In this document: positions 1-64,000 of the stretch, one piece after another
Numbering within the stretch: the stretch's first letter is position 1
How the letters are laid out: each line of letters starts with the position of its first letter
From: Octopus vulgaris
Taxonomy: Eukaryota
Length of the DNA: 64,000 nucleotides
Direction: 5' to 3'
Assembly: GCA_951406725.2 (NCBI GenBank)
Contig: OX597825.1
Span: 14,694,001-14,758,000 of the forward strand
Notes under the pieces: model-generated
Told to the model about the DNA's origin: nothing
Database searches by the model: none
The model's input: the letters and a program-made list of their open reading frames with translations, nothing else
Position numbers and translations under genes: made by a program

Positions 1-160
1 ATGATGATGGTGATGAAGACGATGAAGGAGAAGAAGAAGACGATGGAAGGGAAGATGATGATGATGAAGTAGACGATGAAATAGAAGAAGAAGAAGATAA
101 AGAAGAAGTAGAAAAAGACGAAGAAGAAGAACAACAACAATGACAACAGCAGCAAGAAGA
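1..160. repeat. Purine-rich trinucleotide low-complexity tract (GAT/GAA/CAA)
   Basis: Direct reading of imperfect (GAT)n, (GAA)n and (CAA)n runs. Confidence 0.9.
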
Positions 161-651
161 AATGTGTATGGATGGTGTAGGAAAAGATAAAGACAGATGT
201 GAAAGTCAGTAATTGAATATTAGTCTTGTATAGTGAATGGCATTGTTAAAGCTGGAGAAGAGATACTCGAAAGTCATAAATAACCGCCAGCGGTGATTAT
301 AAGAACCCCTGCCAGGAGCTAAAGCAAAGTCGGTAGGTGGACAAAGTTAATTAAAAGACAAGAAAATCTGTTTGTATTGTATCAGTCACCAAGAACCAGC
401 TTTGCTTTCTTTTGGTATTATTTAAGCAAGTTTATCTCACGTTTTTGTTTCCGAAGCAACGTTTGTAGTAACATCTTGGGATATTTCATTTAATTATTCA
501 TTTGATTGCATTTTAATAATTATCTTTACTTAATCCTAAAGTTTTATACGAGGTCCACGTTATTTTCATAAATGAATTTATAGCTTCTTATTTTAGTTGC
601 TGTAATAACGAATTGATTTATCACATAAGCAATTGCACATTTGGTAGGTAC

Positions 652-654
<3 letters not shown>

Positions 655-738
<84 letters not shown>
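655..738. repeat. (TA)n microsatellite, one of dozens of TA/TG/TATG/TATC tracts in the window
   Basis: Perfect dinucleotide run. Confidence 0.95.
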
Positions 739-743
<5 letters not shown>

Positions 744-971
744 ATGAGGGTGAAAAATTGATATTAATTTTACCATTAATTTAACAAGTGGCTTAGCACA
801 AAAAACTAGGGAGAAAATACAAATTTATACATAAATTATTAGAGAGTTACCACTATGTGGATAGCTCTATTGCTAAAAATAGCTCCGATAGTATAGCCAC
901 AGAAAAGATGTTTCCAAGTAGAAATAACATTACATTTAACGGAAGGAAAGTGAAACATAACGAATAAATAG

Positions 972-1006
<35 letters not shown>

Positions 1007-1159
1007 GGACATTTCATCCTTTCATCCTATGTAATTACCTTTGGAAATAATGTCTAATTATTGCAAAAATAAAACGAATTTTACTTCTTTTGATTTGGCA
1101 TTCACTTCTTAAACGTAATTATTTCCAGAGTGCCATCAGCAGGTCGACCTTGCTCGGAT

Positions 1160-1860
1160 ATTCTTAACCCACGCACGCTCTCCGTCTCGGGTCAACATTA
1201 GTTGGTGGATGCCTTCAGAGAAGCTTCTTGTATCTCTAGTAGCTTTATCTACATACGTTGTGGTCGGATATCTAGCTCGGGTACGGCCATTGATTGGCAT
1301 CCACTACAGTAGGTTACTTGCCAGCTTTTGGTTAGCTCGTCAACAATGACCCGCAAAGCGCAAGCGCTCTTCTCATATAGAGGTGGAAGAGGGTTTCTTG
1401 GTGGGATGAGCTCCCCATGTATGTTTGAGACTGTTCCTGATATTAGAGTGTAAGTTCTATTCTAGGTTGGATTCCAGTCTTTTGTTAAGTGTCCTGGCTG
1501 TTGCTCCATATAAATGGAGAAAACATTACTCTTAAGGTTGTCTGACAGGATTAATTTCCTAACAACATCCATGTTCTAAGGCCAACAATACTTTGACTGT
1601 CCAAGTTTTTGCAACCTATTCAGTTGTGTCTATCTCAGAACTAAAGTATGTGAAATCCTCAACACGATGGATGGGATATCAGCTGATGTCGGTGATGGAT
1701 CATTCTTGATTCCAATCAATGAATTTAATTTTACTAGGATTAACAAGTAGTCCGCCATTATATGGAGCTAATTCTAGGCTTTGAAGTAATTGGCTGGATT
1801 TTCAAGTTGTGTAAGAGAGCAAGGCTAAACCATCAGCATAGACTACATCCATTATGTTTT
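1160..1860 (-). pseudogene. Decayed RTE-type LINE, 3' part of reverse transcriptase ORF
   Basis: Manual translation of the minus strand gives MDVVYADGLALLS..SQLLQSLE..GLLVNPSK (YADD motif decayed to YADG, about 1830-1850), RVEDFTYFSS, and RLRFAGHC*RANQKLASNLL*WMP..TYVD..RD. These are collinear with the RTE ORF at 19294-20631 and contain stops. Confidence 0.8.
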
Positions 1861-2142
1861 TGAACTGGATGACCATTTCACTAAGTATGAATCCAAATGT
1901 AATGTTATATAATAAGGAGAACAATTGTGAAGACCTCTGTGTGAACTATACAAGTCATCGTAATTTCACTATCGTTCCTCATATATTTACAGCAAGTTAG
2001 TAGTATTTTACGAGTATGATTGCTTTGTTTTTCCTGAATTCTCTTTTCTTACACGTTGGAGTTTTCCCTTTTTTTTGTTTGTTTGTTTGTGTGATATAAA
2101 TTAATAAATGGTATTAGCGTGGGTTTAATATTAAGGTTTCTA

Positions 2143-2595
2143 TAAGGCGGCGAGCTGGAGCTGGCTGAAACGTTACCACGCCTGGTGAAATGCTTATCGG
2201 TATTTGGTCTGGCAGAAACGTTAGCGCGCCAGGCGAAATGCTTAGCGGTATTTCGTCTGCCATTACGTTGTGAGTTCAAACTCCGCCGAGGTCGACTTTA
2301 CCTTTCATCCTTTCGGAGTCGATAAATTAAGTACCAGTTATGACACTGGGGTCGATATAATCGACTTAATACCTATGTCTGTCCATGTTTGTCCCCTCTA
2401 TGTTTAGCCCTTTGTGGGTAATAAAGAAATAGGTATTTGGTCTGTCTATATGCTCGGAGTACAAATTCCGCCGAGGTTGACTTTGCTTTTCATCCTATTG
2501 GGGTCGATAAATTAAGTACCAATTGCGTACTGGGGTCAATCTCATTTGACTGGCCACCTCCCCCAAAATTTCGCGCCGTGTACCTACAGTAGGAA
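2143..2595 (+). mobile_element. tRNA-derived SINE family A with internally duplicated core
   Basis: Head aggcggcgagctgg, B-box-like gagttcaaa and core gccgaggtcgactttgcctttcatcctttcggggtcgataaattaagtaccag present twice; many paralogues in the window. Confidence 0.85.
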
Positions 2596-3529
2596 ACAAT
2601 ATTAATGTTTCTATAGAAATTTCGCTTATAGCATTTTATGGCGTCGTTGAAAAACGTTCTCATAGAAATTGGAAAAAGACAGACCTGAAGCAGAAGCAAA
2701 ATAGGAAGTGATTGTCAATGATGATGTCAAGAATGGCGACGACAGGACTTTGTCAAGCATAATTGATTTTGTTGATTTACAGAACGGTTAATCATACTGT
2801 TGATTATTTAATTAGTTAAATAACCAATTGACAATAACTAACAACGACGTGAAATAGATCCAGCGCGTGTGTTGTTATTCAATATCAAGACCATACTCTA
2901 GAGATATAACAAAGCATGTTTCAACGAACGTAACCCTATTATGAATCTTGCAAAATAAATACAAAGTCGAACAATTTTATATATATATATATAGGAGATG
3001 TACTCGCATAGCAAGTGATTTGATCTGAGATCGTGTGCTGGAACGAAAACAATTGCAGCGTGGAAGGTGTTTGTAAGCCATTTAAGAATCACACAAAAGC
3101 CGTTCGATTCACTTCAACATTTAAGTTTAATTTGTCAAGATTTTATGCTTTAACCTTTCTCTTTATTCAATTATAATTTTTCCAATTATAATTATTTTTC
3201 TGCATACATTGTCAAAGTTAACTAATTACTATGTCCAAGACATTAACCTTAGTCGCTTTAAAATTGCAACAAGTAATAGATTGAGAAAATTTGCATATTA
3301 TTTCATTATTCATGTGGTTTTCCTACACATTCGTTTCGTTCCTGTAATGTCTTTATATTTCATTTGTTTCTGTCATTGGAGAATGTTCATGCTGTAGCAC
3401 AGCCGTGACGAATTTTTAGTCAAACTAAATACACCAACAGTGACTGCGAAGCGGTGAGGCGTAACAAACATACATACATACATACGCACATACACATACA
3501 TACACAAATATGCATATCTTTCAGTATGT

Positions 3530-3740
3530 GACCTCGTATGTAGCACTGGCGATTTTTTTCCTCTGTCTTCCCTTCTCGGGATCTTTCCTTCTCCTATGTT
3601 TCCGACGAAGAGCACCGCTCGAAACGTTAAACCTTCCTTCTTCCCTTCTTTCCTTAGCGTCCAATAATACTTTATTTGTTCCACGTCCTTGCGTTGTTGT
3701 ATTCTTTTGTTTTTGTTTACTTGTTTGGATTAACTATACA
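3530..3740 (+). mobile_element. Penelope-like pLTR remnant containing a hammerhead-like motif
   Basis: Pyrimidine-rich unique segment between microsatellites, with a hammerhead motif at 3598-3632; family assignment is inference. Confidence 0.5.
3598..3632 (+). ncRNA. Minimal type-I hammerhead ribozyme motif (core variant CCGACGA)
   Basis: gttt-CCGACGA-a-gagc-acc-gctc-GAAAC-GTT-aaac: stem I gttt/aaac, stem II gagc/gctc, palindromic ACGT stem III, GUU triplet; U4 is mutated to C. Confidence 0.6.
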
Positions 3741-3743
3741 CAC

Positions 3744-3800
<57 letters not shown>

Positions 3801-3802
<2 letters not shown>

Positions 3803-4113
3803 GAGATGAACAATTCTATACATTATTTACATTTGACGGATATTTGTCCTCATCCTGTTTGTTGTTAACACACGGGCATATGGCGTAGTGGTTAAAAGCG
3901 CGGGCTACTAACCCCAGGATTCCGAGTTCGACTGCAGGCAGAGACCTGAATAATAATAAGGAATAATAATAATAGCATAGATAAATACTTCAGGAATGGG
4001 AACCCTGGTTCGAAATTTCCCCAAGACACCTGATGAAGGATGGAGGGCATATCAACCAAAACGTTCTGTTAACATCAAAGATGAGGACAAATATCCGTCT
4101 AATGTAAATAGTA
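3801..4113 (+). mobile_element. tRNA-headed SINE-like element with 3' hammerhead (family H) and an inverted copy of its 3' end upstream
   Basis: 3874-3940 is a tRNA-like head (A box tggcgtagtgg, B box gagttcgac), followed by an (AAT) linker and a degenerate hammerhead at 4025-4070 (CTGATGA intact, GAAA mutated to AAAA). 3801-3872 is the reverse complement of the 3' tail. Homologous to 29300-29828. Confidence 0.75.
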
Positions 4114-4155
4114 CACACACACGCACATACACACACACATACATACATACATACA

Positions 4156-4240
<85 letters not shown>

Positions 4241-4441
4241 GACAAGATTTCAATTGGCGTTTGGTATATCCACGAGAAAATGTTTTAATTGTTTTGTGGT
4301 TATAGTAGAAGACGATAGACCAATGTTCCACAGAGTGGAAATGAACCTGAAAACACGTGGCTGAGTATCAAACTTCAGACCGCAAAACCTTGCCTGCGCC
4401 TATGTAGACACACACACACACACACATACGATAGATAGATA

Positions 4442-4486
<45 letters not shown>

Positions 4487-4526
4487 CGATAGATGGATAC
4501 ATAGATAGATAGATAGATAGATAGAA

Positions 4527-4574
<48 letters not shown>

Positions 4575-4577
<3 letters not shown>

Positions 4578-4975
4578 CAAAAATGGGACAAGAACGCAAA
4601 ACATCTAGACAGTAGGTGATACAAAAAAGGAACAACAAAACATCCAGACAGACGATACAATGAAAACAAGGACGGATCATTCGGAGTTTTCGTTCCTCTG
4701 TCGAATTCCAGATAATCTTTGCAATTTCGGCTGGTTATATTCGAGATCGCTCCAACCTGGCCAGCCCCAAGGGAAATCTAAGAGCATTAGATTCCATAGA
4801 AGAAAACTGGGAATGTATACGAAAACAACGACGGAAAAAAACGGAGAATGTTACACAAATATAAACTCAAGTAACAGGACATAACAACAGGTGTCTTTCG
4901 ACTAAGGACGAATTAAATTAAGCTGGCATGTGTGGAAGTAACGCCTTATGGCAGGAACATGCTGAGGCATTCGGC
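4575..4975 (-). mobile_element. Unclassified interspersed repeat next to (TA)n, possibly a Penelope pLTR remnant
   Basis: Strand-biased unique segment with an internal duplication (aaaacatc.agacag twice) and a ggctgg/ccagcc stem adjacent to GAAA on the minus strand. Confidence 0.3.
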
Positions 4976-6957
4976 CTGCAGTGGACTGGACTAGGGCAAT
5001 CCCAAATCCAGTCGAATCCTACCACTTAAGGTTCACAAGTTCGAAAGAAAAATAAGAAAAGATGTTTTAAATTTCTTTTTTTTATTTCTCCCGGCAGAAC
5101 ACATATCGTAAGGATGTAAGACAAAATAACATAATAAATGTCTATGCCGATTGGCATCGTTATAATTCGATCATAATTACTGAAGTGAAAGCTTGTTGGC
5201 TACGTTCAGAGCAATGCCAGTCTGCAAAATACTTTTAGTTCTCATTTCACATATCGGCATAGCATTCTACCATTATAAATGACATTACGAATGACATTAT
5301 CTAGCTTCAGTTACATTTCTAATATTTATAGAAAATCCTGAAGCTTACGAATAGCAGAATGAAATCACCCGCGAAAATGCAGTTATCATGAGATTACAAT
5401 ATATTAAGATTAAAGTAATAAATCAAACAGTGGTAAATCTAATATATTTACTTTAATAAATATTGATATTTGTTTAATGACTCTTCTAATCATATAAGAG
5501 CTGAATCTTTCAAATAGCAAGACCACCATATAAGCTGTCGGTTTCCACTACATTGATTTGAAATAACGATTTACTCACAACTCTAAGCATAAGTAAAGTA
5601 TACGTGAGGATACGATATTTGGCTATGAGTTATTATACCTTAAGTTCTAAACTACCGAACAGTTTTCATCTGAATTTAATAATGATAGTTAAGACCATGT
5701 ATTTCAATTATCTTTACCGTTCATCTTGTTTCAGTCGTTGGACACAGGTCATGCTGGGGCATGGCATTGAATGGTTTTGTCGAAAAATCGTCTCAAGAAC
5801 TTGTGCTTTTAGGGTTTCTTACTTATTCTATCGGTCTTTTAACTCAACTACGAAGTGATGAGGAAATAAAAACAGCTTTTTTAAAAATTACTTTTGTAAT
5901 ATAATGGGTTTTATATCCAAGTGTAGGGTGGTGGGCGGACAGAATTATTAATACACCAGACTAAATACCTGACGGCATTTAATCTGTCTTTCGACGAGGT
6001 TGACTTTGTCTTTCATCCTTTCGGGGTCGATTCACTAAGTACCATTTCATTACTATGTTCAATGTCATAGAATTACCCCTTAACTAAAATTCCTGCCCTA
6101 GGGCCAAAATTTTAAACTAATATATCGAAGTATAATTATATATTTGACATCCATGTATAATTATGTGTTTGACGAAGCTAAACAGCAGTTATAATTAGTC
6201 ACTGAAGTTCAAAATGTAAATAATACATTTTTCTTTATTTCGTACTGAAATTTAGGAGTTAAGCAGAGGCCCTGACTATTTTACGAGCCAGCGGAAGGAG
6301 GAAGGAATTTAACTTCAGTGTGGATACCTGGCGTGAGAATCTGCAATATTAAATACACCCGTAATGTATGTACTGATCTGAAATTCGATGACAGCTTAAA
6401 TCCACCCTTCTGGAAATTATCTGTTGCAACAATGAGAATAACTATGAGGATTTAGTAGCGGATTACATCTACTTATGACTTTCCTGGCAACTACCCATTC
6501 ACAGCTTTGCAAATATTAATTTGCTCTTTACTTAAATATCTTCAATAGCTTTAGATTACAAGATTGAGGACGACAATCTAAGAAATCTCAAGTGATAGCT
6601 ATATCGGATACAATCCCTGTACATGCGATAATGTTTTTAAAACACATACGAAAACATATTAATATATTCACTTGCCTGGTTTTCTCCCTAGGGTCATTTT
6701 ACACGTTAACGCAAATTGATAGCATATTTGTCTAACCCAGCTGCGATGCAGATCTCCCCTCTTGTCATCCATATTGTTCATATATTACATTTGTCCTTCG
6801 AATATCTCTGTTGAACTGCTCCATTTGAGTTTTAAGTTTTCATTCCATTGATCTTTGTCCATTCATTTTTTCCTTGCACTTTAATGCTAAGGATTTCTAC
6901 TGCATTCGATATTGCGCAATGTACGATGTCAATTAGATGCGTTATATATTCAACATG

Positions 6958-7298
6958 TGAAGGTGCATGGCTCAGTGGTTAGAGCGTCGAGCTTACGATC
7001 GTGAAGTTGTGAGCTCGAATCCTGGACCGGGCTCCATGTTGTGTTCTTGAGCAAGGCACTTTATTTCACGTTGTTCCAGTTCACTCAGCTGTAGAAATGA
7101 GTTGCGACGTCACGGGTGCCAAGCTGTATCGGCCCCTTTGCCTTTCCCTTAGATAACACTGGTGGCGTGGAGAGGGGAGGCCGGTATGCCTGGGCGACTG
7201 CTGGTCTTCCATAAAACCACCTTGCCCAGACTTGTGACTAGGAGGGTAACTTTCTAGGTGCAATCCATGGTCAGTGTCGTGACCGAAGTGGGTCCCAG
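6958..7298 (+). mobile_element. tRNA-derived SINE family C, full length
   Basis: A box tggctcagtgg, B-box-like gctcgaatcc; 12-bp TSD atattcaacatg (6946-6957 and 7299-7310); paralogue at 22.9 kb. Confidence 0.9.
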
Positions 7299-7479
7299 AT
7301 ATTCAACATGAACGTATAACACATCTAATTTTGCTCATTTTCGACTCCTCTCAACGTTTTTTTTTGTATTCGCACATGTTTCAAGATTCTTTAATAGATT
7401 CATAAAAGTCGGCGCCTAACCAAAACTGAAGGAATTAGGGAAGTGAGTGGGGAAAGAAAAAGTATAGAGAGAGCCAACA

Positions 7480-7738
7480 AGCCTCAGTACGAGATGGTTA
7501 CTTTATTTATCGACTAGAAAATGGAGAAATACCGCCAAGCATTTCACCCGGCGTGCTAACGTTTCTTATTTCTTTATTGCTCACAAGGGGCTAAACACAG
7601 AGAGGACAAACAACGACAGACAAAAGGGATTAAGTCGATTACCTCGACGCCAGTACGTAACTGGTACTTAAGTTATCGACCCCTAAATGATGAAAGACAA
7701 AGTCGACCTCGGCGGAATTTGACCTCAGAGCGTAACGT
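7480..7738 (-). mobile_element. SINE family A (left arm of a local inverted duplication)
   Basis: Reverse complement of family A core and tail. Confidence 0.85.
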
Positions 7739-7757
7739 GTGTGTGTGTGTGTCGTGT

Positions 7758-7788
<31 letters not shown>

Positions 7789-9070
7789 GGGAGGGAAACA
7801 ATTATATACATATATAACTATATATGTTTGTATATTAGATATGTGTGTACATACATGCATAAACGTCTATGTATACTCATGTGTGTGTCTGTGTTTCCCA
7901 ATCAGAGTGATTGCGCTCGTGTAATTTTAAGTGTGCAAAACTAAACGTGAAAAATACCATTCATTAGTTGTGTATACGTTATTCTTTGAGATTTCACCGC
8001 TAAAAATTATGTTGCCCGTAAGGTATGAGCCATTGATTGGAAATTATCGCTAGGATAAAAGACGGAGCATTTTACGATATCTTCCAACTGAACATAGAAT
8101 GAATAGCGTATATAACGATCCAAACGACAAACTATAAACGAAAAAATTATGTTACGCTTTATCTGATGCCAACTGGCAAAGCATGCGATATTTTACTGCC
8201 AACTATCGTTCCATTGTCGCTTTATCATCACATTCGCAGGCAATATTATGAAACAAGCGAAAGGGATAATTGAATTTAGTCTTGGCACATGTAGACTTTA
8301 ATGTATAAGCAAAGGTACAGTTTATTAAATTGACTCCTTTGTACTATTGCGACTTTTATTATTGATCAGGTCAATCTTGGAAGGATTTGAATAGACACCA
8401 TCGAGCATCGTATTTGATAATGAAATACCTGTGGAATAAAACAGGAGAATTCGATAAATTGTGTAAGAATGTACTGCAAAATTTATATATGTAAACCAAA
8501 AGCAGGTACTTGATAAGAGAGGATAATCTATCAAATGTATTTATGTAAATAACCTAAGAGAAGAGAGCAAGTACTGTCCTCACAACGACCAAAGGAAATA
8601 TAAATAATACAAAAATTATATGACGAAAACATAAAACCAATCGTTTCCCTCAAAATGTCTGTATACTTAAAAATATATCTTTACAAAATATGCATTTTAT
8701 GTAAGATATACACTGCGTATCTGGCATGGGTTGTGAACGGGGATAAATATTAACGTACTATATTTCTAAAACTTTAGAGATACTAATTTATCATACTTCA
8801 ATGGTTTATCCATTTATAGAGATTCTCTTGGAAGAAATATGATTATAGTAACGTTTGACAATCACTAGTTCTGCCTATTTATCTGTATATTTATATATCT
8901 ATTTCTGCTTTTTTTCTGACTGATACTCTGTATGTTTGTGCGTTTATGCATGTATCTACACACATAACTAATATACAAACATATATAGTTATATATGTAT
9001 ATAATTGTTTCCCCCCTCTCTTTCTCTCGCTCTCTCTCTACACACATACACACGAACACACACACACACA

Positions 9071-9442
9071 CGTTAGGCTCTGGGCTCAAATTCCGCCGAG
9101 GTCGACTTTGTCTTTCATCCTTTCGGGGGTCAATAACTTAAGTACCAGTTACGTACTGGTGTCGAGGTAATCGACTTAATCCCTTTTGTCTGTCGTTGTT
9201 TTCCTCTCTGTGTTTAGCCCCTTGTGAGCAATAAAAAAATAAGAAACGTTAGCACGCTGTGTGAAATGCTTGGCGGTATTTCGTCCGTCTTCTCGCTCTG
9301 AGTTCAAATTTCCCTGAGATCAAACTTTACCTATAATTCTTTCGGGATCAACAAAAGAAGTACCAGTTGAGTACTGAGGTTGATGGAATCGACTTACCCA
9401 TTTCCTTGAAATTTCTGGCCTTGTGACAAAATTTCAAATCAA
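9071..9442 (+). mobile_element. SINE family A multimer (includes right arm of the inverted duplication)
   Basis: Core, tail, re-entry into head (agaaacgttagc), second core and terminal tail. Confidence 0.85.
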
Positions 9443-9844
9443 TATGTATACGTGGAATAGTAAGCGGATAAAGATGGCCGAACTATTACAACGCATAAAT
9501 TCTATTGTTGACTGCTCCTCCTCTGTTCTTGTTGTAATTTAAGAAGTGATATCTATCTGTATCATGTACAGTCAACTAGCTGCTTCCCATCATATTTATA
9601 AGCATTCGTTTGTGTATGCCATTTTGTGTGTCTATATGTACGTATAAATACTGATACATACGTATACATACACATACTCACATATAGATATATGTGCGAG
9701 TATGCGTGCGATTGTAGAAAAGTGCACACCGACATACGTACACTCGCTCGCAAAAAAACATGCACAAACATAATTATATATGTATGTACGCATATAAATC
9801 AGCGTACATTGATTATAAACATACAACCATTACAATACAAACGG

Positions 9845-9918
<74 letters not shown>

Positions 9919-10022
9919 TCGATATATGTTTGTTTAACGATTTTGTGGTGCATCGATAAAATATCCAGTGAATTTTGTAAAAAGATGTTTAGTGGAGAAA
10001 AAAATATATATAAATAAATAAA

Positions 10023-10124
<102 letters not shown>

Positions 10125-10126
10125 GT

Positions 10127-10246
<120 letters not shown>

Positions 10247-10611
10247 AATTACCCAACAAAGCTAGATATAAGTATATAGAATCTACAATAATATTCTCTA
10301 TTCACAATGCTATTAAGTGTCCAAATATTCTATGGAAGGCCCAAAGGGCAAGAAAAATCAATATGTTGGAGTGAGCGGCGTATAATTATATTGTAAAGAA
10401 CAAGAAACAAAGGAGTCTACTGCAAAAAGAAAAGTAAACTCGAAAAAACCCTTGCGCATAAGAGTAACAATTGAATTTCTCAGGAGAGAAATTTTAATTT
10501 ATAACAAGGAATTATATATTATGTATGTCATATATTGCATTTATAAATCTTTTGTTTGTTGATTGAGATATTGTTGTAGTTGTTGTTGTTGGTTTTTCGA
10601 TGAATATATTT

Positions 10612-10662
<51 letters not shown>

Positions 10663-11096
10663 GTATACGTATATGAACACACACACAAATGCAAATAAAT
10701 CCGTATTCATATGCATATATACTAGTGTGTAGAATTATATACGAGTGAGAACAGAAACGAAAAAAAGGTGCCGAACACGTTTAGTAGAATTTACATCTAT
10801 TATATAAAGCAGGTTGATTCGGTTCAATCCAACTTAAAGGTTCTCGTGCCTCTAACACATACCTGTCTCTTAAATTCAGTATTCAAATAATGAGGACACG
10901 GTCTTCGGTATAAGGCCTGAGAATCTGTATGTCGCAAGAGTAGCCCATAGAATAAGTACTAGGCTTACAAAGAGTAAGTCCTGGGGTCCATTTGATTGAC
11001 TAAAACAGCGTTGCCCCAACATAGCCGCAATCAGATAACCGAAACAAGTAAAAGAATCAAAGAATATTGAACCAGTATTTCCTTGGAGGTAACCAT

Positions 11097-11128
<32 letters not shown>

Positions 11129-11409
11129 AGGCATACCTCCCAACCACATATATAAACACACATACATATAATCCTGCTATCCTCCATTCTCTGCACCAAT
11201 ATATGCATAAGCAGAATGTAGAACGTGAAAGGTGGTAGGATTGAATAGTACAGCGCGATTCATCTATATATATATATAGAACCGGTTCGAACAGCTTCCC
11301 TTACGAGGAACCAACAAACGTGATAACAATAGTTAAACAGAAATAATAATAACAACAAACATTACGGTAAACCAAAAAGCAGTACTCTGTTGAAGATATA
11401 GGCATTTAT

Positions 11410-12815
11410 GGGCCGGACCGGTCGGTTCCATTCGAACAGGTCCGATCCGAACCGGTTCGCACCAGTCCGGTTCGAACCTGACCGAATCAAACCGGACCAA
11501 ACCTGACAGGACCGAACCGGATCGAACCAAACCGGACCAAACCAAACCGAACCAAACCGGACCGATCCAAACTGAACCAAGTCAGACCAAACTGGTTGAA
11601 ACAGGATCAAACCACCCCAAACCGGTTCAAATCGGATCAAACAGGTTCGAACTGGTCCAACCGGTTCAGACCGGTTCAAACCGGTTCAAACCGGTTCAAA
11701 CCAGTTCAAACCGGGTCAATCCGGTTGAAACCGGTTCAAACCGGTTCAAACCGGTTCAATCCGGTTCTAATCGGTTCAAACCGGTTCAGACCAAATCAGA
11801 CCAAACCGGTTCGAAATGGATCAAACCGGTTCAAACAGGTACAAACGGTACAAACCGGTTCAAACCGGTTCATTCCTGTTCAAACCGGTTCAAACGGGTT
11901 AAATCCGGTTCAACCGGTTCAATCCGGTTTAAACTGGTTCAAACAGGTTCAATCCGGTAAAGGTCACAAAATATTGGTCCAAACCGGACCAAACAGGACC
12001 GATAGAAACCGAACGAAATGAGACCTAACTGAACCAAACCATTGCAAATTGGATCAAACCGGTACGAACCGGATCAAACCGGTCCGACCGGTTCAAACCG
12101 GTTCAATCCGGTTCAAACCGGTTTAAACTGGATTAAACCGGTTCATACCGGATCAAACCGGTCCAAAATAAATATTGGTCCAAACCTGACCAAACCGGTT
12201 CAAGCCGGATCAAACCGGTTTGCACTGGATTGATCAAATTTGAACCGGTTTGGTCCGGTTTGAACCGGTTTGGTCCGGATTGAACCGGTTTGATCCAGTG
12301 TAAATGCGTTTGGTTCGGTTTGGTCTGATTTGGTTCGGTTTGGATCGGTCCGATTTGGTCTGATTTGGACCAATATTTAGTGACCGTTTGAACCGGTTTG
12401 AACTGTTTTGATCCGGTTGGACCCGTTTGATCCGGTTTGAACCGTTTTGGTCCGGTTTTGGGCGGTTTGTTCTTGCACAAACTGGTTCAATTGAACCGGT
12501 TTGGCCCAGTTTGAACCGGATTGAACCGGTTCGAACCGGTTTGATCCGGTTTGGGGCGGTTTGGTCCGGTTTGGACTTATATTTTTTTACCTTCACTTTC
12601 CTTTAAAAATTGGAACGAACTTTCCGGACAACCCAGTAAAAACATAACGGATTGAACCGGTTTGAACTGGATTGAACCGATTTGGACCGGTTTGACCCTG
12701 TTCGAACCGGTTTGATCTGGTCTACGGTGATTTGATCCTGTTTGAACCGGTTTGGTCTGATTTGGTTCGGCTTGGATCGGTCCGGTTTGGTTCGGTTTGG
12801 TCTGGTTTGGTTCGA
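11410..12815. repeat. AACCG / AACCGGTTCA 5-10-mer satellite-like array with a polarity switch near 12235
   Basis: aaaccggttca-type units to about 12233, then complementary ggtttggtcc/tgaaccggttt units; marker aaatattggtccaaa (about 11969 and 12171) is inverted at about 12364. Confidence 0.9.
12575..12638 (-). mobile_element. Isolated mariner-like terminal inverted repeat
   Basis: Minus strand reads TActgggttgtccggaaagttcgttccaattttt, resembling mariner TIRs (TAttgggttggccaaaaagttcgttc type); no partner end found. Confidence 0.5.
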
Positions 12816-13140
12816 AATTGTCCTTCCTTTAAAGCATGGTGTGATTCGAAAGAGATTTGACTGCTATTTCTAGGTAAACATGTGTACCCAGAGCTGCAAT
12901 ATCGAAAGTGTCCTTCCTTTAAAACATGGTGTGATTCGAAAGAGATTTGACTGTTATTGCTAGGTAATCATGGGTACCCAAACATGCAATATCGAAAGTG
13001 TCCTTCCTTTAAGACATGCTGTGATTCGAAAGACATTTGACTGCTATTTCCAGGTAATCATGTGTACCCAAATCTGCAATATCGAAATTGTCCTTCATTT
13101 AAGACATGGTGTGATTCGAAAGAGATTTGACTGCTATATA
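12811..13140 (+). repeat. 90-bp minisatellite, about 3.6 copies
   Basis: tccttc..tt recurs at 12821, 12911, 13001 and 13091 (period 90). Confidence 0.95.
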
Positions 13141-13146
13141 AAAATG

Positions 13147-13287
13147 TACCGGTCGGGTCCGGACCGGACCGAATCTAACCGAACCGGTTCGGTTCGATTC
13201 TATTCGGACCGGTCCTTCGATTCGTTCCGATCCGAACCGGAGCGGTTCGGTTCGGTTAGATTCGGTCCAGTCCGGACCCGACCGGTA
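13147..13287. mobile_element. 141-bp MITE-like core with 40-bp terminal inverted repeats
   Basis: 13147-13186 is the reverse complement of 13248-13287 with 1 mismatch; TA at both ends; AACCG-rich. Confidence 0.7.
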
Positions 13288-13289
13288 TA

Positions 13290-14095
13290 TATATAGCAGT
13301 CAAATATATATATAGCAGTCAAATATATATAGCAGTCAAATCTCTTTCGAATCACACCATGCCTTAAAGGTAGGACACTTTCGATATTGCAGATTTGGGT
13401 ACACATGATTGCCTATAAATAGCAGTCAAATCTCTTTCGAATCACAGCATGTCTTAAAGGAAGGACACTTTCGATATTGCATGTTTTGGTCCACATGATT
13501 ACCTAGCAATAACAGTAAAATCTCTTTCGAATCACACCATGTTTTAAAGGAAGGATACTTTCGATATTGCAGCTTTGGGTAGACATGATTACCTAGAAAT
13601 AGCAGTCAAATCCCTTTCGAATCACACCATGCCTTAAAGGTAGGACACTTTCGATATTGCAGCTTTGGGTGCACACATTTACCTAGAAATAGCAGTCAAA
13701 TCTCTTTCGAATCACACCATGTCTTAAAGGAAGAACACTTTCGATATTGCAGCCTTGTGTTCACAAGATTACATAGAAATAGCATTCAAATCTCTTTCAA
13801 ATCACACCATGACTTAAAGGAAGGACACTTTCGATATTGCAGGTTTGGGTACACATGATTACCTAGCAATAGCAGTCAAATCTCTCACGAATCACACCAC
13901 GTCTTAAAGGAAGGACACTTTCGATATTGCAGATTTGGGTACACATGATTACCTAGAAATAGCAGTCAAATCTCTTTCGAATCACTCCATGTCTTAAAGG
14001 AAGGACACTTTCGATAATGCAGCTTTGGGTAGACATGATTACCTAGCAATAGCAGTCAAATCTCTTATGAATCACACCACGTCTTAAAGGAAGGA
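13290..14095 (-). repeat. The same 90-bp minisatellite in inverted orientation, about 8.5 copies
   Basis: agcagtcaaa-type register at 13331, 13421 ... 14051 (period 90); reverse complement of the 12811-13140 unit. Confidence 0.95.
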
Positions 14096-14099
14096 TCAT

Positions 14100-14280
14100 C
14101 ATGATGAAAACGAGGACGACGATGATGATGATAATGATGAAGACGAATATGGCAATTACGATGATGATAATGACAAAGTTGATGGTGATGATGACTACGA
14201 CGACGACGGCGATGATGACAACGACGATCATAATGATGAAGACTATGATGGCGATGACGATGAAGATGATGATGATGACG
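14100..14280. repeat. Imperfect (GAT/GAC)n microsatellite
   Basis: Direct reading. Confidence 0.9.
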
Positions 14281-14409
14281 TTCTAAAGTAAGCTCAATGC
14301 ATTTAGCCAACAGTTCATAACTTCTATTATTACTTTGCTTTCTTGTAACGAAGACGTTTCTCTCTATTTTCTTCGCCCACACAGAAACAACAGACTTCAT
14401 TCTGATTAT

Positions 14410-14820
14410 AGGCGCAGGAGTGGCTGTTTGGTAAGTAGCTTGCTAACCAACCACATGGTTCCGGGTTCAGTCCCACTGCGTGGAATCTTGGGCACGCGTC
14501 TTCTGCTATAGCCCCGAGCCGACCAATGCCTTGTGAGTGGATTTGGTAGACGGAAACTGAAAGAAGCCTGTCGTATATATGTATATATATATATATGTGT
14601 GTGTGAATATGTTTGTGTGATTGTGTTTGTTCCCCTAGCATTGCTTGACAACCGATGCTGGTGTGTTTACGTCCCCGTCACCTAGCGGTTCGGCAAAAGA
14701 GACCGATAGAATAAGTACTGGGCTTACAAAGAATAAGTCCCGGGGTCGATTTGCTCGACTAAAGGCGGTGCTCCAGCATGGCCGCAGTCAAATGACTGAA
14801 ACAAGTAAAAAGAGAGAAAA
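14410..14820 (+). mobile_element. tRNA-derived SINE family B (CORE-like segment, internal microsatellite), full length
   Basis: ggcgcaggagtggctg..tggtaag head, ggttcagtccc B box, cttgggca(a/c)g segment, internal TA/TG, tail aaacaagtaaaa; many copies in the window. Confidence 0.9.
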
Positions 14821-15344
14821 AAAGAGAAATACGCAGGCAGCGATTTCTGAAAAGAAATGTCTACAGCAATTTTCATATCATGAAAAAGTGGTGCCGTAAT
14901 TAAATAATAAATATTTTGTGATCAAATTAAATCTATTAGAACATGTTAAAAGAATTTCATGCGATTACCCCATACATCGTAACTCCTAGCTGTAGAAGTG
15001 TATTTTAACTACTAAAGTATTTGTCTTTTTGGACCCTGGATGGTCTAAACAAAACCAGTTTTGGTGGGTTTTGAAATTAAATCATCGCCGAATGTGTTTG
15101 TTACGCAATACATGTAATACATAATTCTTTCTTGGAAAAAAAGCCATATATTATGGCTGAGCGTCTAGCCGATTGTATCGATCGGAACATCTAACTGGTA
15201 CTTACTTTATCTCGACAAGTGATAGGTAAAGTCGACATTGCCGGGATTTGAACTCAGAACGTAAAGTTCACTGCATAGTGCAATGGTGTTATCCGCTTCA
15301 CAACCGCTTCTGTTAATACATCGCGAAATAATGTTAGCTGAACT

Positions 15345-15367
15345 ATCATTATTATTATTATTGTTAC

Positions 15368-15422
<55 letters not shown>

Positions 15423-15576
15423 GCTACTATTATTGTTACTATTATTGTTATTATTATTGTTATTATTATTATTATTGTTGTTATTATTATTATTTTTGTT
15501 ATCATTATTATTATTATTATCATTATTATTATTATTATTATTATTAATACTGATAATAATAATAATGTTAATAATG

Positions 15577-15627
<51 letters not shown>

Positions 15628-15638
15628 TTAATAATAGT
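15345..15638. repeat. (TTA)n followed directly by (TAA)n
   Basis: Polarity switch at about 15548. Confidence 0.9.
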
Positions 15639-17046
15639 ATAATTTCTTTTCATGAAAATTATAGATACAAAAATTAATTGGCATTGTGTTATCTTTTGAC
15701 GTATTTTCAAACTAGACAAAAAAAGCAACAAACCAAGACCAATATAATATCAAAAAAAAGAGGAAAAAGTAAAATAATATTATAACAGCAGAGCTATAAT
15801 CATGGCCGAATATCATAACATGAATTGAACAATACAAATATTTGCCGAATAGCATGACCCTTTTAACTGTTTTGAACTTGTGGTAATTGCGCTTAAATTT
15901 ATTGATTTCCTCACGTTTATGTTAGTCTCATAAATAGATTAGCTTTTGTTATCAGTGGAACAAATGTGATAATACAAGCTGAAATGAGAGGCTAATCTGA
16001 CTGTACGTCAACTGAACTTTGACTGAAGTCACATAAAAGTAATCAATGTAGTGGAATTTGCGAAAGGAGTCATCGTATCTCCATACATTTACATAAGTCC
16101 GTATGCACTGTTATAGTTTTGATCAACCGTTTCAGACATTTCACGTATCTATCGATCAAGAACATGGTAGGTTCTTTTTGCTAGTAAAAGACTATTAAAC
16201 ACTTCATTAGAGATATCTAAGGAGCCAGAAAATCATTTAGCAGGCGCATCACATTCGAAGCGTTATTGCACATAATTGATGCCTTCTTTTCCATGACCAT
16301 GTTCCGAAATTGAAGTTCCATTTCGTTCGCAACACCTGAAGGAAATAAGTAATCTTTGTTACTAATTTAACAAGTAATATAATTTCGAGTATCTCAATAG
16401 GTACTTAAATCTGTCACATCAATGCCTATTCTACCATCCTGACATGCCATTATCGTGGTTGCTACGAACTGTAATTAATGGCTATTCAGAATTGCACATC
16501 TGACTTTCGCACGAAAGCTCTATCCATTTCTTCCCTTATCTTAATTTCTATCCAACCTTTACGATTACAATAAGGTTGCTAATAATTTATTCTATTCATC
16601 AGTACATAATTCTGTCGATAGTATAATTAATTTCGAGCTTGATTATCATCTCTCTGATAGTATATTCCCATGCAATGTAAACGCTTATTTTTCTTCTCTT
16701 GGTGAGTAAGTACTTTCAAGTGAATGTTCGATCCCAATCAGATGAGTTTGTTTGAAAATGCTTTCAATTTATGGTTATAGTAATTCCCGCCGTTACGCCA
16801 TTAGAGCCATTAAACAAATGCAGATACTTTTATGCTTAAATATATGTGTGGAAGTGTATGGCTCACAGTGCAACAACCCACAGAATATAAATCAGTATTT
16901 AAGAGAAAAATCATATTAAAGTACTAATTCCAGCGAAAAAATGCGAGAGAGATCATAAAAGCGATCACTCTCTATACATCAACGTATATAGTTATATAAG
17001 TAAAAGATATGTTTTATCTAAGGAATGAATACGTCTAGTGACAATG

Positions 17047-17758
<712 letters not shown>

Positions 17759-18499
17759 TGATGATGATGAGGGAGAAGAGTAATTCGATAAAGAAAAAAA
17801 CTTTATTTCAAAACTTTTCTTGTGAATGAAAATAATGATGAAGTGAAATGGAAAAACTTTTCATTCTTGTATTATATAAGTTTACCTTTTCTTTCTTTTC
17901 ATCAATTCAGTCAGACTCTCCGGCGCGAATGCATGACAGCATCAAACTTTACTCACTGAAAAGGATGAACATATACTTTGACAGATTACACCGCCAGTCT
18001 TTGTACTGAACATAGAAAATATAACCTGTACAATTTAACCCTAAAATACTTCTTTTGATAGTCTACGATAGCGATGCATGTATGCTGGCATGACAAATTT
18101 TCTTTCATTTTACGACATGGAATATATTATATATAAAAAAAAGATAATTGCAGATAATCAATAATATCATGTACCTTTTCACCTCAGATAATTTCAATTC
18201 CTTGTGGGGAAATTGACGACTCCATACAATCCTTCCAATCATAAAGAAAAAAAAATTACTTCGTATTTCACAATTTTTTCTTCCGTTTCTAGAATCTATC
18301 ACTTTTCTGTGTTACTTTATTTCTGCTGTATCCTTTTATATATGTAATAATGTATGGACTTAGTAATTTCATCGACTCTGTTTTGTCATACCATTTCAAT
18401 GCTTCTTTATATAGCTAACCGCGTAAAGAAGACGAATGCTTTCAGATTTTAAAAAGGCCATATATATTCGTACTTTATTATTTTTTTTACTTTATATTG

Positions 18500-18725
18500 G
18501 TTTCAATCTGGGGCACAAGGCCAGCAGATTTGGACGAGGTGGTAAGTCGATTACAAAGGTGATTACATCGATCCTAGTGCTCAACTAGCTCTTCTTTTAT
18601 CGACCTCAACAGGATGAAAGGCAAAGTCGACCTCGTCAGAATTTGAACTCAGAACTTAAAGACGGGCGAAACACCGGTAAGCATTTGTCCGGCGTGGTAA
18701 CTTTTCTATCAGATCGCTGCCTTGT
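18500..18725 (-). mobile_element. SINE family A, diverged monomer
   Basis: ggatgaaaggcaaagtcgacctcg..gaatttgaactcagaac. Confidence 0.8.
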
Positions 18726-18938
18726 CTGTACGTTGTACTAACAGCTTGTGAGGGTCCTCTCTAGGGATGTCGATTATTTTCGGTACTAGTCATCCAAAAT
18801 GCCGCTATATCTATGAATTACGCGGAAATTTGGGTGATTCACCAGACGTTTGTTAGTTTTATTACGAGGATTATTAGGACCTACTCGACAGAATGTACAT
18901 CCTAGAAATGACATTTAATCATAATCATTGTTCGACCG

Positions 18939-20646
18939 AGAAATCCATCAAAGACCTATCAGGCAAAAATTCTGGGTCATCAATTAGAATTAAAGGGGGA
19001 TCAGCTAAGAAGCGTTTAGAAAATTGGTCAACCCATTTTAAAAACCTCCTTGGGAAGAATGCCAAAATCCCTGATAACCCCACTCTCCCAAGTGTGCCTA
19101 TATCAGACACGCTGGACATCAACACCTCCCCTTTTACCATATTTGAACTAACAGCAGCCACCAAGCAACTAAAAGCCTCGAAAGCATTTGGTCCCGACAA
19201 CATTCCAGCTGTAATTTGGAAGGATGATAGATTTCACACACTTTTGCTCAACCTCTGCAACCACACACTTTCCACCTTTGTCGCTCCAAAGATTTGGCAC
19301 CAATCTCAAATCATTCCAATAACCAAAAAGGCGATTTGTCCCTCGTCACCAACTACAGGGGCACATCTCTAATGTCAATTGCTGCAAAACTGTACAACAA
19401 ACTGATCCTAAATCGTCTTGTCCTTTTTGTTGAACCTTTGTTCCGAAAGAACCAAAATGGATTCAGACATGGGCGCTCAACGCTAAGCCAGATACTATGC
19501 CTGCGCAGACTTATTGAAGAATCAAAAGCATTTAATCGCGATCTTGAAATGGTATTTGTAGACTTTTCTAAAGCGTTCGATTCTGTAGATAGGTACAAGA
19601 TGTTTGAAATCCTTAAGCTCTATGGGATACCAGACAAAATTATTTCTGCCATCAAGGTCCTCTACACAGATACGTCTTCAACCATCTTAACCCCTGATGG
19701 AGAAACATCATCTTTCTCAATCAAAGCCGGAATACTCGACACACTCGCCCCATATCTTTTCATCATTTTTGTTGATTATGTGCTACGTATGTCAGTTGAT
19801 ACTATCTCTGGCAAAGGCTTTGAAATAAAACCAAGAAGAAGTTCCAGACACCCAGCTGAGAACTTGACAGACACTGACTTTGCTGACGACATCGCTCTTA
19901 TCAGTGATTCTCTCTGCAATGCCCAGTCTCTTTTACAATCTCTTGAACAAGCCTCAAATTGTGTAGGTCTTTACCTCAATGAGGCCAAAACTGAATACAT
20001 AAACAAGTGCCTGTCCAACAGTGATTGCATCATCCACACTCTCAACAGTGCGCCTTTAAATATGGTTTCTGATTATAAATATCTTGGGTCATACATATCA
20101 TCATCTGGAAAAGACTTTCTAACTAGAAAGGGTATGGCCTGGTTAGCCTGTAATGACATGCATAAGATCTGGTCATCAAATCTAAGTAGAGACTTCAAAC
20201 TTGAAATATTCAAAGCCACAGTCGAACCAATTCTACTATATGGCTCAGAAACCTGGACGTTATCAAAGAAGCTTGAGAGGCGGTTGGATGGAACCTACAC
20301 TCGCCTCCTTATGAGAGCTCAAAATCTCTCGTGGAGGCGCCATCCAACCAAAATGCAAATATATGGGAAATTACCACCTGTGTCATCTCTTGTGAGAGGT
20401 AGGAGAGTCCAGTTTGCTGGACATTGTTGTAGAGCTGAAAAAGAAGTAATTTCTACTCTTCTCCTCTGGAAGCCATCTACTCGCAACACCAGAGGGCGCA
20501 CACTCTCCTACCCTGATGTAATCTCCAGGGATACAGGCATCCAGCAACAGGACATCCGTAATGCCATGATGGACCGTGAAGTCTGGCATAGCATAATAAA
20601 TTCCATTGTCTCGACCACGGTCGAACAATGATGAATGATGATGATT
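18939..20646 (+). mobile_element. 5'-truncated RTE-type LINE with (TGA)n tail
   Basis: Linker plus RT homology throughout; ends in hairpin tcgaccacggtcga and tgatgaatgatgatga right at the stop codon. Confidence 0.9.
18941..20631 (+). pseudogene. Non-LTR reverse transcriptase (RTE-like), disrupted
   Basis: KAFGPDNIP, NYRGTSL, QNGFR, FVDFSKAFDSV, FADDIAL, YKYLGS, LLYGSETW and FAGHC motifs; frameshift near 19325; the QG of the GxxQGD motif is deleted (GILDTLAP); no endonuclease domain. Confidence 0.92.
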
Positions 20647-21022
20647 GCGAGTAGATGGCTTCCAGAGGAGACATTTAATGAAAGCATTATATATTTTGAA
20701 AACTATCCTCTATCCTCGTTTAATAAAAACCTCGTTCTCGTATTGCAGAATTCTTGACATATCGAGCTTAATGGCGATTATTATTCTATTGAAGCTTTAC
20801 TACTGGTGTTACTGATCGTGCTCGTGGAGAGGAGGAGAACTAGGAGGATGACGAAGACAAGGAAGACGACGAAGAGAGGGAAGAAAAGGAGAACGATGAT
20901 GATGGTTAGAGGCAGGATGAGAATGAGGAGCTTAAAGAACAGAATAAGGGAAATTATCTTAATATCATCATCATCGTCGTCGTCGTTGTCGTCGTTATCA
21001 TCATCATCATCATCAACGACAG

Positions 21023-21148
21023 CAACCGTCCAAGAATTTGGACCTGGAGATCTCCATTTCCAGCGACTTCGAGGGCCACCTCCCAGTGGTGTCGGGCGTC
21101 AACGAAAAGCCCTCGACTACAACAAGACGACCAAAGTTTTTTTCCAAG
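21023..21148 (+). CDS. Candidate internal coding exon of an unidentified host gene (QPSKNLDLEISISSDFEGHLPVVSGVNEKPSTTTRRPKFFSK)
   Basis: AG at 21021-21022, AAG|GT at 21148/21149, 126 nt phase 0-0, 22 of 25 codons in 21041-21115 end in G/C; splice context weak and no homology recognised. Confidence 0.35.
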
Positions 21149-22337
21149 GTCTGGGTTCTCCCGCCCCTAAGCCCGAGACCATCACCTTTACAACAACAAC
21201 AACACCAACAATCAACAGCAACAACAGCAGCAGCAGCAAACGTAGCAGCAATATTATCATACTTAATAATCAAGAATTTAAATTAAAATGTATTCTTTTA
21301 CATATTCATCAGTTACAACAATTGCCTAGTGCCAAACTCTATTCGATTAAACCATAAGAATATGCTTTATTGGGTTTTTCTTTTGTAAAGTAGTTATTGC
21401 TAATATTGCTATTCTATGAAGTGTAATGCTGCTGAATAATGAATAATGGTGATGGTGGTATCCAGAACGATAGGTATAATTATTGTCGTTATTTACCATT
21501 ATTTATATAAGAATACGCATACGGAAACATGTGAATTGCGGGTGGTTTATGAGCAGAAGTATATCTAAATTGTTTGTATAGCAGCTACATGTTTTTTTTC
21601 TGTTTTTTTTTTTGGTACAACTGACATGTTTTTTTATGTATAAATGCAGCTTAAAATATGACTTTAAAAGCAATAATACTTTTAAGAACTACTGTCACCA
21701 TAACAACGAATTTGATGGAGCATTTAGTATCTGGATGACTGAATATATGTCAAATGCTTCCAGTCCTTTCACAGTTACCATGCACTTTCTCGGCACCCAT
21801 GAATGCTGTATATCTCTTCCCCTTCCTCTTCTCTAAAATCGCTTAGATTCAAGCCATTATCGCTCTGCAACCAACTACGACGAACGCACACCAAATTACT
21901 ACGATTTATTAGTAAAATGTAATTTACGTAAATATTGCTTTGAGGAGCCAAAGTTCACATTAATATTGGGTAAGGCATCTCCATTAATAACAAATACGAT
22001 TTTAACTTTAATATTGAATATTTTTTTCAGTGTAAAAGTACAGTACATTAAGAAGATAATCGCATAAAACAATACAGACACACACATATATATATGTATG
22101 TATGTATAAATATATGTGTGTGTGTGTTTGTATAATTTACTGCATAAAAATTACGAACTACTAAAAGATTCATGCTAGTTTCTTAGTAGCTCATATTTCA
22201 ATACAGCGTAGATTAAATGATACTTATCTCTCATGGATGGAAGGCATTTTTGTTGACATACGATATTATTACAGAACACTAAAACATATATATATATATA
22301 TATACATACATTCATACATGCATACATACAAACAAAT

Positions 22338-22414
<77 letters not shown>

Positions 22415-22420
<6 letters not shown>

Positions 22421-22602
22421 TTTGTCTCCCTAGCACTGCTTGACAACCAATATTGGTGTGTTTACGTCCCCGTCACTTAGCGGTTCGGGAAAAGAGACCG
22501 ATAGAATAAGCCTCGGGGTCGAATTTCTCGATTAAAGGCGGTGCTCCAGCATGGCAGCAGTCAGATGACTGAAACAAGTAAAAGAGTAAAATAGTAAAAG
22601 AG
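22415..22602 (+). mobile_element. SINE family B, 3' half
   Basis: ctagcactgcttgacaacc..aaggcggtgctccagcatgg..aaacaagtaaaagag. Confidence 0.85.
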
Positions 22603-22604
22603 TG

Positions 22605-22642
<38 letters not shown>

Positions 22643-22681
22643 CATACATTCATACATACAAATATACATATATATACAAAT

Positions 22682-22737
<56 letters not shown>

Positions 22738-22898
22738 ATATACATGTACATATATGTATAATATATTTGTATAATATATTTCTATATATGTATAATATAT
22801 TTCTATATATAAATATACGCATATATATATGTATGCATGTGTATATGCATGTATGTATTTATGTTATATATATAATGTGTGTAAGAAGATAATCGCAT

Positions 22899-23236
22899 TG
22901 CGCATGGCTCAGTGGTTAGAGCGTCGAGCTTACGATCGTGAGGTTGTGAGCTCGAATCCCGGACCGGGCTGCGTGTTGTGTTCTCGAGCAAGGCACTTTC
23001 TTTCACGTTGCTCCAGTTCACTCAGCTGTAGAAATGAGTTGCGACGTCACTGGTGCCAAGCTGTATCGACCTTTGTCTTTCCCTTAGATAACACTGGTGG
23101 CGTGGAGGGGAGGCTGGTATGCATGGGCGACTGCTGGCCTTCCATAAAAACAACCTTGCCCAGACTTGTGTCTAGGAGGGTAACTTTCTAGGTGCAATCC
23201 CATGGTCATTCATGACCGAAGGGGGTCTTTACCCTT
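22899..23236 (+). mobile_element. SINE family C, second copy
   Basis: High identity to 6958-7298; flanking direct repeat tataatgtgtgt. Confidence 0.9.
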
Positions 23237-23264
23237 TTTATAATGTGTGTGTGAGTGTACGTCT

Positions 23265-23635
23265 GGGAACGAGCGTTCGTCTCAACCACGTGCTTCTAGA
23301 CACAGCCCCACTGGGTTGTACCTTGGACAAATTCTTTTCTCTTACAGACCCGGTACAACAAAAGCCTTCAGAATGTATTTAATAAATGGAAAGTATAAAC
23401 CGGTACGTAAATAGTTATAAACGTATGCGTGTGTCTTTGGTGTGTTTGTTTCTGCCCCACCTACACTTAACAACCTGTGTTGGTTTATTTATGTTCCATT
23501 TAACTTAGCAGTTTGACAAAAAGTGCAATATTGTATAAGTACAAGGCTTTTAAAAAACAATAAGAACTTGGATTGATTCATTTTCCTAAACACTTACCGG
23601 TGCTCCATCATAGTCGCAGTCTAATTACTGAAATA
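23265..23635 (+). mobile_element. Old diverged SINE family B copy
   Basis: Collinear degenerate match (caaccacg..ccccactg..ccttggacaa..ggtgctccatcatagtcgcagtc). Confidence 0.65.
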
Positions 23636-25628
23636 CACATACGAACACACACACACATATAAATTGGTAGATAGATATACATATACTTTCATACACACAC
23701 GCACGCACACATATATATAGGCTAGAGATGGGGACGATTATTTCCCTTTGCAAAGGGCACAAGCAGTGTGTAGTTGGCCAGCTGGAGGAGATCTCTTCCT
23801 TGGGCTATAAACTACAGTAGCATCGACTCATATGGGTCAGCTATAATTGGGTGTCAAATAAACTTCACCATGTCCTGCTGCTACTGCTTACATTTCGCTC
23901 ATAGATGTATTATTGCTGTATATATATTTGTAAATAAAATTTAAGTTCAAATCCTGGGGTAACATAGTTGGATATTCGGAGAATGAGTCTCGGCTACGCT
24001 ATCACTAATTAGATCTGTTGTTCGAAGAGCGACTGCTATGACGAGAGACAGATTTGACCCACGGGCCACAGTTTGTTTCTGACATTGAAACCCTACGTTT
24101 TGAAATTCTGATGACTATATTTGAACAATAATTGATATCTTGGAAGGTTTATCTTCGTTATCAATTTTGAATTTACAATTCAGTTTCGTTTTGTTTTATA
24201 AAACTTAATGAAAGACATACCGAAATAATTTTGGGCTGACATCGTATAAAATTCTACCAAATTTTTGCATCTTAGCATGACATATGTAGGTTTTGTAAAA
24301 ACTGAGAGTGTGATGTTAATGTGTTTTATCATTATATTAAAACAAGATGGAAACTTTCCTAAATGGAATATATAGATATAAAAAAAAATCATTAGATGCT
24401 ATATGGTAAAATACACTTAAATAATCACATTTATATGACAAGAAAAAGACTGATTTTAACGTCAAACGTATTTTTTGACGTTAATGCGAAAATATTATGA
24501 AATATGTGGGAGAAATGTAGCTCTGAAGAACGGTGCAAAACACATTGCCTTCTGTGTAGTGTTGTAATTATGTAAGGGTTTCTTTTTTCTTTAGTAAAAA
24601 TAATTCAGAATCTGGGGAAGCTCTATAATTGGTAAAATTACCTCCCGACTTAAACATTTCATTTATCTATTTTAGAAATATGAAAATAAATTGTGACCTT
24701 GAAATATTTCGAAATTAGTATGTATGATGATGTTGATGTAAACATTTCTACGAATAGGACCCTAAATAAATAATTACCGAATATAATATTGATCAATAAT
24801 TTCTTTTTTTCTAACATCGCCAAAACACTGATATAAGTTTAACTAAGCAAGTTTTATGACATCCTTATAAATCATAAATCTTACCAAAGACACTTGTTTA
24901 ATGTTACAAATTTTATAGAATAAATTTTACCACATTTCAGAAAGTGAAATATCTAAGCAGAAATTAATGTTTCTTTAATAATTTATTAATATTGACTGAG
25001 AGAGGAAAGGTCATTGGATATGAGCGATGATTAACGTCTCCATTTTCAGTGATAACCAGCACGGTTGAAGAACTCTTGTAGTTTTAAATGTCTTCTAGTC
25101 TTGTACATCTTTGATTTTAGTATTCATCGTTATTCTGTTTGTTTTATTATTTCATTTCTAACATAGGAGACATGGCTACAGATTTAATGGGAATCTTAGC
25201 TGTAGATAAAATCGAACTCTGTACTTGGTGGCAGTTTAGATTATTACCCCTGGAAGGTAGGCATATTCAATCGCGCCGAGGTCAAAATTTCTCCTGTTTA
25301 TTTCACAGGAGGTTGATATTATGTCGGCCACATTCAAAGTTTGATCACATATTCTGGCTATCCAAACGTAATTAGATGTGTACCTGTGTTAGATATCATT
25401 ATTGTTTTAATGGACTCTGTGTTAATGCTTTCCAACTTTGAACACCGGTAGAATATATAAGACAGTAACAAAGGAATATAAGTGTCAATATTTATTATAT
25501 GTGTATTCATATTTCTGATCGAAACCCCACATGGATTTTGTTTTTCATCCATCGAGAATTAAAATATAAATATAACAGCTATGCTATTAGACAGCACTTA
25601 TAATTTTGTTCGTACGTTAGTGGTATTA

Positions 25629-25974
25629 GGAAGCACTCCGTCGGTTACGACGACGAGGGTTCCGGTTGATCCGAATCAACGGAAAAGCCTGCTCGTGAAA
25701 TTAACTTGTAAGTGGCTGAGCACTCCACAGACACGTGTACCCTTAACGTAGTTCTCGGGGATACTCAGCGTGACACAGAGAGTGACAAGGCCGGCAGGAA
25801 GTAAGAGTGAGAGAAAGCTGCGGTGAAAGAGTACAGCAGGCATCACCACCATCCCCTGCCGGTGCCTCGTGGAGCTTTAGGTATTTTCACTCAATAAACA
25901 CTCACAACGCCCGGTGTGGGAATCGAAACCGCGATCCTATGACCGTGAGTCCACTGGGCCATTGCGCCTCCACA
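25629..25974 (-). mobile_element. tRNA-derived SINE family D (tail type 1)
   Basis: 12-bp TSD ttagtggtatta (25617-25628 and 25975-25986); head ggaggcgcaatggcccagtgg on the minus strand. Confidence 0.9.
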
Positions 25975-26782
25975 TTAGTGGTATTAACGTTATAATGTAT
26001 ATAACTATTTAGATAGACTCATTCATTTGATTCCTTGGTGGAACAATTCATTTAATAAACAGCATGCGGTCTTTTCATGTAAACAGTGTTATAAGAGAGA
26101 GATTGCAATTTCATGTAGACGTAAAATAACAAAAGAAGGTTAAGCCGCGAATCCTGTAGCCATAAACTGAGCAAGTTTGATAAATAATTAATACTTGACA
26201 CTTAGGTGGAAAAGACGCTTGGTGTATGACCGTGTCATAGAAACCGCAAGCACGTACATGGATACGCTTCTGAATATATTTATTCATATAAATCGATTCA
26301 CACACAACATCAGCTCATATGCAAATAGGCCTAAACGCACTCAGACGCACACATACACACAACGTACACTTAAATATTCAAACACCCTGGTCGTTGCTGG
26401 AGTGCTTTTGACCTTCTATGTTTATTTAGTGTCAGTTGACTTAGGGCCAACTAATAAAAAAAAATATGCTCTACATATATTTTGTTTTAAAACAACACGT
26501 ATATATTTCCTCCTGTTTTTATTAATAATGCTTAACTTTAAGGAAATTTCAATATAACATCATCGATTGTTCCTTTTTAGTCAGACGGAAAACAAAACGA
26601 CCTCTTAATTTACCTGACATTGCAAATGAAAATGTTCAGAACTGAGCCAGAAATGCAAACGGCAAAATATAGTAAGGATAATATGAAATGAAAAAAAAGA
26701 ATAATGTTCGCATTTTATATCACTGCTTTTACTGATACCCTAGAATTGTTTGCCTTCTATTTACCTATAACATGTGTATACG

Positions 26783-27345
26783 CACAGGCGTGGCTGTGTG
26801 GTAAGGAGCTTGCTTTCCAACCGTGTGATTATGGGTTCAGTCCCACTGCGTAGTACGTTCGGAAAATGCTTTCTATTTAGCCTCGGGCCGACCAAAGCAT
26901 TGTGAATGGATTTGGTTGGAGGGAACTGAAAGAATCCTGTTGTATATATATATGCGTGTGTTTTTGTGTCTGTGTTTGCCCGCCCCCCCCTCCCCCACCA
27001 TCGCTTGACAACTGATGTTTGTGTGCTTACGTCCCCGTAACATAGCTGAAGCATTGTATCTCTCTTCCTGGTCATGAATGTAATGACAATGTAATTGATG
27101 GTCGCCTTTTTCTCTTGTAGGCTATAGGTGTTAAAGAACTCACACGGTCTATATATTTTTATATATATATATATATATATATACAGCTGTGGCTGTAAGG
27201 TAAGAGGTTCGCTTCCCAATCACTTCGTTCTGCGTTGTGTGCTACCACATGGCACTTTGGCACGAAATTTCATTATAGACTTGGGCTGACCAAAACCCCT
27301 TGAATGGAAGTGGTAGACGGAAACACAAAGAAGCCTGTCGTACAT
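26783..27345 (+). mobile_element. Two partial SINE family B copies (about 26783-27045 and 27185-27345)
   Basis: gtggctgtgtggtaag heads and aagaa(t/g)cctgt body ends. Confidence 0.75.
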
Positions 27346-28557
27346 ATATATCTATATTTTATATATACATATTTATATATATGTGTGAGCATGTATGTAT
27401 GTATGCATGGATATTTATGTATGAAAGTTTTCGTGTGTACTTTGGGGATACAAAATATGTGAAATTAAAAGCGCAAAGTAATTCGACAGTAGTATTACCA
27501 ATACCTGTATGTTTGACACGCATATATCAATCGCGAGATGTGTGTAAAAGGGAGAATATGAAGGAATGTGAGCACCAGAGACAATGGAATAGACTGGGAA
27601 AAAGACTAAACGAATAAGAGAAAGAAAATAAAGGAAAGAGGAAACGCCAAAGAGAAAAGAACGAAATATAATTTATTTGCAGACAAACACTCAACATTAT
27701 GGAGAATAATGGAATGAACAAACGGTTGTCTGGAGGCGAGATCAGGTGTTATACAAAATATTAAGAAATATTGTGTGAGACAGGAATGTAACATGTTATA
27801 GCCAAAAGTGTTATGAGATTGTTGCGTATAAAGATAACAAATTTGGAGGAATACATGATTGCTACGTACATAAAAAATATATGGCACGATCGAAATAGTT
27901 AAATAACATTTATGATAAATTTCGAGCTGTTTAATTTGTCTTTTTTTAAGCACCTAAATTTAGATATTAAATGGAAAGCATTGAATCAAAAGGAGAGCTT
28001 TGCATCAAAAGGAAAGCATTAGACCCCAAAAAAAAACATAGGCTATATTTGACGGTTGTGAGTTCGATATACATATACTTCTGAGAAATTAGGAATATTC
28101 TATCATCGAGATTTTTTCAACAAACACGGTTAACAATTTGCCGTTTTGTAATTCTTCAGAAAATAAATCTTTGCATACAAGATCATTTATTCAAATCATT
28201 ACCACACTGGCAGGGTATTACTAAATTTTAACAGGAATATAAATCACAGTATAATGGTGAATTATATATGATTTTGCATTATCAAATATTACTAATTTGA
28301 ATTGCTATTACAGTAATTAATCTCGCAGTATCATGTATCTTTTCATCGATATACTTCTTCCTTAATAATCATGTCTCCCATGATAGAATCGATCAAATTT
28401 GTATGTCCAAATAAATTTAGATATCTATGGTGACATGTAACATATTCATACTTGTATCTGCATGTATATATACTTATATATATATATATATATAGATAGA
28501 TACAGAGAGAGAGACAGAGATTGTGAGAGATTTACATATACATGCATATAGATACAC

Positions 28558-28610
<53 letters not shown>

Positions 28611-29381
28611 TACACACATATTGCGTGCTATATACGAGGTTAAAAAGGAAAATTATTTTCTAAGCAATGTCCGAGTCTCTATTTGCTGTCCGGCAATGTT
28701 TATTCAGACGCATTTTGTGATGTCGCGACTGAACCTGAATCCGTGTTGTTGGGAAGCAAATTTCTGACAGCCACACAACACACATACCTGACACAAGCGT
28801 TAATATGTATACAGATAACGTATTCAACCATTCACTCAGAAGATACAGTTCTTTAAAACTGTATTTGCTTATGTTATGCGAATATTCCATTAAAGATACG
28901 GAATAAGATACCTTCTTATTTGTCAGCTGATGTTTCGTTAATCGCTTTTAACTATATATTACCATAGATATTATCTAAAGTCGTAGATGTACGCGTGATT
29001 ATATTTTCGCTGTGATAAATATCACAGTATTACATTATGCCATCGCAATCTACTCAGGTGAGAAAATACAATATGGTATTATTTCTTAGATTAGTAAAAT
29101 GCTATTATCATTAAAGATTTTGTTTCTCGGAATGGTGAGGCTATGAATATGGTTTGAAGATCAAATTTTGTTAGTGGTATATAATATAGGTGTTAATTTA
29201 TATGAAACACTCTAAGCTTGTTTCTGTTTATTACCTGTGAACCTCAGTTGTATTACTTGTTTATGACTTCATTTGGACGTCATTATTAATACAGTTCCAT
29301 ATTTAAGAGATGAGGAATTATGTACACTATTTACATTATTTACACTCGACATATATATTTGTCCTCTTATTGTTTGTTGTT

Positions 29382-29427
29382 AATACAACGTTTCGGCTGA
29401 TATACCATCCAGCCTTCTTCTGGTGTC
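29382..29427 (-). ncRNA. Minimal hammerhead motif (core CAGAAGA, U4 mutated)
   Basis: Minus strand: gacac-CAGAAGA-a-ggctg-N10-cagcc-GAAAC-GTT-gtatt. Confidence 0.6.
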
Positions 29428-29495
29428 TTGGGGAAATTTCGAACCTGGGTTCTCATTCCTATGGTATTTTTCGATGTTATATCATTATTATTATG

Positions 29496-29542
<47 letters not shown>

Positions 29543-29605
29543 CATTATTATTATTATTATTGTTCAGATCACTGCTTGGTATTGATTCCAAGCAGTGACA
29601 TGAAC

Positions 29606-29663
<58 letters not shown>

Positions 29664-29710
29664 TCGAAGATTACCTTAGGAATGAGAACCCAGGTTTGAA
29701 ATTTCCCCAA

Positions 29711-29756
29711 GACACCTGAGGAAGGCTGGAGGGTATATCAGCCGAAACATTGTGTT
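29711..29756 (+). ncRNA. Minimal type-I hammerhead motif (core CTGAGGA...GAAA intact)
   Basis: gacac-CTGAGGA-a-ggctg-N10-cagcc-GAAAC-ATT-gtgtt; stem I gacac/gtgtt, 5-bp stem II. Confidence 0.7.
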
Positions 29757-30221
29757 AACTACAAACAAAATGAGGACAAATATCCATCGAATGTAAATAA
29801 AGTAAATGATGTAAATAATGTCATAATTGATATTTTAAAGTTGAATATTTTATCGGTATTTCATAACTGATTACACATATAAGGCTAACATAGTATTGTT
29901 TATGTTGTCAAGACATATCTGTATAAAATGCCCTGGTTAGTCATTCTGTATTCGTGCGTTTCTCCCCCTCCCTCACAGTGTGTGGTTATGCGTATGCATT
30001 TACATACGTAACTTTTTGTATAGACCAGTGTAACATAACTTCCACTCACAGTAAATACACATGTAGGGAAATAATTTGTTTAACGATATTTTTCACTAAA
30101 ATGAATTGAAAGAAGCGCTCCAGCAAGGCCGTAGTAAAATTGCAAAAACAGCCGTAAAGAAAGAAATCACAATGATAGACACGTTCTTATGATGATATCA
30201 CAATTCTCAATCAACTCATTA

Positions 30222-30604
30222 TCTCTCTCTATATAAACGGCAGTTTGTCTGTGCGTGTTTCTGTGTGTCTGTTTGCTTGTACCCTCACCCTGACCACGGC
30301 TTTCAACCGATTCTGATGAAACTTGACACACACATAGCCCAATGTCATAATTCAAAACTAACGCAGCGAAAATTTTGAAAAGTTCCCCCAGTTCTGAAAA
30401 AAATCGATAAATTCGACATGGGGTCGAGAATCAGAAACACAAACCGCAAACTGTCTAGGGGACGCAACTCCACCTTTGTTAACTAAAAATAAAATTTACC
30501 ATAATTTTTTTCCATTTTTTTGCTATTTTTTGGCTATAACTCTCTAAAAATGCTTTATAGTTATTTCCCTTACAAACCTGAGCAACACCGGGCGATACTG
30601 CTAG
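30222..30604 (+). mobile_element. Non-autonomous Helitron
   Basis: A|TC start (tctctctctatataaa), internal caaccgattctgatgaaactt motif, 3' hairpin cctg.gcaac.ccggg, CTAG|T end, no TSD. Confidence 0.8.
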
Positions 30605-30878
30605 TCTCATCTATACGCATGATTGTACGTTGATTTTAAGCTGCAACATTTTTGGTGATCATTCGATAAACAAGGCGTTACTTGATTGCAGCCCTTCAGG
30701 GAATACTTTTGAATTAGACGCTGGAATTACACCTTGCAATCTCTATTTTATTCAATTCGTCCATTAGTACAAATTGTCGAAGCTGTTAATTTTAACCAGG
30801 ATACAGAACAATCGTTTACAATAACATTCAAAATGTTCGTGCCGCTCACCTTCATTATTGTTAGGATAATATAATGGA

Positions 30879-31226
30879 GTGTGGAGGCCCAATGGCCCAG
30901 TGGGGCCCAGACCGGGCGTTGTGAGTGTTTATTGAGCGAAAACACCTAAAAGCTCCACGAGGCTCCGGCAGGGCTGGTGGTGATCCCTGTTGTACTCTTT
31001 CACCACAACTTTCTCTCACTCTTACTTCCTGTTTCTGTTGTACATGTATTTCAAAGGGCCGGCCCTGTCACTCTCTGTGTCACGCTGAATATCCCCGAGA
31101 ACTACGTTAAGGGTACACGTTTCTGTGGAGTGCTCAGCCACTTACACGTTAATTTCACGAGCAGGTTGTTCCGTTGATTCGGATCAACCGGAACCCTCAT
31201 CGTCGTAACCGACGGAGTGCTTCCAT
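30879..31226 (+). mobile_element. SINE family D (tail type 1) with a deletion in the tRNA head
   Basis: TSD ataatgga; body and tail match the reverse complement of 25629-25974. Confidence 0.88.
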
Positions 31227-31620
31227 TCATAATGGAATGCAGAAATTTGTGAGGGATTTTGCGTTATTTACAAATTTATTTCTTGATAAATATATATTTG
31301 TGTAGCTGTTTATCATATTACTATAATTATACATAAATTAAAATAACTCATACTTAGAAATGAATATAATCCAAGCAAGGCAATAAGGAATATTGTTTTC
31401 TGTTCAGAGATGAGAGAATGGCCAACGTTTCGACCAGGTTATTTCATTTAGCATTTTTGCTTTCTTGCTAATTCGAATTGAAACTTACTGCTTTCTCTTT
31501 CACAAATTTCTTGTATTTGATTGTAAGATATGTTGTATTGTTTATAAGACATATGCATTGCAAGGAATATTCAAATTTTGGAATCTGGATGTCATTACTG
31601 TAATGATTCTCAGAACAATC

Positions 31621-32226
31621 TAAGGTGGCGAGCTGGCAGAAACGTTAGCATGCCGGGCGAAATGAGTAGCCGTATTTCGTATGCCGTTACGTTCTGAGTT
31701 CAAATTCCGCCGAGGTCGACTTTGCCTTTCATCCTTTCGGGGTCGATAAATTAAGTACCAGTTACACACTGGGGTCAATGTAATCGACTTAATCCCTTTG
31801 CCTGTCCTTGTTTTTCCCCTCTGTGTTTAGCCTCTTGTGGGTACTAAAGAATTTGGTAATTCATCTGCCGCTACGTTTTGACTTCAAATTCCGCCGAGTT
31901 CGACTTTGCCTTTCATCCTTTCGGGGTCGATTAAATAAGTACCAGTTACACACTGGGGTCAATGTAATCGACTTAATCCCTTTGCCTGTCCTTGTTTTTC
32001 CCCTCTGTGTTTAGCCTCTTGTGGGTACTAAAGAATTTGGTAATTCATCTGCCGCTACGTTTTGACTTCAAATTCCGCCGAGTTCGACTTTGCCTTTCAT
32101 CCTTTCGGGGTCGATTAAATAAGTACCAGTTACGCACTGGGGTCGATATAATCGACTTAATCCGTTGTTTGTCTGTTCTTGTTTGTCCCCTCTGTATTTA
32201 GCCCCTTGTGGGTAGTAAAAAAATAG
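31621..32226 (+). mobile_element. SINE family A trimer (one head plus three 184-bp units)
   Basis: Units offset by 184 bp (ORF starts 31808 and 31992 with identical translation). Confidence 0.9.
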
Positions 32227-33165
32227 ATTTTCAGAATGATCAACATCGTCGCCATAATTGACAATACCTACCCCAATAGCACAAACACAATCGCCACATC
32301 ACGGCTATCACCATCTTCACAATAACCACCATTTTCCTATCTATAATTTTCATTGCGACGATGAATAAAGACATTGCGGAGCATATTGTTATTTACTCTT
32401 AAATTTCAAATATAACTATTGAAAGCAATGCTAATCTGATTCAATCATAACTGCTAGCCTAATCTACGTCAGCATCCAAAAGCGTTTATCAAATTCAGTT
32501 GCCACCTATCTCAAAATACCTCGTTTAGAACATTAGAAGGTATCTCAGACAATCAGTTCGTTACTGCTACCGAGCAATGTTTACACCCGAAATATTATAT
32601 TACCATAACGCACTCTGTGCTTATTTATTATTATTATTATAACAAAACAGTTCGTATCGATAGCAGTATTTCTAGTTCTAGTTATGCCCACTAACATTGT
32701 ATGAATGCTGTAAATGTTCTGTTCATGGACTCCTAGTGCAGCAATCTGCTATGCTGAAGTTCTAATTGGTGCATTATTGGTGCATTATTAAGTATGATGT
32801 GCCAAGAAAGATGAACGAACGAAAGCCACATATTCCATTGCGAATAATAATTGTGCCGAGAGAAAGACGTTTTATATGTTTACACAATCCGTGCAATTTT
32901 CCATGAATCTTTTATTTGTACACGTACAAACATACATACATATATATATACATACGTACATACATACGTATATACATGCAAAGACACACAGCTATATCTA
33001 TGCATATTCATATACATACAAATAGATCTATGCACATATACATACATATGTATATATGTATACATACATATGCATATATGTATACATACATATGCATATA
33101 TGTATACATACATATGCATATATGTATACATACATATGTATATATATATACATACATATGTATAT

Positions 33166-33233
<68 letters not shown>

Positions 33234-33988
33234 TTCAGGAGGGTCATTACGCGAATAATAAACGAGCACACTGATTTTGTTTTACTTCTTTAATATTTCT
33301 TCAATCTGTTAAGTATTTAACTAATTTACCATTAGATTATGTTTGTCAAATTCCTTCTGTTGTTATTTGCTCCTCTTCAATAATATTTACCTCCACGCCA
33401 AATCAAAACTGAAAAATAATTACAGAATTGGTGAGAAGCCCATTGTAGACTAAAGTGTGTTTTTAATACCTCAAGTGTACAGTATTTTAGCGTTCCTTCA
33501 ATGACAAGCAAAACTCCAGGTGAAGCAATCTCAAAACACAAACATCATATTCTTCACGCATACTCCTAACCCATCTCTTTTAAAAGAGACATCATGCTTG
33601 GAAGCATACAAAAGTATGTTTCTCTTTGTACTTTAAATTAATCCAATGTGCATAGATTACTTCAATGAAAAGCATGAATATGCTTAAACCTCATCATTAT
33701 ATAATAACTTCTCCGGAATTCATTTTTTACAGTTTACGGAGTAAATACACAACGCCGATATTGTGTGTATAATATGCGGTAACATTGGAATTCCATTGTA
33801 ACTGTTGTGAGATTACGGTGAAAAGAAAATTCTCAATATATTCGATGAAAAAATATCTTTAGATATTGTTTGATTTTTTTGTGCATCTTCTGTGTAAAAG
33901 AACAAATTTCAAGCATGAAAGAATAAGTAATGTTTTTCAGTATATATACACTGAAACGTTTCATAAATATATATATATATATATATAT

Positions 33989-34208
33989 ACCGGAGTAAAC
34001 ACATAAATGTGAAACAAGGTGGAAAAAAGAGTACTCAAATACCAGTGGTAGAGTAATATGCTTTATTTTAAGCAGCAGAAAATTCAACAAAATCTGTTAC
34101 TCTGAGTTTCTCATTGCCGTTCATCAGACAGTTTTAACTGTCTGATGAACGGCAACGAGAAACTCAGAGTAACATATTTTGTTGAATTTTCTGCTGCTTA
34201 AAATAAAG

Positions 34209-34213
<5 letters not shown>
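33989..34213. mobile_element. Asymmetric palindromic element (78-bp arms) with hammerhead-like cores, between (TA)n tracts
   Basis: 34056-34133 is the reverse complement of 34136-34213 (about 3 mismatches); CTGATGA at 34142-34148, GAAA at 34159-34162, CTC triplet; left arm extends about 65 bp further. Confidence 0.75.
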
Positions 34214-34264
<51 letters not shown>

Positions 34265-35271
34265 TTCTACGAGAGCCTGTTTACCGTCTTCTCCTCACTG
34301 AGGTTCTGGTTGGGTTGACTGCTCGAGTTGTTCAGCCAGATGAGGAGGTATCTCGAGAATTTGGGGACTAGTTGAGACCATACTCAAAGAACCACTCGGG
34401 AGGACGCAATAAAAGACCGACAACTTGTGAATACAGCAACCCGCAGCAACGATGAACGCCCCCAACATATATATAATATATTTAAATATACGTACATATA
34501 TATATAAATTGGTGTACATATCTATACAAAAATGAGGTGAACGCAGCTTGTATCAATCATTCAAACAACTATTTACTCTATCCTATTCCATTTATGTGAA
34601 ATGGAGTCAAAGTGTGAACTCACCGCCTACACAAATGATGCCCTTGGGAGAAATCTTGTCTTTGTTTAGCATTATGGCAACCAGAAGAAACATTTTAGAT
34701 TTTATGTGCATACAATGGCTACCTTTCTTTTTATAGTTATACGCGTTTTAGAGCTTGTGGGTATCTCTTCATAAGTGTTTCGTCAATTTAAAAAGCTTCA
34801 ATTTTAACATCACTATCAACATATTCATTAATTCCTGCATTCTATGGCGGGCCATTCAGTGACAAATTATATGATTTAATGAAGTTATACGTGTCAGAAT
34901 CGGTAATAGGCTCAATGAATAGTTGTTGCGGGGAGCGTCCATCAATACCACATTTTTATGTTTGAAAATAAGTGCAGGTCTCCCGCAGGAGTGAGAAGCC
35001 ACATCCGTGATATTCATATTTCAGAGAACAATCAAGTGAAGGCATTGCGCGAAATCATGCTACATCCTCCATAATTATACGTGTGTTTGTTTGTGAGTGT
35101 GTGTGTGTACGTGTTTGTAATGATGCCTGCAGTAATATACACACATAGACACGCACATATACGCACATATAATGAGGTGATAATATACTCTTAGCTATCA
35201 CCACATTCAAATTCTTGATTATATACAAACATACATGCATATATATATATACATATATATATATAAATTTC

Positions 35272-35502
35272 AATAATGAGGGTGATAAATTGAATATTAA
35301 TTCAATTAACGTAAGTAAAATCGTTAATGACGAAACCTGTCTACGATTAATTCTTTATTTTGTATATTTTTATCTGCCTTACCCGCTTAGGTTCTGGTGT
35401 TTGCTGAATTTCTCTAGAGAACATTAATTTTTTTGTGGTTAGATCGTAGGTGGTCTTCTTCTAGCATAATGGATGTCCACTTAGTGGTCATCGCCCCTTA
35501 TA
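35272..35502 (+). mobile_element. Short element between (TA)n tracts with an eroded hammerhead-like remnant
   Basis: Start aatgagggtga.aaattga is shared with about 743; aatcgt..GAAAcctGTC.acgatt at 35319-35348. Confidence 0.4.
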
Positions 35503-35522
35503 CGCATATATATACGCATACA

Positions 35523-35565
<43 letters not shown>

Positions 35566-36044
35566 TACGCCTTGGTTCGCACGTGTTTCTATGTATGCAT
35601 TAACATTGCAGTGTATAAGCCTATGTTTTTGCCTGTGTGCCTATCTTTTAATCAATATCTCAGCTTTTCTCTATTGTCGATATGCATCTATTTGTATTGC
35701 GTGGATTCGAAAATTTAATTGGAAGTAAAATTTTAATTTTGTTGATTCATTTAATGTTATGACCAAAAATTAATTGAAGATTATGAATTAATGATTAAGA
35801 ATGTAAGAATTAAGTAAACATACAACATTATCAGAAAATTAAAAATCTAATGAGAATAATTTACAAATGAATTGCCGAGAATTTAGGAGATTGTGGCAAG
35901 GTCATACTGTAGGTGTAATTGAAGGGAATATAAAAAAAATTATCTAATCTTCTCTGCACTTCACCAAATAGAGAGCAAACAATTATATTATAAGGTGCAG
36001 GATTGTATGAATGCCTGCCTAAAGATATAACTGTTACTCTTTTT

Positions 36045-36456
36045 CTCTTTTACTCTTTTACTTGTTTCAGTCATTTTGATTGCGGCCATGCTGGAGCACC
36101 GCCTTTAGTCGAGCAAATCGACCCCGGGACTTATTCTTTGTAAGCCCAGAGCTTATTCTATCGGTCTCTTTTGCCGAACCGCTAAGTAACGGGGACGTAA
36201 ACACACCAGCATCGGTTGTCAAGCAATGCTAGGGGGACAAACACAGACACAAAAACACACACACACACATATACATATATATATACATATATACGACAGG
36301 CTTCTTTCAGTTTCCGTCTACCAAATCCACTCACAAGGCATTGGTCGGCCCGGGGCTATAGCAGAAGACACTTGCCCAAGATGCCACGCAGTGGGACTGA
36401 ACCCGGAACCATGTGGTTGGTTAGCAAGCTACTTACCAGACAGCCACTCCTGCGCC
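36045..36456 (-). mobile_element. SINE family B, full length
   Basis: Reverse complement of 14410-14820. Confidence 0.9.
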
Positions 36457-36512
36457 TGTTAGCGTAAGTTTGTGTGTATAAATTGTAAAAATTTAAAAAA
36501 TTCTGTGTATAT

Positions 36513-36831
36513 TTTTATTCATTTATGCGCCCTTTTCCAAGCCTAGCCAGTCTCATGAGCCCGGTTTCCCGGTTTCTGTGGCGTGTGTGTTCCCCCCAGC
36601 TAGACGGGACGCCCAATCCATCGCAGCGTTGCTCAAGAAACAGGAAGAGAGAGTGAGAGTAAGTTGGGGCAAAATAGTACAACAGGGTCGCCACCACCTT
36701 CTGCGGGAGCCTTGTTGAGCTTTTATGTGTTTTCGCTCAATAAACACACACAACGCCCGGTTTGGGAATCGAAACCGCGATCCTCCGACCGCGAGTCCGC
36801 TGCCCTAACCACTGGGCCATTGCTCCTCCAC
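36513..36831 (-). mobile_element. SINE family D (tail type 2)
   Basis: 12-bp TSD ttctgtgtatat (36501-36512 and 36832-36843); complete tRNA-like head; different 3' half from type 1. Confidence 0.88.
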
Positions 36832-37817
36832 TTCTGTGTATATATACATATGAATATGCGATCAAGTATATTTGTGTTTGTCATATTCTTATGTTAAGTG
36901 TTAATCTAAGTCACTACAATATATATTCTGCTCCGAAACATAGATTCACGCCAGCATACACTCACATACAAGCGTTTGTTTGTTTGTTTGTATGTATGTA
37001 TGTATGTATGTATGTATGTATGTATGTATGTATGTATGTATGTATGTATGTATGTATGTATGTATGTATGCATGCATTCATGCATGCGTGTATCTGTGTT
37101 TGAGGATGAAACGAAAAATGTGCTACGGTGACTCAGAATGGATGGATGTTTGGGCTGAGTGGGTAACTGGGTAACTGGATGCGGGCGAGTGAAAAGGGTT
37201 CGATGGTAAGATGACTGTGGAGAAAAGGAATATTAAGGTGGTGAGCTGGCAGAATCATCAGCATCGCGAACAAACTATTTTACGACATTAATTTCTGTAT
37301 GTTCTGAGTTGAGATTCTGGCGCTGTCATTCATGGCATTTCTGAACAATAGGATTTTGTGTTGGTAAAGGGGACGTACTTGGGCTCATAATATAAGTAAC
37401 ATTCATGAATAATGAAATGTTAAACACCATCTTTTGGAGGCTTAAGTAGGAACATAGCAAGTAATGATGTCAGTGCGCTAGCTAAAGTTTTACAAAATTT
37501 CATGTGGGATTAACTCTATTCGGACAAAGAGGTTTGTGGCTTTGATGGTTGAAAAATGTATAGATTAGCTGCTGTGGTATAGTCTGCCTTTCATTGCTGT
37601 GTTCCGAGTTGTTGGTTAATTGTATATTGATATGGTTAATAAGCGCGATATGTCTCTCAGGGATCGATTCGATATACTGCGATTGTAACACACAAATTCG
37701 CTTAAACTTCAGTGTCCAGTTCAAGACGAATTCATTCATAACGCTGAGTTCGGCGAAAGAGGTTTTCTAATGTAAGAAAAGTAATTCAAAAGGAACAAAA
37801 TCAGCAATTTATATATT

Positions 37818-38228
37818 CTTTTCTACTCTAGGAACAAGGCCCGAAATTTTGGGGTAGTTGGGGCCAGTCGATTGGTACTTAATATATCGGGCTCGAAAGG
37901 ATGAAAGGCAAAGCCGACCTCGGCATAATTTGAACTCAGAACGTAAAGGCAGACAAAATACTGATAAGTATTACGCATGGCAAGTTAACGTTTCTTATTT
38001 CTTTATTGCCCAGAAGGGGCTAAACAAAGAGGGGACAAACAAGGACAGACAAACGGATTAAGTCGATTACATCGACCCCAGTGCGTAACTGGTACTTAAT
38101 TTATCGACCCCGAAAGAATGACAGGCAAAGTTGACCTCGGCGCAATTTGAACTCAGAACGTAGCGGCAGACGAAATACTGCTTAGCATTTTGCCCGGCGT
38201 GTTAACATTTCTATCAGCTCGCCGCCTT
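37818..38228 (-). mobile_element. SINE family A dimer
   Basis: Two cores; flanking near-direct repeat tcag(c/a)aatttatatatt. Confidence 0.88.
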
Positions 38229-38737
38229 TTCAGAAATTTATATATTAAAGACTTAGTTCATTATACCGTACGCGTTTATTAATGTTATTTCCTTTCCGTT
38301 ACAAACTGTAGTATTTCGATCACTCGCAGATACATATTCTTGCATATACTAATCTATGTATTGTGACTGAGCGCGCGTACTCCCGCTTATGTTATGTCAG
38401 TTTCTTTAATTTCGTTCTGAACAGATCAGGCGACTACGATTCAGATATTCTCACAAAGTGAAACTTTAATGGGGGCCAGTTCTTCCGTTTACTCTAGTAA
38501 CAGGATTAAAGGAATCAATAGAACGAAAAACAAACATTCTGCTAGAAAAGCTTTAAAACAAGCATTCATTCTTTAAAACCACAGCATTTTAAAAAGGTTA
38601 CAACACGAAATTCATTACAGTTATAAACAAGGTATTAATACAATAATTACCCAAAAGGTGGCGCCCCTTCATGACCGCGGTGAAATGACTGAAAGAAGTA
38701 AAATAATAAAAGATTAAAGAGAATAATCTCTATATAT

Positions 38738-38950
38738 TACGATGTAGGGGGATGAAAATTCCTGGTTTAGGGTAAAAGGGAATAGAAGAGGATTAGTTAA
38801 TTATGATTTTATTCACCATATTCCCCTCTCACATTCACTTATTGCAGTGATCCCTCAGTTTTCCTTTAAACGAATTCGAAAGGTTTAGCCTCCATCCAGG
38901 TCTTTCGCGAAACCCCTAAAACCAGGAATTTTCAGGTCCTCCCCATGCGA
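38738..38950 (-). mobile_element. Mariner-derived MITE
   Basis: Inverted repeats tgaaaattcctggttt / aaaccaggaattttca; internal homology to 54478-54650. Confidence 0.7.
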
Positions 38951-39163
38951 GGCAATACGTTATATATCAAAATAATCAGTTCAGGTTTGTTTGAAAATAA
39001 GACATTTTCATCTAATTTTCGTTGGGTGGGAGCTGTTCAGTGTTACAATAATTCACTGGAGAATTAAGGCAATGGAAAATTACAAGAAGACGTTGATGCG
39101 CGTAAGTAAATCACCCTGATCATGATTTCGGACTGAGGTTGATTAATATAATCGTTCATATTC

Positions 39164-39733
39164 CTTTCAAATTTTGATACACATCCAGTAATTTAGAGAT
39201 TGAGAATAATTCGATTACATTGATCTCAGTGCCCAACTTGTATACACTTTGCCGACCCTGAAATAATGAATGGTTAATTTGCCCTCGACGGAATTTGAAC
39301 ACAGAACGTGAAGATAGACGAAATACCTATTTCTTTAGTACCCACAAGGGGCTAAACACAGGGAGGACAAACAAGGACAGACAAATGGAGTATGACGATT
39401 ATATCGACCCCAGTGCGTAACTGGTATTTATTTAATCGACCCCGAGAGGATGAAAGGCAAAGTCGACCTCGGCGGATTTGGACTTAGAACGTGAAGACAG
39501 TCGAAATACTTATTTCTTTACTACCCACAAGGGGCTAAACACAGAGAGGACAAACAAGGACAGAAAAACGGATTAAGTCGATTATATCGACCCCAGTGCG
39601 AAACTAGTACTTAATTTATCGACCTTGAAATGATGATCGACCTCGGCGGAATTTGAACTCAGAACGTAACGGTAGTCGAAATACGGCTACGCATTTCGCC
39701 CAGCGTGCTAACGTTTCTGCCAGCTCGCTGCCC
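39164..39733 (-). mobile_element. SINE family A trimer
   Basis: Three cores; degenerate TSD taatataatc.ttc.tatt. Confidence 0.88.
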
Positions 39734-41330
39734 TAATATAATCATTCGTATTGGTTTCCAATTATGGCATAATGCCAGCAAGTCCGTGGGAAGAGCTAAG
39801 CCAATTACATCGACCCCAGAGCTTCCCAAGTTCTTATTAGGATGAGAAATACCAACAATATTGCTGGAATATAGGAAAATGTTAAAATGTATACAATCAA
39901 TATATTATAAAAAAAAATATATCTACAACTAATTACTCTATTATTTTGAATAATAAATATACGACGACATAGATAGTAATACATTTGCTAGGTTAGTTGG
40001 AAGCTATAAGTATTTGCTAAATCTCATGTGTTGGGTGATCCTGGGCAGAGAATTCTACTTCCATAATAATTTTAAATATTGTAAATGATTTTATCGCCGT
40101 AAGATAATTTCATTTTATGTTAAATAATCGTTAGCACCTCATAATGTTTCGTTACCGTTTCTAAGCCAAATCTAGTGAAACAGAAGGTTACCAGTTTAAC
40201 TATATGTGGGTGTTTTTTAAGCGAGTGCATGCGTATACAGGTGCGTGTAATACACAGAAATGATTAAAATTCAAATATTTCAAGTTAAAAGGAAAACAAA
40301 ATATCTCGTATAAAAAAAAAACAACTCTTGTCTGGTTTTGGTATTATATGCTTTATCTCTTTGATTCTCATTTTCCTCTCTCCTTCTGTTGCTTCTCTCG
40401 TTTCTTCTTTTGTATTCTTTAATTTATTTGTCTACTTCGTTATTTCAATTTAGCCTTTTCCCATCTCATTCTGTTTTCTTTTTAGCATTTAATAGTTTTA
40501 TTTCTCTCCGGTTTTACTCTCTCTCTTTTTTATTTTCTTCACTCACAAGAACTGCACGATTTTATGAAAGATACTTAGCAAGACGAAAATATTTATGTAA
40601 TTTCACGGCAAATTGCGAAATGTTAATTTCAATTCTATGTACAATAAATGTCAATTCTAATTGAGTTGGGTGCGTTTTATTAAAAGCAGCCAAGTTATTG
40701 TATTGTAATAAAGCCGTAGCTAAGAAAAATTGGCGAATCACGTGTTTAAGTCTTTACAAACATTATTTTTTTTTTTTCTCATGAAATTCTTAGAAATTCA
40801 ACTACGTTTTGTCTCTAAATCGATTTTGAATATTTCAAACATCGTTTAACTATTCAAAAGCAAGGAAATCAGATATGGAAAACAGGTAAATCTATTAAAA
40901 AACGCAGTCATGCAAAAAAACACGATGGAAACGAAAGGTGCGCTGAAGAATATCTAAGCAACAAAGCAATTTAAAATAGATGCTGAAGAGGGACGAAAAT
41001 TTGATGATACAGAACAGAACATTCAGCTACACACAATAATGATATTCTTGAGATTATTGCCTTCTAAGAATTTTGGGCGCACATCCAAACGCAAAGAAAA
41101 TTGCTTTTCATCCTTTTGTGCGTGGTAATATAATTACTGTGTACGCCATCGAGTGTATTAAAATATATTTGATGAACGATTCTCATACGACCTGTATGTG
41201 TATGTGTGTATACTGCAGCAAGAGTGTACAGGCATAGGATATATATCCGTACATATATGTATATATAAATATGTGTGTGTATGTATAATTATATGCACAC
41301 ACACATACATACACACACACACATACATAC

Positions 41331-41447
<117 letters not shown>

Positions 41448-41839
41448 CATATATATATATATACACATACATACATACAGATATACATATATATATATAT
41501 ATATCACATACAAACACATGGATACATATATAGAGGGATAATAAAGGCATATATATACGCACACATACATACATACATATACATATACATACACACACAC
41601 ACACACACACCCACACATATATATATATATGTATATCATCATACAACTGAAAATATTCAAGTTCTGAATACGCGATGTAAGCTATCATTTTGCTATGCTG
41701 AAAACGTATATGTGCGTTTGCACACATAGGTAGATATATGCATTTAGCGTTTCCTTTATCAGTCGCTAGGTATATGTATGTAGATGTATGCAAATAAGCA
41801 ATTACATGCATATATATATACATATATATATATAAAGTA

Positions 41840-41940
41840 AAGACTATTTACCAACAGAATGTGGCAGTCCTGGATGGAACTAATGTTACTACTGTTTAGC
41901 CCCAGGAAACTTCGTTTCCAGCTGGTTATGCGACACAATA
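41840..41940. mobile_element. Unclassified interspersed repeat (second copy at about 44955-45050)
   Basis: tatttaccaaca...tgtggcagtcct...atgttact.ct...tt...ccc..gaaa shared by both loci. Confidence 0.6.
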
Positions 41941-42537
41941 TATGCCCTAATGATTTTAAACAGGGGAGCTCAACTCCCCATCCACCACAAAGGAAAATCC
42001 GTTGACCGGTTTCTGTGTCATTGCCCTTTATCGGCACAGTGTAGCTACCCGACCAGAGGTCACTGCTGAATTATCGTTCGAAAATGTATAAATTTCAAAG
42101 TCAGACACTCACTGATCTAATAAACAGAAACATTATTATTTCTAAATTTCTTTAAAGTAAAGTCTATATGCAAACATAATGTAGCAGTCGTAGATGTGAC
42201 GAATGTCATTAATGTTTAGAAATAATAATGTCTCTCTTTATTAAATCAGAGACTCTTAAATATGACTGTCAGTCATATTCATTTATCACCCAGAGAGATA
42301 CGTCTGCACCACCGGATGCTCCTGAACCAGTTGTTGAGTGTCCCAAGAGAGTAATCGATGCTAGATGTGTCGAAACAATTGTTGTGATGAATAATATTTC
42401 TCGTATATTCCATCTTCTGTCTTTCATTTGTTATTTACCTAACGATCACTCTGAAAGTGACTGTGCTTTACCAGTAAGCTACCAGGTGTAAACTATTCGT
42501 TTTATTATGCATTATATATATATATATATATATATAT

Positions 42538-42803
42538 GGACCAGAGGTTTCGATTCCCAAACCGGGCGTTGCGAGTGTTTATTGAGCGAAAACACCTAAA
42601 GCTCCACGAGGCTCCGTCAGGGGATGGTGGCGATCCCTGCTGTACTCTTTTGCCACAACTTTCTCTCACTCTTTCTTCTGTTGGCCTGCTCGCTTAGCCA
42701 CCGGGTTGGCGTCATTTGAAGGCTAAAAACAATGCGAAGCGCATTGTGACCAGCGATGTGTAGCAATATCTGATTGCCTGGACGGTCACGGTGATCACGG
42801 TGT
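42538..42803 (+). mobile_element. SINE family D (tail type 3), 5'-truncated
   Basis: B box and family D body, then an unrelated tail ending gtcacggtgatcacggtg. Confidence 0.8.
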
Positions 42804-42804
42804 A

Positions 42805-42854
<50 letters not shown>

Positions 42855-42873
42855 CTCTCTCTCTCTCTCTCTC

Positions 42874-42910
<37 letters not shown>

Positions 42911-43961
42911 CCATGTTTAATGGGATTACTGTGATATCAGTAATTTATACGCCATGGAAACTAGGTTATTGCGCTATAAGTCTTGGAACTCGAGACAGTA
43001 GCGAGGAGGCGGAGGGAGAAGGGTGAGGAAGTAGATGATCATGATAATAATGATGATGATCATGATGATGGAAGAAATGATAGCAAACTTGATAAGGTTG
43101 TATTTCTTAACCAACACTGGTGGAAAAGCAACTTCCAGTGGTCCAATTCATAATTTATATTAGATATCAGGGGTTTACCTAGGATACCAATTAAAATTAA
43201 GTGAGCATTTCGGATATATTTTCTTCATGCATTATATCCTTGATAGAGAAATTATAAATATATACATGTCAACAATTACTGCTCAATTAAACTCCCTCTC
43301 CTATACAAAATTATGCTTCGCTGATGTCTGTCAATAGCGAAAACTTTTTAACATGAAAGCAGTCTCTCGAACACTAATTTATATATAACACATTTTGCTC
43401 TAAGTTACCGTATTATTAGTTTGTGTTAAGAGTTAACGTAATTTACTTTAAAGAAAAGCAAATAATGGTACCGAGAGACTGTGAGAAGATATTTGCAGCA
43501 AATTTCTACAGGTAATTGACAAACAAATAATAAAAAGAAAAAATTTAATATGTAGGCAAACATTCTGAATTTCGGCCTCGAGCGGTAAAGGTATATATAT
43601 ATATAAAACAATGTCTAAAATCTTCCTTCCAATATGGCTGACATTGATAGAGTATTTGCAACGAATCAATACCTAAATTGTTGTTTCAAAAAAAATCTAC
43701 TGACGTCAAACTATATTCAGGTCATGTTATTTCGGTTTCAAATAAGATATCTATCATCAAAAATTGGATAATGTTGAAATACATATAGAGAGAAGAGAGA
43801 ATTTATGGTGATACTTATTCATGCAGGAATAGAGACATGATCCATTGTGATTCTGTTCTTTTTGCAAAAGGAAATATCTCTTCAGACATGCACAACAATA
43901 CAAACAGTTTTATATAACAATACATACACGCACATACATTTCTGTCTCTATGTCTGTCTGT

Positions 43962-43997
<36 letters not shown>

Positions 43998-44136
43998 TTC
44001 TCTCTCTCTCTCTCTCTATCTATCTCTCTCACTCTCTTTCACACTTTTATACCATCACGGGTGGATAGCAAATTATCAGTCGTACAGGCAAATTAATAAA
44101 ATATATACATACAATATTAGATATGTACATATATAG

Positions 44137-44348
44137 AGGCGCAATGGCCTAGTGGTTAGGGCAGCGGACTTGCGGTCGGAGGATCGCGGTTTCGATTCCC
44201 AGACCGGGCGTTGTGTGTGTTTATTGAGCGAAAACACCTAAAAGCTCCACGAGGCTCCGGCAGGAGGTGGTGATCCCTGCTGTACTCTTTCACCACTCTA
44301 AAAGGCGGTGCTCCAGCATGGCCGCAGTCAAATGACTGAAACAAGTAC
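44137..44348 (+). mobile_element. Chimeric SINE: family D head and body joined to the family B terminus
   Basis: D sequence to ctttcaccac (about 44297), then aaaggcggtgctccagcatggccgcagtcaaatgactgaaacaagta. Confidence 0.85.
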
Positions 44349-44764
44349 AGAAATATACACGATGCCATCCCTATATTTATTTATAAATAATTTTACACTT
44401 TTCGTTTTTTCTTGTAATGTTTAGTCACTTCAAACGAACTTTTACATGTATGATGAGGGAGAATTTCAATAGTAATTAGCTGGCAGACTTTGGCTGGTGA
44501 GAAATCAGGTACCTATTTGGAGCTAAATTTTGAAACCGGTACCAAGTTGACCAGCATTTATTTGTTCTGGCCCAATAGAGGAAAGACATTGTTACTGTTC
44601 ATTGATATTTTTCCCCATCATGTGTGTAATAGATTTGTGACTATTCGGTGGTACAGAAGCATTTTTGACATCTATTTTTTGCGATGTAGGTACTCATGTG
44701 GTGCCCTTGTGTATATATGCACATATATAATATTGTATGTGTGTATATATATATATATATGTTT

Positions 44765-44822
<58 letters not shown>

Positions 44823-45187
44823 TCATATATATATATATATGGATAGATAGATAGATACATGTACATATATATGAACAGATATGTTTGTATATATAAAGAG
44901 AAAATAATTTTTAATCTCTGAGCGAGAGATATACAGTAACAGTACAGAATAGTAAAGTTTATTTACCAACATATTGTGGCAGTCCTATAGAAGAACGATG
45001 TTACTGCTACTTAAACCCCTGAAAACATGTTTTCTAGTTGGCCACCAGCACACTGTGAAACAGTGTGCCGGTAGCCAACTGGAAAAGATGTTTTCTGTGG
45101 GCAAAATAACAGCAACATCGTACTTGTATAAGACCGCCACTTTATGTTGGCAAATAAACTTTTCTATTTGTATATACAAATAAATAA

Positions 45188-45262
<75 letters not shown>

Positions 45263-45814
45263 TTTGAATTAATAATATAAGGGTAAAATTTATTAATTAT
45301 ATTGTTTACCGTCATGGAGATTCTTATAGTAGCAGAAAAGGAATTTTAAACTCCTATTTCTAATTTCGGTATGTGGTGAATCAGTTAGCTGAACCCAAAT
45401 TGTAATTATATATATATGTGGAAGGGGAAAGGGTCTTCGACCTCTCCTTTTTTACAACTGGTGTTGATTTGTTTTACATCCCTGCAAAAGGGTTCAATAA
45501 TATTGGGTTTATTAGTTCAAATAATTCCATTCAAATTGGTGCCCCAGCAGGGCAGCAATTCAGAGACTGATACAAATAGAAGAAAATATACAGAGATGTG
45601 CAAGGATGTATTTATGCTGACAAATAGTAACCAAACGGTAAAATGCAAAAATAATCGAGCGAAGCTTTCACCTTGCAGATACACGAGATACTGGACCGGT
45701 TATATACACAAAACAATCAGCCTAGGATCGAACTTGAAATATAGATGGCATAGTTTGTTGAGACCATCGGAAATCTACAAAATTGTTACTGATACCGGTA
45801 AATATATTTTTGGT

Positions 45815-45974
45815 ACAGGAGTGACTGTGTGGTAAGTAACTTGCTTACCAACCACATGGTTCCGGGTTCATTCCCACTGCGTGGCACCTTGGGCAAGTGT
45901 CTTCTACTATATCCTCGGACCGACCAAAGCCTTGTGAGTGGATTTGGTAGATGGAGACTGAATGAAGCCCGTCT

Positions 45975-46030
<56 letters not shown>

Positions 46031-46218
46031 CCAACCATCGCTTGACAACCGATGTTGATGTGTTCACGTCCCCGTAAATTAGTGGTTTTGCAAAAGAAAC
46101 CGATAGAATAAGTACCAGGCTTATATAGAATAAGTCCTGAGGTCGATTTGCTCGACTAAAGGCTGTGCTCCAGCATGGCCGCAGTCAAATGACTGAAACA
46201 AGTAAAAGAGTAAAAGAG
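45815..46218 (+). mobile_element. SINE family B, full length
   Basis: Collinear with 14410-14820. Confidence 0.9.
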
Positions 46219-47899
46219 ACCGCACGGAAAGGTGCAAAAATATCGAGAAATGAATTTTTTACTACTATTACCGAGGGCAATCGGTACTTTCTTAGTTAAA
46301 AGATTAAAGATAACATCCCAATTACGTATTAAGAACGTAGTGTCGCTCGACCATGAAGGCTTCCGAATTCTAATTGAATTAACAAAACTAATATAAGATT
46401 CTACATGATTGCATGTCTGAATTATATTTAGAAACTTCGTGAAAACTATGATGTAATTATTATCTCAACACAGATTTAAGATATATATATATAATTGGAT
46501 TGGCAACATAAATAGCTGTCTGGCTGGTATTTTTGTTTTTGTTTTTTAATGTCAGCAGGAGTGGAACTTAATTCTGATTAACTATTGATTATTGATGCAA
46601 AATATTTGTCTGCATTTCTGTCATTAAATAAGTATTTTCCTACGAATTATATGCATCGATATAATATTTCTCTAATTAATACACAACTCTAGTCGCAAAC
46701 AAATACATTGGCACTCAACTAAGCCTACGCGTCTTCAGAGAATATTACGTAGTTTCGTGGAAGTCATTCATTCACGTCTATGTTAACTGCACAACTGATA
46801 TCCGCACTTTTGCCGGTAGATATTCTTAAGTAAGGGGTTAGAACATCATATTTGCTCTTTCAAGCTCAAATTTTTTCAGTCGGTTCATGCAGTCTATTTC
46901 TCGAAATTTATGTCATAAATTAGATGTAATTCAGGCAGGTCAATATCAATGGTGCAGTTACCAAATTAGAAAAAGTAATACGATGCCGACGACCGCTTTG
47001 TTCAAAGTCTCCCTTGACCTCAATTGACCTGAATTCTTTACATGAACACCACCCTGTACTTAACCCCATGTCCCCCTACATGGCCTTACTTTTTGCTTTT
47101 GAACCAAAAAATTAACTAACTAACTAACTAAGTATATGATATCAAATCTAAATCTCTACAACTTGATCCAAAGGATGAGCAGATTTAGCATTGAAGAATA
47201 TGATGGAAGCCTTGAAGTAAAGGAAGAACTTTATGAACGTGTCTTCCATACGTAAATCTTTAGAGGCTGAACTTTGGAAAGGAAGACTTTATATGATTAA
47301 TTATTTTTTAGAAATAACTTCATCAGGTTAAACTCAGCTTGTAATTGACAGTGAATATATGATACGAATGCAAGTAGCAAACATTCGTGAAGATGCCGTT
47401 GAAATGATCTTTATGATTATGAGACAGAATTTTCTGTTGCTGAAAAATATATGGCATTTTATTTTTCTTATAGAAAACGATTAGAAGAGAAGAGCGATGT
47501 TGAAAAAATATCAGCAAGGAGTCTTTTTATTACTAAAACTAACGTCAATCAAAATATCCAGAAATTCTTTGACTAAATTAAAAGTGAACTGAATTTCATA
47601 GAAAAGAAATTTCAAATGAAATATATCACAGTACTGGTGACTCAAGGAACGAGCAGATTTAGTTTGTCTTTCATTTATATGCAAGTGTTCTATTTGAACT
47701 GTTTTACATGATTTTACTGTAAAGTAAAACATATGTTCATTAAAAATCAATTGGTTAGTTGACTTTCATTTATCCTGATCCCAATTCACAACCTTCTAAA
47801 TGGTTAAGCTAATCTGTACGTCACATCAATTCATAAAACATTCTTTTAGAACTTAGCAATTTCTTCTCTCAGATCAGATAAAAATACGCAATAGAATTT

Positions 47900-49160
47900 A
47901 ACATACAGGCAGTAGAAATCAGCCAAGCCCTCTGTTTTGGGAGAAGCGCTTGATGCTCTCTTAACACCAAACCCACCTGTTGCAACTATTCTAAATTTGG
48001 GTGGTATTCTCATTGATCATAATTTATTCTCCCATGTTACCGATGTATTTTGCAAATATTACCGTAATTTTGCCGCTAGTTTGTTAGCTGGAATGCAGTT
48101 AAAATGATGTCAATTGTTTCATTCACTAAGTCATCTGTAATAATGCTCTTACAAAGTTCCGCTAATAGTATGTTTTGCCAACTCTTTTAAATTGTTTCCA
48201 GTTATTAATGCAAGTTGTATAATTTAGTGTTATTGATGGGAGAAAAGAATCAATTGAATGCCAGACAATGCGAAATCCAGTTTAACTACAATATTTCTGC
48301 TTCTGTATTACAGAAAGTGAGTCAGATAAGGAACTGTGTCGGTTATATATTTCAATACATCACTAAATGTAGCAAAAAAAAAAATTACGCTCTGTAAAAA
48401 TGATGCAACAGACATTTATTTGAAAAATGTAAATGGACAGAATGTAATATTACCATTGATTTCAGTATTCTACTCATGTAATTCACTGAACAATTGGAGT
48501 TGTAAAACATTGAATCCACTTTTGAAAAACATATCCAACTTTTTCCTTCGCTCCCACCATGATCTCTCACCAATATTCGTGTTCTTGCAGCTGTAATTTC
48601 TCGCGCAGTCACATGACATTAAGCCCTCGATTTTAAAATATCCATGGAAAGGAAATATTGCTTCACCGGATATCAACAATGCGTGTATAGATGCACGCAT
48701 GCAAGAATTCTAGCAAATTTTCAGCAAATGTTTCACTATTGGATTGTCTGGTTTAGTTCCTGTTCCCAGACTGCTACATGTATTCATACATAGATGAGTT
48801 TCATTTAATCCTAAATTTAAACGTTTTGTCATACTAACTGCCTTCTGTATTTAATAGAAAGATGTCACCATAAACTTCTTAATTACCACGAACACATACT
48901 GATTAAACATAAAAAAAGGAGTTCAGTCTGCTATTGTCTTCTACTGTATCCAATCAACAAAAGAAATATATTTTCTGAAATCTCGCTATAACTCATGATA
49001 TCTCGTAGTAGTGCCACACATCAACGTTCGTCGGACTCCATTTTATTCTGAATAAATTTCACTTTAAGATAAGAAAATAGATCAAACATACGCGATTACT
49101 GCTTCACAGTACCGATAAATTTGGGCTATAATAGTGTATCACTACATTTAGATGAACATG
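47900..49160 (+). pseudogene. Highly decayed LINE ORF2 (CR1/L2/Crack-like linker plus RT)
   Basis: Fragmentary in-order resemblances: LNLGGILID..VTDVFCKYYRNFAASL, IYFNTSLN, AKKKITLCKNDATD, VILPLISVF, NFFLRSHH, DINNA; many stops and frameshifts; boundaries approximate. Confidence 0.4.
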
Positions 49161-49826
49161 TAATCTGGATTATCCCCGATGCACATAGATCCGGGGTTTT
49201 TTTACGGATACAGTTCAAACAACGATCCGCAAATATACTCTTTCTTTATGTCTTTTGTGCAGTTGCAACGATATCCAATGTATTCTTTAAATAGGAAAAG
49301 CTGCATTTGTAATTTCAACAGCAACACCCCAACACCAGCTAAAGTAAAATAACAAATCGAGTGCCTAAACCGATCACATTTCAGCTGAATTATACTCAGA
49401 AAATAATATTGATCTCTTATTTCGGCATAAAGCGCCACATTTCTCAGAAAGTAAAAGCGAAATAACTATCGGCCGAATGTACTGGTGTAGCTGTCCTCTC
49501 CCTGTAATATTGTATTTTCCAAATAATATTTGGCCACAGTTATTCGATAATTGGGAGTTACCGTGTTTTTATTTCATGACATTAAATGGTGTGTTGTACC
49601 GTGAAAGCTAGGCCGAACCAGGAAATAAGTAAAAGTAATGGAAACACTACTCGTATCATAGCATATTTCATTGGATTTGTTTAGTCAGAAACGACATAAC
49701 AATATATATATATATGTGTTTTATTTCTGGTAGCTGGTCAGCGTGTTGTCCATAAACTTTCTCCTGTTCCACATAACAATAAGCATGAATGTATGTACGT
49801 ATGTATATGTGTAAGTGTGTATGTAT

Positions 49827-49896
<70 letters not shown>

Positions 49897-49918
49897 GTGT
49901 GTGTGTATATATATATGT

Positions 49919-49958
<40 letters not shown>

Positions 49959-50012
49959 CTGTGTATGTGTGTGTTTATATATACAAATCGATTTATACGT
50001 AGGTGTACAAAT

Positions 50013-50097
<85 letters not shown>

Positions 50098-50551
50098 ATG
50101 TGTGTATGGACATATACACTTTTCACCCCATATATATGTACACACCGATACACATGTATTCATATGAACACGCACATGCACACACACACATACACATATG
50201 TATATACCTATATATACGCATATATCTTTGTGCGTGTGTGTATAAGTGTATGTGAACTACCTGACTATTATGTTCGCCAAATCTGATAACACGAGAAGGA
50301 AAATACTCATCTAAGTTTGCAAATGCGGTTACGAATTATGGCATCAATGCTTAGAGACTTCTCTAGCAATTTCATTACTATGTACGTGTCAAAGCAGTCA
50401 CCAAACATACATTATATACATGCGCATATGTATATCTTTGTGGTGGCAACCTGAAGTATACTGACATCAAAAAGCGTATCATATATATGTATGCATGAAT
50501 ACATATGTATCTATCTATCTATCTATCTATCTATCTACATATATCTATATA

Positions 50552-50605
<54 letters not shown>

Positions 50606-50765
50606 CAGGAGTGGATGTGTGGTCAGAAGCTTGCTGCTCAATCACATGGTTCCAGGTTCAGTCTCACTGTGTGGCAACTTCGGCAAGGTTCTTATACTAT
50701 TGCTTCGGGTCGACCAAAGCCTTGCGACTGGATTTGGTAGACGGAAACTGAAAGAAGCCCATCGG

Positions 50766-50796
<31 letters not shown>

Positions 50797-51006
50797 GCAA
50801 TAATAATTCTCTAAACGAGATATAGACAGTAACTGCTCCATAACGTAAGGGACGTTAGCCATCTGAATGTGGCTAGGGACAGGGCAGGGCGCTGGGGGTG
50901 TTACTGATGCATTTAGCCCCAGGCGATCATCAACGTCACCAGGAGGGCTGACGCCATCACGGCGTCCTCTAGCCTGCAAAGGGAGATCATTCCCCGAAGA
51001 AGCGGA

Positions 51007-51059
51007 TGCCACATACGGACCTAGGTTTCAAGGTGTTTGCCTATTATCAACGTATGGCA
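51007..51059 (-). ncRNA. Type-I hammerhead ribozyme, U3-A8 core variant (mirror copy)
   Basis: Exact reverse complement of 51165-51217. Confidence 0.7.
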
Positions 51060-51164
51060 GGCACCGCCCCTCGACGAACGGATTTTCTACATCAGTAAAT
51101 GTATTTACTGTGAAAATCTGTATATATAGCCTGCACAGAGAGTCGTTCATCGAGGGGCGGTGCC

Positions 51165-51217
51165 TGCCATACGTTGATAATAGGCAAACACCTTGAAACC
51201 TAGGTCCGTATGTGGCA
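51165..51217 (+). ncRNA. Type-I hammerhead ribozyme, U3-A8 core variant
   Basis: catacg-TTGATAA-tagg-caaaca-cctt-GAAA-cctagg-TC-cgtatg: 6-bp stem I, stem II agg/cct, palindromic stem III ACCTAGGT, GUC triplet at 51204-51206. Confidence 0.72.
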
Positions 51218-51380
51218 TCCGCTTCTTCGGGGAATGATCTCCCTTTGCAGGCTAGAGGACGCCGTGATGGCGTCAGCCCTCCTGGTGACGTTGATGATCG
51301 CCTGGGGCTAAATGCATCAGTAACACCCCCCAACGCCCTGCCCTGTCCCTAGCCACATTCAGATGGCTATCGTCCCTTAT

Positions 51381-51641
<261 letters not shown>

Positions 51642-52140
51642 GTATCTGCGTGCCTGTGCTCGCCCCCTTTCCAGCTATTGACAACTGATGTCGGTGTGCC
51701 TACGTCCCTGTAACTTAGCATTTCGGCAAAGGAAACCGATAGAATAAGTACTAGGCTTACAAAGAATAAGTACTCCAGCACGGCCGCAGTCACATGACTA
51801 AAACAAGTAAAAGAATATATATATATATATGTGTGTGTGTGCATGTGTTTGTTGTTCTGCAAGTGTTTGTTATTGTGGAAGTGTTAGTACTGTTGTTGCA
51901 TGTCTTTTATTTTTATAAGCATAGATATTGCGTGAGCGATGTGTTCAGGTGAGTTGTTTTATTGACGTAAATTTTCACATATTTACCTATGCAAATACAT
52001 GTCCTTCAGGGTGTGCGTATATGCATATATTTTAATCCAGCTATCTATCCAGCTACCTAGCTATTCCTGTGTGTGTGTGTGTGTGTGTTTATGTCTGCGT
52101 GTTTATCTGCGCACGCGTGAACTCATATATATATATATAT

Positions 52141-52193
<53 letters not shown>

Positions 52194-52331
52194 CATACAT
52201 ATATATTTATATATACATATGTCTATGTATGGATGTATTTATGTACATTTATATGCGTCTATATATATAGATAGATAAAAATGCTCTAATATCTATACAT
52301 CCTTGGTTTTTTTATCTTATTATATAAAAAC

Positions 52332-52366
<35 letters not shown>

Positions 52367-52442
52367 TATACATATATATATATATGTGTGTGTGTGTCTA
52401 CGTATGTATGTATTTATGTAGATTTACATGCATATACATATA

Positions 52443-52525
<83 letters not shown>

Positions 52526-52998
52526 CTTTCTAAGTATGTGCATGAGTGAGAGCTCGCATGATTTTAAGGAATGGTATCACCGGCATCGGACAACATGGTA
52601 ACGGTAATTCTGTTTGTGAAAAATGGTGCGTGTAAAGTTCCATTGATGTATTTTAATGTTTAATCTAGGAGCAGTGTGTTTGAAAACATACAGCAGAAAG
52701 AATGACATGAATAAGAAAACATGAAGCCAATAAATAAAGAAGAAAAAAAAAAGAAAAACAAAAACGAAGGTATATTACACGAGTTTCTTAGAAACTGGTT
52801 TCCACTGGGGCATAAGTCTTATTATTCAAAGTGTATTGAATTACATGTTGACGACAACAAGGTATTGCTGTAGAAGAATCGCTGGGATGACATGTTTTGG
52901 CTGCAAGAGAAGACGCTAGCGACACTAATTGGAAAGTTGTCTAGGCGTGACGGTTGCATAAACACAAAAATGTGTATAAACACATGTATTTTGTTATA

Positions 52999-53072
<74 letters not shown>

Positions 53073-53186
53073 TAGAGAGAAAGATAGATATATATATAGA
53101 TAGATAGATAGATATAACGAAATACATGTGTTTATACACACTTATATATCTATATATATATATATATATTCCTCTAAACATCTACT

Positions 53187-53219
<33 letters not shown>

Positions 53220-53240
53220 TCCTCTAACCATCTACTTATC

Positions 53241-53331
<91 letters not shown>

Positions 53332-54096
53332 ATTTGTGTGTGCCTATCTATCTATTTATGTATGTATCTATTTATTTATCTATCAGCGTTTTCATCTATG
53401 TATATGTCTATCAATTTATCTATCTATCAATCTATCTATCTAACTATTTGTTTGTCTATCTATCTCTCTTTCTATTTATCTATATACCTACCTACCCATC
53501 TATCTATCTCTTCACTCTATATCTCTCCCTCTCTTTCTCTCTATATATTTCTACATATATTTACACATACATATACGTGCATGTCTACGTATTTACATAA
53601 CCTCATATGTATATATATATGTATGTATGTATTTGTATATATTTATGTAAGCATGAATGTATGTGTCTATGTATAGACAGACCTAGTAATATATATATAT
53701 ATATATATATATCAACAATCAAGGAACGGCCATAATAGGCCATTCACCCACTATATATATATATATTCATACCATTATCTACCTTTCACTTTAATACTTT
53801 ATCTTTTTCTCTCGTTTCATTCCTGTTTTTATTCATGCATTTGACACACAGGCACACACACACACATACGCATAACCACACACACACATACACACATATA
53901 TGTTTATGTACTATTCTATAAAATACATCAGATTGTGTCTAAAAATACATTTTCCATTGATCATAATAAGCAGATGTATGAGTGGGTTCCGGCTTAGGTT
54001 CTGTGATTCGTATGCCAGGATTTCATGCAAGAATGTCGAATCAGACGATATATGCTTTTATGAATATATTATTAGTTCCATCTTGGTTTGCAAACG

Positions 54097-54452
54097 CTGC
54101 ATGGCATCTTGGGAAAATGTCTTCTACTATAGCCTCGGGCCGACCAAAGCCTTCTGAGTGGATTTGGTAGACGGAAAGTGAAAGAAGCCCGTCGTTTATA
54201 TATATATATATATATATATAAATATGTGCATGTATGTTTGTGTGTCTGTGTTTGTCCCCCTAGCATTGCTTGACAACCGATGCTGGTGTGTTTATATCCC
54301 CGTCACTTAGCGGTTCGGCAAAAGAGACCGATAGAATAAGTACAGGGCTTACAAAGAATAAGTCCCGGGGTCGAGTTGCTCGACTAAAGGCGGTGCTCCA
54401 GCATGGCCGCAGTCAAATGACCGAAACAAGTAAAAGAGTAAAAAGAGAGAGA
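54097..54452 (+). mobile_element. SINE family B lacking its head
   Basis: ctgcatggcatcttggg.. to aaacaagtaaaagagtaaaa. Confidence 0.88.
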
Positions 54453-54477
54453 GTAATATATACACACATGTATACAA

Positions 54478-54650
54478 GAGTATACTGAGAAGCTCCTGGC
54501 TTTGAGTAAAGGAAAACAGAGGATCAGTTAATTCTGATTTTATCAACATATTCTCCTCTCAGATTCACGCACTTATTGCAGCGGTACTTCAGTTTTTCTA
54601 AGCCCTATAAAAGAATCATGTCTTCTGCGATACCTTTTATGTCCCGTGTT
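54478..54650 (-). mobile_element. Mariner-derived MITE retaining transposase C-terminal codons
   Basis: Minus strand of about 54539-54583 encodes RCNKCVNLRGEYVDK (mariner RWxKCxxxxGxYVEK motif); homologous to 38738-38950. Confidence 0.7.
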
Positions 54651-55428
54651 CGGATGCTACTCCGACTGCTACACTTCTCTATTGTTGTCTTGACATCTAG
54701 GCTTCTCCCTCTATATCTACGTATTGGGCTAGCCTACTTCATCGTCTGGGGGCACCCACACAACACCTTTAAAGCCACGAACATTTCAGCAGCCCTTCCT
54801 ACATGAATACATACATCCATGCGCGTGGATACACACACATGAATGTATATAGGTTTGTAATGTGTGAGCATGGATATAAGTATCTTATCTCCTGTTATTC
54901 TTTTATTACTATTCGGCATTCCACTCACAATTACATGATTTTTTTACAGTTTGATAATTTATTATATCGGTTTGTTTGACGAACTGCTGTCAATGGGGAT
55001 GTAAACAAACACAGATGTCAAACGATAGTGGACAAACACAAGGAAACAGATATACACACACGCACACGCATGTACACGCGTGCACACACACACATACACA
55101 CACGCACTTATATACACACATAGGCAAATACATGTATACATACACACATACAGAGATTTGAAAATCAATTTATATAAGTGAAGGTTTCAGCAATTACCGT
55201 GTACGAAATTCTTTCGCAAGTTATTTGACAGATCTGGACCATAGTAGACGTCTCCGACATCCATTTGGTTAAAACCTGTCGACAGAAGAGCACCCAGGGG
55301 TTATGACCTGGATGCAACCCGCCCCCCCCCCCTTCGAATGTTAGGGGCCGAAGTTAAAGGCCGAAAACATTGTGTTAGGTGGGTTTTCTCTGAAGACCTT
55401 CTGCTGGCCTTCTCGCTCTCTTAGAAGC

Positions 55429-55597
55429 TGTTCAGCTCACTTTACCACTGAAATCTCTGTCCAGCTCTCTTTACCACTGAAATCTCTGTCAGCTCTCTTT
55501 ACCACTGAAATCTCTGTTCAGCTCTCTTTACCATTGAAATCTATGTCCAGCTCTCTTTACCACTGAAACCTTTGTTCAGCTCTCTTTACCACTAAAG
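55429..55597. repeat. 28-29-bp minisatellite, about 5.7 copies
   Basis: Unit cagctctctttaccactgaaatctctgt(c/t). Confidence 0.92.
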
Positions 55598-55864
55598 TAG
55601 CATGCCCAAGTTACCACCTCTTGGGTCTGTACTGGAAGCAATGTAGATTCAAAGCGAGCTTTTTAACTTCACATACATATCTGCGTTTCTGTGTTTACGT
55701 GCATTATTTAAATTGGTGGGATCGATAAAACCTTGTTGTAGTATGCTGTGGAGTAGTTGTTCCGAAATCAATTGGTGATTAACTTTAATATTGATTAGCT
55801 CAGAATCATAAATAATGATCCTCGAGATAGTATTGGCGTTTTACAGGATATTTTAATGTATATA

Positions 55865-56027
55865 TACGACGGACTCCTTTCAGTTTTCGTCTACCAAATC
55901 CTCTCACAAGGCTTTGGTCGGCCCGAGGGCTATAGCGGAAGGCCCCTGCCCATGTAGCCAGGTTGTGGTAGTAAAGCAGAACCAATGCGATTGGGAATAA
56001 AACTTCTCATCAAACAGCCACGCCTGC
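55865..56027 (-). mobile_element. SINE family B, diverged 5' half
   Basis: tttcagttttcgtctaccaaatcc..cagccacgcctg. Confidence 0.75.
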
Positions 56028-56585
56028 TGATTATTTTTGTCATTAGTATAGCCTGGCATCTAACAGAGCAGTGTTGCACACTAACCTTTCCTTCTTAACT
56101 ATGCCAGGATTTTGTTAGAATCACTCGTGACACATATTTCGTAATATTTGAAGATTTGCCAAAATAGACTCTGAGATTTCCATTTGTATCTTTGAACACA
56201 CTAAAACATCGATCATTTAGTATGAATGACTAACTGTAAGGATATGGTGAATTCTCTCTCCATATTTACTAAATATATTGTTTTTTTTTCTTTATGAATA
56301 GAAATATTTCTGGGAACATTTAGTGGCCTTTATTATGTACAGTTAACATCATACTTCCCAATCGATATCTTAAAAAAATATTTTGCCGGTCAATTAGAGG
56401 GCAATACTGGCAAGAATTCAAGACCAATAAACCAAGTCATTTATTGTCTCTTGTATTTAACATATTTTTTTGTGATATTTTGTTCTCAGCATCCAATTTG
56501 ATTCTTTTATTTAGTTCATCTTGTTTTATTAGAAACCTCAAATTCCTTGGCGCATTTTAGATGGAGTATAATTTCTAGATGTGTA

Positions 56586-56667
<82 letters not shown>

Positions 56668-56669
56668 CA

Positions 56670-57046
56670 TTATTGCCTACGCCCCTTAGCGAAGGCGGAG
56701 GTATTGTTTTCAGTCATGTTTGGTTGTTTGTTTTTCCGTGGACAAGATATTTCAAGAACCGCTGGATGGATTCGGATGAAATTTTCAGGGATGTTTGGCC
56801 TCGTGACTTGCACGAACTGCTTAGATTTTGGGATCGATTCGGTACCGGACAAGGATTCTGGATTATTTTTCCTGCTTTTATTACTTAATTTTTGTCAGCG
56901 GCCGGGTTCATTGTTAGTATTCTCGTTCGTGAGAGAAGTCGAGTTTATTTCAGATATTCTCATTTTAAAAAATCCTCTCAGGCTAATTTTTGCGAGGACG
57001 TTGGTATTGCCATAACAGAGCTTTGCGCTCTCTGAGTGCTCTTGTT
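56670..57046 (+). mobile_element. Non-autonomous Helentron (HINE/DINE-1-like) inserted in (TTA)n
   Basis: ttattgcctacgcc..ggcggagg 5' inverted repeat, tggatggattcggatgaaatttt motif, 3' hairpin gcgctc-tct-gagtgc, then tcttgtt. Confidence 0.7.
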
Positions 57047-57057
57047 ACTAATTATCA

Positions 57058-57130
<73 letters not shown>

Positions 57131-57902
57131 CATTATTACTAAGATTTTTATAAGGACTATAGCAGTCACCGTTAGTCTTATTTCTATCCGTTGACATTCA
57201 TCTTCGAATAACATACTGTTCTTGTTCTTATTCGGTACTAGATTCACGAAGACGTTCTGTATTATTTTTTATCTAAATTTAGGAGACAAGTATTTCTGCA
57301 GTTTGTCTATTTCCCATACTTACATAATATCAGAATCAATATTAAGCATCTCACAATCCAACGCATGTCACCGATATTATATCAGATACTGACGTGAGAT
57401 TTCCTCTAATTTGCCATTGCATTAATTCAGTTATTACTATATATGATATTTATACATAATTTTTTCCACGTTAGTTGTGTCATTGTTTTCATATTTGATC
57501 CACCATTAGTGTCCTTATGCAATGGCATATTTACAACATACTGGAATATGCCTAAATAATGTATTAAACTCAACACATTATCTCGTATATTTTACTTTAT
57601 TGCGTCTGTAGGTGGCGCAGTTAATTATGCTGAAAAATATGAATGGTAATATATGTGTTTTATAATTTTTGATAATATCAACCAAGATTTTCGACGTTTC
57701 CATAGCGATAAATATACTCTATTGTTGATATAAGCATATATAAATAGATAAAGAACCACAGACATACACACACAAACACACACACATACACATGTATGTA
57801 TGAACACACATATACATATATATTTATATACACACACCTACACATATATGTATAATATTTGTCAACTAAACTTGACTAACAGCTGTGATACATATATATA
57901 TA

Positions 57903-58105
57903 TATATAAATTAGAGAAAAACCACTATTATATAATTCAAACAATGATAGACATAAACGAAATCATAAAGAAAATATAAAATATATTACAAAATATATAA
58001 TACATATGAATTACATAATAGTAGTTGTTCTCTAATTTATATATATTATATATTTATATTGTGAAATTTGATTTAATACTACAATTTTTCCCTGTAAGTT
58101 TGGAG
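57903..58105. mobile_element. Short TA-flanked element with about 35-bp inverted repeats
   Basis: ataaattagagaaaaaccactattatataattca versus tgaattacataatagtagttgttctctaatttat. Confidence 0.5.
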
Positions 58106-59000
58106 TATATATATATGGACTGTGTAGATATCTAAAATTTCCGTTACCCAATAAGTCGTATAAAATTGGATTCCTCTTGAATAAGGTTCCTTTGCTGAAA
58201 TTTGAGTAGGAATATTATTCCAACTACTATAAGCTGGCCATTGAATCTAAAGACACCTTCTTCCTTATTAACTACTACAAAGATCATTAAGACTGTGGCA
58301 TTTAGAAGCACAATTATTTTCAATGGCAGCGGAGCAGAGGAAGTTGAAATTTGGTGCGGATAATTGTAGATTCTGGTTGAATTATTGCGTGTCTGTAATT
58401 GTCATATGCGATGTAATTGTCACTGATAGAGGGACATGTTAGAAGGAAGGGAAGACTTATTTAGACAATAAGCTGCTTTAGCTGTATTTAATTTCTAAAA
58501 GATAATGTAAAAGATATATGTCTGCCACACGTTAGAAGGAATAAGCTCATTCAAGATTACAGAATTTCTATCCAATAAAATTTACATATAACAAATAACA
58601 GTTAGAAATTGTGCAACGCACGTTGTCTTGTACTGCGATCGAATCTAAGGCCATAGATTTGAGAAGTGAACGTTTAAAATCAAAATGTATTTTTTAAATA
58701 ACACTGACACGTCTTGTGTTTCATGGTGGAAAGACAGTAACCGATGAACCTGCATATTTAATATGAAGACCAAAAATACTCTTATGCACGTATCCTATAG
58801 AATGGTATACGCAATAATATATTTGAAATACCAGAAATTTATTACCACAAGTGCAATGTACTTCATATGTTAACCGTTAATATGCGTTGAAATTTAATAA
58901 CTTAACAACTAACATGAGGCATATTTCTGTTTCTTTGGTAAGCTTTTCAAACACTCTCATAGGCAGACACATGTTTCTTTCCAGACATAGTTTTCATTTG

Positions 59001-59031
<31 letters not shown>

Positions 59032-59558
59032 CATGCATATATATATATACATACGTAATCATATACATACATACATATATATATATACATACATACATGC
59101 ATTTATATATATACATACGTAATCATATACATACATATATATATATGTGTGTGTGTGTGTGTATGTGTGTGTGTGTGTGTGCGTGTGTGTGTGTGTTATA
59201 ACAATGTGACGCTGTTGATTAGAAAGGGTATTTAGATATGTTTATTTATGCCTTTCTAGTATTGCTTGTACGAATTCAATTAATAGACATTGAAATGCAA
59301 AAACCAAACAAGAAACAAGGTATATTTCGTATCATCGACTGATAGTCAATAATAAATATCTTGTATACACAATTCGTGGTGTATCTAAAATATTCCTAGG
59401 AATGATGCAGTGTTGCGCTTAATTGTTGTGCTTCCTCCCTCCCTATCCCTCTCTTTGTATGTATAGGTATGTATATATATATACATACACAGATACATAG
59501 ATAGATAGATAGGCAGAAAGACAGATAAATAGATCGATTGATAAGTAGACAGATAGAC

Positions 59559-59591
<33 letters not shown>

Positions 59592-59685
59592 TACATATAT
59601 TCATATATCATACATATGCAAATACTCGCGACTGCGCATGTGTATGCATACTTGCATACATATACACACGCACACACACACACAT

Positions 59686-59755
<70 letters not shown>

Positions 59756-59899
59756 GTATACATATATATATATATATATACTTATATACATAAATATATA
59801 CTTATATATACATATATATACATATGTATATATATGTATGTATGATTGAATGTACTTAGAATATATGTATATATGTTTGTGTGTTTGTATGTGTGTGTT

Positions 59900-59949
<50 letters not shown>

Positions 59950-60165
59950 TGTGTTCTGACATGTAGAATCTGCTTCTACGTGTATGCAGAAGTAATTATT
60001 TCTTTAGCAGAGCAATTCCAGTTACGTGATTCAAAGAGGATGGAATTAGACATCAGTAATGAAAGAAATTCAACAGCTATCATGTTCTAAAAGCACGATT
60101 TACTGAATAATATTGGCTTTGATACAGTTGAAATTAATTATATGTTAGATATCAAGTAAATTGTA

Positions 60166-60630
60166 GGAAAGAAGACCGATTCATCATCACCATCAACATC
60201 ATAATCGTCGTCATCGTCTTCATCAGTGTTATTATTATTATTCTTTATTTTAAAAGTAGTAGTAGTAGTAATAATAGTAGTAGTAGGGGTAGTAGTATCG
60301 TGTGTTGTACACGTATTGGCAGTTGTGTTATTGTTATGGAAAAGAAGACAGATTCATCCTCATCACCATCAACATCATACTCGTCATCATCGTCTTCATC
60401 ATTGCTATTATTATTCTTTATTTTATCAGTTGTAGTAGTAGTAGTAGTAATAGTAGTAGTAGTAGTAGTAATAGTAGTAGTATTAATAGTAGTATTAGTA
60501 ATAGTAGTAGTTGTAGTAATAGTAGTAGTAGTATTAATAGTAGTAGTAGTAGTAGTAGTATTATCAGTAGTAGTAATAGTAGTAGTAGTATTAGTAGTAA
60601 TAGTAGTAGTAATAGTAGTATTAGTAGTAA

Positions 60631-60671
<41 letters not shown>

Positions 60672-60817
60672 ATAATAGTAGTATTAGTAGTAGTGGTGGT
60701 AATAGTAGTAATAGTAGTAGTAGTAATAGTAGTAAAAGTAGTAGTAGTAATAGTAGTAAAAGTAGTAGTAGTAATATCGTGTGTTGTGTACGTATTGGTA
60801 CTTGTGTTATTGTTATG
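60166..60817. repeat. Two-copy tandem duplication with an expanded (GTA)n in copy 2
   Basis: aagaagac.gattcatc.tcaccatcaacatcat and atcgtgtgttgt..cgtattgg..ttgtgttattgttatg each occur twice. Confidence 0.85.
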
Positions 60818-61183
60818 ATTATGACTATGCCGATACAGTCGCTACTTAAAAGACTTCAACTGCATAATCAGGTCAGACTTGTACGTTACGAAATATTGAG
60901 GAATGGTCTTTGATAACAGGTTGAGTGCATTGTTTGCGCAACGTCTGCTACTCGTGTGTCTTTGAATACGAAATTCTTTTTGTTTTAAGAATGCGCCGTA
61001 ATACAATATATTCTTATTGCCTTGACTTGCATGAAACATTATTAGCATATTTCTATGTAGAATGTGTTGGAATATGTTGCAGATATGTAGCCATAGTGCA
61101 GCTAAACATATCGTTGTGCGCATACACACACACACACATGCATACAGAAAGACACACACACGCATATATATATATATATATAT

Positions 61184-61592
61184 AGGCGCAGGAGTGGCTG
61201 TGTGGTAAGTAGCTTGCTTACCAACCACATAGTTCCGGGTTCAGTCCCACTGTGTGGCATCTTGGGCAAGTGTCTTCTGCTATAGCCCTGGGCCGACCAA
61301 TGCCTTGTGAGTGGATTTGGTAGGCGGAAACTGAAAGAAGCTCGTCGTATATATGTATATATATATATATATATGTGTTTGTATGTCTGTGTTTGTCCCC
61401 CTAGCATTGCTTGACGACCGATGTTGGTGTGTTTACGTCCCCGTCACTTAGCGGTTTGGCAAAAGAGACCGATAGAATAAGTACTGGGGCTTACAAAAAG
61501 AATAAGTCCTGGGGTTGAGTTGCTCGACTAAAGGCGGTGCTCCAGCATGGCCGCAGTCAAATGACTGAAACAAGTAAAAGAGTAAAAAGAGA
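61184..61592 (+). mobile_element. SINE family B, full length
   Basis: Collinear with other copies. Confidence 0.9.
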
Positions 61593-61686
61593 GTATATAT
61601 ATATATATATATATATATAGGGATGGTATTATTAAAATACCACCACAAGTGGTAAGCGAATTATCAGCCATACAGGCAAATTAATA

Positions 61687-61736
61687 AAATATATACATAC
61701 AATATTAGATATGTACATATCTAATATTGTATGTAT

Positions 61737-61742
<6 letters not shown>
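61687..61742. repeat. 56-bp perfect palindrome at the end of a short interspersed element (other copy at about 44050-44135)
   Basis: aaatatatacatacaatattagatatgt|acatatctaatattgtatgtatatattt. Confidence 0.85.
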
Positions 61743-61800
<58 letters not shown>

Positions 61801-62626
61801 TATGTGAGTAGATGCGTTCGACGTGCGACAGTTAAACTTCATAAGTATCAGTTGCATTACTTCCAAAATGTATTTTTCTACCGCTTAATTCGAAACATTT
61901 CATTGAAAATATCAGGTGATTTGAGAATATTTATTCCTACTTGTAACACGTGTTCCAATCCTGAAAATTCTACTCCAGTTCATGATATGTTCTTGAGATT
62001 GGCAAGTGTTTCGTATCAAAATCATTTCATATTATATTGCCAGCATCTGTGTGATATCTCTTGCTAGCTGTTTGTATACAACGTAAATTTATTGTGTTCT
62101 TTCATCGCATCGTGATACAAAATATGGTGTAGGCAACACAGAAGCGATCGTGTGTTGATTGACATATAAACGAATTATTTAACAATCTACTTCAAATGTT
62201 TAATCTATGGTTAGATGTAATATATTTTGTGTAATTTAGATTCCGGTTATTTTCATTCAAATGATACAGTCTTTTATCTTTAATCATTTAGTTTGAGTTT
62301 TAATAAATCATGATATTTTCCCCGTTATATTTCCCGTTGAGGTTTATAAATTATTGAGTCGAAAATTTATGGCTTCGCTTGATAGTCGATGCACTTACAT
62401 ATGCTTTTGTCGACAAATATGTGTATGGATCAATTAGTAAATATTATATTATGTTTTAGTAATCCTACTCCTGGAATAAAATATTTCTGAGTATTGAATG
62501 TGTCTTTCAATAAATCTGAGGCATATGTTCAACACCGCTAAAAATATGCTGCTATCATTCACATGTTGTCTTCTGCAGCAGTATCTTCACTTGCATAGAC
62601 GAATATATTATGAAATATGCACGATT

Positions 62627-63385
62627 AGGCGTAGGAGTGGCTGTGTGGTAAGTAGCTTTCTAACCAACCACATGGTTCCGGGTTCAGTCCCACTGCGTGC
62701 CATCTTGGGCAAGTGTCTTCTGCTATAGCCTCGGGCCGACCAATGCCTTGTGAGTGGATTTGGTAGACGGAAACTGAAAGAAGCCTGTCGTATATATGTA
62801 TATATATGTATGTGTGTGTTTGTTTGTCTGTGTTTGTCCCCCTAGCATTGCTTGACAACCGATGCTGGAGTGTTTACGTCCCCGTCATTTAGCGGTTTGG
62901 CAAAAGGGACCGATAGTATAAGTACTGGGCTTACAAAGAATAAGTCCCGGGGTCGATTTGCTCGACTAAAGGCGGTGCTCCAGCAAGGGCCGCAGTCAAA
63001 TGACTGAAACAAGTAAAAGAGTAAAGGCGTAGCTGTGTGGTAGGCGGCTTGCTTCACAGCCACATAGCCCTGTGTTCAGTCCCACTGCGTGGCACCTTGG
63101 GCAAGTGTCTTCTACAATAGCCTCAAGCTAGCCAAAACCTTGTGATTGGATTCCTTAAACGGAAACTGAAAGAAGCTCATTGTATGTATCTTCGCGTTTG
63201 CATTAATCCCCACCCCTTCGCTTAACAACCAGTGTTGGTGTGTTTATGTTCCCGTGACTTAGTAGTTCGGCAAAAAATTGATAGAATAAGTACAAAGCTT
63301 AAAATATGTACTAGCATGGATTCTTTCAACGAGAAAATTATACAAGGGGAGGCTCCAGCGAGACTGTAGTCTACTAACTGAAAGT
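62627..63385 (+). mobile_element. Two tandem SINE family B copies (young 62627-63025, diverged 63026-63385)
   Basis: The second head ggcgtagctgtgtggtag starts right after the first tail. Confidence 0.85.
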
Positions 63386-63586
63386 AGGTTTCAATTATTT
63401 CTAATATGAATATAATACGTACGTATATACATTTTTCTCTAAGTAGATATTCTTCTCGTGAATGTTGTGGTAATATTTGTATTATAAACTCAGTAGAGGA
63501 TTTCTTTGAGATCTTATAAAATAATTAACCAAACGTTATGTCATTTTCGACTGAAGAGATACAATAAGTAATATCAATTCAATTAA

Positions 63587-63845
63587 AAGGCGGCGAGCTG
63601 GCAGAATCGCTAGCGCGCCGGACGAGTTGCTTAGCGGTATTTCGTTTGCCGCTACGTTCTGAGTTCGAATTCCGCCGAGGTCGCCTTTGCCTTTCATCTT
63701 TTCGGGGTCGATAAATTAAGTACCAGTTACGCACTGAGGTCGATGTAATCAACTTAATCCCTTTGTCCTCTCTGTGTTTAGCCCCTTGTGGGTAGTGAAG
63801 AAATACAAGTAGGTATTTCGTGTATCTTTCTGTTCTGAGTTCCAA
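63587..63845 (+). mobile_element. SINE family A with the start of a second unit
   Basis: aaggcggcgagctggcagaatcg..gagttcgaattcc..core..tail..ggtatttcgt. Confidence 0.88.
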
Positions 63846-63912
63846 CTAAATTGTTTCTCAATTTTCTTATTTGTATTATATATATACTGTGTGTGTGCCT
63901 GTCTGTCTGTTT

Positions 63913-63957
<45 letters not shown>

Positions 63958-64000
63958 AACCGCTTTACAATTTCACTTACTTGACCGAAATCATAAGCTC

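Follow-up and report, generated by a model that had tools for sequence, protein, structure and literature searches.

Why does a short inverted repeat in the genome of Octopus vulgaris carry two hammerhead ribozyme motifs on opposite strands, both with a U3-A8 pair in the core? They could be a functional pair, parts of a coding element, or arms of a mobile RNA, with or without a working ribozyme. We addressed this question starting from the window, that is, the whole stretch of 64,000 nucleotides (64 kb) that was analysed.

A single two-armed insertion in the window

The features that matter here are the following.

50605..50790, plus strand: 5' part of a split host repeat, with the insertion at its central TA tract
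50796..51080, minus strand: left arm of 285 bp, from unit position 294 across the cleavage site to 222 (as placed by BLAST on a natural tandem monomer)
50796..50839, minus strand: 44-nt tail (unit positions 179-222), in the left arm only; its outer end adjoins (TA)n
51012..51056, minus strand: left type I hammerhead, identical motif; core TTGATAA from 51050, C17 at 51018, predicted cleavage between 51018 and 51017
51075..51080, no strand: inversion junction, a 6-bp overlap of the two 5'-truncated arms
51075..51385, plus strand: right arm of 311 bp, tail-less, from unit position 225 across the cleavage site to 178; its outer end adjoins (TA)n
51168..51212, plus strand: right type I hammerhead, comprising stem I, the U3-A8 core, a stem II closed by U·U and a palindromic helix III
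51168-51173 and 51207-51212, plus strand: stem I, catacg and its distal strand cgtatg
51174-51180, plus strand: core TTGATAA, with U3 at 51174 and A8 at 51179
51181-51184 and 51191-51194, plus strand: stem II, TAGG and CCTT, with loop CAAACA
51195-51198, plus strand: GAAA, followed by CCTAGG, U16.1 (51205) and C17 (51206)
51198-51205, plus strand: palindromic helix III, ACCTAGGT
51206/51207, plus strand: predicted cleavage site
51631..51817, plus strand: 3' part of the split host repeat, beyond a long (TA)n

A type I hammerhead is present in each arm, with U3-A8 in its core, GUC as the cleavage triplet and a helix III that is palindromic. This had been proposed in the first-pass annotation, and we located identical parts on the plus and minus strands. 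The inverted arms described there as a 235-bp palindrome are real, with corrected dimensions: they measure 241 and 242 bp (50840-51080 and 51144-51385), differ by 5 mismatches and 1 indel, and are separated by a 63-bp spacer, while the left arm is 44 bp longer. The whole insertion spans 590 bp (50796-51385). Likewise, stem I does have the 6 bp claimed for it, but in the predicted fold its extension includes an internal loop (UGC over U). In the 64 kb window, 2 sites matched a relaxed type I descriptor, both in the palindrome, and the same descriptor found a mean of 0.01 sites, with a maximum of 1, in 100 block-shuffled windows. Note that the two sites are copies of one repeat and are therefore not independent evidence.

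The halves of the host repeat are contiguous in other copies within the window (e.g. 62633-62945 and 54102-54363). This repeat, which we take to be SINE-like, occurs with its central microsatellite about 10 times in the window, for example at 14414, 36129-36453, 45816, 54102, 61188 and 62633.

The arms are pieces of a tandem, non-coding unit

The genome searched comprises 2.8 Gb in 227 contigs. A DNA search gave 51 matches from the 40 scored of 1,616 candidates. Several of these matches were tandem, which defined a 356-nt unit (355-362 nt across copies), and the arms in the window are circularly permuted pieces of this unit spanning the cleavage site. A 23-mer taken from its 3' part has 3,022 exact copies in the genome, compared to 0 for the control. 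Tandem arrays reach up to 9 units in one arm. The largest insertion observed (L179, G000:C1:31009300-31013700) has 9 units in one orientation and 3 in the opposite one; its units are near-identical and belong to the subfamily with U4C.

In trimers of the unit from two subfamilies, the longest ATG frames encode just 104 and 50 aa. The family consists of tandem repeats within the 170-400 nt range of retrozymes, each with a type I hammerhead and without protein-coding capacity. In its anatomy, the unit is a non-LTR retrozyme. The predicted circular folds of four natural monomers scored z values of -3.4 to -5.7 against 60 dinucleotide shuffles each. Pieces of the unit were present in 20 of the 24 listed sequencing runs, which carry four organism labels, and none of the listed carriers is recorded as RNA. 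Both A8 and G8 were present in 3 of the 4 runs compared. Two runs that we guessed to be RNA yielded one 390-nt contig each, self-closing at a period of 360; we discarded these as a sign of circular RNA, since a tandem array gives the same result.

Two further observations concern the unit. In one locus, a duplicated family fragment (L236:2584-2620 and 6164-6200) has homology up to the predicted cleavage site and no further, ending after GTC; this represents one event. In addition, the old clade (L087, L088, L092 and L075) carries ATTTGCAT, which resembles an octamer promoter motif, about 40 nt upstream of the core; this sequence is altered in the younger subfamilies.

Insertion ends resemble those of Penelope-like elements

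We then considered the ends of 138 distinct insertions, leaving out loci incomplete at the edge of the retrieved sequence. Most of them were found via the ribozyme, which favours long arms but not any particular pairing of ends. The two-armed form is the commonest in this sample (82/138), its truncation points are arbitrary, and 87 inverted junctions were available. The outer ends of the arms lie at unit position ~178 or ~222, that is, without or with the tail. Of the 65 inverted junctions with two classifiable ends, 63 combine a tailed with an untailed one (p 5.8e-17 under independence of the ends); the other 22 of the 87 have at least one end outside both classes. TA repeats adjoin 173 of 203 classified ends. 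Most inversion junctions are blunt or show an overlap of 1-6 bp, so that the 6-bp overlap in the window falls within the rule (0-6 bp). Among the 51 arms sampled by the 3' 23-mer alone, 25 are longer than one unit, and the longest arm measures 3,279 bp. The tail was recognisable in all nine copies compared, from young and old subfamilies, and the tail and both ends are common to older relatives, ~60% alike, that carry CUGANGA.

In Penelope-like elements (PLEs), an inverted truncated copy is accompanied by a tail of 30-40 bp at only one of the ends (PMC8557442). On AT-rich DNA, the Penelope protein of the anole cuts and extends both strands, and its reverse transcription begins at a pair of internal sites flanking the tail (PMC11167929). 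As occurs with PAc of Anolis and EN+ PLEs, the octopus insertions have AT-rich, often microsatellite, targets and an inverted 5'-truncated copy with a one-ended tail (PMC11167929, PMC8557442), and, as with PAc, two internal start sites, putative in the octopus, define this tail (PMC11167929). In contrast to PAc and EN+ PLEs, the tail is 44 nt rather than 30-40, and the template is a non-coding repeating unit. By analogy, we infer a Penelope-type mechanism that would operate on a circular or multimeric template.

The hammerhead fold is kept while its core changes

To follow the fold, we aligned 38 hand-picked subfamily representatives, found by the core pattern. In this alignment, 94.3% of the cells were paired, compared to 84.9% in shuffled alignments and at most 53.4% in slid controls, and 9 of 15 pairs had changed on both sides; relatedness alone can beat such a shuffle control without structure. 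Helix I was paired in 98.2% of the cells, with 3 of its 6 pairs changed on both sides, helix II in 83.6%, and helix III was 99.3% self-complementary. The 3-8 pair was C-G in 16, U-A in 12, U-G in 8 and other in 2 of the 38. The GUC site and A15.1-U16.1 hold across the subfamilies of this pattern-biased set. The first pair of helix II (10.1-11.1) was unpaired in 22 of the 38 representatives, so the U-U mismatch, correctly noted in the window copy and held there as a caveat, is a lineage trait and no copy-specific defect.

The palindromes of helix III succeed one another as CCCGGG, CTGCAG, CTATAG, CCGG, CCTAGG and CCATGG. This succession of self-complementary sequences is the best sign that dimer pairing has been selected and, together with the covariation of the stems among subfamilies, argues for selection of the fold. 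The earlier expectations that the stems are kept across copies and that the motif belongs to the Penelope-associated type I hammerheads, with a helix III of the dimer type, were thus borne out. A cofolded dimer forms helix III (-35.2, compared to -15.4 per monomer); in a natural tandem dimer, the predicted probability of the inter-unit helix III was only 0.29-0.34. The window copy has no Rfam hammerhead match at E<=10, but neither does a CUGANGA relative, which makes this result uninformative.

The core itself varies. Among 136 close copies of the window hammerhead, the 100 listed included 86 with U3-A8, 14 with U3•G8 and none with C3 (hand count). As proposed, U3-A8 is thus no private decay; it is the state of the subfamily and not of the family. 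The wider, younger clade has 2,752 hammerheads. The 100 listed (all from the beginning of contig 1, counted by hand per unit and not per insertion) comprise 51 CCGAYGA (C3-G8 with U4C), 24 U3•G8, 23 U3-A8 and 2 C3·A8, so that, with positions 3 and 8 both free, only Y3 and R8 occurred. All 37 copies of this clade with C3-U4 were inspected: 30 have C3·A8 and 7 have CUGANGA. It follows that a CUGANGA search would miss the clade, as the first-pass annotation had anticipated (7 of 2,752 copies match). A core-unbiased sample collected with the 3' 23-mer (37 insertions, 58 hammerheads) gave 49 CCGAYGA, 6 U3•G8, 3 U3-A8 and 0 canonical cores. The older diverged clade has C3-U4 (576 matches, control 4), with A8 in 12 of the 100 listed. 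An early idea of U3 as a fixed state throughout the family did not hold, given the C3-bearing subfamilies.

To order these states, we reduced 207 rows to 77 and built a tree in which positions 3, 4 and 8 were masked, rooted with the diverged clade as outgroup. Its trunk leads from old C3-G8 to U3-A8, U3•G8, again U3-A8 (with a C3·A8 side branch), U3•G8 and finally U3-A8, the subfamily of the window copy. A sister branch leads from U3-A8 via U3•G8 to C3-G8 with U4C. The tree has approximately 7 changes at position 3, 10 at position 8 and 1 at position 4, counts that could be inflated by copies apparently recombinant between subfamilies. A single origin of U3-A8 was rejected (AU p 5.6e-8, on 66 of 129 rows, a set that did not yet include the U4C subfamily). 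We propose that U3-A8 is one tolerated 3-8 state, reached and left by transitions, mostly via U•G. The first-pass annotation had inferred selection rather than decay from two changes at paired positions. These changes do not show selection of U3-A8 specifically, since U3•G8 was amplified equally, C3·A8 reached 30 copies, and C3-G8 with U4C forms the largest subfamily.

The window core (UUGAUAA) departs from CUGANGA and keeps a Watson-Crick pair at positions 3 and 8. Since it is a published tolerated variant, its description as canonical is weakened, but not the statement that it works like a hammerhead. Nor is the compensatory pair new: it has been described in Penelope hammerheads (PMC4209133) and elsewhere (PMC3088659).

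Other repeats in this genome have similar cores. Locus L061 (G000:C28:372603-376124) has, on the minus strand near locus position 537, another tandem repeat with a period of ~250 nt and its own U3-A8 hammerhead, with a TTGAAAA core, a G-C closed stem II and a CGCG palindrome; its sequence suggests another family with the U3-A8 swap. The motif TTGACAA ... GAAACCTAGGTA, with a longer spacer, recurs at G000:C2:136134722, C2:215451875, C3:3650036, C3:4442265 and C3:167721449, and is possibly a further U3-A8 hammerhead family.

A proposed route of mobilisation

Our preferred reading, to which we assign a probability of about 0.65, is that the window contains a retrozyme-type insertion likely copied by a Penelope protein into (TA)n, whose hammerhead is predicted to be weak and to cleave as a dimer only. 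In this scheme, tandem arrays would be transcribed, and adjacent hammerheads would pair via the palindromic helix III and cleave slowly at GUC. The monomers would then be circularised, or uncut multimers would persist. A Penelope protein would cut both strands of a TA tract, and each DNA end would prime at either of two internal start sites with a spacing of 44 nt. Both cDNAs would be extended back across the ribozyme site, in many cases over more than one unit, and would truncate variably, before being joined by 0-6 bp of microhomology to generate the palindrome.

Alternative explanations

The rival that survives best accepts the same mobile element but holds that its hammerhead is dead or irrelevant: positions 3, 4 and 8 would drift between master copies, and the fold would be kept for RNA dimerisation or protein binding. 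All four Y3/R8 combinations have been amplified, C3·A8 included, and position 8 changes more often than 98.7% of 157 downstream columns (mean 3.2 changes). Moreover, hammerhead mutants are inserted normally by the anole protein in vitro (PMC11167929). The amplification of C3·A8 and this in vitro result would be compatible with a ribozyme that has lost its importance. The 5' ends of the arms were also examined. A first hint of a pile-up at the cleavage site came from 4 ends against 0.71 expected in 51 arms, with the interval chosen post hoc, and from 6 against 3.2 in all 203 arms (p 0.10). Genome-wide, no pile-up was found at this site: there were 13 truncations per 51 anchor copies, compared to 4 per 17 at the control (13 true truncations of 16 matches and 4 of 4, respectively, with anchors counted in one sample). 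The DNA record is thus without a trace of cut linear templates, which fits circular or uncut templates and gives cleavage no support.

Against a dead hammerhead, G5, A6, A9, G12, A14 and A15.1 are constant in the 58 core-unbiased copies, with A13 varying once. The cleavage triplet and A15.1-U16.1 persist (in the pattern-biased set), positions 3 and 8 do not leave Y3 and R8 among the 100 listed, and the mismatched C3·A8 is limited to ~1% of the clade (30/2,752). Furthermore, U3-A8 and U4C have been reported as active or viable (PMC3088659). We regard a dead or irrelevant hammerhead as unlikely.

A second rival takes the arms as 5'-truncated pLTR remnants of an autonomous PLE whose ORF went unsampled, in line with the pLTR placement initially proposed for this motif. 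Opposite-strand dual hammerheads 100-700 bp apart do occur in truncated Schistosoma PLEs (PMC4209133), and the tail and the inversion are PLE features. However, the long arms run from unit into unit, for up to 9 turns, and not into an ORF. No ORF was found between hammerhead pairs 1.6-3.6 kb apart, none of the copies examined had a reverse transcriptase-endonuclease ORF joined to the unit, and PLE protein matches near unit copies were unlinked fragments. In these copies, the unit does not flank an ORF with RT and GIY-YIG; it is a stand-alone tandem unit, not the pLTR of a coding element, and we consider the remnant explanation very improbable.

The search for an autonomous partner retrieved an abundant young PLE (L256:5745-7910, plus strand, and L257:3010-5163, minus strand; 19,277 first-look candidates). 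Its open frames of 718-722 aa have RT and GIY-YIG motifs recognised by eye, with no significant Pfam match, and a CTGAAGA...GAAA core lies upstream of the ORF. This PLE also makes inverted insertions, with two ends ~70 nt apart beside TA repeats. In the comparison with this one PLE family, no sequence similarity to the unit was detected, and the tail differs, at ~70 nt. A PLE fragment upstream in L246 was rejected as partner, being degenerate and not joined to the unit.

That the palindrome itself is functional, with selection at this locus for twin ribozymes or for a hairpin RNA, can practically be dismissed: the motif is intact on both arms, which are ~97.5% alike, but two-armed insertions with arbitrary truncation points are the commonest form in the sample, and RNA read through the entire palindrome has a predicted folding energy of about -535 kcal/mol and a stem I probability of 0.

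The pair in the window, called twins in the first-pass annotation, is not a functional twin but lies in the two outward-facing arms of one insertion. The two hammerheads lie on opposite strands and cannot dimerise within one transcript, and burial in the long hairpin makes their joint action in read-through RNA unlikely. In single-arm RNA, the predicted stem I probability is 0.90-1.0. The window copy would probably not serve as a source of ribozyme, except from transcripts that begin between its arms.

Comparison with known systems

Metazoan non-LTR retrozymes have repeats of 350-390 bp in mussel and 330/350 bp in axolotl (Cervera and de la Pena 2020, PMC7229834). The octopus family shares with them a ~360 bp non-coding tandem unit, one type I hammerhead and a highly self-paired predicted circle. 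It also shares the U-U at the base of helix II with the axolotl HHR_Amex2, which is self-cleaving, and better so as a dimer (PMC7229834). In contrast to the classical cores of those retrozymes, CUGANGA is exceptional in the younger octopus clade, and inverted two-arm insertions with a one-sided tail are not mentioned in the available text of PMC7229834. Circular RNA has been demonstrated for metazoan retrozymes (PMC7229834), whereas the octopus circle is a prediction.

The closest match for the core is found in the Cercyon PLE of Schistosoma mansoni, with ~1,300 matches to its U3-A8 hammerheads, which have low activity as dimers (Cervera and de la Pena 2014, PMC4209133). Both systems have the U3-A8 core, a palindromic helix III and opposite-strand pairs. 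The Cercyon motif lies in the pLTRs of coding elements and has a long helix II and a short helix I, whereas the octopus hammerhead has a 6-bp helix I, a helix II of 3-4 bp and no ORF. Natural U3-A8 covariation is active in vitro, and U4C in a viroid reduces activity to a level that is still sufficient (Perreault et al. 2011, PMC3088659). There, such variants are rare exceptions in unrelated ribozymes; in the octopus lineage they are successive and dominant. Cleavage of hammerheads as dimers has been reviewed (PMC6765202).

PLEs were proposed as helpers of animal retrozymes from co-occurrence (PMC7229834), and a 2026 preprint ties retrozymes to PLEs by co-occurrence and by pLTR homology and phylogeny (bioRxiv 10.64898/2026.07.22.740005). 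Literature listings on Octopus hammerheads, U3-A8, C3U/G8A and inverted, tailed retrozymes contained no description of the octopus family, although Lunse et al. or the supplements of the 2026 preprint may already list it. Dimeric variants of PLE hammerheads are reportedly treated by Lunse et al., and 3-8 exchanges are said to have been studied by Przybilski and Hammann.

Implications

The family is a retrozyme variant that combines Penelope insertion ends with lineage-wide non-canonical cores; the U3-A8 swap itself is already published and is one state among several. Its value lies in these lineage-wide cores and in the genomic evidence for Penelope-type mobilisation. As regards Penelope help for animal retrozymes, here the insertion ends themselves bear the signature, with the one-tail pairing in 63/65 junctions and arms longer than one unit. 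The dated ladder of core variants in one sequence context also provides a test series for whether a lower cleavage rate goes with greater amplification. In practical terms, censuses based on CUGANGA can overlook nearly all copies of a family.

Earlier work on animal retrozymes raised the question of how a circular RNA escapes re-cleavage when its hammerhead is exposed (PMC7229834). Taking the results jointly, it is conceivable, though we hold it only tentatively, that the lineage has been selected for a throttled ribozyme and that one Penelope complex primes both ends on circular RNA. Under this joint reading, CUGANGA would not have returned as the master state (7/2,752), the lineage passing through U3-A8, U3•G8 and U4C, while the fold was retained and the helix III palindrome re-invented. 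If this is true, weakening of the core would be how RNA circles avoid cutting themselves again, and the strict one-tail rule would reflect staggered priming by one Penelope complex rolling round circular RNA.
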